A stretch of 64,000 nucleotides of DNA, from IMG/VR virus record IMGVR_UViG_3300031555_003442, positions 32,001-96,000 of that record; one strand, 5' to 3'. A model generated the notes under the pieces. The model was not told the DNA's origin. It did no database searches and saw only the letters and a program-made list of their open reading frames with translations. A program made the position numbers and the translations under genes. Source of the stretch: a virus. Its lineage: Duplodnaviria > Caudoviricetes. Positions 1 through 64,000 of this stretch are shown here, piece after piece (the stretch's first letter is position 1; each line of letters begins with the position of its first letter).

Positions 1-1449
1 CTTCTCCGTGAAGTACGGGCTCACTGTCTTATCGACCAAGTTGTGGGCGATGGATACGCACTTCTTCTGTTCGGATTTGGATATCGGCTTTTCGCCTACG
101 TTTACCTCGTTCTCCCTGTCTGGGGCCGTCCTGAACTGGATGGCTTCCTCTACCTTGCTTGTCGGCGTGTTCGCTGAACTAGACCTCTTATGGTCTCGGC
201 ATATCTTCTTTATTCCAGTCGCTTCAAGTTGCGAAAGTAGGGAATCGAACTGGGTCTTGGGGTTGTCACGGTAAATCTTACGGAACTCATATTCGGAAAA
301 GGACTTGTAGCCGAGCTTTGCGGCGATGCACTGGTCGTACAGGTCTGCCTCGAAAGCTCCCTGCCAGAACACGTCGTTTAGGCGGAGGTTCTCGTTAATC
401 TCCTTAATCTTCGCCTCGATGTCCTTCATGAGGCCTGGGCAAAGATGGCTGAAACAGACAGTCCAGCTCTTGAACGTGTTAATCATGTCGATAATCGACA
501 TTCCGTAGAACTCTCTGTTGTTCTTCCATTCAAGGGTGTAGATGAAGAAGCACTCGAAGTTGCCCACCATCTTGATGAACCCGCTTACATCGAACTTCTG
601 GGTCAACAGGTCGGCATAAGCCTTGATGAGGGCCCTGAGAGGCTTCATGAGCATCTCGAACGTCATCTCGATGGCTGCCTTGATGCTGTTGTAGAGTTTC
701 AGCAGGAAATCGTAAAGCAGGTCGTTAAGAGAACCCGAGAGGGCTCCACCGCGGCCAGCACCGATGCCGAGACTCAGCGGGAACTTTTCTTTGAGACACT
801 CGATAACGAAGTCGGGGTCTCTGGACATGTCGTTTCCGTCCGCATCCCTGTTGCAGCCCGTCACGCATGCGATTGCACGGCAGAAGCACGGGCAGTCAAC
901 CATGATTTGGTACAACTCTTCCCACTTGAAGTCGAGGGTGACGCTTACACCATCACCGACTTCCAGACTTGCTGACAGCACGTCCGTAATGCACTTGAAT
1001 ACGGCGGCATTGAATCTAAGCAATGCTTCTTCCAGACGGAGACGGGCGGCATCAATCTTTGCGAACAGGACGAACGCCGCCTTCGTTGCGATGTCGATTG
1101 TCGCCTGAATCCATGCAATCCACGTACCTATCGTCTGACAGAGGCTCTTGCTCAACGTGAGCGCCCCGTCAATACTGACAGGGAAGTTGAAACTGTTGTA
1201 TGCGGTGAAACTCTTGTTCAGGTTGGACAACATGCCCACTGCGGCATAGGCATTTATGCCCATGGTATCCCTGCACCAGTCAAAGACCACCTTCGTACAG
1301 TTGGTGGCTTCCAGCTTGCTCGTGACATCGTTAATCGAATTGGCGGTCTTTTCGACAGCTTCGGTAAAGCTGCTCAGGATTGTCGAATCCGATTGTGTCG
1401 CCGAGGTTTCCTGTCTGGGCGAAATTACTTCTGTAATACACTTTGCCAT
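1..1449 (-). CDS. Cys-rich hypothetical protein, >483 aa, runs off the left edge (not in ORF track); probably late/structural
   Basis: ATG at 1449 (MAKCITEVISPRQETS...), no stop seen in the stretches I read down to base 1; TATAAACTAT on the minus strand at 1476-1485. Confidence 0.75.
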   Translation of the reverse strand, partial: MAKCITEVISPRQETSATQSDSTILSSFTEAVEKTANSINDVTSKLEATNCTKVVFDWCRDTMGINAYAAVGMLSNLNKSFTAYNSFNFPVSIDGALTLSKSLCQTIGTWIAWIQATIDIATKAAFVLFAKIDAARLRLEEALLRFNAAVFKCITDVLSASLEVGDGVSVTLDFKWEELYQIMVDCPCFCRAIACVTGCNRDADGNDMSRDPDFVIECLKEKFPLSLGIGAGRGGALSGSLNDLLYDFLLKLYNSIKAAIEMTFEMLMKPLRALIKAYADLLTQKFDVSGFIKMVGNFECFFIYTLEWKNNREFYGMSIIDMINTFKSWTVCFSHLCPGLMKDIEAKIKEINENLRLNDVFWQGAFEADLYDQCIAAKLGYKSFSEYEFRKIYRDNPKTQFDSLLSQLEATGIKKICRDHKRSSSANTPTSKVEEAIQFRTAPDRENEVNVGEKPISKSEQKKCVSIAHNLVDKTVSPYFTEK

Positions 1450-1475
1450 TTGTTGGTATGCCGCATGTTTCGATA

Positions 1476-1485
1476 ATAGTTTATA
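1476..1485 (-). promoter_or_regulatory. putative late promoter TATAAACTAT
   Basis: Recurrent motif; 27 nt upstream of the ATG at 1449. Confidence 0.6.
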
Positions 1486-1509
1486 ATTGGTCGAAAATCG
1501 TGGCGGCAT

Positions 1510-1519
1510 TATAAACTAT
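1510..1519 (+). promoter_or_regulatory. putative late promoter TATAAACTAT
   Basis: Recurrent motif upstream of the baseplate operon; divergent from the copy at 1476. Confidence 0.6.
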
Positions 1520-1540
1520 CATTGAATCGACAGGTGCATT

Positions 1541-3241
1541 ATGGCCTCTACAACGCAAAATACAACGACTGCAACGTCTAATCAGGCTGGAAATACGGCT
1601 CAGACCAACGAAAGCGTCAAGTCTATCGCTGACGCCCTCGCCGCATTGCCTAAAGAACAGACGATGAAGGACTTTCTTGAACAGCAGTCGGCAAATGCAA
1701 AGAACATGAATGACAAGCTGGTTGAACAGTTCGGTAGCGCTATCGACAATAGCGATATTGCAGAGTCCCTTAACGAGGTCAGGGATGCCTTCCGAAAGAA
1801 AGAAGAGAATCAAGAGCAAAAGGCCGAATCTGAGAAACAGGCGGAGCATTTCGCAAAAATTCAGAATGACTTGGACCGTATTCTGGAAATCCAGGGTGAA
1901 GCCCTTAAAGCTGACGTGAAACGGGATGAGGCCATGTTCAACGATATGGCCCTGAAAGAGGTCGAAGAGAAGGACGACGAAAAAGTGGACGAAAACACCG
2001 ACGTCGTCAAGGAAGATGTAAAGCCCGTCGAAGTCAAGGTAGATGTCCAACTTCCTGAGACGGATACGGAACCTGACAAGGTCGAGCGTGAAGCCGATGC
2101 CCCGAGCAAGGAGGAAACCTTGCTTAACGACATCGTGTCCGCACAGACGGAACAGAACTCTTTGCTTTCCGACATTGGTCAGAAACTTGGCGATGTCAAC
2201 CTTGACGAGCCGTCCTCTGAAGACAAGCCCGATGAGCCGAGTCCAGAGGAAACCCTGCTTAAAGACATTGTTTCTGCCCAGACGGAACAGAATGTGCTGT
2301 TGAACGACATTGGTCAGAAGCTGACCGATACCGAGGAAAATGAGGCCAATGTGGATACCGCTCCCGATGAACCTAGCAAGGAGGAAACCTTGCTTGGGGA
2401 TATTGCGGCGGCCCAGGCAGAACAGAACTCATTGCTTAACGATATTGGCCAGAAATTGACCGAGCCAGATGAGGTCGATGTACCTCAACCCGATGTTGAA
2501 CCCAACGATGTTCCGTCCGTAACCGAAACTGCGGTCGCCGAAGTAAACGAGAACTTGGGTAAAATCAACGACAGCATCGACAACATGCTGGACGAGCTGG
2601 GTGAGTCGTTAGCAAATACGGATGTCAACGAACCGCAGCCAACCAATGTACACGTTGACGTGGCGATGCCTGAAAACCAATCTGTCGAACTTGCCGAGGA
2701 TAGCTTGAACAGTATCCGTGAGCTTGTCGATACGGCCAAGCAAAACGAAATGGAATTGATTGAATCAATGAAGAAGCAGGATGCCGTCAATAATGAAGAC
2801 ACCGAGCCTTCACTGTCAGATTCCATAACAGAGCTGGCAAACGATATTTCGGGTGCGACCGATGCCATGAACAACCAGGATGAAACCCCGTTGGAATCTC
2901 ACGAAGAACAGGTCGCTCCTGAGGACAGTAAACGTCTCGACCAGGCAGCTGCCGATAAGAATGTTCAGTTCGACGAGGAAACGAATCGAGCGACTTCCCT
3001 TGAAGAAGAGCCTCAGGTATTGGACGCTCGAATGGATATGGAGGCCAGGGCTGAACGGGATATCACTCCTGCATTGAATGAAATACAGATGTTCAATAGG
3101 ATGTCGTTGACAAAAGAAGAAATTCAGGTACTTGCTGCGGAAATAGGCAAGTCCGTTGCAGAGAACATGCGTGACACTGATGCCGATAAGAAACGTGATG
3201 CGGCTTACCTGGACGAAGTTGAAAGAATTGTTAGGGGTTAG
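1541..3241 (+). CDS. acidic repeat-containing protein, first gene of the baseplate operon
   Basis: 566-aa D/E-rich ORF with three 45-aa repeats. Confidence 0.7.
   Translation: MASTTQNTTTATSNQAGNTAQTNESVKSIADALAALPKEQTMKDFLEQQSANAKNMNDKLVEQFGSAIDNSDIAESLNEVRDAFRKKEENQEQKAESEKQAEHFAKIQNDLDRILEIQGEALKADVKRDEAMFNDMALKEVEEKDDEKVDENTDVVKEDVKPVEVKVDVQLPETDTEPDKVEREADAPSKEETLLNDIVSAQTEQNSLLSDIGQKLGDVNLDEPSSEDKPDEPSPEETLLKDIVSAQTEQNVLLNDIGQKLTDTEENEANVDTAPDEPSKEETLLGDIAAAQAEQNSLLNDIGQKLTEPDEVDVPQPDVEPNDVPSVTETAVAEVNENLGKINDSIDNMLDELGESLANTDVNEPQPTNVHVDVAMPENQSVELAEDSLNSIRELVDTAKQNEMELIESMKKQDAVNNEDTEPSLSDSITELANDISGATDAMNNQDETPLESHEEQVAPEDSKRLDQAAADKNVQFDEETNRATSLEEEPQVLDARMDMEARAERDITPALNEIQMFNRMSLTKEEIQVLAAEIGKSVAENMRDTDADKKRDAAYLDEVERIVRG
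2096..2460 (+). repeat. three intragenic tandem repeats, 135-nt period
   Basis: Units start at about 2096, 2231 and 2366, encoding PS(K/P)EETLLxDIxxAQxEQNxLLxDIGQKL. Confidence 0.85.
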
Positions 3242-3244
3242 TTT

Positions 3245-4699
3245 ATGTCAGAGAAGGGAATATTTGGAAAGAGAACCCGTTACACCGTAAAGGAATCTTA
3301 CTCTAAGGATGCGAAAGGTGCAATCCGAAATTCAGTCAATGAACTGAATCCTAACGTGGTGAGAATTGAGCCTCTCGGTCCGTCCGCCCGTCAGGCGTTC
3401 CTTGGCCCTGTTCATGCCGCAGCCGATGCATTGAAGCTTAGGATTGCGTATGCGATGAACCCCGATGCCTTTAAGCCGTTTTATGGCATATTGACTCCAG
3501 GTGATTTGAGGGGATTGCGTCTCCAATTTTCAAGCCATTGGAATCAAGAAACTGGAAAAAGTTCATTTGACCGTGCCGTTCAGATATTGAAATCCCCTGC
3601 GGTAGCCATGCCTCTTGGAGCCAGCGCAGGAGAAGCTCTCGGTAATGCCCTCGGTGGATATGACGCTACGGGCTTCGGCTTGGGTGCTGCTGGTGGTGCT
3701 CTTGCATCGTTGATTATGAGTGGCCCTGAGGATAACAAGAACGCAGGCAACGGTCTTACGGACAAAATCACATCCTTCCTTGGCGGCATGAGCAATAGGC
3801 TTGACTCCAGCACTGAACTGTATGGAATGGTTTCTTCCACTACGGGTGCATCTACATTGAAGACGTTTTCTGGTTCTTCGATGGAAATTCCTGCCACGCT
3901 TACCTTCACTTGGTATATGCCAGAGCAGGAGGACTTGTTCCGTCTTTCTATCCACAGGCTTTTGCAACTTGCGTATGTAAGGAACGCTTACACGGACAAG
4001 ACGGATTTTTATGATAACCTGAAAGCGGCGACGAATGCAGGTATGCAGCAGTCGTTCATCAATGCGAAGAACATAAAGGATTCGCTTAAAGGTGTTGGTC
4101 AGGCGTGGATAGATGCTGGAAGTGCCGTTGTTAGTTCAGGCGAGGAACTTCTTGGAGATGTTCCTGGAATCAGAGCGCTTACCGAGAACAAAAATGGACG
4201 AGCAAACGATGCCGTCGTTGATGCCGCAGGAAGTGGTGTGGCCGTAGGAAACTCTATTGGAAACATTATCACTCAGGGCATGGATGCAATCGGTAACACG
4301 ATTGACGAAAATGCCAAAGACATTAGCGACGACGGAAAGTTTTCCGATGGCAACAAGCAAAAACTTGTCGATGACATGAATACAATTATCACCAAGGTGT
4401 TGCAGGCGTATATCGAGGGAAGCAAGTTCATCGGAGGAAACTTCGTGCTTGTTCCAAACCCTGTCCGCCTTACGATAGGAAATATCCTTGATGTCGAACC
4501 CATGGTTATCGAAAACGTCACCATCACTCCGTCGGAAGAACTGTTTATCAACAGCATTGGTGCAAGCATTCCCGTGACAATGCAGGTGAATGTCACGCTG
4601 AAACCGTGGATGACGCCTGGCCCGAACCATGACTTCATACACTTGATTGGCGACAATTTGTTCTATCCTATTCCCGAGAAGAATTCTGAGAAGAAATAA
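3245..4699 (+). CDS. baseplate/tail-tube junction protein (gp48-like)
   Basis: C-terminal tube-initiator-like pattern PNPVRLTIGNILDVEPMVIENVTIT...PVTMQVNVTL; next to the gp53-like gene. Confidence 0.5.
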   Translation: MSEKGIFGKRTRYTVKESYSKDAKGAIRNSVNELNPNVVRIEPLGPSARQAFLGPVHAAADALKLRIAYAMNPDAFKPFYGILTPGDLRGLRLQFSSHWNQETGKSSFDRAVQILKSPAVAMPLGASAGEALGNALGGYDATGFGLGAAGGALASLIMSGPEDNKNAGNGLTDKITSFLGGMSNRLDSSTELYGMVSSTTGASTLKTFSGSSMEIPATLTFTWYMPEQEDLFRLSIHRLLQLAYVRNAYTDKTDFYDNLKAATNAGMQQSFINAKNIKDSLKGVGQAWIDAGSAVVSSGEELLGDVPGIRALTENKNGRANDAVVDAAGSGVAVGNSIGNIITQGMDAIGNTIDENAKDISDDGKFSDGNKQKLVDDMNTIITKVLQAYIEGSKFIGGNFVLVPNPVRLTIGNILDVEPMVIENVTITPSEELFINSIGASIPVTMQVNVTLKPWMTPGPNHDFIHLIGDNLFYPIPEKNSEKK

Positions 4700-5142
4700 T
4701 GGAGGTCGATATGGCTGATGAATCAAATTACCCTAGATTCAGAGATGACGAGCTTTCCATGCTGACCTTGGACACGGTTCAAGGTTATGAACAGGGACGC
4801 CCTGATATCATCGCCCGTCGTTCTATGGGAAGCAGCAGAATGTGCAAGGTGCTGTGTGCAGCGAACCATATCCGAAACCCGCTTCCTTGCCGTGACTCAG
4901 TCCGCATATTCGAGGAAAGTGTGTACAACGAGTTGTACATGAAGGGGTATCGTGGTGAGCAACTGGAAACCGAGTACAAGAAGATGCTCGATGAACTTGA
5001 AATAACCCCAGAGTACTGGCTACATTACAACAACCTGTTTAACGGGGTGGTCAGCGAGGTTACCGTAGGCGGAACGCTCGTTATCCCGCAGCTAAACGCT
5101 TCATTGGAATGGCTGAAGAAATACGATACAAATATCAGATAG
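4699..5142 (+). CDS. baseplate wedge protein (gp53-like, LysM-related)
   Basis: GRPDIIARRSMG...LCAANHIRNP matches the RPD..a...G....l...N.i.nP pattern. Confidence 0.6.
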   Translation: MEVDMADESNYPRFRDDELSMLTLDTVQGYEQGRPDIIARRSMGSSRMCKVLCAANHIRNPLPCRDSVRIFEESVYNELYMKGYRGEQLETEYKKMLDELEITPEYWLHYNNLFNGVVSEVTVGGTLVIPQLNASLEWLKKYDTNIR

Positions 5143-5152
5143 GTAGGCATTT

Positions 5153-6460
5153 ATGCTTGGCATAGAAAACATTGACAACGCTTCGGTTGAAATCTACCTC
5201 ATGGGAAGGGTATATCCAAATTCCCTAGTGACTAAGTTTGTCCTTAACATACCGTTGAACGCCGTCCCTTATGGAATAGCTACTGTACAAAACGTCGAAG
5301 ACTCGGACGCCATCATCCATACGGGTGAATACGGTGTCATGAAATTTGACAATACTGGCAGTGAGGCGATGGACGGTACCGCTTTGACCTTCGTCGTCAC
5401 CGACACATCCATCGAGATAGTTCCTGGTACGAACAACAGTTTCCAGCATATTTCCTTCCGTCTAGGCGCTTTCGAGACCATGGACACGAGGACGTTCCAG
5501 AAATACGGAACATCGACCGAGACCATGCAGCAGGTGTTCAAGCACCGTCAGATTGATGAACCTGTCATTGTCATCCCGCCGAAGACTACGGGCGACATGA
5601 TGAACTGGATTGTCGTAAAGTCTGATATGGAGGCAACACTGAACGATATCGTTGAGCATTCGTTCCTTGAAGGAGACTATGTCTATTACACGTTCTCGAC
5701 GGAGAAATGCAACTACATCGTATCCAGCATCACCCGTTCTAAGGAGTATTATAAACCCCAGTTGTTAATGTACCACGTAGACGCAAAGCGAGGAGGCAAT
5801 GCGTCGATGTTTACGGATTCCGATTCTGGGTATGTCACCTGGTTCTATACAACGGATAATAGGTGGAGCGATGCAGGCAAGCATAAGCAAGACCTGTTCC
5901 CGCATATCACTTACATGACCCTTACCGACAACAAGCCTGATGTTGGCTTGTGCGACAACCCGTGTTTCGAAAAGCTCCTGAAGGGTGCTGGCTATACTAA
6001 CCAGGCGGAAATCGACAACTCGTTCGGCCCAGCTGGATATAGTTTCGGAAAGCCGTACATGATTAGGGACTGTACGGTGAACACCCACAACATGTATCAG
6101 GTATCTCCTATCATCCGTCGCCGCTATATGGCTAGCCTTGGCAAGAAAATGAACATAACATTGACAAACGTGATTGGTCCCGATGTCGGGTCGTCGGTAT
6201 ACGTGTATGTCAAGTCCAAGGAATTGAGGGACGACTTCTTCGCCCCTGACCCGATATACTGCGACGAATATATCGTTCTGGCCAAGCAGATAATTAAAAA
6301 CGATGGCGGCGGTAATGTCAGAAGCAGTTCAGAAGACACGATAATCACCATGCTTACTCTCGGTTCTCCGAACCTTCTTTACGGGCATCCGAAGGAAATC
6401 GAGGAAGAAATGGCGAAAATCAAGTTCCCTGAATACAATGATGCGGCTAAAAAAGTGTAA
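5153..6460 (+). CDS. putative baseplate hub protein
   Basis: 435 aa, follows the gp53-like gene; assigned by context and size. Confidence 0.4.
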   Translation: MLGIENIDNASVEIYLMGRVYPNSLVTKFVLNIPLNAVPYGIATVQNVEDSDAIIHTGEYGVMKFDNTGSEAMDGTALTFVVTDTSIEIVPGTNNSFQHISFRLGAFETMDTRTFQKYGTSTETMQQVFKHRQIDEPVIVIPPKTTGDMMNWIVVKSDMEATLNDIVEHSFLEGDYVYYTFSTEKCNYIVSSITRSKEYYKPQLLMYHVDAKRGGNASMFTDSDSGYVTWFYTTDNRWSDAGKHKQDLFPHITYMTLTDNKPDVGLCDNPCFEKLLKGAGYTNQAEIDNSFGPAGYSFGKPYMIRDCTVNTHNMYQVSPIIRRRYMASLGKKMNITLTNVIGPDVGSSVYVYVKSKELRDDFFAPDPIYCDEYIVLAKQIIKNDGGGNVRSSSEDTIITMLTLGSPNLLYGHPKEIEEEMAKIKFPEYNDAAKKV

Positions 6461-6500
6461 AAAATGTATTTTATCCATTGTAAAGTAGCTGTATGCACCT

Positions 6501-6953
6501 ATGGGTAAGCTTTGTTGTGATGGAAAATTCGATGTTGGGCTCTATAAGCCGTTGTCCCAGCAACTGGTAGATTTTGGCAATGAGTGCTTTTCCAAATTTG
6601 TCGACCGAAACACTTTGATGTGGCTGTTCATCTTCTACGATGGTGATAACGATTGCCCTCGCTGCAGGTCTTCCCTCGCCGACATTCACGACTGGTTCTA
6701 CAAGAAGGGTCTGCTGGACAGCTCCAACTACATGGTCAAGATAGTGGTCGAACCAGAACCCGAGAAATGCAAGATATACACGAACCTGGGTCTAACCCTT
6801 AAACCGATGCACATATTCTGCGAACCCGACGGCAAGATTTTCGACATATACACTGGTCTTCCAGACGCTAAGTGGTTGGATAAGCATATTTACCCGTACA
6901 TACAGAAAAATATCGGCATGAAGAAGGTATTGTCTGCGATGAAGGAGCAATGA
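6501..6953 (+). CDS. thioredoxin-fold protein
   Basis: FIFYDGDNDCPRC CxxC motif followed by a KPMHIF cis-Pro-like segment. Confidence 0.6.
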   Translation: MGKLCCDGKFDVGLYKPLSQQLVDFGNECFSKFVDRNTLMWLFIFYDGDNDCPRCRSSLADIHDWFYKKGLLDSSNYMVKIVVEPEPEKCKIYTNLGLTLKPMHIFCEPDGKIFDIYTGLPDAKWLDKHIYPYIQKNIGMKKVLSAMKEQ

Positions 6954-8008
6954 TGACGGACATTAACGAACATAGCATAAAAAGGATAGTGGTCGGTTAT
7001 ACGCTCGACTCTGTTATCGAGGCTCACAACCAGGCCCAGAACGTAGAAAACAACGTGGTGTTTTACAGCACGGGAACCTTGGGTGAACCGCTGGACAAGT
7101 ACAATGATTTCATCTCGTATGACGATGCCAAGCGTCTCAGTGTCATTCTCCCAGACCTTGAATTTGACGAGTTTCCTGGATGTGACTTCCTGTATATCCC
7201 GTACGAGAAACTGAAATTCAAGAACAGCCACAACGGGTTAATAACGCTTCCGTTCAACAAGCTCAGCTTCGACGATGTCGAGGAATGGAAGGCTGTTCGA
7301 GACGGATACCTCGATGAGCATGTGCAGGCGATATTCAAGGACATGTCCAACTCGCCGACCCGACTGATAACCATGTTCAAGCAGTATCTCCCGAAATGGT
7401 TCGTCGACGGCATCATCAGGAATGTCAGTGCCACTAGGTGGGCGGGCATCCCGACTAGCAACATTACCCTAAACGGATATCTTTACGAGTTCAACCTGAA
7501 CCAGATTGATTCGGATGGCATCAACATGTGGTATAAGCCGAGAATCAGCTACAACGAGATATGCAAGCGGATATTGAAGAAGGACAAGATTCCCGTGTTC
7601 ACGGCGACCAAGGAAGACTGCACGAGGTTCCTGACAGACCGTTCTATCGAGTACGTGACCTTTATGGACAACCGTGTCGACCATTACCTAGGCTACCGTA
7701 GCGGCATCTTCGACCGCTGTGTGATGACTGCCGTGCCATGCGAGTTGCCGTCGATATTTGCCAACGATTTTGATAACGGAATTATCCGTACCCCGACTAT
7801 GGCACACTGGGGTATTTGCAAGTATGGGAACGATGTTCGTAAGCTCTATTCAAAGAAGTTGATGTCCATCCTTGACGTTCCTACTTCCGATATTCCGATG
7901 ACGAAGAACAACCTCCGAATGTACGATGCGTACTCGAAGCTTCTTCCTCTGTTCGGAAACTTTAAGACATTGAATCTTCAGCAGAAGATAACTACCCTTA
8001 TAAAGTAG
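6950..8008 (+). CDS. divergent UDP-galactopyranose mutase (Glf)-like protein
   Basis: Colinear Glf-like segments TLPFNKLSF, PRISYNEICKRIL, VDHYLGYRSG, NLRMYDAYSKL; canonical GxGxxG is missing. Confidence 0.45.
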   Translation: MMTDINEHSIKRIVVGYTLDSVIEAHNQAQNVENNVVFYSTGTLGEPLDKYNDFISYDDAKRLSVILPDLEFDEFPGCDFLYIPYEKLKFKNSHNGLITLPFNKLSFDDVEEWKAVRDGYLDEHVQAIFKDMSNSPTRLITMFKQYLPKWFVDGIIRNVSATRWAGIPTSNITLNGYLYEFNLNQIDSDGINMWYKPRISYNEICKRILKKDKIPVFTATKEDCTRFLTDRSIEYVTFMDNRVDHYLGYRSGIFDRCVMTAVPCELPSIFANDFDNGIIRTPTMAHWGICKYGNDVRKLYSKKLMSILDVPTSDIPMTKNNLRMYDAYSKLLPLFGNFKTLNLQQKITTLIK

Positions 8009-8009
8009 C

Positions 8010-9050
8010 TCATCTGTCATTTGATGAAGGTGGAGCTGGAACGAAGCCCTTACGCTGGGCATACCTCTCGTTAAATTCCTGCTCGTCTTTTGCACTGAGA
8101 GCCTCGTAGCTGAGGCGAGTGCCATTCATATTCTTCTTCGACCTTTCCCAGAACGCCAGGTTGTAGTCCAATGTGGTTTCGCTTGAACCTGTTAGGGCCC
8201 TATCTGTCGTAGTGTTGTCACGAAGACCACGGTCGCTCCTCTTGAATGCGCCGTTGAGTGTATTTGGTACATAGAACTCGACATCGAACGTAGCAAGGTC
8301 CATGTTGCTGTTGTTGGGATTTATTGTCGGTGCAGCAGTAAGCACGACAGAATTGTATTCGCTCATCTGAATTACATCAAGGTTAGTCCTTGTTCCAGGG
8401 GCATAGGTAAGCCATGGGGCGACCATATTCAATGCCGCCTTGTTCTTGTCGACGTCCCAGTCGTTAGCCGTTGCGGCATTCAGTAATTCCACCGAGATGT
8501 CGATTTTATGGAACCCAGACTTCGGGCGCAGGAGAAGCGGGGAAATCTGCGAGTTGAACATTGCATTGAAGAAATTGAACCACATTAGGTACTGGCTCTC
8601 CACGACTGTCAGGCTCAGTGTACCTGACCTTACTTTCTTCGGCATGTTGAACGTCAGGTCCTTCATTGAATCCATAGAGTCGATGCTTGCCAAATCAAGT
8701 GTGGGCTTTGGGAGTGTCACTGACTTGCAGTTCCACAACATATTGAGGATACGCTTTTCGTTGTCCCAATGGTCGGCGATGAAGTTGCTGAACTTTTTCA
8801 TCAAGTACGCCGAACCGTTGAAAAGTTTCGGTGCGTGCGTGTACTTGTCCCCAGCACAGTTAATCTGCATTATGGTCAACGCCTTCTCCACATACTCGCC
8901 ACTGAAACCGATATGGAATTTGTTAGGAACAAATCCTTCCGCATGACTGTAATACTTCTGAAGGTAGCTGTCTGACGACAGCTCCGTATCATGCATCACG
9001 GGAGTGACTTCGGTGACTCTGTTATATGGAGTAGACGGATTGCTGGCCAT
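8010..9050 (-). CDS. tail-tube-fold protein (gp54/gp19-like)
   Basis: PNKFHIGF...CKSVTLPKPTL...GTLSLTVVES pattern. Confidence 0.4.
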   Translation of the reverse strand: MASNPSTPYNRVTEVTPVMHDTELSSDSYLQKYYSHAEGFVPNKFHIGFSGEYVEKALTIMQINCAGDKYTHAPKLFNGSAYLMKKFSNFIADHWDNEKRILNMLWNCKSVTLPKPTLDLASIDSMDSMKDLTFNMPKKVRSGTLSLTVVESQYLMWFNFFNAMFNSQISPLLLRPKSGFHKIDISVELLNAATANDWDVDKNKAALNMVAPWLTYAPGTRTNLDVIQMSEYNSVVLTAAPTINPNNSNMDLATFDVEFYVPNTLNGAFKRSDRGLRDNTTTDRALTGSSETTLDYNLAFWERSKKNMNGTRLSYEALSAKDEQEFNERYAQRKGFVPAPPSSNDR

Positions 9051-9058
9051 AGATGCTC

Positions 9059-9784
9059 CTAGTATGAGTTACTGGTCTCTCCACCAGTAACCACACAGAT
9101 TGCGGACATAAGCGAGTTGGGGTCGGGGAGGCGGATAATCCTCTTTATCTGGTAATTGAACGACATGCTGAACTTCAACGCAGCGGCACTACCTGGTGTA
9201 ACCGTCAAAGCACTGATGCTCGTCGGGAAACAGCGGTAGTAACGGACAATCATGTGATGTTGAGCCCTGTCATCACCGAAGTGGAAATCGATGTGAGGGA
9301 TATACATCAGCCTGTTCCTGTACCTGTGGTCGTACCCGTAGACCCTGTGGTTGTGGTCTAGGATTGGGAATGCGTCCGTCTGACCGCTCTGGATGGTTTC
9401 CATGTAGCGGTGAAGTGCCCAGTAGTTCTCGTAGTAGTCGTCACAATACATGCTTATCGAGATAGAGTCATTGTATTCGTTGTCCTCCGTTGTCGGAACG
9501 TAAACCGTGAACTTGTAATGGCTTTCCTTGGCGTAGTTCAGACTAAGACCAGGGGCCGTGAAGTTGTCGATGTTAGCGTTGACCGTCTCGGGAGGAGGCG
9601 CTGTGTGCGCCTTCGTGACGTCATCTACGTGGTGTTTCCCGTCATAGTCGGGGTCGTAAGATACGGGAAGGTCGCCTATACGGCACCTTATGAAACCCTG
9701 ATGCACGGGCACAGGATTTCGCACAAGGTTACGATGCAACTCCCTGACAGTTCGGGGAGTGTATATAGGCATTTTTTCCGTCAT
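9059..9784 (-). CDS. tail completion/tube terminator (gp3-like)
   Basis: APGLSL...DDYYENYWALHRYM...CFPTSISAL...FSMSFNY pattern. Confidence 0.55.
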   Translation of the reverse strand: MTEKMPIYTPRTVRELHRNLVRNPVPVHQGFIRCRIGDLPVSYDPDYDGKHHVDDVTKAHTAPPPETVNANIDNFTAPGLSLNYAKESHYKFTVYVPTTEDNEYNDSISISMYCDDYYENYWALHRYMETIQSGQTDAFPILDHNHRVYGYDHRYRNRLMYIPHIDFHFGDDRAQHHMIVRYYRCFPTSISALTVTPGSAAALKFSMSFNYQIKRIIRLPDPNSLMSAICVVTGGETSNSY

Positions 9785-9787
9785 ATC

Positions 9788-10549
9788 TTACTTCTTCACC
9801 TTTACGGAACCGACGAGGTTAGCGTTCGAAGTCTTCGGAGGTTCCTTCTTGTATTCGGGCTTTCCGAGTTCAACGAGCTTTTCCGTCTTCTTTCCGTCCA
9901 TGTCCTTCTGGGCATACTTTGCGAATGCCTTCGGGTTCGGGTTCTTCATCGGCTTGTCGCTTGTCACGACACCGAAGTCGTCACGTCCGCCGACCTTGAG
10001 AGTCGGGTTCTTTTGCGGCTTGACGATACCGACGTTGTTCGGGAGGTTCTTTGACCTGATTGCGGAGATGAGCGTCTTCATGTCGCTTATGGAGATTGCT
10101 TCACCAGCCTTGATTGGCTTGATGGTGCCAATGAGAGACTTACCCTTGACGGTCGGACCACCCTTAACGGTGTAGGTCGTGTCGACGGTTGCATTGACTG
10201 GCTTGAACTTCGGAGTGCCAGAAGTTGCTTCGAGCTGTGCTGCTGTCTTCTTGACTTCGGGTTCCTTCTGAGCTTCGCTCGTCGTTTCCTTGTGACCCTT
10301 GATGCGTTCGTCCTTCCATTCCTTGATGGTCTTGAGAGGCTTGACACAGCCGACCTTGTCGTTCGGCATTACCAAACCCTTCTTGGGCGGCTTACGCATG
10401 GAATTGGTATCAGCGGTCGAAACGGAAGCTGCGTTCCAGAACGGGAACACTTCATTCGCATCGAGCGTTTTAACGGGCTTCTTAGTCTCCAAGTGAGCCT
10501 TCACCTGGCCAAGAAGTTCTTTCTCTGTCGGAATATCATACATATCCAT
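9788..10549 (-). CDS. Lys/Pro-rich hypothetical late protein
   Basis: 253-aa basic ORF downstream of the late motif at 10590-10599. Confidence 0.7.
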   Translation of the reverse strand: MDMYDIPTEKELLGQVKAHLETKKPVKTLDANEVFPFWNAASVSTADTNSMRKPPKKGLVMPNDKVGCVKPLKTIKEWKDERIKGHKETTSEAQKEPEVKKTAAQLEATSGTPKFKPVNATVDTTYTVKGGPTVKGKSLIGTIKPIKAGEAISISDMKTLISAIRSKNLPNNVGIVKPQKNPTLKVGGRDDFGVVTSDKPMKNPNPKAFAKYAQKDMDGKKTEKLVELGKPEYKKEPPKTSNANLVGSVKVKK

Positions 10550-10589
10550 AATTACATCCTATATGGCAATAGCCAACATTGTTATGCAA

Positions 10590-10599
10590 ATAGTTTATA
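10590..10599 (-). promoter_or_regulatory. putative late promoter TATAAACTAT
   Basis: Recurrent motif; divergent pair with 10651. Confidence 0.6.
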
Positions 10600-10650
10600 A
10601 GATTGGACAACAAATGAGCTACCGATATGGCGTTTTTATCGCCTCTACGT

Positions 10651-10660
10651 TATAAACTAT
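10651..10660 (+). promoter_or_regulatory. putative late promoter TATAAACTAT
   Basis: Recurrent motif, 24 nt before the amidase ATG. Confidence 0.6.
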
Positions 10661-10684
10661 TTCTGAAATACATGGTGCAATGCG

Positions 10685-11863
10685 ATGAAAAATATCTTCA
10701 TAGAGTCGGTAAACAGATACAGGGGATTGAATGAGGTGCAGAAAGATGCCGTCATCTCCCTTTATCGTACCTTGTTTGAGGACGGGGCTGGATACAAGCC
10801 AGCCGCAGCGCCTGAGAAAAAGGAAGATAAGAAAGAAGAACCGAAGGACGAAAAGAAGGAAGATAAGCAAGAATCAAAACAAGACAATTCGTCTGAAGGC
10901 GGTGAAAAGGAACAGGTTCCGTTCAATATAACGAGAAACAGCATTCCGACAAACGTGCAGCGCACGGACAAGCGAGAGGTCGAATACATAGCATTGCATT
11001 ACACGGCTGGTGGTTCGTCTAAGGCTGGACAGGCAACAAGAACCCGATTTACACCAGGAAAAAAAGCGTCTGCTGACTTCATCGTTGACGATGGTGAAGT
11101 GTACCAATACAATCCTGATTTGGACCATTACTACACGTTCGCTGTCGGTGCCGCTGGTGGTAGAGCTGAGGTTGAAAAGTATAAAGCCGAGGCAAAAGAG
11201 CGTGGAATGAATGACGCTGCTCGGTATTACGGGACGGCCAATTACAAGAACACCCTTTCCATCGAGATGTGCAGCAACTATAAGGGTGGGATAAAGGACA
11301 TAACGACTACGTCTGCACTAGACCCTAACTATTACCTGAGTGATGCCACTTTGGCCAATACGGCAAAGCTTGTCGCTTGGTTGTTGAAAAAATACCCTGG
11401 CGCACAGATTATACGTCATTATGATATCACGGGTAAACCATGTCCTGGCCCGTGGTGCCGAAATAATGAGGGTACACAGCAATTTATGTCATTTGTACAA
11501 CGCTGCCATGGAACGCCTGCTCCTGCTGACCCAGAGTATGATGATGTTGAAGATGCATTGCTTCCGAAGAACAGCCGTGACAAGGCTTGGCCAGATTTGG
11601 CTCGTGAGTTTGCTCCTGATGCAACGGCCACTACGGCAGAGTCGGATGCGGCTATGGCGGACATGGCTAACCAGGCTGGTATAATTGGTGATGCCGCTTC
11701 CCTCATACAGTCGATGGGAACGCCAGTTACCAAGGTGCTTGCCGAAATCATCAAGAAGAGTAACGCTGGTGTACCCAACGTGGTCATAAAAGAATTTATT
11801 GAGACGCTCGTCAAGAAACCGGAGTTGTTGAAAAATGTACTCAAAGTATTGCCCCAAAAATGA
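10685..11863 (+). CDS. N-acetylmuramoyl-L-alanine amidase (Amidase_2) with N- and C-terminal extensions
   Basis: Zn-ligand motifs IALHYTAG, ASADFIVD, SIEMC, IIRHYDITGKPCPG. Confidence 0.85.
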   Translation: MKNIFIESVNRYRGLNEVQKDAVISLYRTLFEDGAGYKPAAAPEKKEDKKEEPKDEKKEDKQESKQDNSSEGGEKEQVPFNITRNSIPTNVQRTDKREVEYIALHYTAGGSSKAGQATRTRFTPGKKASADFIVDDGEVYQYNPDLDHYYTFAVGAAGGRAEVEKYKAEAKERGMNDAARYYGTANYKNTLSIEMCSNYKGGIKDITTTSALDPNYYLSDATLANTAKLVAWLLKKYPGAQIIRHYDITGKPCPGPWCRNNEGTQQFMSFVQRCHGTPAPADPEYDDVEDALLPKNSRDKAWPDLAREFAPDATATTAESDAAMADMANQAGIIGDAASLIQSMGTPVTKVLAEIIKKSNAGVPNVVIKEFIETLVKKPELLKNVLKVLPQK

Positions 11864-13535
11864 TAACTACGCTTTGATGGAAGCCGCATTGAAAGCAATA
11901 GATGGTATTGACCAGGATACGGCCAATGCTATCATCAGGTTGCATCAAACTGTGTATAAGCCTCAGTTCGAAAGTGTTGGCTCTGTCGTAGGTTTGTCTC
12001 TGTCGAGCGTCCTTATAGGAACAGCCCTTCGGTCTTCTGTCTGCGGTCTTATTGCTAAAATCGCCGCCGCTGCTGGTGGTGCCTCTATTCCCTTTATTGG
12101 ATGGGCCGCAGCTGTCGTTATGGTCGGCTTGGCCATTTATGATGTTGCTACATCAACGTCGAAAGTCTCTAATGAAGTAAAGGATATCGCTTACGAGGAA
12201 GATGCTGTCAAGACAGCGAAAGCTGCTGTGGAAGAGCAGATGTCTAAGAATCCGTTTGCCAAATATGCAATGAGTGCTGCTGACCGTACGAGCGACATCC
12301 TGATGACAGCTGGCGGTAGCCTGATGGATAAGCTAGATGCTGTCGCCAAGACGACCAGTGTAAATAAAGAGGACTCTGTCCACACTACGGATGACGATGC
12401 CTTTGCCGAAAAGTTCGGTTTTACAAAGAACCTGGAGATTGTCGATGCGAAAACTGCACTGAACCATTCGAAGCAGTTCTTCTATTACATGAACGGCATG
12501 AATGAGTTCGGCAACAAGGTTATCGACAAAGAAGCCTATGCAGAGTACCTGAAAGGATTTGAGGAATACTGGGAACAGAATAGTGATTTCCTCCCGTATT
12601 TCGACGAGGAAGGTGCAAAGGCCAAGATGTTGAAGCAGTATACTGAACAGTATTACAAGGAACAGTTCCTTCCGATGTTCAGCAAGAAGCTGAAAGAAGC
12701 ATCCGCATACGCAGAAAAGAACATGAGCGTAGAGGATTTGGCAGCCCAAGGACGTAATGAATTCGGCGACGTGGTCGACAAGGACAAATACTACGCCTCA
12801 ATGGGATTTACCAAGAATGCCGAAATCATGGACATGAATAAATTTGCCAAGGCATTCTCTTACAAGACTGGCTTGGACCTGAGTTACAATCCGTTGACAC
12901 CCGAGGGAAAAGCACTGCTCGAACGGATGTTGAGAAACCCGTCGGATGAATACCTGAAATATCTCCCTGCTCCTGTGTTCCTCATGACTAAAGAAGACCA
13001 GAAGCCGTTCATAGAGAAGGCCCGTGACCCGCATCGTCGTGGTGAATCTCAGGTTGGCCGCTATGGAAAAGAGATGATGGGTGCTGGTGCCGCATCCTAC
13101 AATGCTGGTGCCGAAGGACAGGTTTCTAATGTGACTAGGCAGCAGGTTCCCAACAGGCGGAACGTACCTGCTCAGAACGCCGCCCAAAACGATATCACCA
13201 ACGCTCCTGACGTTGACAAGAACGCAGGTCCTTGGCGTACCGTAGGAAAGGAGTTACTTTCATCACTTTACCATACTGGAAATGACCGTCACAAGCACCT
13301 GATGCGTCTTGGATACATCCTCGATATCAGGAACGGCAAGTACTATCGAATGAGCGATGCGGATAAACAGACCATGCATCAGATTATCATGGAAGACTTG
13401 GACAACGTCGCCCACAAGCATGCCGAAGAGCGCAGGCAGGTTAATTTGAAACAGGGTAGATTGACCCGTGCCCAAATGACCGAGGACGAAATCGCCGAGT
13501 CTAACAGGAGGGCAGGATTCCCCGCCGACGCATAG
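11835..13535 (+). CDS. hypothetical virion/ejection protein with a Gly/Ala-rich hydrophobic segment
   Basis: 566 aa; hydrophobic at about aa 47-103; internal G.NEFG..DK..Y and GFTKN.EI.D repeats. Confidence 0.6.
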   Translation: MYSKYCPKNDNYALMEAALKAIDGIDQDTANAIIRLHQTVYKPQFESVGSVVGLSLSSVLIGTALRSSVCGLIAKIAAAAGGASIPFIGWAAAVVMVGLAIYDVATSTSKVSNEVKDIAYEEDAVKTAKAAVEEQMSKNPFAKYAMSAADRTSDILMTAGGSLMDKLDAVAKTTSVNKEDSVHTTDDDAFAEKFGFTKNLEIVDAKTALNHSKQFFYYMNGMNEFGNKVIDKEAYAEYLKGFEEYWEQNSDFLPYFDEEGAKAKMLKQYTEQYYKEQFLPMFSKKLKEASAYAEKNMSVEDLAAQGRNEFGDVVDKDKYYASMGFTKNAEIMDMNKFAKAFSYKTGLDLSYNPLTPEGKALLERMLRNPSDEYLKYLPAPVFLMTKEDQKPFIEKARDPHRRGESQVGRYGKEMMGAGAASYNAGAEGQVSNVTRQQVPNRRNVPAQNAAQNDITNAPDVDKNAGPWRTVGKELLSSLYHTGNDRHKHLMRLGYILDIRNGKYYRMSDADKQTMHQIIMEDLDNVAHKHAEERRQVNLKQGRLTRAQMTEDEIAESNRRAGFPADA

Positions 13536-13559
13536 CCAGATACAAATAAGGAGAGACAC

Positions 13560-15224
13560 ATGCCATTTAACGGAATTCCTAATTTGCGAGATGCAAATGA
13601 GTCAGTCAAGCTCGACCTTTACAAGTTAAAGGAAATTAAGAAGTGCGCCCTTGACCCGATTTACTTCATCCGCAACTACGTGTATATCAACACAAAGGAC
13701 AACGGTATGCAGTTGTTCGACCTGTATGATTTCCAGGAGGCCGCCATCCAGCGGTTCCTGAAATACAGGTTCAATATCAATAAGTGGTCACGCCAGGTGG
13801 GCAAATCTACCATTGTGCGTGGCTTCATTCTGTGGTGGGGCATCTTCCATAAGGACCAGCTTATCGCCATGATTGGTAACAAGCTGTCGTTGGCTAAGGA
13901 ACAGATGCAGCAGCTCCGTGATTCGTACAGCCGACTTCCCGTATGGTTGCAGCCAGGTGTGAAACTGTGGAACAAGACTTCCATCCAGTTTTCGAACAAC
14001 TCCCGTATCATCGTTTCTTCTTCATCGCCTGACAACATCCGTGGTTTCTCAATCAACCTGTTGTACCTTGACGAATTTGCGTTCCTTAGGCCGAACCTCG
14101 CTGCCGAGTTCATTGCTTCCGTTATGCCGTCTATTTCTTCGGGTAAGACTACCCGTTGCATCATCACGTCGACGCCTAACGGAATGAACCATTTCTACGA
14201 CATGTGGCAGACATCGTTGGAACTGGAACAGGCAGAAGCCGAGTACGAAAAGGGACACAACGACCTTTATGTTCGCTCCGTTGTTACATGGGACAAAGTA
14301 CCTGGCCGAACCGAGGCGTGGGCGAACGCAGAAAAAGTCAAAATTGGCGACCAGCGTTTCAGGCAGGAATACGAATGCGAGTTCGTCGGTTCTGGTATCA
14401 CCCTTATCGACTACCGTAGCCTAGAAAAGTTGAAGGCGTCAGACCCGCTGCCGTTTGACAACAGCATCTGGCCCCCAGAGCTGGCCGAAATCACACGGGA
14501 TATCTCAATGAGGGTGTTCAAGTACCCTGAGCCAGCCAACGTGGTCGAGGCGAAGGGATATTCCTATGTCGCATCGATAGATACGGCGTACGGTATGAGA
14601 CAGGACTACCATGTCTTGCAGATTGTGAAGGTGTATTCCAACATAAGGTGCGAACAGGTGTTTACCATGTCGTCTAACGCTACGGAAGTGAACGACTTCT
14701 GTAAGATAGCGAACATCATGTTGAAGTTCTACCACAACCCGTTCCTCGTCATAGAATATAACGGCCCTGGAAAGTCTACCTATGACTACTTCTTCAACGT
14801 GGCTATGTATCCTAACATAATCCAGTTTGATACGAAGTGCCGTGGCCTGTGGGCTACTCCGACATTGAAGAGCAACGTGGTAATCCTCCTGAAGATGTAC
14901 ATCCAGCGTGGGTACCTGACTGTTCATGACTACAACACGATTATGGAACTCATGACGTTCACGCAGAAGACTCAGAATACCTGGGGTGGCGGCGGAAACA
15001 CGCATGACGACCATGTGACATCGCTATACTGGATTGTCTACTACCTCAACACGACGATGTACTATGGCAACTACGAGGAAATCGAAAACCTCACCGAGAC
15101 GGAAATCATGAGGTTGAGCACCGACATGAGGAACCGCTATGTTGATGCAATCGACTTCATCAAGTCTCCCGATGCCATGAAGGAGCAGCATAAACTTGGG
15201 GCTCTGGCAGAAGCTAGCGTATAA
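13560..15224 (+). CDS. terL: terminase large subunit (T4 gp17-like)
   Basis: SRQVGKST Walker A, LYLDEFAF Walker B, ITSTPNGMNHFY, FRQEYECEF, HDDHV. Confidence 0.95.
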   Translation: MPFNGIPNLRDANESVKLDLYKLKEIKKCALDPIYFIRNYVYINTKDNGMQLFDLYDFQEAAIQRFLKYRFNINKWSRQVGKSTIVRGFILWWGIFHKDQLIAMIGNKLSLAKEQMQQLRDSYSRLPVWLQPGVKLWNKTSIQFSNNSRIIVSSSSPDNIRGFSINLLYLDEFAFLRPNLAAEFIASVMPSISSGKTTRCIITSTPNGMNHFYDMWQTSLELEQAEAEYEKGHNDLYVRSVVTWDKVPGRTEAWANAEKVKIGDQRFRQEYECEFVGSGITLIDYRSLEKLKASDPLPFDNSIWPPELAEITRDISMRVFKYPEPANVVEAKGYSYVASIDTAYGMRQDYHVLQIVKVYSNIRCEQVFTMSSNATEVNDFCKIANIMLKFYHNPFLVIEYNGPGKSTYDYFFNVAMYPNIIQFDTKCRGLWATPTLKSNVVILLKMYIQRGYLTVHDYNTIMELMTFTQKTQNTWGGGGNTHDDHVTSLYWIVYYLNTTMYYGNYEEIENLTETEIMRLSTDMRNRYVDAIDFIKSPDAMKEQHKLGALAEASV

Positions 15225-15229
15225 ACTAC
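15220..15229 (+). promoter_or_regulatory. putative late promoter TATAAACTAC
   Basis: Recurrent motif overlapping the terminase stop codon. Confidence 0.5.
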
Positions 15230-15248
15230 AGGAAAGCGTGGTGGCTCT

Positions 15249-15683
15249 ATGACGAAAGACATTGACACATTGATGGACAGACTGTACCATAAGGGCGAGA
15301 TTTCAATAGACAAGGAAAAGGTGAACCTTCTTAACATCTTTTTGCAACGTGCTTTCCCTCATGTTAGTAAACGGGCTGTTGCAGACGCTGCCTCCTTGCT
15401 TGCCGTATATTCCTGCCTTCTTGTCGATGGCAAACGTATTTCAGTTAACGGAAAGGAACTGGATGCCGACGGATTCAGCAAGCTGTTCGATACCTATGCC
15501 AAAAAGGCAGCTGGCGAATTTGATAGCGAGGCGGAAATGTATGATTTCTACGGTGCTGCGGTCGTCGTGGCCCTGTACGTATACAAATATACCGCTGGGT
15601 TGACCAATAAGGAACTCATGTTCAAGAAAACACATGGCGGCGATTACAGCGACCGTATATCATCCGCAATGAATGGCGAGTAA
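15249..15683 (+). CDS. hypothetical protein
   Basis: 144-aa ORF fitting the gene tiling. Confidence 0.7.
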   Translation: MTKDIDTLMDRLYHKGEISIDKEKVNLLNIFLQRAFPHVSKRAVADAASLLAVYSCLLVDGKRISVNGKELDADGFSKLFDTYAKKAAGEFDSEAEMYDFYGAAVVVALYVYKYTAGLTNKELMFKKTHGGDYSDRISSAMNGE

Positions 15684-15697
15684 TTTAACACCCCCAC

Positions 15698-15726
15698 TTG
15701 CCAGAAATTTCATAAAATTATATATT
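15698..15726 (+). promoter_or_regulatory. sigma70-type promoter TTGCCA-17-TATATT
   Basis: 17-bp spacer, AT-rich intergenic region. Confidence 0.65.
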
Positions 15727-15766
15727 TTGGAGGAATACATGTATTATTCCCCCTCTGAGGATTGTT

Positions 15767-16297
15767 ATGCCAGAAAATGTAAAGGTTATCCAGCACCCCG
15801 CTGATGAGAACGGCCAGGTAAACCTCGATTCCAATATCGAGAAGCTTGCTGACTGGATGAAGGACAAGGTTAGAACCAAGAACAAGAAGGGTAAGTTCGA
15901 TGTCAACATCATGCTGGAAAACATGGTTGAGAACATCGGCGATGGTCAGATTAACGCAAACGGGCTCCTGATGCAGGCACAGATTCAGCTTGCTGACCTT
16001 GAAAAGGAACGTGTCGCATTGTGGGCGGAAGAATTTGAGAAGTTGATGAACAGCAGGCAGCCTTTCGAGAAGACCAAGGATAACGTGACGATGTACCTGT
16101 CTGGAAAGGAAGCGATTGCCAAGCTGGACCTCAGAATCAAGAAGAAGCGTGCATATATCGAGAATTTGAAAGGATTTGCCGATGCTGTCAGGTATTATCC
16201 AAAGAATGTCCAAACCATCCTTGACCTGAACTCTCTTGCAGTCGAGTCTGGAAAGCAGGGCCTTATTGACCTTGATAGTGAGGAGGGTGAAAGATAA
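15767..16297 (+). CDS. recombination mediator UvsY-like
   Basis: Helical; DNVTMYLSG...YIENLKGFADAVRYYPKNVQTILD resembles the UvsY C-terminal half; near gp47. Confidence 0.5.
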   Translation: MPENVKVIQHPADENGQVNLDSNIEKLADWMKDKVRTKNKKGKFDVNIMLENMVENIGDGQINANGLLMQAQIQLADLEKERVALWAEEFEKLMNSRQPFEKTKDNVTMYLSGKEAIAKLDLRIKKKRAYIENLKGFADAVRYYPKNVQTILDLNSLAVESGKQGLIDLDSEEGER

Positions 16298-16992
16298 TGA
16301 CCGACGAAACTTTTAATCCGTTTAACATGAACATGCCGTGGGATGTGGACCCGAGTACGGAGCCCGCTCCCGCAGAGAAGCCTGTCGAAGCCAAGGCCGA
16401 ACCGCCACATGAAGACCAACCTGAAGAACAGAAGACGGATATCTTCACTGCGTTGGAAGAAAAGTTGAAACTTCCTATCGGTTCAACCAAGGAAGGAATC
16501 GAAGAGACCAAGCAGATGGTCAGGAAGATTCAGGCGAAGACGGCGATATTCGAGACCAAGGGAACGGCCCTTCTCGCCCAAGAAAAACTTGGGAAGCTCA
16601 CTCCTGAACAGCATTTTGCCGAATGTGCAAGGATTAGGGCACAGGCCAACCGCCTTTACGACATATCGTCTAACCTCATGGATAAGCTGAACGACCAAGT
16701 CGAAAGTTCTCTTGACATGACCGACAAGATGTGGTCCGCAGTAAGCTCGATGATTTCGAGCGTTGGCCAGAGCCTTGAACGCCTATTGAAGGTGACCCAG
16801 GAACTCCGCAAGGAAGAAGACCTGCTTACCATGGAAATCAAGGAAGCCGAGGATGCCAAGAAGCTGGCTAACGACGACGGAACCATGGATGCAACCCCAG
16901 ATGATATGAACAAGCTTATCCTGTTCTTCCAGGAAGAAGAGAAGAACGCAAAGCAGAAACAAATTGAAAACAAGGACGCAACAAATGAGTAA
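16297..16992 (+). CDS. putative terminase small subunit (gp16-like)
   Basis: Helical core RAQANRLYDISSNLMDKL...AVSSMISSVGQSLERLLKV resembles the gp16 oligomerisation helices. Confidence 0.35.
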   Translation: MTDETFNPFNMNMPWDVDPSTEPAPAEKPVEAKAEPPHEDQPEEQKTDIFTALEEKLKLPIGSTKEGIEETKQMVRKIQAKTAIFETKGTALLAQEKLGKLTPEQHFAECARIRAQANRLYDISSNLMDKLNDQVESSLDMTDKMWSAVSSMISSVGQSLERLLKVTQELRKEEDLLTMEIKEAEDAKKLANDDGTMDATPDDMNKLILFFQEEEKNAKQKQIENKDATNE

Positions 16993-18118
16993 AATCGGAA
17001 TCATCGGCGACATCCATGTCGGCCAGACGTTCTACCACAACCAGCCCATTACGGACTACCACAACAAGAAGCGTGATGAGCTGTTCGATAAAATCATTGA
17101 CGAGTTCAAGAAGGAAGGTATCGACACCATCCTGTTCAGCGGCGACATCTTTGATAACCGCAATATCATCACGGTAGAGTCCCTCCACTATGTAATCGAC
17201 CTTTTTGCCAAGCGCATGAAGGATTTCAAAATCATCACGATTACGGGAAATCACGACATGCAGTACGAAAATTCCGATTGCCTTACGTCATTGGAATTCC
17301 TGCATTACCTCCCGAACGTGACCCTGATTGACAAGGAGCCCGTTGCGATGCAGTTCGGCAAGGCCACATGGCATCTGTTCCCGTGGCTCGGCACTGCTGA
17401 AAACAAGGCTAAGGCTCTTGAATATATGAAGGCGGTCGGAAGCACTCCTGAACAGAGGGCTGTAAACGTGTTCTTCGGTCATTTCGATATCATGGGTATG
17501 CTGATGGAAGGCGGCAACATTTCGGTCAGCGGCTTTGAACCGACTGAGATGGCCAAGTACTGTTCCTATGTCATCAGCGGCCATTACCACTGCAAGTCGG
17601 CGAAGAAGATTGGGAACACCCGTTTCGTCTATCTCGGAAGCCCGTATCACCTGTCGTTTGCCCACCTGAATACTATCCCTGGTTATTACACTTGCGATAC
17701 TGACACGATGAAACTCAATTTCATCGAAAATACCATCGGCGAACGCTATATCGAGGTTAACGACTTTGACGATATCGATGCCCTTCCCGAGCTTAGTGGA
17801 CATCTGGTCAAGTATAACAACGACGTGACCAAGACTTCCGAGGAAGCCATTATTCCGCTCGACAAGTTGAAGGCGAAGAAGCCTCTACATGTGTTCCAGT
17901 CCCCGTACGGCAAGCGTACCGACGAGAGGGACCCCGAAGATGCCGTTGCCATTGTGGAAGAAGACGACGAGGAAGCCAAGAAGGTTGTGACGATGAGCCA
18001 GATGGAAGTCGCCCGCCTGTTCATGGAAAATGCCGAGACTCCTCCCCCGACTTTGAGCGACGGAAGCAGTTCGAAGGATAAAATTATTTCAATGATTGCC
18101 AGTTTTGATGCAACGTAG
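16985..18118 (+). CDS. Mre11/SbcD-like recombination nuclease (gp47-like)
   Basis: Metallophosphoesterase motifs GDIHVG, GDIFD, GNHD, GHF, SGHYH, YLGSP. Confidence 0.9.
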   Translation: MSKIGIIGDIHVGQTFYHNQPITDYHNKKRDELFDKIIDEFKKEGIDTILFSGDIFDNRNIITVESLHYVIDLFAKRMKDFKIITITGNHDMQYENSDCLTSLEFLHYLPNVTLIDKEPVAMQFGKATWHLFPWLGTAENKAKALEYMKAVGSTPEQRAVNVFFGHFDIMGMLMEGGNISVSGFEPTEMAKYCSYVISGHYHCKSAKKIGNTRFVYLGSPYHLSFAHLNTIPGYYTCDTDTMKLNFIENTIGERYIEVNDFDDIDALPELSGHLVKYNNDVTKTSEEAIIPLDKLKAKKPLHVFQSPYGKRTDERDPEDAVAIVEEDDEEAKKVVTMSQMEVARLFMENAETPPPTLSDGSSSKDKIISMIASFDAT

Positions 18119-18174
18119 TTGAAAAAATGTATTTTACTAACGTAAATAACAACCTTTTACGTTAGAAGGATACT

Positions 18175-19512
18175 ATGAAAGCTACTGAGCTGTACGACAA
18201 ACTCATTGAAGAAAAGGTCAAGGTTAAGGCCGAGGTTGACATCATCCATGTTAACGATGGTGATTCACGACTCTTTGGCGGTCGTTTTAACGAAGATTTC
18301 GCCCATCTTTGCCCGTTCTACGACACTCTATGCACATTCAACCACATCTCGATGACATCGGGTATGTTCATCAACCTGTATTCCAAATTGGCTATCACCA
18401 AGGAAACGGTGGTTATACTCGACAACATCAAGAATCCTGCGGTTTTTGAAGTTCTCCAGAAGATGAAGTTCAGTAGTTTCCAGAACACTGTCGGCGACAC
18501 TGTGCTGGACACTGCATACAACAAGGACGACAGCGAAAAGGTCAGCCTTGAAAAGGAAATGAAAAACGACCGAATCCGCAAGATTAACTTCCGCATCATC
18601 TACCTCCTCGACGAACTGGTCTGGGACGGTGTCGGTGGTCGTGGCAAGAGTATCTACGAAGCCCGTGTTGTTGAAGACCTCCTCCAGGTGGCCGATACCA
18701 TCATCGTTCCGACTGCCGAACTGAGGCATGCCCTTATCGACATCGGATTCGTTTCCGAAGACAGGAAGAACGACGTTACAATCCTTCCGTTCACAATCTC
18801 CCCGCAGATGTTCCAGGTCTACGCAGTTAACCAGGCAAGGACTTACAGCAGCGTTATTTCCAAGCCGAAGATTCTCGTGAAGGGTGCGGTCATCCCGAAT
18901 AACGTGTGTGAATTTATCGTGGCCAAGCACAAGAAGTACAACTTCACTATTTGCACTGGTTCCGAACTCCCCAACGAACTGATGCTTCTCCTCGCAAATG
19001 GAGACGTGCGACACATCGTCCACTACAGCTCCCCGAGCGTGAACTACAAGAACATCACCAACACCTATCTCGATGAAAGGGATGGCAGGTACGATTTCGT
19101 CATCCACTGTTCCAACACGCTGAACTACGACCTCGCAAGCGGCGACATCGACCCGATGATTTCCGTGGCATGCGGCTCCATCGCATACGCCTGTGTTCGC
19201 AAGGACTGGTTCACCCCAGAAACTCATCTTTGCGAAAAGACGGGTACGACGTTCACTCCGCAGGCAACTTACAACCAGATTGACAACATGATTAGTCATG
19301 AATGCATTTCTGCCAACTGGAACAAGCTGTATACCGAACAGCGTAATTCCATCGAGGCTAAGATTTCGGACAAGGCAGTGTCCATGGCCCGCCTGTTTGC
19401 CGTCCTTATTGGTAAGGACATGGTGAAGAAGCGTTTCTCTGCCGAATCCAACGGAGCTGAAAATGGAACCGACAACGGAACAAGCAGCGGAAACGCCGAA
19501 GCCGAAAACTAA
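18175..19512 (+). CDS. putative GT-B glycosyltransferase-like protein
   Basis: IIYLLDELVW...LLQVADTIIVPTAELRHAL...VTILPF pattern. Confidence 0.4.
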   Translation: MKATELYDKLIEEKVKVKAEVDIIHVNDGDSRLFGGRFNEDFAHLCPFYDTLCTFNHISMTSGMFINLYSKLAITKETVVILDNIKNPAVFEVLQKMKFSSFQNTVGDTVLDTAYNKDDSEKVSLEKEMKNDRIRKINFRIIYLLDELVWDGVGGRGKSIYEARVVEDLLQVADTIIVPTAELRHALIDIGFVSEDRKNDVTILPFTISPQMFQVYAVNQARTYSSVISKPKILVKGAVIPNNVCEFIVAKHKKYNFTICTGSELPNELMLLLANGDVRHIVHYSSPSVNYKNITNTYLDERDGRYDFVIHCSNTLNYDLASGDIDPMISVACGSIAYACVRKDWFTPETHLCEKTGTTFTPQATYNQIDNMISHECISANWNKLYTEQRNSIEAKISDKAVSMARLFAVLIGKDMVKKRFSAESNGAENGTDNGTSSGNAEAEN

Positions 19513-19804
19513 TGCAGAGCCGCCACTCTACAATGTCATCAGGTATGACATGAAGTGGTACGAAAAAGGACATGACACGCATGACTACAACGCCATGCGG
19601 GACATGTCCATTTCTGAACCGATTATCGTTGACAAGTATGAAGGCAAGGAATTGCCCGACCCGATGAGCGAAAAATTGGCAAAAATGGTATCGGATAAAC
19701 TTAATGAGGAAGCGAAAGGTAAGGAAAATATATCCATCGACCTGAAGAATGGACAGCATTACACAGGTCCTCGGTATGTCTACTCTTACTATGCAGGGAG
19801 ATGA
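19463..19804 (+). CDS. hypothetical protein
   Basis: 113 aa, GGAG RBS upstream. Confidence 0.65.
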   Translation: MEPTTEQAAETPKPKTNAEPPLYNVIRYDMKWYEKGHDTHDYNAMRDMSISEPIIVDKYEGKELPDPMSEKLAKMVSDKLNEEAKGKENISIDLKNGQHYTGPRYVYSYYAGR

Positions 19805-19805
19805 T

Positions 19806-21107
19806 ATGGCTTCATCTGAAAACTTGTTGAAACAGGCGGTCGCTCTGAGAAAGAAACTGGGTTCTATGCCAGAAAGTTCCATGATTTTTCAGGAGCCGCC
19901 TAAGAGGCATATCGTTAACGAACGGCAGTCGGTTAAGATAAGCAATCCACGGGTGAAAAAGTCGGTCAAGATTGAGGATACTGGGGATGAACCCGAGAAT
20001 CCGCAAAATGCCGAACCGAGATGGTTCGACCCGAACAGGACTTTCCAACCGATGGATGCCAACAAGCCTCATGTAACTGACGACCAGTACGATGCGATGT
20101 TCTATCACGAGAAAGGCAAGCTTCCTCCTGATGACGTGCATCATGTTTCTGGCGAAGAACTTGCACGCAAGTATTCTCAGGCTGCTGCGAACAGGGTTCC
20201 TCCCCCAGTCACACAACAGGAACCACAGCAGGGGTTCGTTCCCCAGGCAGCCATTCCTCAAAAGCCGCAGGAAGCGGTTCCCGTCCAGACTCCAATAGTT
20301 GATGTACACGAGCCAACAAAGCCAAACGAGGAAGATTTTCTTCCGCTCGACGAACTCCCGTCAAAAGGAGTGTTCTACAAGGGTCCCATGCTAGCACAGC
20401 CGTTGCGACTTATCGACATGCTTATGGTCGAAAACATGGACAACGACAACAAACTGGATTCGATTACCGAAATCCTCGACAGACGCACACGCTGTCCAGG
20501 CGGCTCGCAACAGATTGTCACTGGCGATGAGATATACACCCTGCAGTACCTCCGTGCATCAACTTTCCCGAAAGACCCTTACACATGGACCACTTTTACC
20601 TGCAAGCATTGCGGAACCGTCGTTGACGACCCAGGCTATAAGATAGATTTCACCAACATGAGGTTCCAAACCAATGTTGACCCGATGGAGTTGGCGGAGA
20701 AGTTCAGGGAATACGGATGCCACCCAGTCGAACACATCGGAGGTGTCCCTGCGGTCGAAATTTATGTCAGAAGGCGTTTCCACGACTACTATTACAGGAA
20801 CCAGATTGACGAGTGGAAAAGGAAGGGATTTACCCCTACCAAGCCGTATATGGCCCTCCTTAACATGGCTCTCTTGGTGGATATTCCTGGCTGCAACTCT
20901 TTGCAGGATAACATCGATTTCCTCGGAAACCTCAACAAGGATGATGCGGCAAGGTTCCTGTCCGAACTCTCGAAATGCTCTTTCAGGACCAAGACGATGG
21001 TGGCCCATACGTGCCCGAACTGCGGAGGTGTGACGGTGACCCCGTTCCCCTTTCGGTATTCTACATTCATTTCCTCGATACAAATTAGAAAGTCTGCGGA
21101 AACGTAA
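19806..21107 (+). CDS. baseplate hub assembly protein (gp26/gp51-like) with a Pro/Gln-rich N-terminal extension
   Basis: ELPSKGVFY, DEIYTLQYLRAST, two CxxCG motifs (TCKHCG, TCPNCG). Confidence 0.7.
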   Translation: MASSENLLKQAVALRKKLGSMPESSMIFQEPPKRHIVNERQSVKISNPRVKKSVKIEDTGDEPENPQNAEPRWFDPNRTFQPMDANKPHVTDDQYDAMFYHEKGKLPPDDVHHVSGEELARKYSQAAANRVPPPVTQQEPQQGFVPQAAIPQKPQEAVPVQTPIVDVHEPTKPNEEDFLPLDELPSKGVFYKGPMLAQPLRLIDMLMVENMDNDNKLDSITEILDRRTRCPGGSQQIVTGDEIYTLQYLRASTFPKDPYTWTTFTCKHCGTVVDDPGYKIDFTNMRFQTNVDPMELAEKFREYGCHPVEHIGGVPAVEIYVRRRFHDYYYRNQIDEWKRKGFTPTKPYMALLNMALLVDIPGCNSLQDNIDFLGNLNKDDAARFLSELSKCSFRTKTMVAHTCPNCGGVTVTPFPFRYSTFISSIQIRKSAET

Positions 21108-21255
21108 GATATACGTGACTGCGGAAACTTCCACCTCAGCCCTGGAATGCGACCGCATGTTCTTCCCAGAGTTCATCGAGTTGAGTAATTATGTCATCGA
21201 CAAGATGAAATCCCGTCGAAGAGTGAATAAAAGCAACGAAGTGACCTACGGATAA
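21052..21255 (+). CDS. gp51-C-terminus-like ORF in the +1 frame with no ATG at its 5' end (frameshift extension or GTG start)
   Basis: ...YKLESLRKRKIYVTAETSTSALECDRMFFPEFIELSNYVIDKMKSRR...; fills the gap up to a terminator. Confidence 0.5.
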   Translation, partial: FGILHSFPRYKLESLRKRKIYVTAETSTSALECDRMFFPEFIELSNYVIDKMKSRRRVNKSNEVTYG

Positions 21256-21274
21256 GCCCGTAGGCTTTCTTTTT
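21245..21274 (+). terminator. intrinsic terminator
   Basis: CCTACGG-ataagc-CCGTAGG followed by CTTTCTTTTT. Confidence 0.7.
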
Positions 21275-21286
21275 ATGGCTCCGAGG

Positions 21287-21296
21287 TATAAACTAT
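21287..21296 (+). promoter_or_regulatory. putative late promoter TATAAACTAT
   Basis: Recurrent motif upstream of the operon containing the neck gene. Confidence 0.6.
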
Positions 21297-21321
21297 TGTT
21301 AGTTCATTACTGAGGAGTAAT

Positions 21322-22029
21322 ATGAATCCGTACAAGATTTTTGTGGAATCAATGCAGGAAGCAGGCATTGACCCGACTACGATTGAAGCGGTGACTGCCA
21401 TCCACAACGTCATTTATGAGGCAGCAGAAAAGGACTCCGATGACGCTGACGACGACAAGGAAGACGATAAGGAAGAACCAAAGGAAGAGGAACTTGAAGC
21501 CCCCGAGGCGGAGCCCGATGTGCCCCCTGAGGAAAACCTTGATGATGGCCCCGAGGATAACCTTCCTGAGGATTTCACACCCGAGGAAACCCCGTCCGAG
21601 GCGGAAGACGAGCCGAATGCTGACGAAGGTTCCAAGGCTATCATGTACAATATCCTTACCCTCATGAATGCCAAGCAGAGCGCCTACCAGCAATATCACT
21701 GGAACGCTGAAAGCAAGGCTCTCCACGAGAAGGCACAGGATTGCTACGAGCTCTACCAGTCGACCAAGGACAAGGTTGCCGAGACGTTGCAGGCTACGTT
21801 CAACGAGGACATCGATTTCAAGGTATGGTCTGGAAAGATTCCGAACCTGACCGACAGGAACGCCTTCGTCGCATCCGTCGACGAAGACCTCGACAAGATT
21901 TCCGAGTTCCGTTCTCAGCTCGAACACTTCGAGACATTCGGACTTAACGGAACGCTCGACAGTTTCATTGACGAGTTGACTGCAATCAAGTATCACCTCA
22001 TCCGTTTCTTCGAAAACAAGAACGAGTAA
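21322..22029 (+). CDS. Dps/ferritin-like domain protein with an acidic linker
   Basis: QQYHWNAESKALHEKAQDCYE...DKVAETLQ matches the Dps-like HW...H....Y......D...E pattern. Confidence 0.55.
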   Translation: MNPYKIFVESMQEAGIDPTTIEAVTAIHNVIYEAAEKDSDDADDDKEDDKEEPKEEELEAPEAEPDVPPEENLDDGPEDNLPEDFTPEETPSEAEDEPNADEGSKAIMYNILTLMNAKQSAYQQYHWNAESKALHEKAQDCYELYQSTKDKVAETLQATFNEDIDFKVWSGKIPNLTDRNAFVASVDEDLDKISEFRSQLEHFETFGLNGTLDSFIDELTAIKYHLIRFFENKNE

Positions 22030-22034
22030 CCAAT

Positions 22035-22559
22035 ATGACAGATATTCTTGACAAAGCGGCATTGTTCTATGACAGCATCGACAAGCTTGGACTGACCGAG
22101 GCCCAATCAGCCGTCGTGTCCGCCTTGTTCGAAGAATGTTTCAAACATCCTGAGGCGAACTTCATCTACTACACTTCGGTGTACCCGCAGCAGTTCTTCA
22201 CGTTCAGGGGAATCGAAAAGATATACGCCCGTACCCCGCATCTCGTAAACAGGTACACTTACTGGCTCCACAACGAGCTGGTAAACGGAAGGATACAGCG
22301 ATTCGACTCCAAGCAGGCGTTGAAGGAGTTTATCCTCGCCAACCTGGAAATGTACTACACTCCCGAGTTCGGAATCAATGCCGAGCAACTCAACTCGACA
22401 AAGGATTTCAATATCGGTATCCGTCATTCGAGTGAAGGCGGTATCAAAGACCGAATCGAGGTTACGTCCGCACATACGGGAAAACCATTGTTCAACATCA
22501 CTTTGACAACGGGTGACCAGGAAATGTATTCCAGACTCCCGATGAGGAATATAGCATAA
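22035..22559 (+). CDS. hypothetical late protein
   Basis: 174 aa; carries the shared N-terminal motif. Confidence 0.7.
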   Translation: MTDILDKAALFYDSIDKLGLTEAQSAVVSALFEECFKHPEANFIYYTSVYPQQFFTFRGIEKIYARTPHLVNRYTYWLHNELVNGRIQRFDSKQALKEFILANLEMYYTPEFGINAEQLNSTKDFNIGIRHSSEGGIKDRIEVTSAHTGKPLFNITLTTGDQEMYSRLPMRNIA

Positions 22560-23359
22560 TGCGTAGGAATCCTGAAATTTTCAGCTTGCCGCCAGACCCG
22601 CTGCCAACCATGTGGATGACCCGTGACGACATGACGGAGTACATCAAGGCTAGGCTCGGTTATCCTGCAACGGAAATCGAGATGGAAGTCGAGAACAGGA
22701 ACGGCCTTGGCCACATCGCCATGGCTATCCAGGACTCTCTCGACTACTTCTACCGCTACATGCAGTCCGAGGCGACTTACAGCGATTACATGATTATCCG
22801 TCTGAAACAGGGTATCATGGAATACAGGGTTCCAGACAATGTGTACCAGCTGGTGGACTTGAACCCGAGCTACGGCAACACGTTCAGCCCGATGATGGCA
22901 TGGGACGTTGGCCCAGGTGAATCCCTTATGGGTGTGGGCGGTGCTGGCCTCGGTGGTCTGGGACAGTTCGACCTTATCACCTATGCAGGCGCCCTCAGGT
23001 ATCTGCAAGATGTTAAGAAACTCGTCGGTACCCAGTACAGCGTTAAGTTGCACCCAGTCGAACACCGTATGCGTGTCTACCCGACACCGAAGACGGACAG
23101 GAACGCCATTGCAAGGGTGTACTTGAAGGCCAAGCAGGCCGAAGTGTTCGCCAACCCGCTGTTCAGGGACTTCGTTGTGTCCCGTGCAGGCATGCAGCTT
23201 GGTATCATCCTTATGAAGGATACGGTCACTCTCCCAGGTGGCGGAACGGTGAACGGACAGACGATTTACACTACTTGGAAGGAAATCAACGACAAGAAGC
23301 TCGAAGAAATCAAGAACGAGGCGGCAAGACCGTTCATGATGACTGACTTGTCGAACTAA
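22559..23359 (+). CDS. neck protein (gp13-like)
   Basis: EYIKARLGYPATEIE, IQDSLDYF, TLPGGGTVNGQTIY. Confidence 0.85.
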   Translation: MRRNPEIFSLPPDPLPTMWMTRDDMTEYIKARLGYPATEIEMEVENRNGLGHIAMAIQDSLDYFYRYMQSEATYSDYMIIRLKQGIMEYRVPDNVYQLVDLNPSYGNTFSPMMAWDVGPGESLMGVGGAGLGGLGQFDLITYAGALRYLQDVKKLVGTQYSVKLHPVEHRMRVYPTPKTDRNAIARVYLKAKQAEVFANPLFRDFVVSRAGMQLGIILMKDTVTLPGGGTVNGQTIYTTWKEINDKKLEEIKNEAARPFMMTDLSN

Positions 23360-23402
23360 CACTTGACGGTCGTGATGTTTTTATCTAAATTAGGAGGACG
23401 AC

Positions 23403-23627
23403 ATGACAAAGAAACATAAAAATACGGAATCTGTTTCCGCTCAGGAAAGCGACCTCCGTGTAAAGGAAGCTACGGTCATGGCAGGGCCGTCTAAGACGAC
23501 GGTTGATGCTCAGGCCGCTCCCCTGAAGAAGAAACGCATCAGGCACCGCCAGACAGTGAAGCTTCACAACAAGAAGCTTTCCGTGTCTGTCATTTGTGCG
23601 AATCCGTATCTGAGGCAGTTCTTGTAA
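23403..23627 (+). CDS. small basic hypothetical protein
   Basis: AGGAGG RBS, 74 aa. Confidence 0.65.
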   Translation: MTKKHKNTESVSAQESDLRVKEATVMAGPSKTTVDAQAAPLKKKRIRHRQTVKLHNKKLSVSVICANPYLRQFL

Positions 23628-23636
23628 GGAAGTGTT

Positions 23637-24122
23637 ATGACAGATGAAATTAAAGCCAAACTGGTCTCCCGTTTGAAGGAATTCTTTACATTCCTCTTTT
23701 GGGCCGATGCCGAGCAAGTGAAAATCATGATGAAAGTCCTTAACGAGACTGCTATCATGATAAGGGTTCTTATGCCATACATGGGATGGAACACTGAAAT
23801 ACGGACGACAATTAACGGAGACCTCAATCAGCTTCTCAGCGATGAATACCGTGGTAGCGAGGACCTGGGTGGTGCGTTCGACATTGTCCCGTTCATGAGC
23901 GAAACTAAGATACTGGTGTCTACGGCGACCACATACAATGGAAAGCCGATTTCCGCCGAGTATACTATTAAGCCATTGGATGGGGCTGGTATGAGCAAGC
24001 TTGTTAACCAGACTTTCAAACAGTTTGAGGACAAGGTTCGTCGGGACATCTACGACATGAAGAAGGCGGGAACCTTCGTTGACGACTCTATCGAGGCCAA
24101 GGATTCTTGGGAAACTGTATAA
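23637..24122 (+). CDS. hypothetical protein
   Basis: 161 aa, AAGGA RBS. Confidence 0.7.
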   Translation: MTDEIKAKLVSRLKEFFTFLFWADAEQVKIMMKVLNETAIMIRVLMPYMGWNTEIRTTINGDLNQLLSDEYRGSEDLGGAFDIVPFMSETKILVSTATTYNGKPISAEYTIKPLDGAGMSKLVNQTFKQFEDKVRRDIYDMKKAGTFVDDSIEAKDSWETV

Positions 24123-24127
24123 ACTAA
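24118..24127 (+). promoter_or_regulatory. putative late promoter TATAAACTAA
   Basis: Recurrent motif. Confidence 0.45.
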
Positions 24128-24174
24128 ATTTGATTGAGGTACTTTTTATGGGAAGCGAAGTCTAGGGTAGAATT

Positions 24175-24567
24175 ATGGGAGTCGAGAGTGCATTGCCGAG
24201 CATGATAGTCTCTGGTAACGTAATTGGTTACAGCGACCACAATGAAAACCTCTATAAGGAACGTGATGTCATAGGGGAGTTCAACCGTCGTGCAATCAAC
24301 GCTCCTGGCTATGGCTACAACGACATCCTTGCTACGATAGAAAAGTTCAAGCAGAACCACAGCTACGAGTTCGAGCCGCTTACCGAAAGAGACCGTAAGG
24401 AAATCTGTTCTTCAAGCGTTAGCACCCCTACTGGAAGCCTGTCGACGATTGTCGAGAAGGGTCCGTGCGGAACTTCCGTAACTACGGTGAAAAATCCTGC
24501 CGAACCTATGGATTCCGATGTGGCGAATGCGATGGCCATGCTGAAAGACTGCATACTACAAGGATAG
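24175..24567 (+). CDS. hypothetical protein
   Basis: 130-aa ORF fitting the gene tiling. Confidence 0.65.
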   Translation: MGVESALPSMIVSGNVIGYSDHNENLYKERDVIGEFNRRAINAPGYGYNDILATIEKFKQNHSYEFEPLTERDRKEICSSSVSTPTGSLSTIVEKGPCGTSVTTVKNPAEPMDSDVANAMAMLKDCILQG

Positions 24568-24571
24568 AATC

Positions 24572-24826
24572 ATGAAACAAATATACCTAAAAATAAGCGA
24601 CGCTAAGGAAACTCCTTATGCCAGGAAGCTGCGGATAGCGGAGACCGAGAACGGTCGGAAGCTGAGATGCAGAGTGGTTCAGTCAAAAAAGAAATACAAG
24701 AGAAGTCGGGAAATTCCCGACTTTAATTTTTTGTATATAAAAGGCTTGCAAGTGTATCTAAAATTTATTATATTTCCTTACAAACAAGAAAGGAATGGTA
24801 CACATATATGCAAAAATTCTGGATAA
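24572..24826 (+). CDS. ArfA-like alternative ribosome rescue factor, probably made from a non-stop mRNA
   Basis: Small basic protein with PYARKLR...RVVQSKKKYKR; intrinsic terminator inside the ORF just after the motif. Confidence 0.5.
   Translation: MKQIYLKISDAKETPYARKLRIAETENGRKLRCRVVQSKKKYKRSREIPDFNFLYIKGLQVYLKFIIFPYKQERNGTHICKNSG
24703..24732 (+). terminator. intrinsic terminator inside the ArfA-like ORF
   Basis: Perfect inverted repeat AAGTCGGGAA-a-TTCCCGACTT followed by TAATTTTTT. Confidence 0.75.
24746..24774 (+). promoter_or_regulatory. sigma70-type promoter TTGCAA-17-TATATT
   Basis: Same architecture as the other copies. Confidence 0.6.
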
Positions 24827-24859
24827 ATAGACTAGCTGCCGTTCCTGACATGAGGAACT

Positions 24860-25603
24860 ATGATAAAAAAGGAAGTGGTGTATGTAGATAAAAAAGTATT
24901 ATCCGACTCATATAAAACATCACAAACATACATAAGCGCATTAAAGTCAAAACTACAGATGGAGAATACTGGCGCCCTGATAAATGCAATAGTAGGCATG
25001 TGCAAGAAACTGCTAACAAGCGACGACATGGTTAGCAGGCGTAAGTATAACACCTATCGAGACATCGTAATCGGCAATTACTCGCTTTATCTTATCAGAT
25101 TGTACAACAATTACGCAAAACAGTATTCACTAGACGCCAACGAGCTTGTACACCTACCGTATGTGCATTTCGGAACTCTGGTGAAAAATTTCACTCCAGA
25201 AGGCGGCGCATCCTTCAATTCATATATGGTGCTTTGTCTTCATGGTTACATCAAGAAATTCATATCCGAAGATGCACTGGTATACGTCAACCCGTCCAAG
25301 AAGACGACATTGACTTATGTCGAAACCACTAAACAGGGGAAGGACGGCGAAGAAATTGAATACCTGCGTTCGATAGACCCGTACGATGCGGACTCACAGG
25401 GCAAACTGCAATTTGCCTCGAAGCTTCTGGACACGTTCGACCCAGAGATGCAGGAAATATACGGATACCTGGTAACGACCGAGTCGCCCAAGCTGGCGAC
25501 CGATGTATATGCAGAATCCCACAATTGTAGCAAGGAAAAGGCGGTGCTCTTACTGACCCGAATGCGTAGGAAAATACGCTTGGCATGGAGCGCTAAACGC
25601 TAA
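24860..25603 (+). CDS. sigma70-family RNA polymerase sigma factor-like protein
   Basis: Region-2-like LDANELVH...LVKNFTPEGGASFNSY...GYIKKFI; region-4-like AESHNCSKEKAVLLLTRMRRKIR. Confidence 0.55.
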   Translation: MIKKEVVYVDKKVLSDSYKTSQTYISALKSKLQMENTGALINAIVGMCKKLLTSDDMVSRRKYNTYRDIVIGNYSLYLIRLYNNYAKQYSLDANELVHLPYVHFGTLVKNFTPEGGASFNSYMVLCLHGYIKKFISEDALVYVNPSKKTTLTYVETTKQGKDGEEIEYLRSIDPYDADSQGKLQFASKLLDTFDPEMQEIYGYLVTTESPKLATDVYAESHNCSKEKAVLLLTRMRRKIRLAWSAKR

Positions 25604-25618
25604 TTACAGGAGGAATCC

Positions 25619-26425
25619 ATGAGTTTATTCGGTAGCAAAAAACTTCCCAAACCGCCAACATATCCCATTCATGATATGGTGGACGATGCAATCAACGTGA
25701 TAATGGCGTCGAGCTATATCGCAAGGAACCGAGAGTACCTTGAAAAGATGGAAAGGGTCGAGTTCGTCTACACCCCAGAAATGATAGCCAATTCGTTCGC
25801 AAACTATGCTGGGAACAGGTCCTATAAAGTGTATACCTTCGAGGGATTGAGCCTCCTGATATGCACATGTGCCGCCGTATTCACTCTCTATACCAAGAAT
25901 CACAACTTGCATCAAGTGAAGCGTGCCCTGAAATGGATTTTCGACAAGACGCTATACGAGCTTAAGGCGTATAACGATGACTGGGATGCCGTGGACGAGG
26001 AAAAGATTGATGAGTTCTACAAGAAGTTCCCCGAATATCGTGTAAAGGAGTACTACCCGCAGTACATGGAACTTGGCCGCAAGATGATTACATTTGTTCT
26101 CGGCCATGAAATCGGGCACATCATGCTAGGTCACATGGACCGCACCAACGGTATCTCCAACAATGTTTCCCGAAACAACGAACGCTCATGCGACCTGTTC
26201 TCCTGCTCGATTCTGCAAGGTACTGGATTTGGTAGCTCGTTTGCCGAAGGAGCCGTGTTCTTGACGCTTATCTTCTTCTTCATGGACAATACTAAATACC
26301 GAAACCAGCAGTACGGAACCCACCCCGGCCACAAAGACAGGGTTATGAACATGGTTCAGTCCTTCAAGAACGAACTCATGTACGCAAACATCAGTGAAAA
26401 CGATATCATGAATTTAATGAGGTAA
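25619..26425 (+). CDS. M48-like zinc metallopeptidase
   Basis: FVLGHEIGH, NERSCD, THPGHKDR. Confidence 0.75.
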   Translation: MSLFGSKKLPKPPTYPIHDMVDDAINVIMASSYIARNREYLEKMERVEFVYTPEMIANSFANYAGNRSYKVYTFEGLSLLICTCAAVFTLYTKNHNLHQVKRALKWIFDKTLYELKAYNDDWDAVDEEKIDEFYKKFPEYRVKEYYPQYMELGRKMITFVLGHEIGHIMLGHMDRTNGISNNVSRNNERSCDLFSCSILQGTGFGSSFAEGAVFLTLIFFFMDNTKYRNQQYGTHPGHKDRVMNMVQSFKNELMYANISENDIMNLMR

Positions 26426-26429
26426 TGGA

Positions 26430-27449
26430 ATGAGCAAGTTCCTGTATATTTATACCTTCTATTCAACCGACCCGTGCCGTCTACGTAACTTCAACGCTTC
26501 AATCGAGCAGCTTAAAAGTGTCGACCCAGAGGCCGATATATGTGTTGTGGAACAGAACGGTTTGACCGAAATTCCCGAGACGACTTTCCATCACAAGCTC
26601 GATATCGACGATACCAAGTTCCACAAGACGGAACTGCTGAACTACGCTGTCAAGAGTCACCCAGAGTATACGCATTACGTCATGATTGACGCCGACTCCT
26701 GGATTGATGCAGGGGTTGTCGATAACCTCCATGCCCACTGTGATGACGCCCCGCTTGTATTCCCGTACGAGATATGCGTGTACCTTACCGAGGCACAGAC
26801 CCGTCGTAAATGTCGTCATGAAGCGGTTGACATCCCGCTTCGGTATAACTCCGACATTCCAATAACCCGCCAGACGGGCCTCATCAACTGTTTCAGCAAG
26901 GAGACTTATGAGCAGGTCGGTGGGTTCGACGAGGAGTTTGTCGGATGGGGTGCCGAGGACGATGCGTTCGTGTTCAAAATCCGCAGGGTTACTGGAAAGA
27001 GGGAACTTCGCTGCAAGGGCGGTGCCGTTCTTCACCTGTGGCACAAGAAGGCAAACGACCGTTCCTATCTTGAAGGCTTGCAGTACAAGAAGAACAGGGC
27101 TTACTGTTCCCTGATGCGCCGCATGACCGACAATGAATTCAAGAAGTATCTCAACAAGGAACTGACCCTTGATGCGATTTACAAGGATTTTGCCGAGCGT
27201 GGTGGAATCGAGGGCGATGCCGTCCTGAAGGTTGGCCCGAAAGTCAGGCTTAATGTAAATACGTCCATCTACTACGTCCAGTCTCTTACCCCGACGATGA
27301 CTGAATTCCTCACCGAGGTGTTGGCCGAGGACGGACCAGACTATGTCAAGAATTTCGTAAACGCATTTGTGCAGAAAGAACATTCGTACCCCGAAGTCAT
27401 TAAAGAGGTCGAGAGATTCTACGAAAAGAACGGTATCACGAATGATTAG
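26430..27449 (+). CDS. GT-A glycosyltransferase (GT7-C/galactosyltransferase-like)
   Basis: IDAD DxD motif, GGFDEEFVGWGAEDD, HLWH. Confidence 0.8.
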   Translation: MSKFLYIYTFYSTDPCRLRNFNASIEQLKSVDPEADICVVEQNGLTEIPETTFHHKLDIDDTKFHKTELLNYAVKSHPEYTHYVMIDADSWIDAGVVDNLHAHCDDAPLVFPYEICVYLTEAQTRRKCRHEAVDIPLRYNSDIPITRQTGLINCFSKETYEQVGGFDEEFVGWGAEDDAFVFKIRRVTGKRELRCKGGAVLHLWHKKANDRSYLEGLQYKKNRAYCSLMRRMTDNEFKKYLNKELTLDAIYKDFAERGGIEGDAVLKVGPKVRLNVNTSIYYVQSLTPTMTEFLTEVLAEDGPDYVKNFVNAFVQKEHSYPEVIKEVERFYEKNGITND

Positions 27450-28128
27450 TCACTTCCAGAAAAACCTGGCGGGCGGAGACCAGTCCGCCCACAACCAGCT
27501 TGCAATATCCATCGCTTCGGTGCGGCATGACATGAGGTTCCACGAGGACGCCTTCGTCAGCCGCCTCTATGGTTTCTGCGAGGGTGGGAGCCAGTGTTCG
27601 GTATCGTCTATGGAACGCTCGTACCGACGGGTCTACATCAAGTACGATTCCGAGGCGGACTACGTGATTCCGTCTACTTACCGAACAATCGAGTTCGGCG
27701 AGGGGAAGACCTACCTGACTTATCCCGTGAGCGGAGACCACCACAAGCTGTTGCCGAAGGTTGACCAGACCGTGGCCTATGGAAAGGTTCGTTCGGCGGA
27801 GCAGTCCGAGCAATATATAGACACTTTGAGCAAGATTGGTGGCAAAATAGTCCTTGCCAATATAGGAGAAAAAGACTATATTTACAAGATAAAGGACGCT
27901 CTTGATGCACAAGGCATTACGGTCGTCATCCCGACAAACCATTCGTTCCACATGCTCGATACATACCTGCGTTCATCTGCGAGGCTCGTGCATTTTGGTA
28001 ACGGGAACCACGGGATGATGTTCGCCAAGGGATGCCTATACGCATTGGACGGCGTCGAGTTTATCACGGATTGCGACAAGGTTGTTCCAACCGACCTGTC
28101 ACAGTTCATCAAGGAAGAACGGTTATGA
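27442..28128 (+). CDS. hypothetical protein
   Basis: ATG overlapping the upstream stop. Confidence 0.65.
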   Translation: MISHFQKNLAGGDQSAHNQLAISIASVRHDMRFHEDAFVSRLYGFCEGGSQCSVSSMERSYRRVYIKYDSEADYVIPSTYRTIEFGEGKTYLTYPVSGDHHKLLPKVDQTVAYGKVRSAEQSEQYIDTLSKIGGKIVLANIGEKDYIYKIKDALDAQGITVVIPTNHSFHMLDTYLRSSARLVHFGNGNHGMMFAKGCLYALDGVEFITDCDKVVPTDLSQFIKEERL

Positions 28129-28385
28129 GTGAAAAGTGCGACAAGGGTTTAATCCTGAAGATTCATATGGCAGGAAGCGAACCAAACGAGTTCAGGAATG
28201 TCGGCATAGACGTGTACGAGAGCCTGAAACGTGACCTTGCGTCTGGACGCCCTTTCATAGAGTTCTCTACGCTCATCCAGAAGGGTGACGAGAGCTGTAA
28301 CCAAATGGCCCTTATACCGACTATCCACATTCAGAAAATTACGTTGGAAGAACCATCAACCGCCGAAAAGGAAGGGAGAGAGTAA
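28125..28385 (+). CDS. hypothetical protein
   Basis: ATGA overlap with the upstream gene. Confidence 0.6.
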   Translation: MSEKCDKGLILKIHMAGSEPNEFRNVGIDVYESLKRDLASGRPFIEFSTLIQKGDESCNQMALIPTIHIQKITLEEPSTAEKEGRE

Positions 28386-28386
28386 A

Positions 28387-29436
28387 ATGGACGAGCTCGA
28401 TTTGCTTACAGGAGACATTCCAGAAGAGGAAAAAAGAAGTATCCCAGTAGCCAAGGGTGGATACGAAATGTGGGTGGTTAAACATCAGCCGCTTACCGTT
28501 GACAAAATGGTTCTTCCAGCAAGTATCAGGAATAAGGTCGAGACTGCGTTGCAGCTCAATGCGTTTGGACATTATGTGTTCTACTCGACTGCATCTGGAA
28601 CTGGTAAGACTACACTATCAAAGGCGATTCCTACTACTCTTGGAACTTCCTTTAAGTTCTTCTCCGCACGTGAACAGTCAGACATTTTCACTGGCATTGA
28701 AAGCTATGCTGCTCTGGCATGCCCGAATGGTCTACCGAGGTTCGTTGTTCTCGATGAGGCTGACCATCCGAACAGACCCGAGGAATTTTACAGAAAGCTG
28801 CAAGGTCTTATCGAAGATACCCAGAGTACAATTCGTTTCATTTTGACGTGCAACGCTTTCCATCGCCTGCCAGACGCAATCGCTTCACGGTGTTTTGCTG
28901 TATCGTTTGACTACCCCAAGGACGACAGGGACGTGAAGAATGCAATGTACAAGAAAATGATGGAAATCGCACAGGAAGAGACTGCTCCTTACAATGGTAC
29001 TGTTGACAAGAACACTGTGGCTGAAATCGTTGAGAAGTGCTACCCAGACATGCGACTGATGACATCAACGATGTTCAACAACTTCCTTGAAAACCGTTGT
29101 TCAATCAAGGGTCAAATCACGGTTGTTACCACCGAGTACACGAACAAGTTGGTAGAGTTTGTGCTTGCTGGTGACGACATGGGTGCCCGTAAGTTTGTCC
29201 TTGACAACTATGTTGACTTTGATAGCCTGTTCCACAAATTTGCCGACATCATCATTGAGAAGAATATCCTTCCTCCGATGGCAAGGCTTGAATTCTGTGT
29301 CATTACGGGCCAGTACGAACAGATGAGCGAATTCCAGGTGAACCCTTACACCGTCGTCAACGCTTACATATCCAAGGTTATCCTCTTGTTGTACAAGTAC
29401 GGATTACTTAAGATGGCTCAACCTACGGCAGGCTAG
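28387..29436 (+). CDS. clamp loader large subunit (gp44/RFC-like AAA+)
   Basis: WVVKHQP, SGTGKTT, VLDEAD, FILTCN, SRC, YPDMR. Confidence 0.9.
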   Translation: MDELDLLTGDIPEEEKRSIPVAKGGYEMWVVKHQPLTVDKMVLPASIRNKVETALQLNAFGHYVFYSTASGTGKTTLSKAIPTTLGTSFKFFSAREQSDIFTGIESYAALACPNGLPRFVVLDEADHPNRPEEFYRKLQGLIEDTQSTIRFILTCNAFHRLPDAIASRCFAVSFDYPKDDRDVKNAMYKKMMEIAQEETAPYNGTVDKNTVAEIVEKCYPDMRLMTSTMFNNFLENRCSIKGQITVVTTEYTNKLVEFVLAGDDMGARKFVLDNYVDFDSLFHKFADIIIEKNILPPMARLEFCVITGQYEQMSEFQVNPYTVVNAYISKVILLLYKYGLLKMAQPTAG

Positions 29437-29437
29437 A

Positions 29438-29794
29438 ATGAAATTCAGTGTTTCACAATTTCTTAGAAACCGCATGGCTGGTGTTCCTGTTTCTGTCGAG
29501 GAAGAGGAAGTATTTGAGCCGTTCCTGGTGCAGGTTGCTCTCGAACGTGACCCGAAGGTAGACGACATCCTGCTCCAGACAAATACCCAGAGCTTCTTCC
29601 ATCTTACGAAGAAGCAACAGGCTCACGCATTTGACTGCTTGCATGGAATGCGTTTGAACATGCAGTACAATCCTACAAGAGGAAAGCGTGTTGCCGAAAT
29701 CAAGGCGGAAATCTCTGCATACATGAAAGAATTTGGTATGGATTACAACTCTGCCAAGGCGATAGTGCTTGAAAAAGTTGGAATGAAACTATGA
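29438..29794 (+). CDS. clamp loader small subunit (gp62-like)
   Basis: Directly after the gp44-like gene; FEPFLVQVAL pattern and size. Confidence 0.6.
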   Translation: MKFSVSQFLRNRMAGVPVSVEEEEVFEPFLVQVALERDPKVDDILLQTNTQSFFHLTKKQQAHAFDCLHGMRLNMQYNPTRGKRVAEIKAEISAYMKEFGMDYNSAKAIVLEKVGMKL

Positions 29795-31281
29795 TTAGCA
29801 ACAATGCATTGAAAGAAGAAGGGAAAATTTTTACCCCGTTGTATATTGTGAACATCCTTCTCGATGTCGCAGGGTACACGGATGCCGAACATATCTTGGA
29901 AAAGCATTTCATTGACAACAGCGCAGGCGATGGAAACATCGTTGTTGCCGCTGTTTCCAGATATTGTGTCGAGTATATTCGTACCAAAGGAAACAAGCGT
30001 GGATTGAAGGATTCATTGGAAACCTATATCCATGCAATCGAACTCAACAAGGCTAACTTCCGCCAGTTGAAGAAAAGGCTCGATGAAGGCGTTTCCGTCT
30101 ACGGTATCGTCGATGTGAAATGGGACATCAGATTGGCTGATTCCCTAGCCGTACATGACTATGACGGCAAGATGGACTATGTCATCGGCAACCCGCCTTA
30201 TGTCCGTGTACACAATCTCGGGAAGCTGTACAAGGAAGTCAAGAACTACAAGTTTGCGGACAAGGGAATGTGCGACCTATACCTGGCTTTCTTCGAGCTT
30301 GGTATCAGGATGCTGAATGACACGGGTAAACTCTCTTACATCACCCCGTCGTCATGGATGCATTCCACGTCGGGAGCGGCGTTCCGTAACTACCTGTTGG
30401 AAAACGGCAATCTTTCGTGCCTAATCGACTTCGGTCACAAGCAGGTGTTCAAGGGAATCACGACCTACTCGATGATTACCTGTATCGACAAGAGTTTGCA
30501 TAATTCTAGGGTCAAGGTCGCCAACTTCAACGAACTGGACCAGATGTTGAACGACAACTGTAACCAACTGTCCCTGGATGACATGAACATCGAAGGGAAG
30601 TTCTACATCGGCAATTATAGCGAGTTGAAAGAACTTCGTGACATAAAGTCTGGCAATTATCCGAAGAAGGTTATTGTCAAGAACGGTTTCGCTACCCTTG
30701 CGGACAAGGTGTTCATCGACGCCGATGACCTCCCGAGGATGTACTGCATTCCTGTCTTGAAAGCTTCTACTGGAAAGTGGGGAACCTGTTTCTACCCGTA
30801 TGACGTTGGAGGACATCCGATTCCGAAGGAAGACCTGATGAAGCCTCACCGTTTCGGCGACTCGATGGACGATTCCGTCGAAGCCTTCCTTGTCCATCAC
30901 AAGGCTGAACTTCTGAAGGGTAGGAAGGACAGGGCTGGCCTTGACTGGTGCCACTTCGGTAGAACACAGGCAATCAACGACGTGTACAAGGGAAAACTTG
31001 CCGTGAATACGGTAGTCAAGGACCCAGACACGGTAAAGGTGAACTTTGTTGACCCTGGAAAGGGTGTTTACGCTGGCCTGTACGTCATGGGTAACGATTG
31101 CCGAGTCCCCGTGCCAACACTGACCGCATTGTTGACGGAAAAGAGATTTACCGACTATGTGGCTATGCTGAAGAACTACAAGAGCGGCGGATACTACACA
31201 TTCAGTTCGCATGACCTGGAATGCTACCTGAATTACAGGTTGAGCCTTATCAAGGAACCGAGAATTATCTATATTGGATAA
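29791..31281 (+). CDS. orphan N6-adenine DNA methyltransferase (Eco57I/TaqI-like)
   Basis: IFTP, DNSAGDGNI motif I, VIGNPPY motif IV, DLYLAF, YITPSSW. Confidence 0.9.
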   Translation: MISNNALKEEGKIFTPLYIVNILLDVAGYTDAEHILEKHFIDNSAGDGNIVVAAVSRYCVEYIRTKGNKRGLKDSLETYIHAIELNKANFRQLKKRLDEGVSVYGIVDVKWDIRLADSLAVHDYDGKMDYVIGNPPYVRVHNLGKLYKEVKNYKFADKGMCDLYLAFFELGIRMLNDTGKLSYITPSSWMHSTSGAAFRNYLLENGNLSCLIDFGHKQVFKGITTYSMITCIDKSLHNSRVKVANFNELDQMLNDNCNQLSLDDMNIEGKFYIGNYSELKELRDIKSGNYPKKVIVKNGFATLADKVFIDADDLPRMYCIPVLKASTGKWGTCFYPYDVGGHPIPKEDLMKPHRFGDSMDDSVEAFLVHHKAELLKGRKDRAGLDWCHFGRTQAINDVYKGKLAVNTVVKDPDTVKVNFVDPGKGVYAGLYVMGNDCRVPVPTLTALLTEKRFTDYVAMLKNYKSGGYYTFSSHDLECYLNYRLSLIKEPRIIYIG

Positions 31282-31285
31282 GTAA

Positions 31286-31690
31286 TTGAATATGACTACG
31301 CCTAACAGCCCAGATTATTTTTGCAGCCTAGCCAAGCGGTCAGTGTACACCGAAGCTAAGCTGAAATCCGTTGTCCGTACACTTGTAAAGAAGTCCATGC
31401 CCGCAGGGTATGGACTTCAATCCGTAATCAAAATGGACACAATATCCGTGACCTATCGGGCGGAGCTTTGTAACAGGCGTAAGCCTAACAAGCGGATGCT
31501 TTGCGATTTCGAGTATAAGGATGGAAAGCTGGAAATTTGTGCCTCATGCGTAAACAGGTTCAACCAGTACTATGTCTATCCAGACAGGCCGTACGCTTTG
31601 AAATGCAGCAACGCAACGGAAACTTTCCCGTACGATGAAGAAAAGCTTACGGAAACCCTTAAAATCTTTGACACTTTGGAGAAAATATGA
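31286..31690 (+). CDS. hypothetical protein
   Basis: 134-aa ORF fitting the gene tiling. Confidence 0.6.
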   Translation: MNMTTPNSPDYFCSLAKRSVYTEAKLKSVVRTLVKKSMPAGYGLQSVIKMDTISVTYRAELCNRRKPNKRMLCDFEYKDGKLEICASCVNRFNQYYVYPDRPYALKCSNATETFPYDEEKLTETLKIFDTLEKI

Positions 31691-31839
31691 AAAGACAATA
31701 TGTAAAACCCACCATGGAAATCATCGAAGGCGACCTTCAGACCCAGTTGCTTGCTGGTTCTGGCGAAGAATCAGGCAACCCGTATTGGGACCCTCCTGCA
31801 GAAAAAGAAGGATGTGAAACGCCGTGGTGGTGCCCGTAA
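31687..31839 (+). CDS. 50-aa peptide with a RiPP-leader-like N-terminus (below the ORF track cutoff)
   Basis: MKRQYVKPTMEIIEGDLQTQLLAGSGEESGNPYWDPPAEKEGCETPWWCP; GGAG RBS and ATGA overlap. Confidence 0.7.
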   Translation: MKRQYVKPTMEIIEGDLQTQLLAGSGEESGNPYWDPPAEKEGCETPWWCP

Positions 31840-31854
31840 CAGGAGGACAGGAAC

Positions 31855-32040
31855 ATGTGCAACGATGACCGTGAAAAGATAATGCACCTCAAATGCAGTG
31901 ACGGAGTATTGAACTTTGCACGTCAGGCATACGATGAATCCGAACTTGTCAGGGATTTAATCGAGAAGAAGCCCGAATGGATTGCCTCCCATACGATGCG
32001 TGATGTGGCCGACGAACTTGAAGAACTCTACATGAAGTAG
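31855..32040 (+). CDS. hypothetical protein
   Basis: AGGAGG RBS. Confidence 0.65.
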   Translation: MCNDDREKIMHLKCSDGVLNFARQAYDESELVRDLIEKKPEWIASHTMRDVADELEELYMK

Positions 32041-32054
32041 GGAGGAACGGTAAA

Positions 32055-32210
32055 ATGAAACCGCTTAAATTTCAGCATTTTTATGGAACGTATGAGTCCA
32101 GGACTAGCGCTGCGGCGAAATGCTGCGAGTTTGTAAATGAAAATAAAATAGAGGTCGTATCTATCTCTCATTGCGAGTACGATGTCTTCCTTTACTATCG
32201 GGAAAAGTAA
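32055..32210 (+). CDS. small hypothetical protein, 51 aa (not in track)
   Basis: GGAGG RBS, MKPLKFQHFYGTYES...FLYYREK. Confidence 0.6.
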   Translation: MKPLKFQHFYGTYESRTSAAAKCCEFVNENKIEVVSISHCEYDVFLYYREK

Positions 32211-32228
32211 TAACAGAACGAGGTCAAT

Positions 32229-32681
32229 ATGTCAGAATTGAGATGTCAAGCAGAACTCAACTGGTACGAGGTTGGCAAGGAAACTCCTCGTGACAGCATC
32301 CTTCTTTTCCTTGTCAGCGAAAAAGAACCTGAAATTCTGTACACTGGAATGAGTGTCAATGGTCAGTTTCGCATAATGGGTCAATTAGGTGGTATTCTAC
32401 CACTTAAAGACACGAAATTCACTCACTTTGCATACGTGAACAAGAATATGCTTCCGATTAACTGCAAGCCAGGTTGTCTAGGCAGCGGTTGGCATCTTAC
32501 CAAGGATGAACTTCCAGAAAATGACGAGCCCGTCGCAATCTGGCCTAGCTTCCAGGGTCGTCAGTTCGCTGTATGGAATAAGGAATGCGACTGCTGGGAT
32601 ACCGAGGACGGCGACGATTACATGTGCGACAAGGATGCTGTCGAGAAGTGGTATCCTATTAACTGGGGAGGGGCGCAATGA
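32229..32681 (+). CDS. hypothetical protein (tandem DUF551-like modules)
   Basis: Two W....e.P starts (WYEVGKETP, WHLTKDELPE). Confidence 0.55.
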   Translation: MSELRCQAELNWYEVGKETPRDSILLFLVSEKEPEILYTGMSVNGQFRIMGQLGGILPLKDTKFTHFAYVNKNMLPINCKPGCLGSGWHLTKDELPENDEPVAIWPSFQGRQFAVWNKECDCWDTEDGDDYMCDKDAVEKWYPINWGGAQ

Positions 32682-32911
32682 TTTCCGAAGACCAGAAAAA
32701 AGAAATCGATGAGCTTGCCGAACAGATGAAGTCGGAGGTTAAGGAAGACCATACGATTCTTGATGTTCTTCAAGATTGGGCCGAGTCCTCTCTGACTGCT
32801 ACATGGCGACAATGTGAAAATATCATAATAGCCGCATATCAAATCGGAAAAGAACATGGAAGAAATGAAGTGCGTGACGCTCAACCAAAGGTGGTAACCC
32901 ATGATAACTAG
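32678..32911 (+). CDS. hypothetical protein
   Basis: ATGA overlap, GGAGG RBS. Confidence 0.65.
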   Translation: MISEDQKKEIDELAEQMKSEVKEDHTILDVLQDWAESSLTATWRQCENIIIAAYQIGKEHGRNEVRDAQPKVVTHDN

Positions 32912-33170
32912 AAAAGAACTCGCTGATGCGATGCTCAAAAACGACAAGCTCAAACTGGGTGTGACCGAAAAGTTCTACGACCGTGAATCCCAATGCGCCT
33001 ACTGCGGCGACAAGGGTCAGGTTATTTTCGACCAGGACAACCAGGAACTTGACCGCTATGAAAACGACTTCTGTGTTGCCGCCCTTCCTGTCGAGTCGGT
33101 AAAACAAGCCATCGCTGCTCTGGAATACTACGAGGAGCATGGAGAACTTCCTGACGAAGAGTACGTGTAA
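32901..33170 (+). CDS. hypothetical protein
   Basis: Fits tiling; CxxC. Confidence 0.65.
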   Translation: MITRKELADAMLKNDKLKLGVTEKFYDRESQCAYCGDKGQVIFDQDNQELDRYENDFCVAALPVESVKQAIAALEYYEEHGELPDEEYV

Positions 33171-33183
33171 TAATGAGGTGAAC

Positions 33184-33501
33184 ATGAAACTCGTATATAA
33201 CAGCATAGAAATTACATGCACCGTAGATGAGTTCGAGGAGTTGGTTACCCGTGGTCTTATCCCTGGGCGAGAAGCCTTGATGGAAAAGTATAAGGACGAC
33301 GACTGGATTGGTATGATGCGTAAGCTGGTTCCTGAAAAGCCGAAGGACGGTCAGCCTGACCTCCCGTATAAGCCGCCTGTTGTCGCTCTATATGGTTGCG
33401 AGATGTCTAAGCCTATTGCTGTATATGGATGTCAGCCGATACCGTCAAAAGACTACGACCCTACTTATACATCTTCGCAGACGACAAGCGATGATAAATG
33501 A
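33184..33501 (+). CDS. hypothetical protein
   Basis: GAGGTG RBS; duplicated VALYGC/IAVYGC. Confidence 0.65.
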   Translation: MKLVYNSIEITCTVDEFEELVTRGLIPGREALMEKYKDDDWIGMMRKLVPEKPKDGQPDLPYKPPVVALYGCEMSKPIAVYGCQPIPSKDYDPTYTSSQTTSDDK

Positions 33502-33508
33502 GGATGCT

Positions 33509-33691
33509 ATGACATCGAAAAACAAGCACGAGAAACTGAACGGGCGCAAACTGAGCAGGCCAACTCCCCGAGATTGTAAGAGCAGTCAGAGGAACGAGCA
33601 TGCAAAGCGTGGTGCATTCTATGACCAGAGCATACGGCAGCGCTTGAATATGGAAGCAAAGTCTGAAATCGCAGATGCTGCGGAGGAGTAA
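33509..33691 (+). CDS. small basic hypothetical protein
   Basis: GAGGA RBS. Confidence 0.55.
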   Translation: MTSKNKHEKLNGRKLSRPTPRDCKSSQRNEHAKRGAFYDQSIRQRLNMEAKSEIADAAEE

Positions 33692-33693
33692 CT

Positions 33694-34059
33694 ATGTTCT
33701 GGTTTTTATTGGTAGTTGGTATAGGTGTTTTTGTCATACTCGTATTATGGGTGTATGCTTGCCTTACCGCAAAGAAAAACTTTTACCGTTGGGCAAGAAA
33801 CGGGCTTCCTCACTGGCCTATCTATGAAATTTACTGTGCCCGTTACCAGTTCGGACCACCTTATGAGTGGGACCCAGATTGTCGCATCAAGGCGGAATCT
33901 GCAAGTGCCGCAGTAGAACGATACTTGAACTGGTATCATCGTACCCATCACAAGCAGCACGAACTTGAACATGCTGGCCACTTCTGTTCGACAACCTATC
34001 AGTGGGGTAAAATCGAGGTTGTCAATCTCAGTACCAAGTGGCGTAGTTATTTTAGATAA
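33694..34059 (+). CDS. membrane-anchored hypothetical protein
   Basis: N-terminal hydrophobic helix, GGAGG RBS. Confidence 0.65.
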   Translation: MFWFLLVVGIGVFVILVLWVYACLTAKKNFYRWARNGLPHWPIYEIYCARYQFGPPYEWDPDCRIKAESASAAVERYLNWYHRTHHKQHELEHAGHFCSTTYQWGKIEVVNLSTKWRSYFR

Positions 34060-34067
34060 GGAATTTT

Positions 34068-34286
34068 ATGGCAAAGCTTGAAGTGACTAGCGTTAGAGAG
34101 AAGGAAGGCAGGACTTGCTTCTACTGCAACGATACCCTGATTTTCAGTTCTCCTACAAAGGTTCCCGAAAATTTCCAGGTATCTCAGGAGGCATGGGACG
34201 ATGCTCGTCAGATGTGCGTGGATGCCCGAATAAGGGGTAACTGGGTTGGTGAGGATATTACCAATCCGATTCCGTTTGAAGGTTAA
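34068..34286 (+). CDS. hypothetical protein
   Basis: AAGGA RBS. Confidence 0.6.
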   Translation: MAKLEVTSVREKEGRTCFYCNDTLIFSSPTKVPENFQVSQEAWDDARQMCVDARIRGNWVGEDITNPIPFEG

Positions 34287-34309
34287 CAATAAAATGAGGA
34301 ATAGGTGAT

Positions 34310-35134
34310 ATGAACCCAAGTTCAAAACTAGAAGCGGCCCTTGACTCGATGGGCTTGACTCAAGAACAGAAAGACAAGATTTGTGATGCTTACAAGGAAG
34401 ATTTGCGTAGGCAGACCGACAATATCGGCGACATGATTGATGCGTTCAAGGAAAAGCTGAACAAGAACAATACCGAGGCGCTCAACAGGACCCGTAAGGA
34501 AGTTACCAAGCAGATGTGGAATAATAACCGCATTGACTTGGAGAATGAAAAGGAAAAGCTAGAAGCGGAGTTCAAGAAGAAGCACGAGGCTGACGAAAAG
34601 CTTGAACAGAAGATGCTTGAAACGGTTAACGTTGCCGCCGAACGCTATGCCAATTACAGGCTTGGCGAAAAATGTACGGAAGGTGATGTCGAGGCGTTGA
34701 AGGCGTTGGCGAAGGACGTGTTTGAGCACCTGAAGGCCGAGATGAACGCCCCGCTGTACATTGTCACGGTGACCTATCAGCACGACATGGATGTCGAAGA
34801 CCGTAAAATCTACATCGGTCGTGACCCAGTAAAGGCAAAGCGTGCGTTCATGAACTACCAGGAACTTTGGCACAAGGAGAGCAAGCGTAAGTTCCCGAAC
34901 CCGTTCAAGTATAAGGAGAGCAACGGTTATTTCGAGGGAGCCAAGTATCTGGACGACGAAATTACTGGCAAGCAGGCTGACGAAATGTTGTCCGACGCCC
35001 TTGACGAGTCCATTGCGAACAAGCATGACTACACAATCAGGCCAGACGATATTGGCGAGGACCTGGACTTCAATAATTCCCCATGCTCTCTGGAAGTGAT
35101 TGTAGGCGACTACGAAACCTACGGCGGTGTATGA
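34310..35134 (+). CDS. coiled-coil hypothetical protein
   Basis: 274 aa, E/K-rich. Confidence 0.7.
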   Translation: MNPSSKLEAALDSMGLTQEQKDKICDAYKEDLRRQTDNIGDMIDAFKEKLNKNNTEALNRTRKEVTKQMWNNNRIDLENEKEKLEAEFKKKHEADEKLEQKMLETVNVAAERYANYRLGEKCTEGDVEALKALAKDVFEHLKAEMNAPLYIVTVTYQHDMDVEDRKIYIGRDPVKAKRAFMNYQELWHKESKRKFPNPFKYKESNGYFEGAKYLDDEITGKQADEMLSDALDESIANKHDYTIRPDDIGEDLDFNNSPCSLEVIVGDYETYGGV

Positions 35135-35154
35135 TGAAACCCACAGGAGGAAAT

Positions 35155-35328
35155 ATGAAAAAGGATAACCTGATTGAAACAATCAAAAAGGACTCCCTTG
35201 CGGAGGATGTCGCACACCTAATCGTTAACAAATGGGGTATCAACCTCGTTGCCGTAAAGAGCATAACGATTAACCGACAGAAAGACGGTCAGCTAAAAGA
35301 CCTTCACGTCGAGTTCATTCCAGCCTAG
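35155..35328 (+). CDS. small hypothetical protein
   Basis: AGGAGG RBS. Confidence 0.6.
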   Translation: MKKDNLIETIKKDSLAEDVAHLIVNKWGINLVAVKSITINRQKDGQLKDLHVEFIPA

Positions 35329-35340
35329 TTTAAGGCAAAA

Positions 35341-35371
35341 AGAAAAGGGCAAGCAATGCTTGCCCTTTCTT
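35341..35371. terminator. bidirectional intrinsic terminator
   Basis: AAAGGGCAAGCA-a-TGCTTGCCCTTT between convergent genes. Confidence 0.8.
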
Positions 35372-35384
35372 AATTTCACGCCTA

Positions 35385-36110
35385 TTAGACGTGCTTGTAT
35401 CCAGGCGGAATCCAGATGGTGAACCTGTCGTACTGGAACGTTGCGTTCCAAGTACCGAGTTCAGCCACGTTGTAAGTTCCCTTCGTCGGCAACTTGACAG
35501 TCCGCGGCCATGCGTTGATATACGTGATGGAGAAGATGCAGTCACCGTACATCCAGTCGTAGTATTCCAGCGTAACCGTCTGGTTACGGAGGAGCCGCAC
35601 GGTCGGGTTAGGCCAGTTGGCCTGTTGGCCGAGACCGAGGTGGATGTGGTTAGAAGAATCCTGGGCGATACGGTTCGTCTGCCAGTTGGCGTCTGAACGG
35701 TTTGCCAAGGTTAGCTCACCCGTGTTGTAGATGAGGTTACGCCATTCCATCATGGCTTCATACGGAGCCATATCTTCGGTACACACACCGCCGATGGAGA
35801 ATGTACCATCGAGGCCGTGCTGACCGACAGGATAGTGCTTGTTGAAGCCCATGTACTGGAACGCCTTGGATTCCAACTCGACGGCTGGAATGTCAGGCGG
35901 TTCCTGGACGTAGAGAGCAAAGGATGCTTCGCCGTCCTGGATGTCGAACTGGTCGTGGTTTTGAAGGCCCATGCCGAAGGCGTGGAAGATTTCTGTGGAA
36001 ATCAGCATCCTCCAACGGCTGGTCCTATACGGGTCGGCGAGGGTGTCAATGACAGCGCCAAAGAACACCTTTTTCTTCAATTCGTCGTCGATTGTCTGGT
36101 TGATACCCAT
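35385..36110 (-). CDS. tail tube protein (gp19-like)
   Basis: Follows the sheath; DPYRTSRW, EWRNLI, INAWP, WNATFQYD. Confidence 0.8.
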   Translation of the reverse strand: MGINQTIDDELKKKVFFGAVIDTLADPYRTSRWRMLISTEIFHAFGMGLQNHDQFDIQDGEASFALYVQEPPDIPAVELESKAFQYMGFNKHYPVGQHGLDGTFSIGGVCTEDMAPYEAMMEWRNLIYNTGELTLANRSDANWQTNRIAQDSSNHIHLGLGQQANWPNPTVRLLRNQTVTLEYYDWMYGDCIFSITYINAWPRTVKLPTKGTYNVAELGTWNATFQYDRFTIWIPPGYKHV

Positions 36111-36123
36111 AGTTTACCTCCAA

Positions 36124-39100
36124 TTACACATAAAGTGAAGTGGTCTGAGTGTTGCTAGAACCATTGGATTCAACAATAGTTCTCAATGTAATCCAGCGAG
36201 AGGTCTTGGTTGGCTTCAAGCGGAGGTCAACGTGCAACTCGTTCCTGTCGATTACGTCAGGCGTGTTGTTCGTGTCGTCGCAGATAGCCGTACCTGAGTA
36301 CAAACCAGCCGGGTTAGAGTTCATGATTGCATCGAGTTGAGCCTGCAGGTCCGACTGGATGTTCGTACGCAGGTTGGTGGTGTTCAACTGGAAGACCTTC
36401 CTATCGAGGTAGTGATAGAACATCTTGTGAATACCAGCCAAGAGCATAGCGACATGAATCTGGTCGAATGCTGAGCTTTCCTTCTGCATCGTGAAGTCGC
36501 CCCAGATGAACATTCCACGGCTGTTGAAACGAGTCGGGTTGACCCTGATTTCGGTCAGACGTGCGATGTTGGAATCCGTGTCTTCTGGATACTTGAAGGT
36601 TCTCGGATACTTTTCGGTTACGCCCCATTCCGTCGGGATGACAGCGTTGATTTCGCCAGCAGGCGGCAACCACCAGATACCGTTGGCAGCGTTTGCCGTG
36701 ATGATGGAGGCCAGCTGTACGGACTTCACCACTTCGACGTTCATGAGGGTGTAGTAGCTGTCGAAGAAGATGCCACGGCCATCGTAGATAGCGCCCCAAC
36801 GGCCCTTCACTCCGAAGCCCTGTGAACCAATCATCTTCCTGAGGGTAGTCTCGATGTTGGCTTCGCCTACGCCGTCAAGGATAGCAAAGCAGTCCTTACG
36901 GAGTTCGCAGACATTGAGGATTGCGGAAATGACCGTACCGTCGAGAACTTCACGGTCCTTCTTGAACAGGTTCGTGACACCAGTACCAGCACCGATGAGC
37001 ATAGACACGTCCGTGCCATCCTTGTCGAGGAACAGGTTCCAAGCGTTTGCAAGGGTAGCGGTGTCGCTGTTGTTGGCTGGCGTGTATTCCCAGATTGCGT
37101 CGTTGATGATGGCCGGGTCACGTTCATCGTATGCGAGCATCGTGGAAACAGAGTCGAGACGTCCGTTTTCAACACTCTGGGACATATCGTAAGAGTTGTT
37201 CGTGAGGAAGTTGTCGAGGATGCCGCTGTCGTTGATGAGGAGCCTTGCACCGCTGTTCGTGAGAACAGAGTCGGCCACGTCACCAATGTAGAGGTTACCG
37301 TCATCATGCACGTAAGGCACGATGGTTCCTTCCATCTCGTAGCTCTTGCCGTTGAAGTGGTAGGTGATGTAGAGGTACATCCTTGCGATGGCCTCGCCTT
37401 CCGTAGAAAGCACATACACCTGCTTTGCAACGCCATTGAAGTTCACATCTTCGTACTTGACGGATGCGAGACCCATTGCGTTGAACGAAGCACCGATTTC
37501 GTCGCTCACGAGGAGCTTGTCGGTACGCTGCATCACGCCACCGTTGTAGGTAGAGTATGCGAAGTCGAGCAGGTCCTTGTACGGGTCGCTTTCCTCGTGT
37601 TCACCAGGAACGATGAAGTTTTCTTCCTGTACGTTCGCAGGAACCGTCAGGTCGTATGCACCGAGCATATTGAATGTCAAGCCATCCTTGCCAGCCACCC
37701 AGATGTTTGCATTGGATGCAGTGAGGTCGACCAGTTTCCATTCGCTGTTCGCACCGAACTTGTTAGCCTTACCCGTATACTCGTCGAATTCGATATCTCC
37801 GTGGTGGCTCAAAATCACGATGTCCTTGAACGTGTTGATGTTCTGGACAACGTAGATATCGTCCTTGCCGAAGATTTCCGTCTGGTCGTCAGCTGCCTTG
37901 TTCGTCTTCTGAGGAACGAATGCGACGAGGTCGCCAATTCCGTACTGAGTTGCTGTTCCGAACGGTACCTGCACGCCGATTGTGGTCGGCGTGTTGTACT
38001 TGTACCTGTCGGCAGGGTCGGTAATCTGGGTGACGTTGTTGCCAAGGTAAGTGTTGATTGCGAACCCTTCCTTGTTGAAAGCAGCAAGGATGTTATTCGT
38101 CGTTGCCGTGAGGTTGATGAGAGTCGTTCCGAGTTCACCGCTAACGTCGGTACCATCCTTGTCGGTGAGAGTTACTGCGCCAGAACCCGTCACAGCAGTG
38201 ACGTAGTATTCGAGCTTTTTTGCATCATTTTTGAGCTGGATAATGTCGTCTGCGGATACAGTGCCGACATCGACCATGGCACGAGTCTGCAACATATCAG
38301 GCTTTCCTGAAAGGGTTTCAGGGAACACCATCGTAACGACGTATTCCAGAACGGGGTAAGTAGCCGTAAAGCTGATTTCGTCGTCCACTTCAGGGGCTGT
38401 AGCTCCCTCGGGATAGACAAATGTCCAAGAACTGCCGCTCTTGCTGATGGTACCCGAGTCGCAGGTATATGTTGCGTCGTCGGGAACATCGGTTTCAACG
38501 AAGGTTACCGTACCAGTTGCCGTGCGGGTGTTTTTATCCACGGCAGTAACCTTGAATGTACCAGCACTCGTCTTAGGAGTTTCACTTTCGACGGCTTTCG
38601 GGCCAGACACGTTAACACCAAGGTATTCTTCATTCTTGGTTCCGAAGGTCGCAACAACGGAGTCTTCAGCATTGATTCTGTCCATAAACTCGATAGCATC
38701 ATCTTCCTCTTCGAAGGTTGCTGTGAGTTTCTTCGGTGCGGAAGATGTCCATGTAACATTGGTGAGTTCAACCGTGTTCAACACGTCAGGACGGTTGGAG
38801 TTGACGTTCAGCGTGACAATCTTTGCAGATGCGTCGCAGCTTTCCTTTCCAACGGACGTGATTTCGTAAGAGTCGAACTTTGTTGCACCAACAGCGTCGG
38901 CATCCAGCGTGACTGTCACTTCTCCATCGACCGTGACCGTGTCGACCGTACCCGTGACACTCTTCGTGTCATTGTAGTAGAACTTGACGGTGTCGCCCGC
39001 TTCAAGAACAGCGTCTTGGGGAGTGAACGTGAACGTCCTCAGACCTGCGATACCAGTGATTTCTTCATCTGTCGGGAGACCGATGATACGGGTAATCTTG

Positions 39101-40167
39101 ACGTTGGCATCAGGTTCACGCAACAGGATTGCGGAACCCATCTTAATCTTGTCGAAGTCAACGATGTTGCTCGTCTTGACATAGTTCATTTCGCCGTACT
39201 TCTTGACAGCACGGTTTGCAACAGCCGTCTTCACTTCGAGGTAGTCAACACCAGTCGTAGCGTCGTCGTTGTTGCAGAAGAACGATGCGGTCTTGCTTGC
39301 CATGGACGGGACATTGTTCATCTCGGTTTCGTACTCGGCGACAACCTGAGTGTCCAAAATCTTGTTGACCGTCGCATACACGCCCGTCTCGTTCTGAACG
39401 AAGTTAGAAGCGGGGAAGTAGATTACGTCGCCAACATTGAAGGCAGGAACAGAGTCGCAAACGAGGGTTACGAGCCTCTTGTTTTCCTTGCGAACCGTAG
39501 CGGTGTACCTATCGGCAGCACGCCTTGCAGCGGTCGGGTCGCTGTTGACGAGAGCGAAAAGCACGATGTTGGTATCGGAACGCACGTCAGACGGCTTTCC
39601 TTCTTCGTTGAACTCTTCACCAGCGGTCAACTGGAAGTCCACGTTGGAGTTCTCGGCGATGGTCTCCTGGATGGTGTTAATCTTGCGTTTACCACCGAAA
39701 CCAGAGAAACCGTCTGCGATATAGCGGGTAGCGGCGAAGTGACGGATATCGAAGGACGTATGAATCACGTCGGTATCGTTTTCATCGCTGGTACGGGACC
39801 TATCGTAGTAGTCGCTCTTGGCAGCACTGCGGTCGAAAGACACGACAAATGCGTCAGACTTCAAGTCGGACTTGCGAACGTCGGTCTTTTCCACCTGTTC
39901 GCCGTAGGGACGAACGAAGTGTACGTGGCCGCCGTTGTTAAGCACGGCACGGGTAGCGTACATACCCATGTTCCACTTGGCCTGGTTGAACCCGAGGCCG
40001 AGGATGGAATCCTGATTCGCCGTATTGGTGATTTTCAGGATTTTGTTAAATTCGCCCTTAGGGGAGTAGCCAACAACGCCGCCGATTAGGGACGGGTTGT
40101 CAATGAAAGAATAACCTGAACGGTCTTCAATCTTGATGGCCACGCCTGGACTTCCTTTTCTAGCCAT
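36124..40167 (-). CDS. contractile tail sheath (gp18-like) with a large insertion, 1347 aa
   Basis: N-terminal SPGVAIKIEDRS; C-terminal RKDCFAILD, WWLPPAG, IWGDFT, CDDTNNTPDVIDRNEL...LKPTK. Confidence 0.93.
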   Translation of the reverse strand: MARKGSPGVAIKIEDRSGYSFIDNPSLIGGVVGYSPKGEFNKILKITNTANQDSILGLGFNQAKWNMGMYATRAVLNNGGHVHFVRPYGEQVEKTDVRKSDLKSDAFVVSFDRSAAKSDYYDRSRTSDENDTDVIHTSFDIRHFAATRYIADGFSGFGGKRKINTIQETIAENSNVDFQLTAGEEFNEEGKPSDVRSDTNIVLFALVNSDPTAARRAADRYTATVRKENKRLVTLVCDSVPAFNVGDVIYFPASNFVQNETGVYATVNKILDTQVVAEYETEMNNVPSMASKTASFFCNNDDATTGVDYLEVKTAVANRAVKKYGEMNYVKTSNIVDFDKIKMGSAILLREPDANVKITRIIGLPTDEEITGIAGLRTFTFTPQDAVLEAGDTVKFYYNDTKSVTGTVDTVTVDGEVTVTLDADAVGATKFDSYEITSVGKESCDASAKIVTLNVNSNRPDVLNTVELTNVTWTSSAPKKLTATFEEEDDAIEFMDRINAEDSVVATFGTKNEEYLGVNVSGPKAVESETPKTSAGTFKVTAVDKNTRTATGTVTFVETDVPDDATYTCDSGTISKSGSSWTFVYPEGATAPEVDDEISFTATYPVLEYVVTMVFPETLSGKPDMLQTRAMVDVGTVSADDIIQLKNDAKKLEYYVTAVTGSGAVTLTDKDGTDVSGELGTTLINLTATTNNILAAFNKEGFAINTYLGNNVTQITDPADRYKYNTPTTIGVQVPFGTATQYGIGDLVAFVPQKTNKAADDQTEIFGKDDIYVVQNINTFKDIVILSHHGDIEFDEYTGKANKFGANSEWKLVDLTASNANIWVAGKDGLTFNMLGAYDLTVPANVQEENFIVPGEHEESDPYKDLLDFAYSTYNGGVMQRTDKLLVSDEIGASFNAMGLASVKYEDVNFNGVAKQVYVLSTEGEAIARMYLYITYHFNGKSYEMEGTIVPYVHDDGNLYIGDVADSVLTNSGARLLINDSGILDNFLTNNSYDMSQSVENGRLDSVSTMLAYDERDPAIINDAIWEYTPANNSDTATLANAWNLFLDKDGTDVSMLIGAGTGVTNLFKKDREVLDGTVISAILNVCELRKDCFAILDGVGEANIETTLRKMIGSQGFGVKGRWGAIYDGRGIFFDSYYTLMNVEVVKSVQLASIITANAANGIWWLPPAGEINAVIPTEWGVTEKYPRTFKYPEDTDSNIARLTEIRVNPTRFNSRGMFIWGDFTMQKESSAFDQIHVAMLLAGIHKMFYHYLDRKVFQLNTTNLRTNIQSDLQAQLDAIMNSNPAGLYSGTAICDDTNNTPDVIDRNELHVDLRLKPTKTSRWITLRTIVESNGSSNTQTTSLYV

Positions 40168-40199
40168 AATACCCTCATATTTGGTCATTACTCATCATA

Positions 40200-40208
40200 A
40201 AGTTTATG
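40200..40208 (-). promoter_or_regulatory. putative late promoter variant CATAAACTT
   Basis: Motif variant 33 nt upstream of the sheath ATG. Confidence 0.45.
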
Positions 40209-40298
40209 TAGTGGCCACAATTTTGAAAAAATCCGCATTTTGACCCTTGCCGAATGGGCCCTAAAAAATGTATCTTAAGGGTAAACTACAGGTACAGT

Positions 40299-40616
40299 AT
40301 GAGAGAAATTAGGATACAACTCCATCGCCTGGCCAATTTTATTGGAATTTTGGGCGTATTTAAGGATTTCTTTGGGGATGAGGCCAAGCTGGCTAAAATC
40401 TACCGTGTTCTCATGGGAGGTTTGATTGCCTATATCATAGGCAGGACCGCCTACATGACCTACAAGGTCTTCAAGAACGGGTATGTAAAAGAGATTCAGC
40501 GTAGAATCGACGACGATGAGCTGGAAGAAGGCGGGAACGGGTATGAAGACCGTCCCTCGCTAGACATCGGACCAGAGGATGATGACGAAGACACGGAAGG
40601 AGAGTATGGGTACTAA
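40299..40616 (+). CDS. small membrane protein with an acidic tail
   Basis: Hydrophobic VLMGGLIAYIIG segment. Confidence 0.6.
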   Translation: MREIRIQLHRLANFIGILGVFKDFFGDEAKLAKIYRVLMGGLIAYIIGRTAYMTYKVFKNGYVKEIQRRIDDDELEEGGNGYEDRPSLDIGPEDDDEDTEGEYGY

Positions 40617-42192
40617 TCAACCAACACCAAAGCCTGTAATTAAAGTAGATTTCAGAACGTCGGACGAATGGAAGAAGTTCGGATGGCGTGAAAAGCTGGG
40701 ATGGGTCGCACACGTATTTAGGGACAATGTCGGCAACATCAAGGGAATGATTAACGACAACCTGAACGACCTGTTCACCGTCATGCATGCGGCGTCCCGT
40801 ACGGGAACTGTGTACCGCAAGCTTGTAGACCTCGGACAAATCACGATGGCGTCGAACAAGTTCCTGTCTGGGCTGGAAAGCATCCTGACAAAGGAAACCC
40901 GTATCGCCAGCAACCAGTACGACTACATCTTGAAGTGGGTACACGCCCCGAGCGTAGACAACCTGTTCATCAATGATGTCGGAATCAACTCGGACATTGT
41001 GAGAACATTCGCCGAGAACATCAAGAAGATTTCGGAGAGCGGTGCGTTCAAAATCAAGAAGATGGAGTACGAGCCCAAGACCAAGACGAACGGTCATGAT
41101 GTGGCGGTTAACTACCTCCTCGAATACACGGGCGACGTGAAAGATGCTAATGGCATGGAAATCTTCATCCATTGCTCTTATTTCAACACGACCGACAATT
41201 CGGGTAAGATTCTGACAACCCCGACGAAGGGTACTTTCCTGTTCGCCCTTAACATGGAAGGCAAGAACTACCCCATTGTCGACAATCTCGAAAACAATGG
41301 CGACGGTTGCTTCGATGTATACCGTTCGATGCTCATGGTAGCATTGCAGAATTACGTCAATAGCCTTGACATCGCAAACAACTTTGTCAAGCTTGAGCCG
41401 TACGGCGACCTCAGGGCGACGTCCCGCCGCAAGGTTCCTTTCAATATCAGGAATTTCGACAAGGAAGCTATCATTACCGAAATGAAGAAATGTCTCGAAC
41501 ACGGCAAGCGTCGTGGATACATGTTCATGGGCGACCCTGGTACAGGAAAGACGGAATCAATCCAGAAGCTGCTCGAACAGTTTACCGACCTGCCCGTATT
41601 CTGGGTTGACAGCTCGTCTCTCAGTTCCTACACGGCTATTCACGAAGTGTTCGAGACTCTTCACTACTTCCCGAAGTCAATCTGCGTTTTTGACGATATT
41701 GATGCACTGGACCTCACTGCCAAGTCGGACAAGACCACTGCGTTCATCGAATGCATGGACTGCAAGGATGACAAGCTGGCCTACAACGGAATCGTAATCA
41801 TGACGGTAAACGAACCGACCCGTGTACATTCCTCAATCAAGTCAAGGCCCGGCCGTATCGACAAGATTATCTACATCAAGAACCCAGAGACACTCGAAAG
41901 CGTGTTCGATGTCATCACCCAGAGATATGTCAGGGCGGACTGCCAGATGCCGTCCGAGTTCCGTATGACGAGCAAGAAGTTTGTCTCCTGCATGCAGAAG
42001 TGCATTGACGCTAACTTCACCCATGCCCATATCGCTGGCATCATCGACGACATCATCTATCTCTCGGATACCACGGGCAAGAAGCTCCTGGCCGAGCTTT
42101 CCTCCAGAATCGACGACCGCATCATGTCCATCAAGTATGCCAACATGAAGACAAAGAACGGGTACTTCGAAAAGGGGAGTCTGGGTGACTGA
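40606..42192 (+). CDS. AAA+ ATPase
   Basis: RRGYMFMGDPGTGKT, VFDDID, MTVN, SRPGRIDK. Confidence 0.85.
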   Translation: MGTNQPTPKPVIKVDFRTSDEWKKFGWREKLGWVAHVFRDNVGNIKGMINDNLNDLFTVMHAASRTGTVYRKLVDLGQITMASNKFLSGLESILTKETRIASNQYDYILKWVHAPSVDNLFINDVGINSDIVRTFAENIKKISESGAFKIKKMEYEPKTKTNGHDVAVNYLLEYTGDVKDANGMEIFIHCSYFNTTDNSGKILTTPTKGTFLFALNMEGKNYPIVDNLENNGDGCFDVYRSMLMVALQNYVNSLDIANNFVKLEPYGDLRATSRRKVPFNIRNFDKEAIITEMKKCLEHGKRRGYMFMGDPGTGKTESIQKLLEQFTDLPVFWVDSSSLSSYTAIHEVFETLHYFPKSICVFDDIDALDLTAKSDKTTAFIECMDCKDDKLAYNGIVIMTVNEPTRVHSSIKSRPGRIDKIIYIKNPETLESVFDVITQRYVRADCQMPSEFRMTSKKFVSCMQKCIDANFTHAHIAGIIDDIIYLSDTTGKKLLAELSSRIDDRIMSIKYANMKTKNGYFEKGSLGD

Positions 42193-42211
42193 CCGACATG
42201 TTAGAAACAGG

Positions 42212-42243
42212 AACATCTAGTTAGATTTAACTAGGTGTTTTTA
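42212..42243 (+). terminator. intrinsic terminator
   Basis: AACATCTAGTTA-gatt-TAACTAGGTGTT followed by a T run. Confidence 0.6.
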
Positions 42244-42334
42244 TTCGATATTGCCTAAAAACAGCCAAATTCCACAACTTTTCCACAGCGATAAAAAACA
42301 TCTAAAATTGTGTGGCAACTTCCCGAAAAGCGAC

Positions 42335-42344
42335 TATAAACTAC
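42335..42344 (+). promoter_or_regulatory. TATAAACTAC motif upstream of nrdD
   Basis: Recurrent motif. Confidence 0.5.
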
Positions 42345-42366
42345 AAGCACACATTAAGGAATCTAT

Positions 42367-45129
42367 ATGATTAAGTACGTAATTAAAAGAGATGGCCGAC
42401 GTGCCAAATTTAATCCAACTAAAATTTCTGACGCAATCACGAGTGCCTTCCTCGACAAGGAGATGCAGGTCGGGAAGAAGGAACTAGAAAATCTTACCGA
42501 CAAGGTTTGTGACAAGATTGAAGCCTCTACGGACAAGCCGACGGTTAGCGTCGAGACTATCCAGGACATCGTAGAAGATGTACTCATGTCCAAGGACAAG
42601 TATAAGGAAGTTGCCAAGGCGTACATCCTCTACCGTGCCGAAAGAACCCGCAAGCGTGAATCGAAGAGCAAGATTATCAGCACTATTCAGGAAATCAAGG
42701 CTGCTGACCTCAAAAGTTCCAACATCCTGCGTGACAACGCCAATGAATCTGGAACAACCCCCGCAGGTGCATACGGAAAAATCGCATCTGAAACCAACAA
42801 GACTTACAACATTCTCAATGTCGTGGATAGGAACATCGCCGAGCTCCATACCAAGGGCTACATGCACATCCATGACCTGAACCTTTACGACCTTACTTTC
42901 AACTGTCTTTTTGCCCCAATCGGCAAGCTTCTGGAAAGGGGTTTCGACTCTGGTACTGGCTTTATCCGTTCCCCCAAGTCAATCCAGTCTGCCGCATCTA
43001 TCACCGCCGTAATCCTGCAGCTTCAATCTAACCAGCAGTTCGGTGGCATCGCTTCTGCAAACCTCGATTTCGAACTCGCCCCCTATGTGGACATGTCCTT
43101 CAAGAAGAATCTTGCTTGGATTCTCGCTTCCGACAAGGTGCTGGCCGAAAGAAGTCTTGGTTTCGACTCCTTCGACGACATCGACAATGCCGACATCGAG
43201 AAGGCAATCAAGAAGGAAGCCCACGCTATCCGCAGCCAGATGGCAAAGGACGGCCTCAGCCTCGACATGCCGTTCAAGGATGTCGTCGCAAAGTACGACC
43301 GCAAGGCTGTCGTTCAGGCTTACATCAAGACCAAGGACGATACCTACCAGGCAATGGAAGGCCTCGTACACAATCTCAACTCTCTGCAGTCCCGTTCGGG
43401 CAATCAGGTTCCGTTCAGCTCCCTGAACTTCGGTCTCGATACTTCCCGTTGCGGACGCCTCGTTTCGAGCAACCTTATCGCCGCACAGATGGCTGGCCTC
43501 GGTGACGGACTCACTGCAATCTTCCCGATTCTTATCTTCAAGTACATGAAGGGTGTCACCTATCTCCCTGACGACCCGAACTACGATTTGAAGCAGGCTG
43601 GTATCGCATGTCTTGCACGTCGCTTCTACCCGAATGGCGTCGCCGTTGACAACGAGTTCAACGCCCCGTACATCCGCTACGAATACAATGACGATTTCAA
43701 GCTGACCGATGACACCCTCGTCAAGAAGATTGGTGGCGACCGTGTTGCCAAGTATGGTGAAGTCGCTTCCGAAAACGACATCTATCCTCGTTGGGAAGTC
43801 CGTGTCGAAGGCAAGTACTGGCAGATTTGCCATGGCCGTCTGCAACGCCTCATTCCTGAAAGCACCGTTTCCACGATGGGATGCCGTACAAGGGTTCTCG
43901 GCAACGTGAATGGCCCGCAGCAGACTGTTGGCCGTGGCAACCTTGCGTTCCATACCCTGAACCTCCCGAAGCTCGCTGTCGAAGCCCGTATCGAAGCTTC
44001 CAGCGAAGCTGACCGTATCAAGCTATTCAACGAAAAGCTCGACCGTATGCTTGTTCTCGCAAGGAAGTCCCTTGAAGACCGTTTCGAGGTCATCGCCAAG
44101 AAGACTTACGAGAACTACCCGTTCACCATGCAGCAGGGCCTCTACCTCACGTCAGATGACAAGGTTCACGATATCCACGATACCGTTGCCGAAGTCCTCC
44201 GTCAGGGAACTCTCTCCATCGGTTACATCGGCGTTTACGAAGCCGTTCTCGCTCTCACGGGCAAGACCTGGGGTAAGGACGACGAAGTGTTCGACCTCGG
44301 TTACGAAATGGTCAAGCGCATCCGTGACTTCTGTGACAAGACCCAGAAGGAAACCCACATGAACTGGTCCTGCTTCGCAACTCCTGCCGAAGCCGTCTGC
44401 GGAAGGTTCTGCAACATCGACATGCGTCAGTTCGTCAAGAACCCGTCTATCGAAGCTGACGCTTTCACTAAGGAAAGCGTTGATGCTGAAACCCTCGGCG
44501 AAGAAATCACCGTAAGGGATTATGCGACGAGAAACACCATTAAGGTCAAGTACGCCGACCTTCTCGAAAACAAGGCCAAGTTCATCAACAGCTACGAAGT
44601 CCTCGTCAACGACAAGTGGGGTCTAATCGACTCGATTACGGCACAGAAGCTCGGAGTCAAGTACTGGACCGAATTTGGCTACCGCATGTGGGGTAAGGGC
44701 TACCTGACCAACTCGCACATGCTCCCGTTCGCATTGAAGACCACTCTTGCAAACAAAATCAAGTGGGAAGCTCCGTTCCACAAGATTACCAACGCTGGCC
44801 ACATCTTCTATCACAAGATGGATGGCGACCTCAGCAAGAACCTCGAAGGCGTGGAAAAGGCCATGAACGCCATGTATGAAGGTGGCATGGGCTACTTCAC
44901 TGTGACGATGGATTCGGATACGTGCATCGCTCCGCAGCCTAATGGAAAACCGTGTGGATTCCACGGTGTAATCAATGGCCGTTGCCCGAAGTGCGGCAAT
45001 ATGTTGGAAAAGTACATCATCCGTGTAAGGAGAATCACGGGCTACCTGACTGGTTCTCCCGCAAAGTCGATTTTCGATGTATGGAATCCAGCCAAGAAGA
45101 ATGAACTGGACGACCGTGTGAACATCTAG
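42367..45129 (+). CDS. nrdD: anaerobic ribonucleoside-triphosphate reductase (class III) with ATP cone
   Basis: VIKRDG ATP cone, HIHDL, TMGCRT, GRGNL, ATPAE, glycyl-radical RRITGYL. Confidence 0.95.
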   Translation: MIKYVIKRDGRRAKFNPTKISDAITSAFLDKEMQVGKKELENLTDKVCDKIEASTDKPTVSVETIQDIVEDVLMSKDKYKEVAKAYILYRAERTRKRESKSKIISTIQEIKAADLKSSNILRDNANESGTTPAGAYGKIASETNKTYNILNVVDRNIAELHTKGYMHIHDLNLYDLTFNCLFAPIGKLLERGFDSGTGFIRSPKSIQSAASITAVILQLQSNQQFGGIASANLDFELAPYVDMSFKKNLAWILASDKVLAERSLGFDSFDDIDNADIEKAIKKEAHAIRSQMAKDGLSLDMPFKDVVAKYDRKAVVQAYIKTKDDTYQAMEGLVHNLNSLQSRSGNQVPFSSLNFGLDTSRCGRLVSSNLIAAQMAGLGDGLTAIFPILIFKYMKGVTYLPDDPNYDLKQAGIACLARRFYPNGVAVDNEFNAPYIRYEYNDDFKLTDDTLVKKIGGDRVAKYGEVASENDIYPRWEVRVEGKYWQICHGRLQRLIPESTVSTMGCRTRVLGNVNGPQQTVGRGNLAFHTLNLPKLAVEARIEASSEADRIKLFNEKLDRMLVLARKSLEDRFEVIAKKTYENYPFTMQQGLYLTSDDKVHDIHDTVAEVLRQGTLSIGYIGVYEAVLALTGKTWGKDDEVFDLGYEMVKRIRDFCDKTQKETHMNWSCFATPAEAVCGRFCNIDMRQFVKNPSIEADAFTKESVDAETLGEEITVRDYATRNTIKVKYADLLENKAKFINSYEVLVNDKWGLIDSITAQKLGVKYWTEFGYRMWGKGYLTNSHMLPFALKTTLANKIKWEAPFHKITNAGHIFYHKMDGDLSKNLEGVEKAMNAMYEGGMGYFTVTMDSDTCIAPQPNGKPCGFHGVINGRCPKCGNMLEKYIIRVRRITGYLTGSPAKSIFDVWNPAKKNELDDRVNI

Positions 45130-45146
45130 TAATTCCTAAATATGAG

Positions 45147-45180
45147 AAAGCCGTTTGAACTGAGTTTCAAACGGCTTTTT
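45147..45180. terminator. bidirectional intrinsic terminator
   Basis: AAAGCCGTTTGAA-ctgagt-TTCAAACGGCTTT between convergent genes. Confidence 0.85.
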
Positions 45181-45185
45181 ATTAC

Positions 45186-45866
45186 TTAGTCCTTGATTTC
45201 CATTCTGGTTTCCACGAGGCTTCCGTACTTACTGCTGGTGGAAAATTCCAGGAGGCCCTTGGTGGTGGCATCCAGTTCGTAGCCACGGTCGTACATGATG
45301 TGGCACCTTAGGACTTCGCACAGCCAGAATGCGTCGGCGATATCGTTCACTGGGGAGTCGTAGTTTCCCTTGAACTCCTCGGGAAACCATTGCGGATACA
45401 TCTCCTCCCAGGCTTGGCACATCGCTGGCTTGCCCGCCTTGCCGTCACCCGTGGCGAAGTTTTTGTTCTGGTCGATGTTGTAGGCTATCACCCCGATTCC
45501 ACGGTCGAAAGCGGAAACTTTGAGCGAGCCAGCAATCTGTGCGAGCTGCAAGATGGAGTTCGTGTCGCAGTTCTTCTGTTTCAGTTTACCGTAAGCTAAG
45601 TCTTCCATTGACATATACTTAACCCCCTCTGTATCTTCCAGAAGGTAGTTGGTAATCCATGACAGGCGGTGGATAAGACCTATCTTGGTCCAACCCTTCG
45701 GCAGGTGCCTGATATGTATCTTGTCGGTCTCGAAACAGCGTTTCTTGGTCTGGTGGTAGCCGTAATACTGCATGTCAACTATGTCGAGGTTCTTGTCCTC
45801 GTCGAGAGTCATAATCACTTTGCCGCTGGAATTTAGCGACTGGTCTATTCCCATTATTTTAAGCAT
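45186..45866 (-). CDS. RuvC-like Holliday junction resolvase
   Basis: IMGIDQSLNSSG, MEDLAYG, ATGDGKAGK, DIADAF. Confidence 0.75.
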   Translation of the reverse strand: MLKIMGIDQSLNSSGKVIMTLDEDKNLDIVDMQYYGYHQTKKRCFETDKIHIRHLPKGWTKIGLIHRLSWITNYLLEDTEGVKYMSMEDLAYGKLKQKNCDTNSILQLAQIAGSLKVSAFDRGIGVIAYNIDQNKNFATGDGKAGKPAMCQAWEEMYPQWFPEEFKGNYDSPVNDIADAFWLCEVLRCHIMYDRGYELDATTKGLLEFSTSSKYGSLVETRMEIKD

Positions 45867-45892
45867 TTCTGTTCCATTGGGTGCATCCAATG

Positions 45893-45902
45893 TATAAACT
45901 AT
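45893..45902 (+). promoter_or_regulatory. putative late promoter TATAAACTAT
   Basis: Recurrent motif. Confidence 0.6.
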
Positions 45903-45930
45903 ATTTAATTGGAATCCATAGGATAACAAC

Positions 45931-46272
45931 ATGAAAGTTAAAGCTAATGATTTGTTCGAGAGCTACCTGCAGACGATTTGTAACTCCAAGGCACAATTCG
46001 AAGCCATCAACAATCTCCACAAGCTGTATTTCGAGTCCGAGATGGGTAAGGAAGTCGAAGTCGATGATGACGAATGCTGTAAGGATGGCAAATGCTGTAA
46101 AGACGGCGAGTGCTGTGAAGATGGCAAGTGCTGCAAGGACGGCGAGTGCAAATGCGAAAAGGGCATCAACGAAGCAATCGACGGCGGTCTTGACATCCAG
46201 GCCGAAGCCGACAAGAACGGTCTTACCGTTCCTGAATACGAGCAAGCTTTGGATATGTTCCTCAACCAATAA
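45931..46272 (+). CDS. small acidic protein with a metallothionein-like Cys repeat
   Basis: ECCKDGKCCKDGECCEDGKCCKDGECKC. Confidence 0.7.
   Translation: MKVKANDLFESYLQTICNSKAQFEAINNLHKLYFESEMGKEVEVDDDECCKDGKCCKDGECCEDGKCCKDGECKCEKGINEAIDGGLDIQAEADKNGLTVPEYEQALDMFLNQ
46075..46155 (+). repeat. 18-nt tandem repeat (about 4.5 units) encoding CC(K/E)DG(K/E)
   Basis: tgctgtaaggatggcaaa-like units. Confidence 0.85.
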
Positions 46273-46283
46273 GGGAAGGCGAC

Positions 46284-47234
46284 ATGGATAAGAGAGGATT
46301 TAACATTGCGTTGAACGGTCTGAAGGACAAGTACCCCGACAAGTTGATACTAATCGAGGGTATCCAGCGTGCGTTCAACCGTGAAGTTCCTTCGATTTCA
46401 AGGGATAACCTCCTTGCCCTGTACCAGAATCCAGCCCAGTTCATGATGAAGAAGCCGCTGGAAGATGGTCGTTGGACGACTCAGCTTCACGAATGGGCCG
46501 ACAATGGCGTCGAAGACCTTCTTAACATCAACCCGATTTACCTTGGGGCCAAGAACTCCGTCGGTGACACGGTGCTGATGAACATGGTCGAGTACGCTAT
46601 CGGAAAGACGACCGAGCAAATCAACTTCGACTTCTTGAAGAAGCTTCTCGAAAATCCGCTCGTGTTCGAGTACAAGACGAGCGAGGACGGGGAGTTGTGT
46701 CAGGCGAGCGTGTGGGACATCAAGGATATCACTGGGCGCACCCCGATTGACTATCTCAGCGACATGGCAAGCGGAACTGGAACCTGCCAGGGATGCGACC
46801 CCATAGTTGAACTCGCACCGCTTATCGCCGAGTGGGCATCCATCATGAATGCCGAACTTGACGAAGGAATCGAAGGGCTCGAAGAACCTGCGGAAGAAGA
46901 ACCAGAGGAAGCAGCTCCTCCGACTGAAGAAGAAATCCTTGCGGCAATTTCTGAAGACGAACTTTGCGACGGCGAGAGCGACCCTGGTGATGGCGATGAA
47001 GCGTCTGTCGTTGCTGAACCTGGCTCCGAGGAATACTATCCCGAAACTGGTTCTGGTGCCGTCATTTCCGAAGATACTCCGCTCGATGGTGAGGGGGATG
47101 GTGATGGCGACGATGAATTGCCACAAGAGGCTGCCGCCATGATTCATGAAGAGGTCGGAAAAGACCCGTTCATCCGAGATAAAGGTAATGTTGAAAGAAT
47201 CACCTTGGCAAAGCAGAAGGTGAACCCAGAGTAA
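46284..47234 (+). CDS. ankyrin-like repeat protein with an acidic C-terminus
   Basis: TTQLHEWA, KNSVGDTVLM, KDITGRTPIDY. Confidence 0.5.
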   Translation: MDKRGFNIALNGLKDKYPDKLILIEGIQRAFNREVPSISRDNLLALYQNPAQFMMKKPLEDGRWTTQLHEWADNGVEDLLNINPIYLGAKNSVGDTVLMNMVEYAIGKTTEQINFDFLKKLLENPLVFEYKTSEDGELCQASVWDIKDITGRTPIDYLSDMASGTGTCQGCDPIVELAPLIAEWASIMNAELDEGIEGLEEPAEEEPEEAAPPTEEEILAAISEDELCDGESDPGDGDEASVVAEPGSEEYYPETGSGAVISEDTPLDGEGDGDGDDELPQEAAAMIHEEVGKDPFIRDKGNVERITLAKQKVNPE

Positions 47235-47500
47235 TTACTTTACAGTGGTTACATCGGTTCCATCAGGAAGGGTTTGAGTCATTTTCATACCCGTTTCTGT
47301 TATCTGCACATTGTCGTTCTGGTGTTCGCCGAGAGTTTCAAACTCAGCAAGAGTCGGCGGTTCATTTGTAGCGAGGTCGACGAGCTTGGCTTCTGCAGAA
47401 TTGTCTCCGTAGACTGCGTTGTACAGGTCGCCAACGGCCTCCTTGTCGAGGTCGTCAAGTTCAGGAGAGTCGTTGAGCTCATCTAAAAACTGCGTTTCAT
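47235..47500 (-). pseudogene. 88-aa acidic gene interrupted by a 1-nt frameshift in a T5 run
   Basis: AAGGAG RBS then ATG AAA CGC AGT TTT TAG; one extra T gives MKRSFLDELNDSPELDDLDKEAVGDLYNAVY...TTVK*. Confidence 0.65.
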
Positions 47501-48321
47501 TTCTTTGTCTCCTTGGGGAAACCCTTCATGGTTATAACCCCGTTGTCGTTCATCCTAAGCAGCTTGCCGTAGTTTCCAACCTGCCACTCACCCGAGTCTA
47601 CACCCGAATGTCTCGGGTCTTCCCAGAACGAGCGTGTATACCCCTTTATGTTTGGGCCAGGCTTAAATATAGATAAAACTTGGGAATTTGCATAGTTCTT
47701 CATTACATGAAGGATGGATTTTCCGCACAGGTCCTTGTTCCTGAATATCTTGTACCAGACCATGTACTTGTCGTTCGGGTCGGGAACCTTCGGCTTGATT
47801 ACAAGGGCGAATTCTCCCTTGTTGTATTTCAACGCCTTGATGTAGTCGTCGTTGCTGAACTTGTGCGTGGGGAACCCGCCCTCGTTGCAGTAGATGTTGA
47901 CAACGTACTTCCCGTTGCTCATTTCCTTGATTCGGTTAATCCAGTCGGTGAAGGTGTACCCGTGGCAGCCACGTATACCGCTACCGTTCCACTCGCTGAA
48001 TGGGAGATAGGCGAACTGGTATATGTGAATCATCTCGTGAAGGAGTAGCTGTTCGGCCTCGTGCTTCGTGATGTTGTTGTAGAATGTGGAGAGTCTTATC
48101 CTGAATGTCCCGACGTACCATTCGTGGTTCTTCATCGTGCATTCCCTTGTGCGGCGCTTGTTTTTCCAGTACCTGGCGTCTCCCCCGAAAGTCTTTGCGT
48201 TTACAAAACCGAACTCGATATCAGCGGGGAGCTCCCCCTTAAAGAACATAGTGTTAAATTTGTCGTAAGCCTTCCTCATCCAGTCGATGGTAGGCACAAA
48301 CATGACCCTTTCATTCTTCAT
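47497..48321 (-). CDS. SprT-like zinc metalloprotease
   Basis: YDKFNTMFFKGELP, IRLS, LLHEMIH, HGYTF. Confidence 0.8.
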   Translation of the reverse strand: MKNERVMFVPTIDWMRKAYDKFNTMFFKGELPADIEFGFVNAKTFGGDARYWKNKRRTRECTMKNHEWYVGTFRIRLSTFYNNITKHEAEQLLLHEMIHIYQFAYLPFSEWNGSGIRGCHGYTFTDWINRIKEMSNGKYVVNIYCNEGGFPTHKFSNDDYIKALKYNKGEFALVIKPKVPDPNDKYMVWYKIFRNKDLCGKSILHVMKNYANSQVLSIFKPGPNIKGYTRSFWEDPRHSGVDSGEWQVGNYGKLLRMNDNGVITMKGFPKETKK

Positions 48322-48343
48322 ATTTCCCCCGTGCATCCTACTC

Positions 48344-48374
48344 AAGTTTATAGGAGGGCTGAGGCATAAACTAT
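48344..48374. promoter_or_regulatory. divergent pair of late-type motifs (TATAAACTT minus 48344-48352; CATAAACTAT plus 48365-48374)
   Basis: One motif faces each divergent gene. Confidence 0.55.
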
Positions 48375-48394
48375 GGGAAAACAGTGGAGAAAAT

Positions 48395-49258
48395 ATGGCT
48401 AAAATCGCTATTAGCGTCAACGGGGGAGGCGCACTCGGTATCGGTCCCCTGCATTTCATGAGAAAGCTCGAAGAAAGGCTGGGAAAGCCGCTCGACCAGC
48501 TGGCCGTAGCCTATGCGGGAACGTCCACGGGGGCAATCATCGCCGCCTGCCTGTCCGAGGGCATGAAGGCTATGGACCTGTTCGACCTGTACGACAAGAA
48601 CCTTTCCAAGATATTCACTAAGTACCCGTGGTACAAGAGGTTACAACCCAGCTGCCCGACCTACGACAACAGCAACTTGAAGAAGCTGTTGAAGGAAAAG
48701 TTGAACGGAAAGTGCAAGGACTGGAAGAAACCCACCTACATAACGACCACGTTCATGAATGGGGAATCTGTCGAGAAGGTCTGGGACAAGAAGGACGACC
48801 AGGACAAGTGGTTTGCCGTGCTTTCCTCTACCGCCGCTCCTACCTATTTTGACGTTCTGAGCAAGGACGGGAAGTATTACTGCGACGGCGGTATGTGGTC
48901 CAACTCGCCTATCATGGTTCTTGAATCTGGTATCAAGCGGGATTACCCCAAGTGGAAGGACGTAAAGATTCTGTCCTTCAACACGGGAATGGATACCCCG
49001 AACGACGACACCAAGGGAAACAGGAACCTTCTCCAATGGGGCGAGTACATCCTTGACAACTGGGTTGCAAGGGCTGGCAAGAGCGACCTGTTCGAAGCAC
49101 AGGCAAACCTCGGCAAGGACAATGTCTACGAGGTTTCCCCGAAGGTGAAGAAAAAATACAAAATGGATGACCTGTCAATCAAGGACGAGGTCATCCGTAT
49201 CTGGGACGATGAATTCAAACGGGTCGGTAACGACGTTCTGAAATTCATAAAGAGCTAA
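48395..49258 (+). CDS. patatin-like phospholipase
   Basis: NGGGALG, AGTSTG, STAAPTYF, DGG. Confidence 0.9.
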   Translation: MAKIAISVNGGGALGIGPLHFMRKLEERLGKPLDQLAVAYAGTSTGAIIAACLSEGMKAMDLFDLYDKNLSKIFTKYPWYKRLQPSCPTYDNSNLKKLLKEKLNGKCKDWKKPTYITTTFMNGESVEKVWDKKDDQDKWFAVLSSTAAPTYFDVLSKDGKYYCDGGMWSNSPIMVLESGIKRDYPKWKDVKILSFNTGMDTPNDDTKGNRNLLQWGEYILDNWVARAGKSDLFEAQANLGKDNVYEVSPKVKKKYKMDDLSIKDEVIRIWDDEFKRVGNDVLKFIKS

Positions 49259-49928
49259 TCTCTGGGGGAGGATACGTAACCTTCGAGTTCGAATGTATGT
49301 CGTATCCTCTCCATTCCATCCAATATCCCATAAGATATTCAGAAAGGTACCCGTAAAGACGTGGTTCCAGTTTTCCGTGCATAACGTCAACGGTAAACTT
49401 TTCCAGCATCGGGAAAAGGAAGCGGGAGTAATCGTCGACCACCCTCTTGTGACCGATGAACATGTTGCAACCAAAGTACCAGTTTTCTTTCAGCATGCGG
49501 TTCATTGCGTAATCGACAAGTTCTATTGAATAGTTGTCACGCAAGTACATGAGCCACTTGAACAGCATCTCCTTGACGATTGTGTCTGTGGTGGCGGTCT
49601 TGTTATGCTTTTCCTGTGCCATCCATGTCATGACATTTTTTCTAAGATGGTTCGGCGACATGATTATGTCGTGTGAGTCGAGGATAGCCCTGATTTTCTC
49701 CTCGGGAAGAATGTAGTTCGGTTTCGTGTAATCTTCCGTGAAGAAGCGGCGGTAATGTTCAAGGCCAACAATGTCGGTATTCACCTGTTTCCACAGCTTG
49801 TATAGACCGCCCAGCTCGCAAAAGTAATGGTGGTCAAGGTAGCAGTTGGTCAAGTTGTAGAAAGCACGGGGACGGCTTGCGCTGATAGGCACCATGTTCG
49901 GGTCAAGTCCACATATAAGGATAAGCAT
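49245..49928 (-). CDS. DUF4422 (GT111-like) glycosyltransferase
   Basis: FCELGGLYKLWK, VGLEHYRRFF, CNMFI, RLYGYLSE. Confidence 0.8.
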   Translation of the reverse strand: MLILICGLDPNMVPISASRPRAFYNLTNCYLDHHYFCELGGLYKLWKQVNTDIVGLEHYRRFFTEDYTKPNYILPEEKIRAILDSHDIIMSPNHLRKNVMTWMAQEKHNKTATTDTIVKEMLFKWLMYLRDNYSIELVDYAMNRMLKENWYFGCNMFIGHKRVVDDYSRFLFPMLEKFTVDVMHGKLEPRLYGYLSEYLMGYWMEWRGYDIHSNSKVTYPPPEISSL

Positions 49929-51406
49929 TAGATTTCCTCCCTGCAAATAACGGTTCTTTCGGTTTCTTCTAGGTCGCTAAGGTCCTTGTTGAAACGGATG
50001 TGGGGTTGCAGTTTCAACTTGTACTTGTTGAACAGGAGCCATGAACCGAAGGTGAATTCCCCGAGGTAGCCGATATGGCGAAGTTTCTTTTCGGAAACAG
50101 GGTACTTCTTCATGAATTTTCTGGTGTTCGGGAACATCCATTCGCAATACTTGTCTATCAGCTCCTTCTTGGCGATAAACATGTTGCAGCAAATAAGCAT
50201 GTCGTGATGAAGCCAGTCAAGGCAGAACTGCTTGAATCCAGGAGTTCCCTCCTCGACGATATCCAGCCACGCATCGAACATTTTCGTGTAGTGGGAAACT
50301 TCAAGGAAGCTGTATGCGCTCCTTCCCTTGGTATGCTGGTGGAATGCGACGATTGCATCGTATTTTTCGAGGATTTCGATAGCGCTGCTTTTCGGGAGGA
50401 TGGTGTACGAGCTATTTACATCGTAACTTCCGTTGTCCTGCATGACGAAGCACCTGCGGTAATGTTCGAGACCGACATACTTTGCCGTACTGTGCTTGTG
50501 AAGGTAGTATAGAGCAGTCAGTTCGCAGAACCACGGGTTGAACCTGTCGATGTTCGGCTCGTCATGTTCCTCGTCGACAAAGAAGTATTTACGGCACGGG
50601 TCGTTCTCGATGATTCGGGCGACACGGTTCTTTGTGGACGATACGACATAGACTTCCATTTCCTCGTCAGGGTCACTGTCTTTCTTCAACGGAAGCGCAT
50701 GTGAAATCGGCGGTAATAGCTGGTCGTAGTATTCCTGCACGGCCTCGATGATTGCGTCCTTGTTCGGGGGTTCTGGAAGTTCCAATGCGGGTGACAGGTG
50801 CCTGATGTCCAGTTCATAGTCGGCGCATACAATCGCCATGAAAATGTAGGCGGTATCTTCGTTCATCGGAAACGTGATGAAATCGTACTCGTGCATGCAT
50901 GTGAACATCGTCGAGTTTCCTGGCGGATACAGAGTGTCCTGCGGGCATACGATTTCGTAATACTTGTTCGACAGGTTCGTATCTTTCCTTTTCTCGGCAA
51001 GAGTGGAAAATGTTGCAACGGGCTTGTCATCTTCCCGTGACACCTTGACAAGGTTGAAAGCGGCGGTGCAGATACTTTTCGGGAACTTTTCGTGCATCTT
51101 GTACAGTTCTTCGAGACAGTTCGAATCGTAGTTGATTCCCGACTTTACCGAAATTATAGGAAGTGACGGGTATTCGTCCATCCCATATACGATTGCGGCC
51201 AACGGGTTGTCCGTGGGTTCCATCAGATGGGTGTTTACCCTGCTCATTTCCTTGATTGCATCGGGGACGGTAAACCCTTCCGTTTCAGTCTGGATGCACA
51301 GGAGTACGTTAATTTCTGGATTCTTGTTCAGTATTGAGCATACGGTCTTGCGACATTGGCCCAATTCATTTTCTTTAACTTGCAAAACGGCGATAGCTTT
51401 TGTCAT
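49928..51406 (-). CDS. two-domain glycosyltransferase with a C-terminal DUF4422
   Basis: NPWFCELTALY, VGLEHYRR, CNMFIAK, RHIGYLGE; degenerate GT-A-like N-terminal half. Confidence 0.75.
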   Translation of the reverse strand: MTKAIAVLQVKENELGQCRKTVCSILNKNPEINVLLCIQTETEGFTVPDAIKEMSRVNTHLMEPTDNPLAAIVYGMDEYPSLPIISVKSGINYDSNCLEELYKMHEKFPKSICTAAFNLVKVSREDDKPVATFSTLAEKRKDTNLSNKYYEIVCPQDTLYPPGNSTMFTCMHEYDFITFPMNEDTAYIFMAIVCADYELDIRHLSPALELPEPPNKDAIIEAVQEYYDQLLPPISHALPLKKDSDPDEEMEVYVVSSTKNRVARIIENDPCRKYFFVDEEHDEPNIDRFNPWFCELTALYYLHKHSTAKYVGLEHYRRCFVMQDNGSYDVNSSYTILPKSSAIEILEKYDAIVAFHQHTKGRSAYSFLEVSHYTKMFDAWLDIVEEGTPGFKQFCLDWLHHDMLICCNMFIAKKELIDKYCEWMFPNTRKFMKKYPVSEKKLRHIGYLGEFTFGSWLLFNKYKLKLQPHIRFNKDLSDLEETERTVICREEI

Positions 51407-51453
51407 TTTCGCTCCTTTAATCGCAATTAAAATATATTTTTGGGGTCTAACTC

Positions 51454-51482
51454 TTGCCAAGCGTCTTTAAATAATCTATATT
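51454..51482 (+). promoter_or_regulatory. sigma70-type promoter TTGCCA-17-TATATT
   Basis: 7 nt before the thyA ATG. Confidence 0.6.
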
Positions 51483-51489
51483 GGTTGTC

Positions 51490-52302
51490 ATGAAACAGTA
51501 TCTCGATTTGCTTAAAGACATTATGGAGAACGGCGTCGACCGTTCCGACCGCACTGGAACGGGAACACGTTCCGTATTTGGCCGCCAGTGCCGCTATGAC
51601 CTCACCGCAGGATTCCCGTGCCTGACCACGAAGAAACTGCATCTCCGTTCCATCATCCATGAACTCCTGTGGTTCCTTGCGGGCGATACCAACATCAAGT
51701 ATCTCCGTGACAACAAGGTGACTATCTGGGACGAATGGGCTGACGAAAACGGCGATTTGGGCCCAGTTTACGGGCATCAGTGGCGTTCATGGCCGACACC
51801 CGACGGAGGCCACATCGACCAGATTAAGAACCTGGTGGACAGCCTCAAGAACAACCCCGATTCCCGCCGTCACCTCGTGTGTGCATGGAACGTGGCCGAA
51901 GTTGACAAGATGGCCTTGCCGCCCTGTCATTGCCTGTTCCAGTTCTATGTTGGTGGCGTTGGCGAATCTGGTAAGCGTAAGCTGAGTTGTCAGCTTTATC
52001 AGCGTAGTGCCGACACGTTCCTTGGAGTCCCGTTCAACATCGCTTCTTACGCCCTTCTGACGATGATGCTGGCGCAGGTATGCGGTTACGAGGCATCGGA
52101 ATTCATCCACATCCTGGGTGACACCCACATTTACAGCAACCATTTCGACCAGGTTAAGGAACAGCTTTCCAGAACCCCGAGAGCGTTGCCGACGATGAAG
52201 ATTAACCCAGATGTCAAGGACATCTTCAGCTTCCGCTACGAAGACTTCGAACTTGAAAATTATGACCCGTATCCTTCAATCAAGGCGCCGATAGCAGTAT
52301 GA
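51490..52302 (+). CDS. thyA: thymidylate synthase
   Basis: [39 protein letters not shown]. Confidence 0.97.
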
Positions 52303-52337
52303 TTGTGTAAATAAAAATTACGAAAAGAGACCTAGCA

Positions 52338-52556
52338 ATGACTACACATACATATCTTGTTTCTGTAACCGGTTCTACAAACATGGGTGGCAAGTTTGAT
52401 GCGTGTTTTAAATATAGCACAGCAAGCAAAGGTTCTACGTTAGCAGAAGAACTGTTTGACGCTGCCAATAATCAGGACTATGGTCTTGAATATGGAGTCA
52501 AGGCAAAAACGCCGATTATAACTGGCGTGTTTGATTGCGGAACAAATGAAGAATGA
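52338..52556 (+). CDS. hypothetical protein
   Basis: 72 aa between thyA and folA. Confidence 0.5.
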   Translation: MTTHTYLVSVTGSTNMGGKFDACFKYSTASKGSTLAEELFDAANNQDYGLEYGVKAKTPIITGVFDCGTNEE

Positions 52557-52606
52557 TTCCAAACATAAGGCAGATGGCTAGTTCATAAAGTGTAAGGTAA
52601 TTATTT

Positions 52607-53230
52607 ATGATTGTTTCAATGATTGTCGCAATGACTCCCGACATGATAATAGGGAAGGATGGCCACCTCCCGTGGCATATTAAATCTGATTTGATTAGGT
52701 TTAAGACTATTACTTCTGGCCACCATGTCGTTATGGGCAGGGTGAACTACGAGGATATTGGCAGGCCGTTGCCGAACCGTACCAACCTAATCCTTACCCG
52801 TGACCCTGATTTCAAGGCTGAGGGTTGCACCACGGTTGCATCCATCGAGGAAGCAATCAGGATTGCAGAAAATGCTGGGGAAACCGAGCTTTTCGTAATC
52901 GGTGGAGCCTCTGCGTACCGTGCGGCGATGCCTTATGCCGACAAGCTGTACCTCACCATTGTGTGTGCGAAGGTTGAAGGAACGGTCAAGTTCCCTGCCG
53001 AGTGCTGGACGAAGGAATGGCTACAGGTTGGAACCGACGTGCATGACATCAGGTTTTCATGGCCGATTCTCGATGCCGATTCCAACGACGATTACGACAC
53101 TCTGTATTGCACCTTTGTAAAGAAACGTTATCTCGAACGGACGATGGGTACTATGTCTGTACTTGACCCGTACAAGCCGACCCGCCAAGACATGTATGCA
53201 ATGACGATGATGAACATGGAGGAAAAATGA
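52607..53230 (+). CDS. folA: dihydrofolate reductase
   Basis: IGKDGHLPWHIKSDL, VMGR, RPLPNRTN, VIGGA. Confidence 0.93.
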   Translation: MIVSMIVAMTPDMIIGKDGHLPWHIKSDLIRFKTITSGHHVVMGRVNYEDIGRPLPNRTNLILTRDPDFKAEGCTTVASIEEAIRIAENAGETELFVIGGASAYRAAMPYADKLYLTIVCAKVEGTVKFPAECWTKEWLQVGTDVHDIRFSWPILDADSNDDYDTLYCTFVKKRYLERTMGTMSVLDPYKPTRQDMYAMTMMNMEEK

Positions 53231-53616
53231 ATCCGATTTATATTTTTCTTATGATGCTGTTCCTTCATACGCTGGATGACTTTCACCTTCAGGGTTGCCT
53301 TGCGAACTTGAAACAGAAGTCCTGGTGGGCAGAGCATGCCCCAGACCCGATGTACAAGCATGACTGGATTCCCGCACTGATGGCGCATTGCATCAGCTGG
53401 ACAACCCTTACGATGTTTCCCTGCATCCTTTTTATGAGCGTTCCCGTATGGTTGGCAATCGTGCTGTTCGTGTTCAATGCCGCTTTCCACTTCTGGATTG
53501 ACGACTTGAAGTGCAACCGCCATGCGCTCAACCTCATCGAGGACCAGCTCATGCACCTTTCTCAACTCACCCTCACCTTCCTCGTCTGCTGGAAGATTCC
53601 CGCAATGTTTATCTAA
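53227..53616 (+). CDS. DUF3307-like membrane protein
   Basis: HTLDDFHLQ, HFWIDDLK, DQLMH. Confidence 0.75.
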   Translation: MNPIYIFLMMLFLHTLDDFHLQGCLANLKQKSWWAEHAPDPMYKHDWIPALMAHCISWTTLTMFPCILFMSVPVWLAIVLFVFNAAFHFWIDDLKCNRHALNLIEDQLMHLSQLTLTFLVCWKIPAMFI

Positions 53617-53628
53617 AAGGAGATAACC

Positions 53629-54501
53629 ATGAGCCACTACACCACATACGTTGTCACAAAGACAAACAACAAAGAAGAACTCGACAAATTGATGCTTCCG
53701 TATCATGAGTACGAATGTACTGGCATGACGGCGTATTGCGTCCATCTTGACAAGACGGCGGAAGTCATCAAGGAGTATGCCGACAATAAAGATGACTATG
53801 ACTCTCCTGAAGCCTTCTTGGAGTCGTGGTATGGCATTAAATCTGACCATGTCTATGAAGAGGAACCTGCTGAAAAGCCAGAATACTCGTATGCCGTTAT
53901 CAAGGACGGAAATATCGTAAAGATGTGCAACTTTACGAACCCCAACCACAAATGGGATTACTATACCCCGTTTACTTGGGAAAGCTGCACGTTCCTTAAA
54001 GAGGGTGCTAACGGAGCAGTACAGGCAATCGAGAAATCGCAGCTTGACATTGACGGTTTCATGAATGGCAGAAAGAAGTATTTCTCTGAATTGTACAACA
54101 AGTTGAAACCGTATTTCAAACCAGATTTCATTAGCTGGGAAGACGCCCGTAAACAGAATGAAGATGACATTGCCAAGGCAAGAGAAGTCTACAACAACCA
54201 GCAGAGCATTAAGGATATGGAGGCTGGCGTCGGCTCTAGCGAACTGTTCCATATCAGATGGAATATCCAGGTTGATGACATTGCTAAGATGACCGAAGAA
54301 GAATTCCTTGACAGCAACCTTCGTGAAGCGGCCCCGTTCTGGGCTATCGTCCTTCCGACGGGTCAATGGATTGAACACGGCCACATGGGCTGGTGGGCTG
54401 TCAGCTGGGATGAAGACAAGGATTTCAACAAGACCTGGACGGAAATCTGGAAAACCCTTCCCGACGACTGCTATGTCTGGCGTTGCGACTGTCATACCTA
54501 A
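53629..54501 (+). CDS. conserved phage hypothetical protein
   Basis: MSHY..., NPNHKWDYY, MGWWA, C-terminal DCH. Confidence 0.75.
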   Translation: MSHYTTYVVTKTNNKEELDKLMLPYHEYECTGMTAYCVHLDKTAEVIKEYADNKDDYDSPEAFLESWYGIKSDHVYEEEPAEKPEYSYAVIKDGNIVKMCNFTNPNHKWDYYTPFTWESCTFLKEGANGAVQAIEKSQLDIDGFMNGRKKYFSELYNKLKPYFKPDFISWEDARKQNEDDIAKAREVYNNQQSIKDMEAGVGSSELFHIRWNIQVDDIAKMTEEEFLDSNLREAAPFWAIVLPTGQWIEHGHMGWWAVSWDEDKDFNKTWTEIWKTLPDDCYVWRCDCHT

Positions 54502-54515
54502 TTGAGGAACTGTAT

Positions 54516-54785
54516 ATGGAAACGAGAAAAATCAAGCTGCTTGTCAGCGTAGAGTATCAGCCAGAACTTCTGCACAACATTAGAGATGAATCCAATAAAC
54601 TGGTTGACCAGGTCAACGAAGAGCCGACTGCCGCCGATATTGAGTTGATGGATAAAGAAATCAAGGAGAGTATCGAATGTGCGTTGGCTAACCTGTTTGA
54701 TGATGGATTTCATCATCCGTACCGCAAGGATTATTTGTTGAACCACGGCGACGCCATGTTTAAAGTTGTTAAGTGTGATGATTAA
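54516..54785 (+). CDS. hypothetical protein
   Basis: GAGGA RBS. Confidence 0.6.
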   Translation: METRKIKLLVSVEYQPELLHNIRDESNKLVDQVNEEPTAADIELMDKEIKESIECALANLFDDGFHHPYRKDYLLNHGDAMFKVVKCDD

Positions 54786-54806
54786 CTAAATTCAATCGGA
54801 GGAATC

Positions 54807-55121
54807 ATGAATACCGATAAGGGAACTATTATTGGCGAAGCGGGTACATACCGTCTGATAGACCTGTTTGACGACCTTGCTGGAAGGATGCATACCTACG
54901 GCCCCAATGCCGTAATCAGTTTCAATCGGTCTGGTTGGAATGGTATCGGACCTGGTTTACGCATTGAAGGAATTCAAGCCAGAAACGAAGGTCGCTATCG
55001 TGGACGCAAAGGGAACGATGCAATTCTTCAATACATAAATGGCTTGACAATTTCACCATTTGTAACTATATTATCCTTCGGACATCAACCGAAGGATTTT
55101 TTATGGCTGTTATCGCAGTAG
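54807..55121 (+). CDS. hypothetical protein
   Basis: GGAGG RBS. Confidence 0.55.
   Translation: MNTDKGTIIGEAGTYRLIDLFDDLAGRMHTYGPNAVISFNRSGWNGIGPGLRIEGIQARNEGRYRGRKGNDAILQYINGLTISPFVTILSFGHQPKDFLWLLSQ
55044..55072 (+). promoter_or_regulatory. sigma70-type promoter TTGACA-17-TATATT
   Basis: Consensus -35 and spacing. Confidence 0.7.
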
Positions 55122-55504
55122 ATTTTGACGGAACCCTTGCTCTCGGGGACAGTTTCCCGAACGTGAACAACTCCGTCCCGAACACGGTTCTCATCGACGC
55201 CCTCAAGACTTTACAGAACTTGGGGCACCAGATAATCCTCTGGACATGCCGAGAAAACTACGGCGGGAAGTACTACGAGGACGGGCCGTACCTCATAGAC
55301 GCAGTCCAGTTCTGCGAACGCTGCGACCTGCATTTTGACGCAGTAAACAAGAATATCGGCGAAAATGACGGTGAGGAAGGAACCCTTTATGGCCGAAAAA
55401 TAGCCGCAGACCTTTATATCGACGACAAGAGCGTCATCCTTGAACCGATAAACTGGGTAGGGTATGTAGAGAAACTTTTGAGAAGGTTTGAAACTACGTT
55501 ATAA
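55103..55504 (+). CDS. HAD-superfamily phosphatase
   Basis: AVDFDGTL, LWTCR, KIAADLYIDDK. Confidence 0.85.
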   Translation: MAVIAVDFDGTLALGDSFPNVNNSVPNTVLIDALKTLQNLGHQIILWTCRENYGGKYYEDGPYLIDAVQFCERCDLHFDAVNKNIGENDGEEGTLYGRKIAADLYIDDKSVILEPINWVGYVEKLLRRFETTL

Positions 55505-55517
55505 CACGGGGGTGCTT

Positions 55518-56087
55518 ATGTACATGAGTGAAGACGCCGAGTTGAGGATAGCTGGCATCGAGCCAGAGTCGTTCGTTGACGGCCCAGGTATACGTTTCGC
55601 CGTGTTCACCCAGGGTTGCACCCACCATTGCCCCGAATGTCAAAATCCCGAGACCCACGCCTTTGGCAAGGGTCACGTCGAGACTGCAGAAAGTCTGCTG
55701 AAAATGATTGATTCTAACCCGTTGCTGACAGGCGTTACCCTCAGTGGTGGCGACCCGATGGAACAGGCGATTCAGCTCCTGCCGTTCGCCCACGGGGTAA
55801 AGATGAGGGGCTTGAACCTGATTGTGTACACTGGGTACTGCTACGAGATGCTCGTATCTAAGTTTGCCCATCCAGCGATGAAGGAGTTGCTGATGTACAC
55901 GGACATACTGGTCGACGGCCCGTACATGAAGGACCTGCGTGACCTGGAACTGTCGTTCAGGGGTTCGTCCAACCAGCGTCTGATAGATGTACAGCAGAGC
56001 CTTGTCGAAGGAAAGGTGGTTCTACACAAAATCCAGCAAGAAGAAATGAAATTGAAACAGGGGGAACTGGGTGGTAGTATCAGTTAG
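55518..56087 (+). CDS. nrdG: anaerobic RNR activating radical SAM protein
   Basis: SFVDGPGIR, GCTHHCPECQNP, LSGGDP, FRGSSNQR. Confidence 0.95.
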   Translation: MYMSEDAELRIAGIEPESFVDGPGIRFAVFTQGCTHHCPECQNPETHAFGKGHVETAESLLKMIDSNPLLTGVTLSGGDPMEQAIQLLPFAHGVKMRGLNLIVYTGYCYEMLVSKFAHPAMKELLMYTDILVDGPYMKDLRDLELSFRGSSNQRLIDVQQSLVEGKVVLHKIQQEEMKLKQGELGGSIS

Positions 56088-56235
56088 CGGATTGCTGTTT
56101 TCCATCGTATTGGGAGTAATCGGTGCCATTATCGTACTTGTGGTTACCGCTGGCATGGGCTACTTATTCAAATTAGTTTGCAGATTTTTCCGTTGGATTG
56201 CTAATAATTTCAAAAAGTGGAAAAATAACCCTTGA
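56071..56235 (+). CDS. 54-aa single-pass membrane protein (not in track)
   Basis: GTG start after GGGGGA; hydrophobic helix then basic amphipathic tail RFFRWIANNFKKWK. Confidence 0.5.
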   Translation: MVVSVSGLLFSIVLGVIGAIIVLVVTAGMGYLFKLVCRFFRWIANNFKKWKNNP

Positions 56236-56260
56236 CAATCATGTTTTAATCTTCTATATT
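56232..56260 (+). promoter_or_regulatory. sigma70-type promoter TTGACA-17-TATATT heading the NAD salvage operon
   Basis: Consensus -35, A-rich upstream element. Confidence 0.75.
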
Positions 56261-56289
56261 TTCTCCTGTGAAACCACAGGAGATTTTTT

Positions 56290-56835
56290 ATGAACAATAA
56301 ACACCTTATCATCGTCGACATGCAGGTCGATTTCATCACGGGCGCCCTCGCCAATCCTAACACAGAATGGGCACAGGCTGTAATCAAGAACATCATCGAG
56401 CTAATCAAGAAATTTGATGGCAAGGTCTGGTTCACCCGTGACACTCATTCCAAGAACTATCTCGATACCCAGGAAGGCAAGAATCTCAAGATTCCGCACT
56501 GCATCAAGGGCACTCCTGGCTGGGAAATCATCCCTGAACTCCGCCAGTTCGTCACCGAGCAGAATGTAATCGACAAGAATACGTTCGGTTTCCCGTACTG
56601 GGCTGCCGTCCTCGGCGACCATGATACCTATGCTGGTATCGAAATCCCGCCGACCGAAGTCTACATCGCTGGTACTGTCACTAGCATCTGCGTGGACAGC
56701 AACGCAAACGGTATCAAGACGGCGTTCCCCGAAGCTATCGTCGGCGTGTACAAGGACTGCTGCCTCGACCTTGACAAGATGCATCACGATGCCGCATTGA
56801 TGGCAATGGCAGCAAAACAAATCAAGCTTCTCTAA
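56290..56835 (+). CDS. pncA: nicotinamidase (isochorismatase family)
   Basis: IIVDMQVDF, TRDTH, PHCIKGTPGW, DKNTF, SICV; in an operon with pncB. Confidence 0.88.
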   Translation: MNNKHLIIVDMQVDFITGALANPNTEWAQAVIKNIIELIKKFDGKVWFTRDTHSKNYLDTQEGKNLKIPHCIKGTPGWEIIPELRQFVTEQNVIDKNTFGFPYWAAVLGDHDTYAGIEIPPTEVYIAGTVTSICVDSNANGIKTAFPEAIVGVYKDCCLDLDKMHHDAALMAMAAKQIKLL

Positions 56836-56847
56836 AAAGGAGATATC

Positions 56848-57303
56848 ATGCTCTTAGACACACTAAACGACAAAATCAAAGAATTCATGAAAGCCCACGA
56901 CACGGTGGCATTGACCGCCCTCCGTACGCTCGTGTCCGACATCAAGAACGCATCCATCGCCGCACAGAAGCCTGTTGACGACGCCATGTGCATTTCCGTT
57001 ATCGACAAGGCCATCAAGCAGAAGAACGAAACCATCGAAGGTTATGCCAAGGCTGGCAAGACCGACCGAGTTGATGAAGAAAAGAAGACTCTCGAACTCT
57101 ACAAGCAGTACATGCCCGAGCAGATGTCCGAAGCCGATGTCGTCGCAGAAATCGAAAAGGCTATTGCCGAAACTGGCGCCTGCGAACAGAAGGACATGGG
57201 TAAGGTTATGAAGATTCTTTCCCCCATCATCAAGGGTCGTTTCGACGGAAAGGCAGCAAGCCAGCTTGTCGTAAAGGCATTGCTCGCAAAGGCAGGCAAA
57301 TGA
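56848..57303 (+). CDS. GatB/YqeY domain protein
   Basis: MKAHD..ALTALR, YMPEQMSE, KDMGKVM, GRFDGK. Confidence 0.9.
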   Translation: MLLDTLNDKIKEFMKAHDTVALTALRTLVSDIKNASIAAQKPVDDAMCISVIDKAIKQKNETIEGYAKAGKTDRVDEEKKTLELYKQYMPEQMSEADVVAEIEKAIAETGACEQKDMGKVMKILSPIIKGRFDGKAASQLVVKALLAKAGK

Positions 57304-58361
57304 TGAAGAATTGGGTTTACATCGGCAGGTTCCAGCCGTTCCACAATGGACACCTCGACGTTCTCCACCAGATTATCGACAAGATGGATAAGGAACATGA
57401 CCGTATCATCCTCGTTCTCGGCTCCACGGGTTCTGGAAGCCCCAGAAACCCGATTGACTCGGCAAGCCGTTACGACATGATTCAGAACATCCTTGATAAC
57501 GACGAAGTTGTTAACAAGGCTGGTGTCCGCACTCACATCTTTATCGAAACCCTACGAGATTCCCCGTACAACTGGACGATGTTCGGTAAATGGCTTCAGG
57601 CTTCCCTGAGTTCCTATCCTGCCAACATGGAAAACAACATCCTCTGCGGAATGGAGTACATCAAGGATTACGCAAACCTTGTCGGTACACCGTTCTGGCA
57701 GGCAACGGAAAATGTCCATGTCCATGCGACAGACATCCGTCGGGCTTTTGCGGAAAACGATACCGAGTTCCTGAAAGCGAACCTTCCCGCAGGTATTTTT
57801 GCCAACGAGGAACTGTTTGCCAAAATCAAGGATGAAATTGTAAGTACCTACAATCTGCAGCAGAAGTATATCAAGGATTTGAACCCGAAGTATTCTTCTG
57901 TCTACAAGACCGTGGACAACATTGTTCTTTGCGCTGGTCACATCCTGTTCGTCGTCCGCAAGGATAACGGCAAGTACGCTCTCCCTGGCGGTTTCCAAGA
58001 CCCGACCGACCTTTCTGCACAGAAGGCAGCCGAGCGTGAACTGATGGAGGAAACTGGATTGGATTCGTCCGACTGGACACCCGCAGCATCGAAGAATTTC
58101 GACGCACCGTTCCGTGACCCCCGTTCTAGCAACTGTGTAAATGCGGAAACTACGGCGTTCCTGTACCGTATCAACCCGAAGTATGTGCTCGGAACTGACG
58201 GCGTTCAGTACCCGAGACTCCCAGAAGTAGTCGGTCAGGATGATGCGGCAAGTGCAACTTGGCTCAAATTGAGTGAGGTGTGCAGCTCTGCCGAAAATAT
58301 GTTCCACGCAGACCACAAGAAAATCATCTTAAACATGCTCGGACTTGAACCGAGATTCTAA
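57300..58361 (+). CDS. nadM: bifunctional NMN/NaMN adenylyltransferase - ADP-ribose pyrophosphatase (NadM-Nudix)
   Basis: GRFQPFHNGH, HATDIR; ALPGGF...AERELMEETG Nudix box, RDPR, DDA, DH. Confidence 0.9.
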   Translation: MMKNWVYIGRFQPFHNGHLDVLHQIIDKMDKEHDRIILVLGSTGSGSPRNPIDSASRYDMIQNILDNDEVVNKAGVRTHIFIETLRDSPYNWTMFGKWLQASLSSYPANMENNILCGMEYIKDYANLVGTPFWQATENVHVHATDIRRAFAENDTEFLKANLPAGIFANEELFAKIKDEIVSTYNLQQKYIKDLNPKYSSVYKTVDNIVLCAGHILFVVRKDNGKYALPGGFQDPTDLSAQKAAERELMEETGLDSSDWTPAASKNFDAPFRDPRSSNCVNAETTAFLYRINPKYVLGTDGVQYPRLPEVVGQDDAASATWLKLSEVCSSAENMFHADHKKIILNMLGLEPRF

Positions 58362-58380
58362 CTCAAAGGAAGGTAATAAA

Positions 58381-59655
58381 ATGCTAGACCATTGGTGTAT
58401 AGAAAGTCTGCTTGAGACAGACCTCTACAAGTTCAATATGGACAACCTGTACTTCACCCAGTACAGCGACTATACCGCAAAGTGGGCCTACAAGTGCCGC
58501 AACCGCAAGGATGGCAGCGTCGTGCAGTTCACTAAGGAAGATGTGGCGGAAATCAACCGCCAGATTGACCACCTCTGCACACTCACGTTCAGCCGTGAAG
58601 AGCTTAACCTGCTCTTCTCCAAGGCTACGTGGCTCACCCCCTCGTTCATGCATTTCCTGAGCATGTTCCGTCTTGACCGTGACGAGATACGAGTGACTTA
58701 TGACGAAAGCACGCCGTCTCACATGACTATCGAAGCTGGTGGCGATTTGGACCCGCTGATGCGTAACACTTACTTCGAAATCTACGTTCTTGCCATCGTC
58801 AACGAAGTCTATTTCTACAACCACAACAAGAACCATGCCGAACTCGAAGCGGAAGCTATCAGTCGAATCGACCAGAAGATTGACATGCTTGCTCGTTGCG
58901 AATACTGTATCGGCCCGTTCTCCGAATTCGGTCTCCGCCGTCGTTTCTCCCGCAAGGTTCAGGACTACCTAGTCCGTGCATTTGCGAAGGCACAGAAGAG
59001 CGGTGTTCTCGGTAATTCCATATTCCTTGGCACATCGAATGTGTACCTGGCGTTGAAGTATGACGTGAAGCCTATCGGAACCATCGCCCATGAAGCGGTC
59101 GAAGCAATCGGCCAGGGCAACCCGATGTACAACCCAGCATATTCCAACCGTCTCATGATGGACGCATGGCAGAAACAGTACAAGGGATGCAACGGTATCT
59201 ACCTCACCGACTGCGTCCGTACCGACCTCTTCCTCATGGACCTCACCCGCAACGATGTCCGTGTCTGGGATGGTTTCCGTCATGACTCTGGAGACCCGTG
59301 TGAATGGGGCGAAAAGATGATTGACGCAATCCAGCGTCTAGGTGGAGACCCGATGGAGAAGACGTTGCTCTTCTCCGACTCCCTCGATTTCGAACGTGCG
59401 ACCGACCTTTATGTTCGTTTCAGAGAACGTGCCAAGGTCGGGTTCGGTATCGGAACGTTCCTCTCCAACGACTGTGGTCTGGAACCGCTCAACCAGGTCA
59501 TGAAGCTCATCGAATGCAATGGCCGTCCTGTCGCCAAGATTTCCGACACCGAAGGAAAGCTCATGTGCCGTGATGCCGAGTATGTCGAATGGCTGAAACG
59601 CACCCTCGACTGGCGTCTTACCCACGAAGTCAAAAAATCTAAGATAATCCCTTGA
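58381..59655 (+). CDS. pncB: nicotinate phosphoribosyltransferase
   Basis: LLETDLYK, EFGLRRRFS, GTSNV, GTIAHE, RHDSGDP, FSDSLD, FGIGT, VAKISD. Confidence 0.93.
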   Translation: MLDHWCIESLLETDLYKFNMDNLYFTQYSDYTAKWAYKCRNRKDGSVVQFTKEDVAEINRQIDHLCTLTFSREELNLLFSKATWLTPSFMHFLSMFRLDRDEIRVTYDESTPSHMTIEAGGDLDPLMRNTYFEIYVLAIVNEVYFYNHNKNHAELEAEAISRIDQKIDMLARCEYCIGPFSEFGLRRRFSRKVQDYLVRAFAKAQKSGVLGNSIFLGTSNVYLALKYDVKPIGTIAHEAVEAIGQGNPMYNPAYSNRLMMDAWQKQYKGCNGIYLTDCVRTDLFLMDLTRNDVRVWDGFRHDSGDPCEWGEKMIDAIQRLGGDPMEKTLLFSDSLDFERATDLYVRFRERAKVGFGIGTFLSNDCGLEPLNQVMKLIECNGRPVAKISDTEGKLMCRDAEYVEWLKRTLDWRLTHEVKKSKIIP

Positions 59656-59680
59656 CAGGGATTGTTTAATTAGTTATATT
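59652..59680 (+). promoter_or_regulatory. sigma70-type promoter TTGACA-17-TATATT
   Basis: -35 overlaps the pncB stop codon. Confidence 0.7.
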
Positions 59681-59708
59681 AAGTGACGGAAACATCCGTC
59701 ACTTTTTT
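59681..59708 (+). terminator. intrinsic terminator after pncB
   Basis: AAGTGACGGA-aaca-TCCGTCACTT followed by TTTT. Confidence 0.8.
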
Positions 59709-59722
59709 ATTAGGAGTAAATC

Positions 59723-60331
59723 ATGATTAACCACGTTGTTGGCGACATGCTCGATTTCAGCATGGACACACCCGATATCATCATCCACCAGACCAACTGC
59801 GAGGGCAGGATGGGTGGCGGCGTAGCCAAGGTCATCAAGGAAAAGTTCCCCCAGGTGTATCTGGAATATCTTGAATTTATCGCACACAACCTGTTTGACA
59901 AGCGGGACACCATGGCTCTGCCGATAAAGTGCAGTCACCTGCTTGGAAAATTTTCTTACAGCGAGGTTCCTGTCGGTGACAAGAAGGTGATTTTTGCCAA
60001 CCTGTTTGCTCAGGATAGCTGTTCGGAAAGTACTGCGGCGTTTAGCGAAAAGCGCTTTACCAGCTACGATGCTATGCACGAGGGAATGTTCGATATCAGA
60101 AACATGCTTGTGTATTCGTATTATGTCCAGAAGTTGCATGCCAACCGTCCAGTCAAAATCTGGATGCCCGAAAAGATTGGCTGCGTCAAGGGTGGCGGAA
60201 AGTATGAAATCGTCAAGGCAATCGTCGAAAGCGTGTTCGACCATCCTAGCTTCCGCAACATGATTGACCTCACCCTGTTCACGTTGCCCGAAAAGCTGGC
60301 TCGCCCGAAGGGACCCGTCGATGCGATGTAA
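59723..60331 (+). CDS. macrodomain (ADP-ribose binding/hydrolase) protein
   Basis: VGDMLD, IIHQTNCEGRMGGGVAKVIK, ANLFAQ, MPEKIGCVKGGG. Confidence 0.88.
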   Translation: MINHVVGDMLDFSMDTPDIIIHQTNCEGRMGGGVAKVIKEKFPQVYLEYLEFIAHNLFDKRDTMALPIKCSHLLGKFSYSEVPVGDKKVIFANLFAQDSCSESTAAFSEKRFTSYDAMHEGMFDIRNMLVYSYYVQKLHANRPVKIWMPEKIGCVKGGGKYEIVKAIVESVFDHPSFRNMIDLTLFTLPEKLARPKGPVDAM

Positions 60332-60605
60332 GAATTGCCCGTACGAGGACTACGACTACCAGGAGAATTATCCCTGTTGTAGGCTCTTCGGCGATAACGA
60401 TGACTATATCTATGAAAACGCCAAGGGCGAACTTGGTTGCAGATACAACATGCGTGGTCTGCAGAAGTTCGTCAGGGCGCACGAAGAGGAAGAGAAGATT
60501 ATCGTGCAACAGATGGGCGATTTCGCCAAATGGTGCGAAGAGCATCCGAACCCTCCCTATGACGACCCTGAACCAGAGGTAAATGATGATACGACGAAAG
60601 AGTGA
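60321..60605 (+). CDS. Cys-containing hypothetical protein
   Basis: MRCKNCPY start. Confidence 0.6.
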   Translation: MRCKNCPYEDYDYQENYPCCRLFGDNDDYIYENAKGELGCRYNMRGLQKFVRAHEEEEKIIVQQMGDFAKWCEEHPNPPYDDPEPEVNDDTTKE

Positions 60606-60771
60606 CTTCAAGTGCCGCCACGACCTGCTTGACATCTGGGAGTGGATGGAAGGGGCGTTCATCAAGGAGTGTCTCGATAAGGGTATCGACCCAGACGATT
60701 TTGGTGAAATCGACGTGTCTTTCTCCGTCTCAGTAAAGCAAAAAAGAAAACCCGAGATTAAAAAGGACTAA
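60583..60771 (+). CDS. hypothetical protein
   Basis: GAGGT RBS. Confidence 0.55.
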   Translation: MMIRRKSDFKCRHDLLDIWEWMEGAFIKECLDKGIDPDDFGEIDVSFSVSVKQKRKPEIKKD

Positions 60772-60773
60772 GT

Positions 60774-61064
60774 ATGCGCCCGTACAAGATTAGAGTGTTC
60801 CTTGACCATCACGGTGCAGTATCCGATTTCATAATGGCGGATACCGAGTTCGAGACGGTCGATGCTGCTCGATTGTACATCAAGAAGCAGTTTGATGATA
60901 CAATCACCAATCTCGAAAATACGAACACCTCCTATAACGTGTCCTGTATCTCCAACAAGGACAGCCTTGATATCCCACGGGGTTATCAACAGGATTATGA
61001 GTCCTTGTTCTACAAAAAGCTGTTTACTGATGATTTCACGATGATTATGGAAGTTATCCGATAG
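60774..61064 (+). CDS. hypothetical protein
   Basis: AAGGA RBS. Confidence 0.6.
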   Translation: MRPYKIRVFLDHHGAVSDFIMADTEFETVDAARLYIKKQFDDTITNLENTNTSYNVSCISNKDSLDIPRGYQQDYESLFYKKLFTDDFTMIMEVIR

Positions 61065-61076
61065 AAGGCATTTATT

Positions 61077-61463
61077 ATGAGTTATAACTACCAAAAGAAC
61101 ATTGACAAGCAAATTCTAAAGCTTCGCTTTGTCCATTCCTACAAGGAATACTATTCATTGCAGTTCAAAACGCCTGGATGGTTTGCCCAGTGGATTACCG
61201 TAGAGGAATACTTACCTACGGTAAGCGCTTCGGATAAGCCAGGTGGAGTAACTTCGTATGGCAACTGGGAAAACCGTTGGTGGCGAATTGAATCCAACGA
61301 TTACGGGAAGAAACTGCTGGACGAACTGAGGGCCCAGTTGAAAACCGTCGGCGATATTTACCGTACCTATATCGAGCCTGAGGAAAAACGAATGGCAGCC
61401 GACTATAAAAGATACAAAGAGTACTGGAATAAAATAAATTCAGTTGACGCTATTATCAAATAG
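61077..61463 (+). CDS. hypothetical protein
   Basis: 128-aa ORF fitting the gene tiling. Confidence 0.65.
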   Translation: MSYNYQKNIDKQILKLRFVHSYKEYYSLQFKTPGWFAQWITVEEYLPTVSASDKPGGVTSYGNWENRWWRIESNDYGKKLLDELRAQLKTVGDIYRTYIEPEEKRMAADYKRYKEYWNKINSVDAIIK

Positions 61464-61466
61464 TGG

Positions 61467-61495
61467 TTGACAAATTTTTAAGATGTATCTATATT
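61467..61495 (+). promoter_or_regulatory. sigma70-type promoter TTGACA-17-TATATT upstream of nadE
   Basis: Consensus -35 and spacing. Confidence 0.75.
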
Positions 61496-61528
61496 TTCTA
61501 ATGAAATTATCAAAAAAGGATTATCCGT

Positions 61529-62365
61529 ATGAATTATACTTACACCCCGTATTTCAAAGTCGAAGATGAATGCGACAAGCTGAAAGCGCACATGTTCGAA
61601 TGGTTCAGCTCCAAGGGCTTCAAGAAGGCTATCGTCGGAGTTTCTGGCGGAGCTGACTCCACCGTTTGTTGCAAACTGGCTTGTGACGTACTCGGCCCGT
61701 CCAATGTCTATGCGGTCAGCATGCCGAACGGAAAGCAGTCTGACATTGCCGATGCCCGCAAGGTTATCGAAATCTGCGGATGCAACGAATCGACGCTCAA
61801 CATCGGCGAAATGTTCACCGCCATGAACACCCAGTTTACCCAAGCGGGGTTCGAGCTTAATGACGCATACAGGAGCAATAGCCCTGCCCGTCTCCGTATG
61901 ACCATGCTTTTCGGTCTGGCTCCACTCGTAGGAGCTGTCGTCATCAACACCTGCAACCTTTCCGAAGACTGTGCTTGGGGTAACTTCTCCACGCTGTTCG
62001 GAGACAACGCAGGTTGTTACGCATGTTTGCAGGGCTTCACCAAGACCGAAGTCCGTATGATTGGCGAATACCTCGGCCTCCCGCATGACTTGGTTTGGAA
62101 AACTCCGAACGACGGTATGTGCGGAAAGTCTGATGAAGACCGTATTTCCGAACTGTCTGGTATCAAGAATTTCACTTACGAAGAATTTGACAAGTTCATC
62201 CGTGGCTGTCCGCACTCGTTCAGCAAGTGCGATGTTCAGCGTCTCATTCACGGTTACAAAATCGGCAAATTCAAGAACAAGATTGTCAACATTGACCATT
62301 ACACTCCTACTGCGTTGCCTAACGCATTTGAAACCATTTCTTTGACGGTAACTGGTAGACTATGA
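61529..62365 (+). CDS. nadE: NH3-dependent NAD+ synthetase
   Basis: GVSGGADS, ARLRM, NLSE, TLFGD, KTEV, KTPNDG...SDE; no glutaminase domain. Confidence 0.93.
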   Translation: MNYTYTPYFKVEDECDKLKAHMFEWFSSKGFKKAIVGVSGGADSTVCCKLACDVLGPSNVYAVSMPNGKQSDIADARKVIEICGCNESTLNIGEMFTAMNTQFTQAGFELNDAYRSNSPARLRMTMLFGLAPLVGAVVINTCNLSEDCAWGNFSTLFGDNAGCYACLQGFTKTEVRMIGEYLGLPHDLVWKTPNDGMCGKSDEDRISELSGIKNFTYEEFDKFIRGCPHSFSKCDVQRLIHGYKIGKFKNKIVNIDHYTPTALPNAFETISLTVTGRL

Positions 62366-62802
62366 GTGGAATCTACGTAGGAGAAATATCGCTCGACATC
62401 TTCAAGACGGTGTGTGAAAAGCATCGCCTTGAAGTCGAAAAGTCCGAGAACGATAAGATGGGGTTGTTCTGTGCCGTGCTCAATGTGACGGAAGACGTGT
62501 TCATGCTTATCACGTACTCTGACGAGGCCGATGGCCGCAAGTACGTGAGCCTGTTCGCATCTAACCGCAAGACGGGTTCTACGCAGCAGATAAGTCATGT
62601 CCCTGCGTACTACAACAACCTCATCACCGCAATCAGAACAGCTAACCGTTTTTATGACGACACCAAGGCAAGGGGACTTGCCGTAGTGCCTAGAACTTTA
62701 AAGAAGGAAACCGCCAATGAAGGTAATGGTAACGGGCCACAGGCCAGAGAGAATAACAGGCAGGGAACAGGAAATCAAGGAATGGCTGGCGAAGAAAGTT
62801 GA
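62362..62802 (+). CDS. hypothetical protein
   Basis: ATGA overlap with nadE. Confidence 0.6.
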   Translation: MSGIYVGEISLDIFKTVCEKHRLEVEKSENDKMGLFCAVLNVTEDVFMLITYSDEADGRKYVSLFASNRKTGSTQQISHVPAYYNNLITAIRTANRFYDDTKARGLAVVPRTLKKETANEGNGNGPQARENNRQGTGNQGMAGEES

Positions 62803-63211
62803 TGAACTGAAGCCTAGTGACTGCATCTCTGGCATGGCACGGGGCGCCGACCAGATTTATGCGGAGGTCGCTTATGAAAAAGGTATTCCTCTTATTTGTG
62901 CTTGGCCTTACAAGCGTAAGCTTCATCCTGTTGAGCAGAAGTATCACGACTATGCGGAAGTGAACTATCTCGCCTTCCACAAGTATCAGCCTAGCTGCTA
63001 CTCAACCCGAGACAAGTGGATGGTGGATAACTGCGATGTCGTCCTTGCCGTATGGGATGGAAACCCCGTTGGCGGCACTTACGACACGATTGAGTACGCC
63101 AAGGAAAAGCGCAAGCCAATCTATCTCTTCCCGTGGACTGCGGAATCAATCACTGAGATTATCCCGTTGGACCCTCCCCAAGTGACACCTGACGGATTTA
63201 CCCTCTTCTAG
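62717..63211 (+). CDS. SLOG-family (YspA/DUF1273-like) protein
   Basis: VTGHRP, ISGMARGAD, RDKWMVD, AVWDG..GGT. Confidence 0.85.
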   Translation: MKVMVTGHRPERITGREQEIKEWLAKKVDELKPSDCISGMARGADQIYAEVAYEKGIPLICAWPYKRKLHPVEQKYHDYAEVNYLAFHKYQPSCYSTRDKWMVDNCDVVLAVWDGNPVGGTYDTIEYAKEKRKPIYLFPWTAESITEIIPLDPPQVTPDGFTLF

Positions 63212-63220
63212 GAGCAAACC

Positions 63221-63421
63221 ATGTCGATTTTCAACAAGAAGGAAAGGGCGAATATCGCCAGAGTCCGCAAGGAAATGAAGCAGACGAAGGAATACAAGGA
63301 TTTGCTCGTGCTGAAGGAAAAGTTCAACCGAAAGGAAATATCCGAAGCAGAGTACATCGAAGAAATGGGAAAGCTCCTGAAAGGTGTTCAGGAACAACCC
63401 CAGGAATCAATCAAGCTTTAA
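63221..63421 (+). CDS. small hypothetical protein
   Basis: AGGAG RBS. Confidence 0.6.
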   Translation: MSIFNKKERANIARVRKEMKQTKEYKDLLVLKEKFNRKEISEAEYIEEMGKLLKGVQEQPQESIKL

Positions 63422-63441
63422 CTATCAAAAATGGAGAAACC

Positions 63442-63921
63442 ATGACAAACCCAGCTCAACTCGAACAGGCAATCGCCATCCCCACCGCAATCGTCGCCGA
63501 CCTCAACAAGGCTAAGGAATTCATTGATTCCGACAATAAGGATGAAGCCAAGAAGCTCATCGACAAGGTAGCTAAGTTCATGCAGTCGCAGGCCGACATG
63601 GCCAAGAAGGAACTCGAAGCCATCATGAAGAAGCATGAAGAGGCACTCGAAGTCTTGAAGAAGGACAAGCACGTCGACCTCCAAGACCCGTTCATCATGA
63701 TGCTCAACGAAAGCACCTACACCTTCAAGCGCAAGGAATGGGACGCTGGCATCCGCTACATCCGTGACCAGGACGGCAAGACCATCTGCCGTGCCCGCAA
63801 CGTGGGTGGCCTCCTTACCGAAATCGAAAAGACTGACCTTCAAGACCCGTTCAGCGCTCTCCAGGCTGGCGCTCCCCAGGCACCCGCCGCACAGCCCGCA
63901 AGTCCTATCATCACGGGTTAA
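63442..63921 (+). CDS. hypothetical protein
   Basis: GGAG RBS, strong codon bias. Confidence 0.7.
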   Translation: MTNPAQLEQAIAIPTAIVADLNKAKEFIDSDNKDEAKKLIDKVAKFMQSQADMAKKELEAIMKKHEEALEVLKKDKHVDLQDPFIMMLNESTYTFKRKEWDAGIRYIRDQDGKTICRARNVGGLLTEIEKTDLQDPFSALQAGAPQAPAAQPASPIITG

Positions 63922-63924
63922 ACC

Positions 63925-64000
63925 ATGACCAAGACCGAGTTCGTGCATGCTTGCGAAAAGGTCGGATGCACCGTTTCCGAAGGAAGGGTGATGCTCGGGG
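63925..64000 (+). CDS. partial CDS running off the right edge
   Basis: ATG at 63925, open to the end. Confidence 0.45.
   Translation, partial: MTKTEFVHACEKVGCTVSEGRVMLG

Follow-up and report, generated by a model that had tools for sequence, protein, structure and literature searches.

A phage gene whose reading frame runs through its own transcription terminator: a candidate tmRNA-gated ribosome factor

Introduction

When ribosomes arrive at the end of a non-stop mRNA, tmRNA-SmpB frees them and marks the product for degradation. The alternative factor ArfA (YhdL; Pfam PF03889; PDB 5H5U, 5MDV and 5U4I) is found in E. coli and other gamma- and beta-proteobacteria, and the E. coli arfA mRNA is cut by RNase III. 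To our knowledge, there are only two gene families, arfA and brfA, that sense the capacity of trans-translation by means of an mRNA deliberately made without a stop.

These two genes of non-stop design both encode RF2-dependent rescue factors, and both are expressed, by way of a non-stop mRNA, only when trans-translation is insufficient (PMC8012679; PMC6881298). In the case of brfA, this dependence was shown through terminator mutants and a lacZ fusion (PMC6881298). BrfA, the product of yqkK in Bacillus subtilis, has been reported only from Bacillus and its close kin, and is thought to be independent of ArfA in origin (PMC6881298). Indeed, every characterised gene of non-stop design encodes a rescue factor (PMC8012679; PMC6881298), and a review from 2021 expected that there would be further small rescue factors, which it judged hard to find by sequence (PMC8012679). 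Searching the literature, we found no phage-borne factor of the ArfA/BrfA type, and none for Clostridia.

Here, we describe a small phage gene, and a family around it, in which an open reading frame crosses a transcription terminator. The gene lies in a 64-kb window, by which we mean the whole stretch of DNA that was analysed: it covers bases 32001-96000 of a linear virus record of 177.8 kb, itself estimated to be 42% complete.

Results

The phage and its probable host

Because T4-like genes lie near the small ORF, such as that for a gp13-type neck protein (22559-23359), and because complete relatives of the phage measure 419-422 kb, with terminal repeats, the source is, on genomic grounds, a T4-like jumbo phage of rumen-type metagenomes. 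The phage has promoter-like sites of the TTGACA-N17-TATAAT kind, and these sigma-A-like promoters, taken together with the Oscillospirales relatives of the gene described below, suggest that the host setting is probably Firmicutes. Near-identical and protein searches of GenBank phages with the window gene gave no useful match, and a stop-bearing relative returned only matches of E ~0.6-0.9, in Campylobacter T4-like phages.

The phage record holds a single tRNA-Arg(CCG), at 105520-105594 of contig C1, beyond the window, and the tRNA arrays of the complete relatives give sub-threshold matches to the tmRNA model. Neither a tmRNA above threshold nor a release-factor domain was found in the phage record or in the complete relatives of 419-422 kb, so the product of the gene would work via host factors.

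A terminator crossed by an open reading frame

The features of the locus are collected in Table 1. The frame of the small ORF encodes a basic motif, RVVQSKKKYKR, at codons 34-44 (24671-24703), the basic stretch ending in KKKYKR, and passes directly into a hairpin and T tract. An earlier note on this DNA, made from the sequence alone, had proposed that the gene holds a terminator inside its own frame, immediately behind this motif. Its coordinates were correct, and so was the arrangement: hairpin and T tract together span 24702-24732 in frame, no in-frame stop precedes the T tract, and the first one, TAA at 24824-24826, comes 92 nt past the last T.

Table 1. Features of the small gene and its surroundings (positions in the 64-kb window)
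Feature	Position	Strand	Evidence and remarks
Upstream 130-aa ORF, same transcription unit	24175..24567	+	Syntenic in all relatives; stop 4 nt before the ATG of the small gene
Shine-Dalgarno sequence AAGGA	24560..24564	+	7 nt before the ATG; read from the sequence, kept in the alignment of relatives
Small ORF, 84 codons (84 aa)	24572..24826	+	ATG 4 nt past the stop of the upstream ORF
Conserved coding core, codons 1-44	24572..24703	+	Synonymous variation, ~40 homologues, wider family by profile search, fold model
Terminator hairpin in frame, codons 44-51	24702..24724	+	10 pairs (5 G-C), 3-nt loop; folding, conservation, covariation
T tract TTTAATTTTTT, codons 51-54	24722..24732	+	Expected 3' end of terminated transcripts; constant but for a single A/G change
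Unconserved tail of the frame, including stop TAA	24733..24826	+	Frameshifts and length differences among homologues; reached only by read-through transcripts
Promoter-like TTGCAA-N17-TATATT of the next gene	24746..24774	+	Inside the tail of the frame; conserved in relatives
Downstream 247-aa gene	24860..25603	+	Weak sigma-70 region 2 similarity; own promoter

The element has what is looked for in an intrinsic (rho-independent) terminator, namely a G+C-rich stem, a short loop and a T tract directly 3' of the stem, with nine T among the 11 bases of 24722-24732, where the stem closes and the tract follows. The hairpin folds at -19.8 kcal/mol (z = -7.3) within a 51-nt context and at -14.9 kcal/mol (z = -4.1) within 38 nt, and in each case none of 200 shuffles was as good. 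A survey of the 177.8-kb record found 14 perfect-stem hairpins with T-rich tails on the + strand; among these, just one that is strong and has a long T run, the hairpin at 24703, is crossed by a conserved open frame, and those remaining lie 3' of stops or are weak candidates within long genes. Elsewhere in the window, in the regions of 55073 and 56262, perfect hairpins with T runs adjoin start codons (e.g. ...TTTTTATGG), and at 55073 an 88-aa frame stops just 13 nt beyond the expected transcript end.

The protein encoded downstream matches sigma-70 region 2 of Pfam (E 0.06) and PHROG 351, a phage sigma factor (E 0.004), and may be a phage sigma-like factor; a scan with this protein found the same nine contigs as the small gene. 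Since it has a promoter of its own, the downstream gene is independent of read-through. Further along, and syntenic in all relatives, is a gene for a 268-aa metallopeptidase (25619-26425; M48 match, E 4.8e-8, with a weaker match to the Lit-like U49), after which comes a glycosyltransferase gene (26430-27449).

Selection on the protein, then on the RNA

Close homologues of the gene number about 40, made up of 9 IMG/VR loci and 31 protein clusters, and are 73-100% identical over residues 1-54, the conserved 54-codon core. A homologue with a stop before the hairpin had been named in the earlier note as something that would speak against its reading; we looked for such a stop in all of these ~40 homologues, and none has one.

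Across 14 loci, codons 12-42 each occur as two to four synonymous codons with the residue kept, and codons 43-53 show zero synonymous change. The stem of the hairpin and, one A/G change aside, the T tract are invariant across 14 relatives, beyond what chance would give; within the hairpin, the loop bases alone vary, altering the encoded residues (E/D, I/M/T). Selection thus acts on the protein up to about codon 44 and on an RNA element beyond it. Judged by these patterns of variation, the ORF is a coding, translated and selected protein, and its hairpin and T tract are under selection at the nucleotide level.

Behind the T tract, the picture is one of disorder. At least 10 different tails follow it, of 1-59 aa, several of them related to one another by frameshifting single-base indels; the shortest belong to P0010 and P0025, which stop just 1-2 codons past the T tract. 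The earlier note had dismissed the rest of the frame, where it runs through the next promoter, as junk, and the comparison of homologues agrees: on this evidence the tail is junk that is not conserved as protein. Two hallmarks of a non-stop design can therefore be recognised at the level of sequence, one being a hairpin or terminator within the ORF, and the other a set of residues past the truncation point that are not conserved, as in these tails of 1-59 aa that are unrelated or frameshifted.

The arrangement recurs with other hairpins

When the core profile was searched against 1.84 billion representatives, a wider family emerged of 45-75-aa proteins with the signature K-E-[TS], R-x-x-R-I, N-G, L-R-T-R-V-V, K-K-K-Y-x-R-K. 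Three of its members, L016 and L017 from more distant syntenic T4-like phages and L018 from a bacterial-looking contig, each have a hairpin and T tract of their own, in frame and in the same place, directly after Y-x-R, with a stop 1-18 codons past the T tract. In the consensus stem obtained by aligning these three with the window clade, six of the nine pairs carry compensatory double changes. In related genes, the design has recurred independently.

On the L018 contig, the small gene (3001-3213) lies directly 3' of a gene (837-2789) for a 650-aa translational GTPase of the EF-G/Tet-like kind, which scores below all NCBIfam cut-offs; this neighbourhood may point to a functional link with the ribosome. 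In other members from phages (L019, L020, L043-L048 and L053) the stops are ordinary and there is no hairpin, and because many phage members are of this sort, the protein does not depend on the non-stop design for its function. In the stop-bearing subfamily, the motif reads Y-x-R-K-x-K-H ('YxRKxKH'). The C-terminal motif of the family, N-G...K-K-K-Y-T-R-K-S-K-H, also ends some larger proteins of phages, 122, 199 and 303 aa in length (L049-L051, P0055, P0047), the N-terminal parts of which are unrelated.

A sister family in Oscillospirales

A genome scan with the L018 protein led to a single locus, in a Candidatus Alloruminococcus genome, where an ORF has in common with the phage family only its C-terminal V-P-N-K-K-H-Y-N-R-K, and where the frame also crosses a terminator. 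In the order to which this genome belongs, Oscillospirales, the bacterial family is present as a single copy in each of 23 of 201 genomes. Its core of ~50 aa reads F-V-P.E-K.S-K-K ... W-G..N-P-V-T-R ... K-A-Y-N-R-K-K (L022-L041, from 20 genomes). At 17 of these 20 loci, a terminator-like hairpin begins at nt 135-139 of the gene, directly after Y-N-R-K-K, and at the same 17 there is no stop before the T tract, the first in-frame one lying 3-296 nt past it; the other three have normal stops. The hairpins all differ in sequence and range in dG from -11 to -28 kcal/mol (15 were scored by the folding scan), against a background of 0.5 such hairpins per kb per strand in the same loci.

The bacterial genes are chromosomal and have no conserved neighbours, so each stands alone. 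Aligned to the phage-type family with hhalign, the bacterial family gives an E of 1.4e-4 and a probability of 52% over the C-terminal 26 columns, and the protein of the provirus L053 joins the two types, having the bacterial-type W-G..N-P-V-T-R half together with the phage-type V-V-K-D-K-K-K-Y-T-R-K-Q-K-H-K half. The bacterial family is thus like the window protein in its C-terminal motif and its in-frame terminator, whereas its N-terminal half differs. Pfam and NCBIfam gave no annotation for either the phage core or the bacterial family. From these sequence features, we consider the Oscillospirales family to be, independently of the phage gene, a candidate for a back-up rescue factor of Clostridia.

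Since no stop precedes the hairpin and T tract in the close homologues, in the lineages with other hairpins or in these 17 bacterial relatives, terminated transcripts of the gene are expected to be non-stop mRNAs.

Like arfA and brfA in design, not in sequence

The earlier note had also seen, by eye, a resemblance of the protein itself to ArfA, and this part of its reading was not supported. The Pfam ArfA profile (PF03889, cut-off 25.5 bits) gave no match at E <= 10 to the 54-aa core or to the 84-aa ORF; it gave none in six frames of the phage record, and none among 28 + 11 family members or in five records with stop-bearing relatives. The E. coli control was found. Scored with an ArfA HMM of our own making, the profile being shallow and drawn from enterobacteria only, the window protein reached 0.1 bit, no more than its own shuffles, and the bacterial family behaved likewise. 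An hhalign comparison of the family with 14 ArfA sequences, again a shallow set from enterobacteria only, returned a probability of 1.9% and an E of 0.026, and placed L-R-x-R-V...K-K---Y-x-R-K on the ArfA stretch F-R-Q-R-V...K-G-S-Y-x-R-K. The Y-x-R-K-x-K-H subfamily scored 4.2 bits with the same shallow ArfA profile, against 0.5 +/- 1.6 for shuffles, and seven of its 11 members lay above their own shuffles; in hhalign, this subfamily (there as Y-T-R-K-x-K-H) showed 43% identity to ArfA over 21 columns, with E 0.0053 and a probability of 6.8%, the shallowness of the ArfA profile applying here too. On these scores, the stop-bearing 'YxRKxKH' phage subfamily alone resembles the mRNA-channel motif of ArfA, and does so weakly.

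Profiles of the phage-type and the bacterial families gave no match at E <= 10 among all PDB chain sequences, the search by which similarity to BrfA was assessed; queried with ArfA, this database does yield ArfA chains. Membership of the window protein in ArfA is thus not supported by its sequence and, because the ArfA tests fail and the PDB searches are empty, the gene is best described as arfA/brfA-like in design but not a demonstrable member of either family.

Further comparisons led to families that are themselves uncharacterised. DUF7230 (PF23876, cut-off 27 bits) matches 10 of the 11 stop-bearing members at 18-24 bits over R-V-V...K-Y-T-R-K-x-K-H, and does not match the window protein; searches of 401 Bacillota genomes and of the controls did not turn it up, and we found no paper mentioning it. 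Some members of the wider family match PHROGs 18092, 2701 and 6310, none of which is matched by the window protein, and these PHROGs, like DUF7230, are uncharacterised families of small proteins. The core had no match in Pfam, NCBIfam or PHROGs; the sole PHROG match of the 84-aa ORF, to phrog_3028 (E 0.005), falls in the junk tail. The ESM Atlas returned unnamed clusters only, plus DUF7230 at a 10% share. A resemblance to bL34 or other ribosomal proteins, suggested by eye, was rejected for want of Pfam support. A fold model built from a 28-sequence alignment has one helix, at residues 15-25, with the basic tail extended (pLDDT 74; pLDDT 56 from a shallow alignment), and Foldseek found no match with it.

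Discussion

What might a phage want with a gene that seems built to lose its stop codon? The precedent of arfA and brfA, which the earlier note had stated correctly (PMC8012679; PMC6881298), gives the most natural place to start, and of its overall interpretation the in-frame terminator, the junk tail and an arrangement that is conserved and recurring all stand, whilst the resemblance of the protein to ArfA is not supported. As a stop-less terminator design is so far known from arfA and brfA, we regard the gene as a strong candidate for a phage-borne factor that is made only when tmRNA is overloaded. The best explanation as a whole, in our view, is a tmRNA-gated small ribosome factor of a new kind, probably a release-factor-dependent rescuer, and we consider the case for it to be evenly balanced.

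In the mechanism that we propose, the gene would be the last cistron of a phage operon and would encode a basic protein of ~53 residues. The intrinsic terminator of the operon, lying within this cistron, would end most transcripts at ~24727-24732 (codons 52-54), stop-less, and ribosomes translating the cistron would stall at the 3' end. For as long as the trans-translation system of the host (tmRNA-SmpB) has spare capacity, the product would be tagged and degraded; with that capacity exhausted, untagged protein would build up. Its basic C-terminal stretch (KKKYKR and the residues following it) would then enter the empty mRNA channel of stalled ribosomes, and its N-terminal part would recruit a release factor of the host, freeing the peptide. 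We infer each of these steps: that transcripts end here in vivo, that tmRNA tags the product, that the protein binds the ribosome and that it recruits a release factor. The same gating as in arfA and brfA seems to us the likelier half of the analogy, and the same rescue job is suggested more weakly; the fold model is compatible with that job, and is not specific to it.

It is the job, then, that invites the most serious alternative. Perhaps the gating is real and serves as a read-out of trans-translation for something else, be it a modulator of the ribosome or of translation, a protein that binds RNA or DNA, or an anti-defence peptide. All of the architectural evidence fits this equally well. 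No homology of the window protein to ArfA or BrfA could be detected, its stop-bearing homologues are found in varied phage contexts, some as the C-terminal parts of 199- and 303-aa proteins, and a small basic tail is also to be expected of a nucleic-acid binder or a ribosome inhibitor. However, every characterised gene with this design is a rescue factor (PMC8012679; PMC6881298), the stop-bearing subfamily has in Y-x-R-K-x-K-H the pattern of the ArfA channel motif, with 7/11 members above their own shuffles, and one member (L018) adjoins the gene for an EF-G-like GTPase. We think a different job unlikely, though by no means far-fetched.

Could this be nothing more than an ordinary small gene with a leaky terminator, its product made by read-through, its tail tolerated and the position of its hairpin without regulatory meaning? 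Ordinary genes, and the other strong terminators of this genome, have the stop ahead of the terminator, whereas some 40 close homologues, three distant lineages with other hairpins and 17/20 bacterial relatives have no stop before the T tract; moreover, tails that change in frame and length argue against the tail being part of a functional product. Leakiness would be in keeping with a T tract that is interrupted (TTTAATTTTTT) and with the stops that P0010 and P0025 have 1-2 codons beyond it, and yet we judge this explanation improbable.

A translated leader, or attenuator, is another arrangement that would need an open frame across the terminator: here, a ribosome trailing RNA polymerase would melt the hairpin and let transcription enter the sigma-like gene, and there is indeed a regulator-like gene just downstream. 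Against this, the peptide is under strong purifying selection and is kept in contexts with normal stops and other neighbours, a conserved promoter behind the terminator serves the downstream gene, and the bacterial relatives have no conserved downstream gene, all of which makes attenuation distinctly improbable. Finally, a programmed -1 frameshift at A AAA AAG (24685-24691), a heptamer of the dnaX slippery type that is in phase, 11 nt before the hairpin, and would lead to a -1 stop TAA at 24724-24726, within the 3' side of the terminator and still on terminated transcripts, is hardly credible even with a -1 frame stop (TAA or TGA) in all close relatives. Past the heptamer, the zero frame encodes the conserved K-K-K-Y-K-R, and does so with synonymous changes; the heptamer itself is shared by no relative but the nearest, the rest having AAG AAG or similar, so that it is probably there by chance.

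Returning to a tmRNA-gated rescue factor as the preferred reading, we can take it one step further, to the level of the superfamily. We tentatively suggest, holding this somewhat less firmly than the mechanism for the gene itself, that jumbo T4-like phages of rumen Firmicutes carry a tmRNA-gated rescue factor, and that the superfamily to which it belongs, not recognised before, also supplies Oscillospirales (Clostridia) with the back-up of the ArfA/BrfA type that they are missing. The phage factor would be the first viral one to be encoded in a non-stop manner, switched on when infection, or the defence nucleases of the host, flood the cell with truncated mRNAs. A design conserved across unrelated hairpins singles out a new family, which is found both in phages and in Clostridia of the gut and rumen. 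Should the proposal be true, phages would manipulate, or insure, ribosome rescue during infection, and there would be a simple genomic signature by which to find further such factors. Abundant anaerobes of the gut would also contribute new rescue systems, a point of relevance to the use of trans-translation inhibitors as antibiotics.

How close does this bring the gene to the described systems? As in ArfA, the product is a small basic protein with an active length of ~53 aa in the window, compared with ~55 aa; the hairpin in the ORF should give a non-stop mRNA, the tail is poorly conserved and the ORF lengths of homologues vary. A basic stretch with a central Tyr can even be aligned with R-x-R-V...Y-x-R-K of ArfA, in profile comparisons with a probability of 1.9-6.8%. 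In the window protein, unlike ArfA, the Tyr is not followed by K-H, the residues after YKR being dictated by the hairpin, and there is no significant sequence similarity; the K-H motif is common to ArfA and BrfA. The hairpin of the window gene is an intrinsic terminator, in contrast to the RNase III cut in E. coli arfA, and the gene is phage-borne and the last cistron of an operon. As for BrfA, the difference is that neither the phage-type nor the bacterial family has a profile match across the PDB. The likenesses are in the architecture: in both, the coding region contains a rho-independent terminator, placed a few codons short of the end of the functional part, the product is of ~50-60 aa, and the setting of the phage gene, like that of brfA, is probably Firmicutes. 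The predicted fold of the window protein, an N-terminal helix followed by a basic C-terminal region, would share the general build of BrfA as it has been described (PMC6881298).
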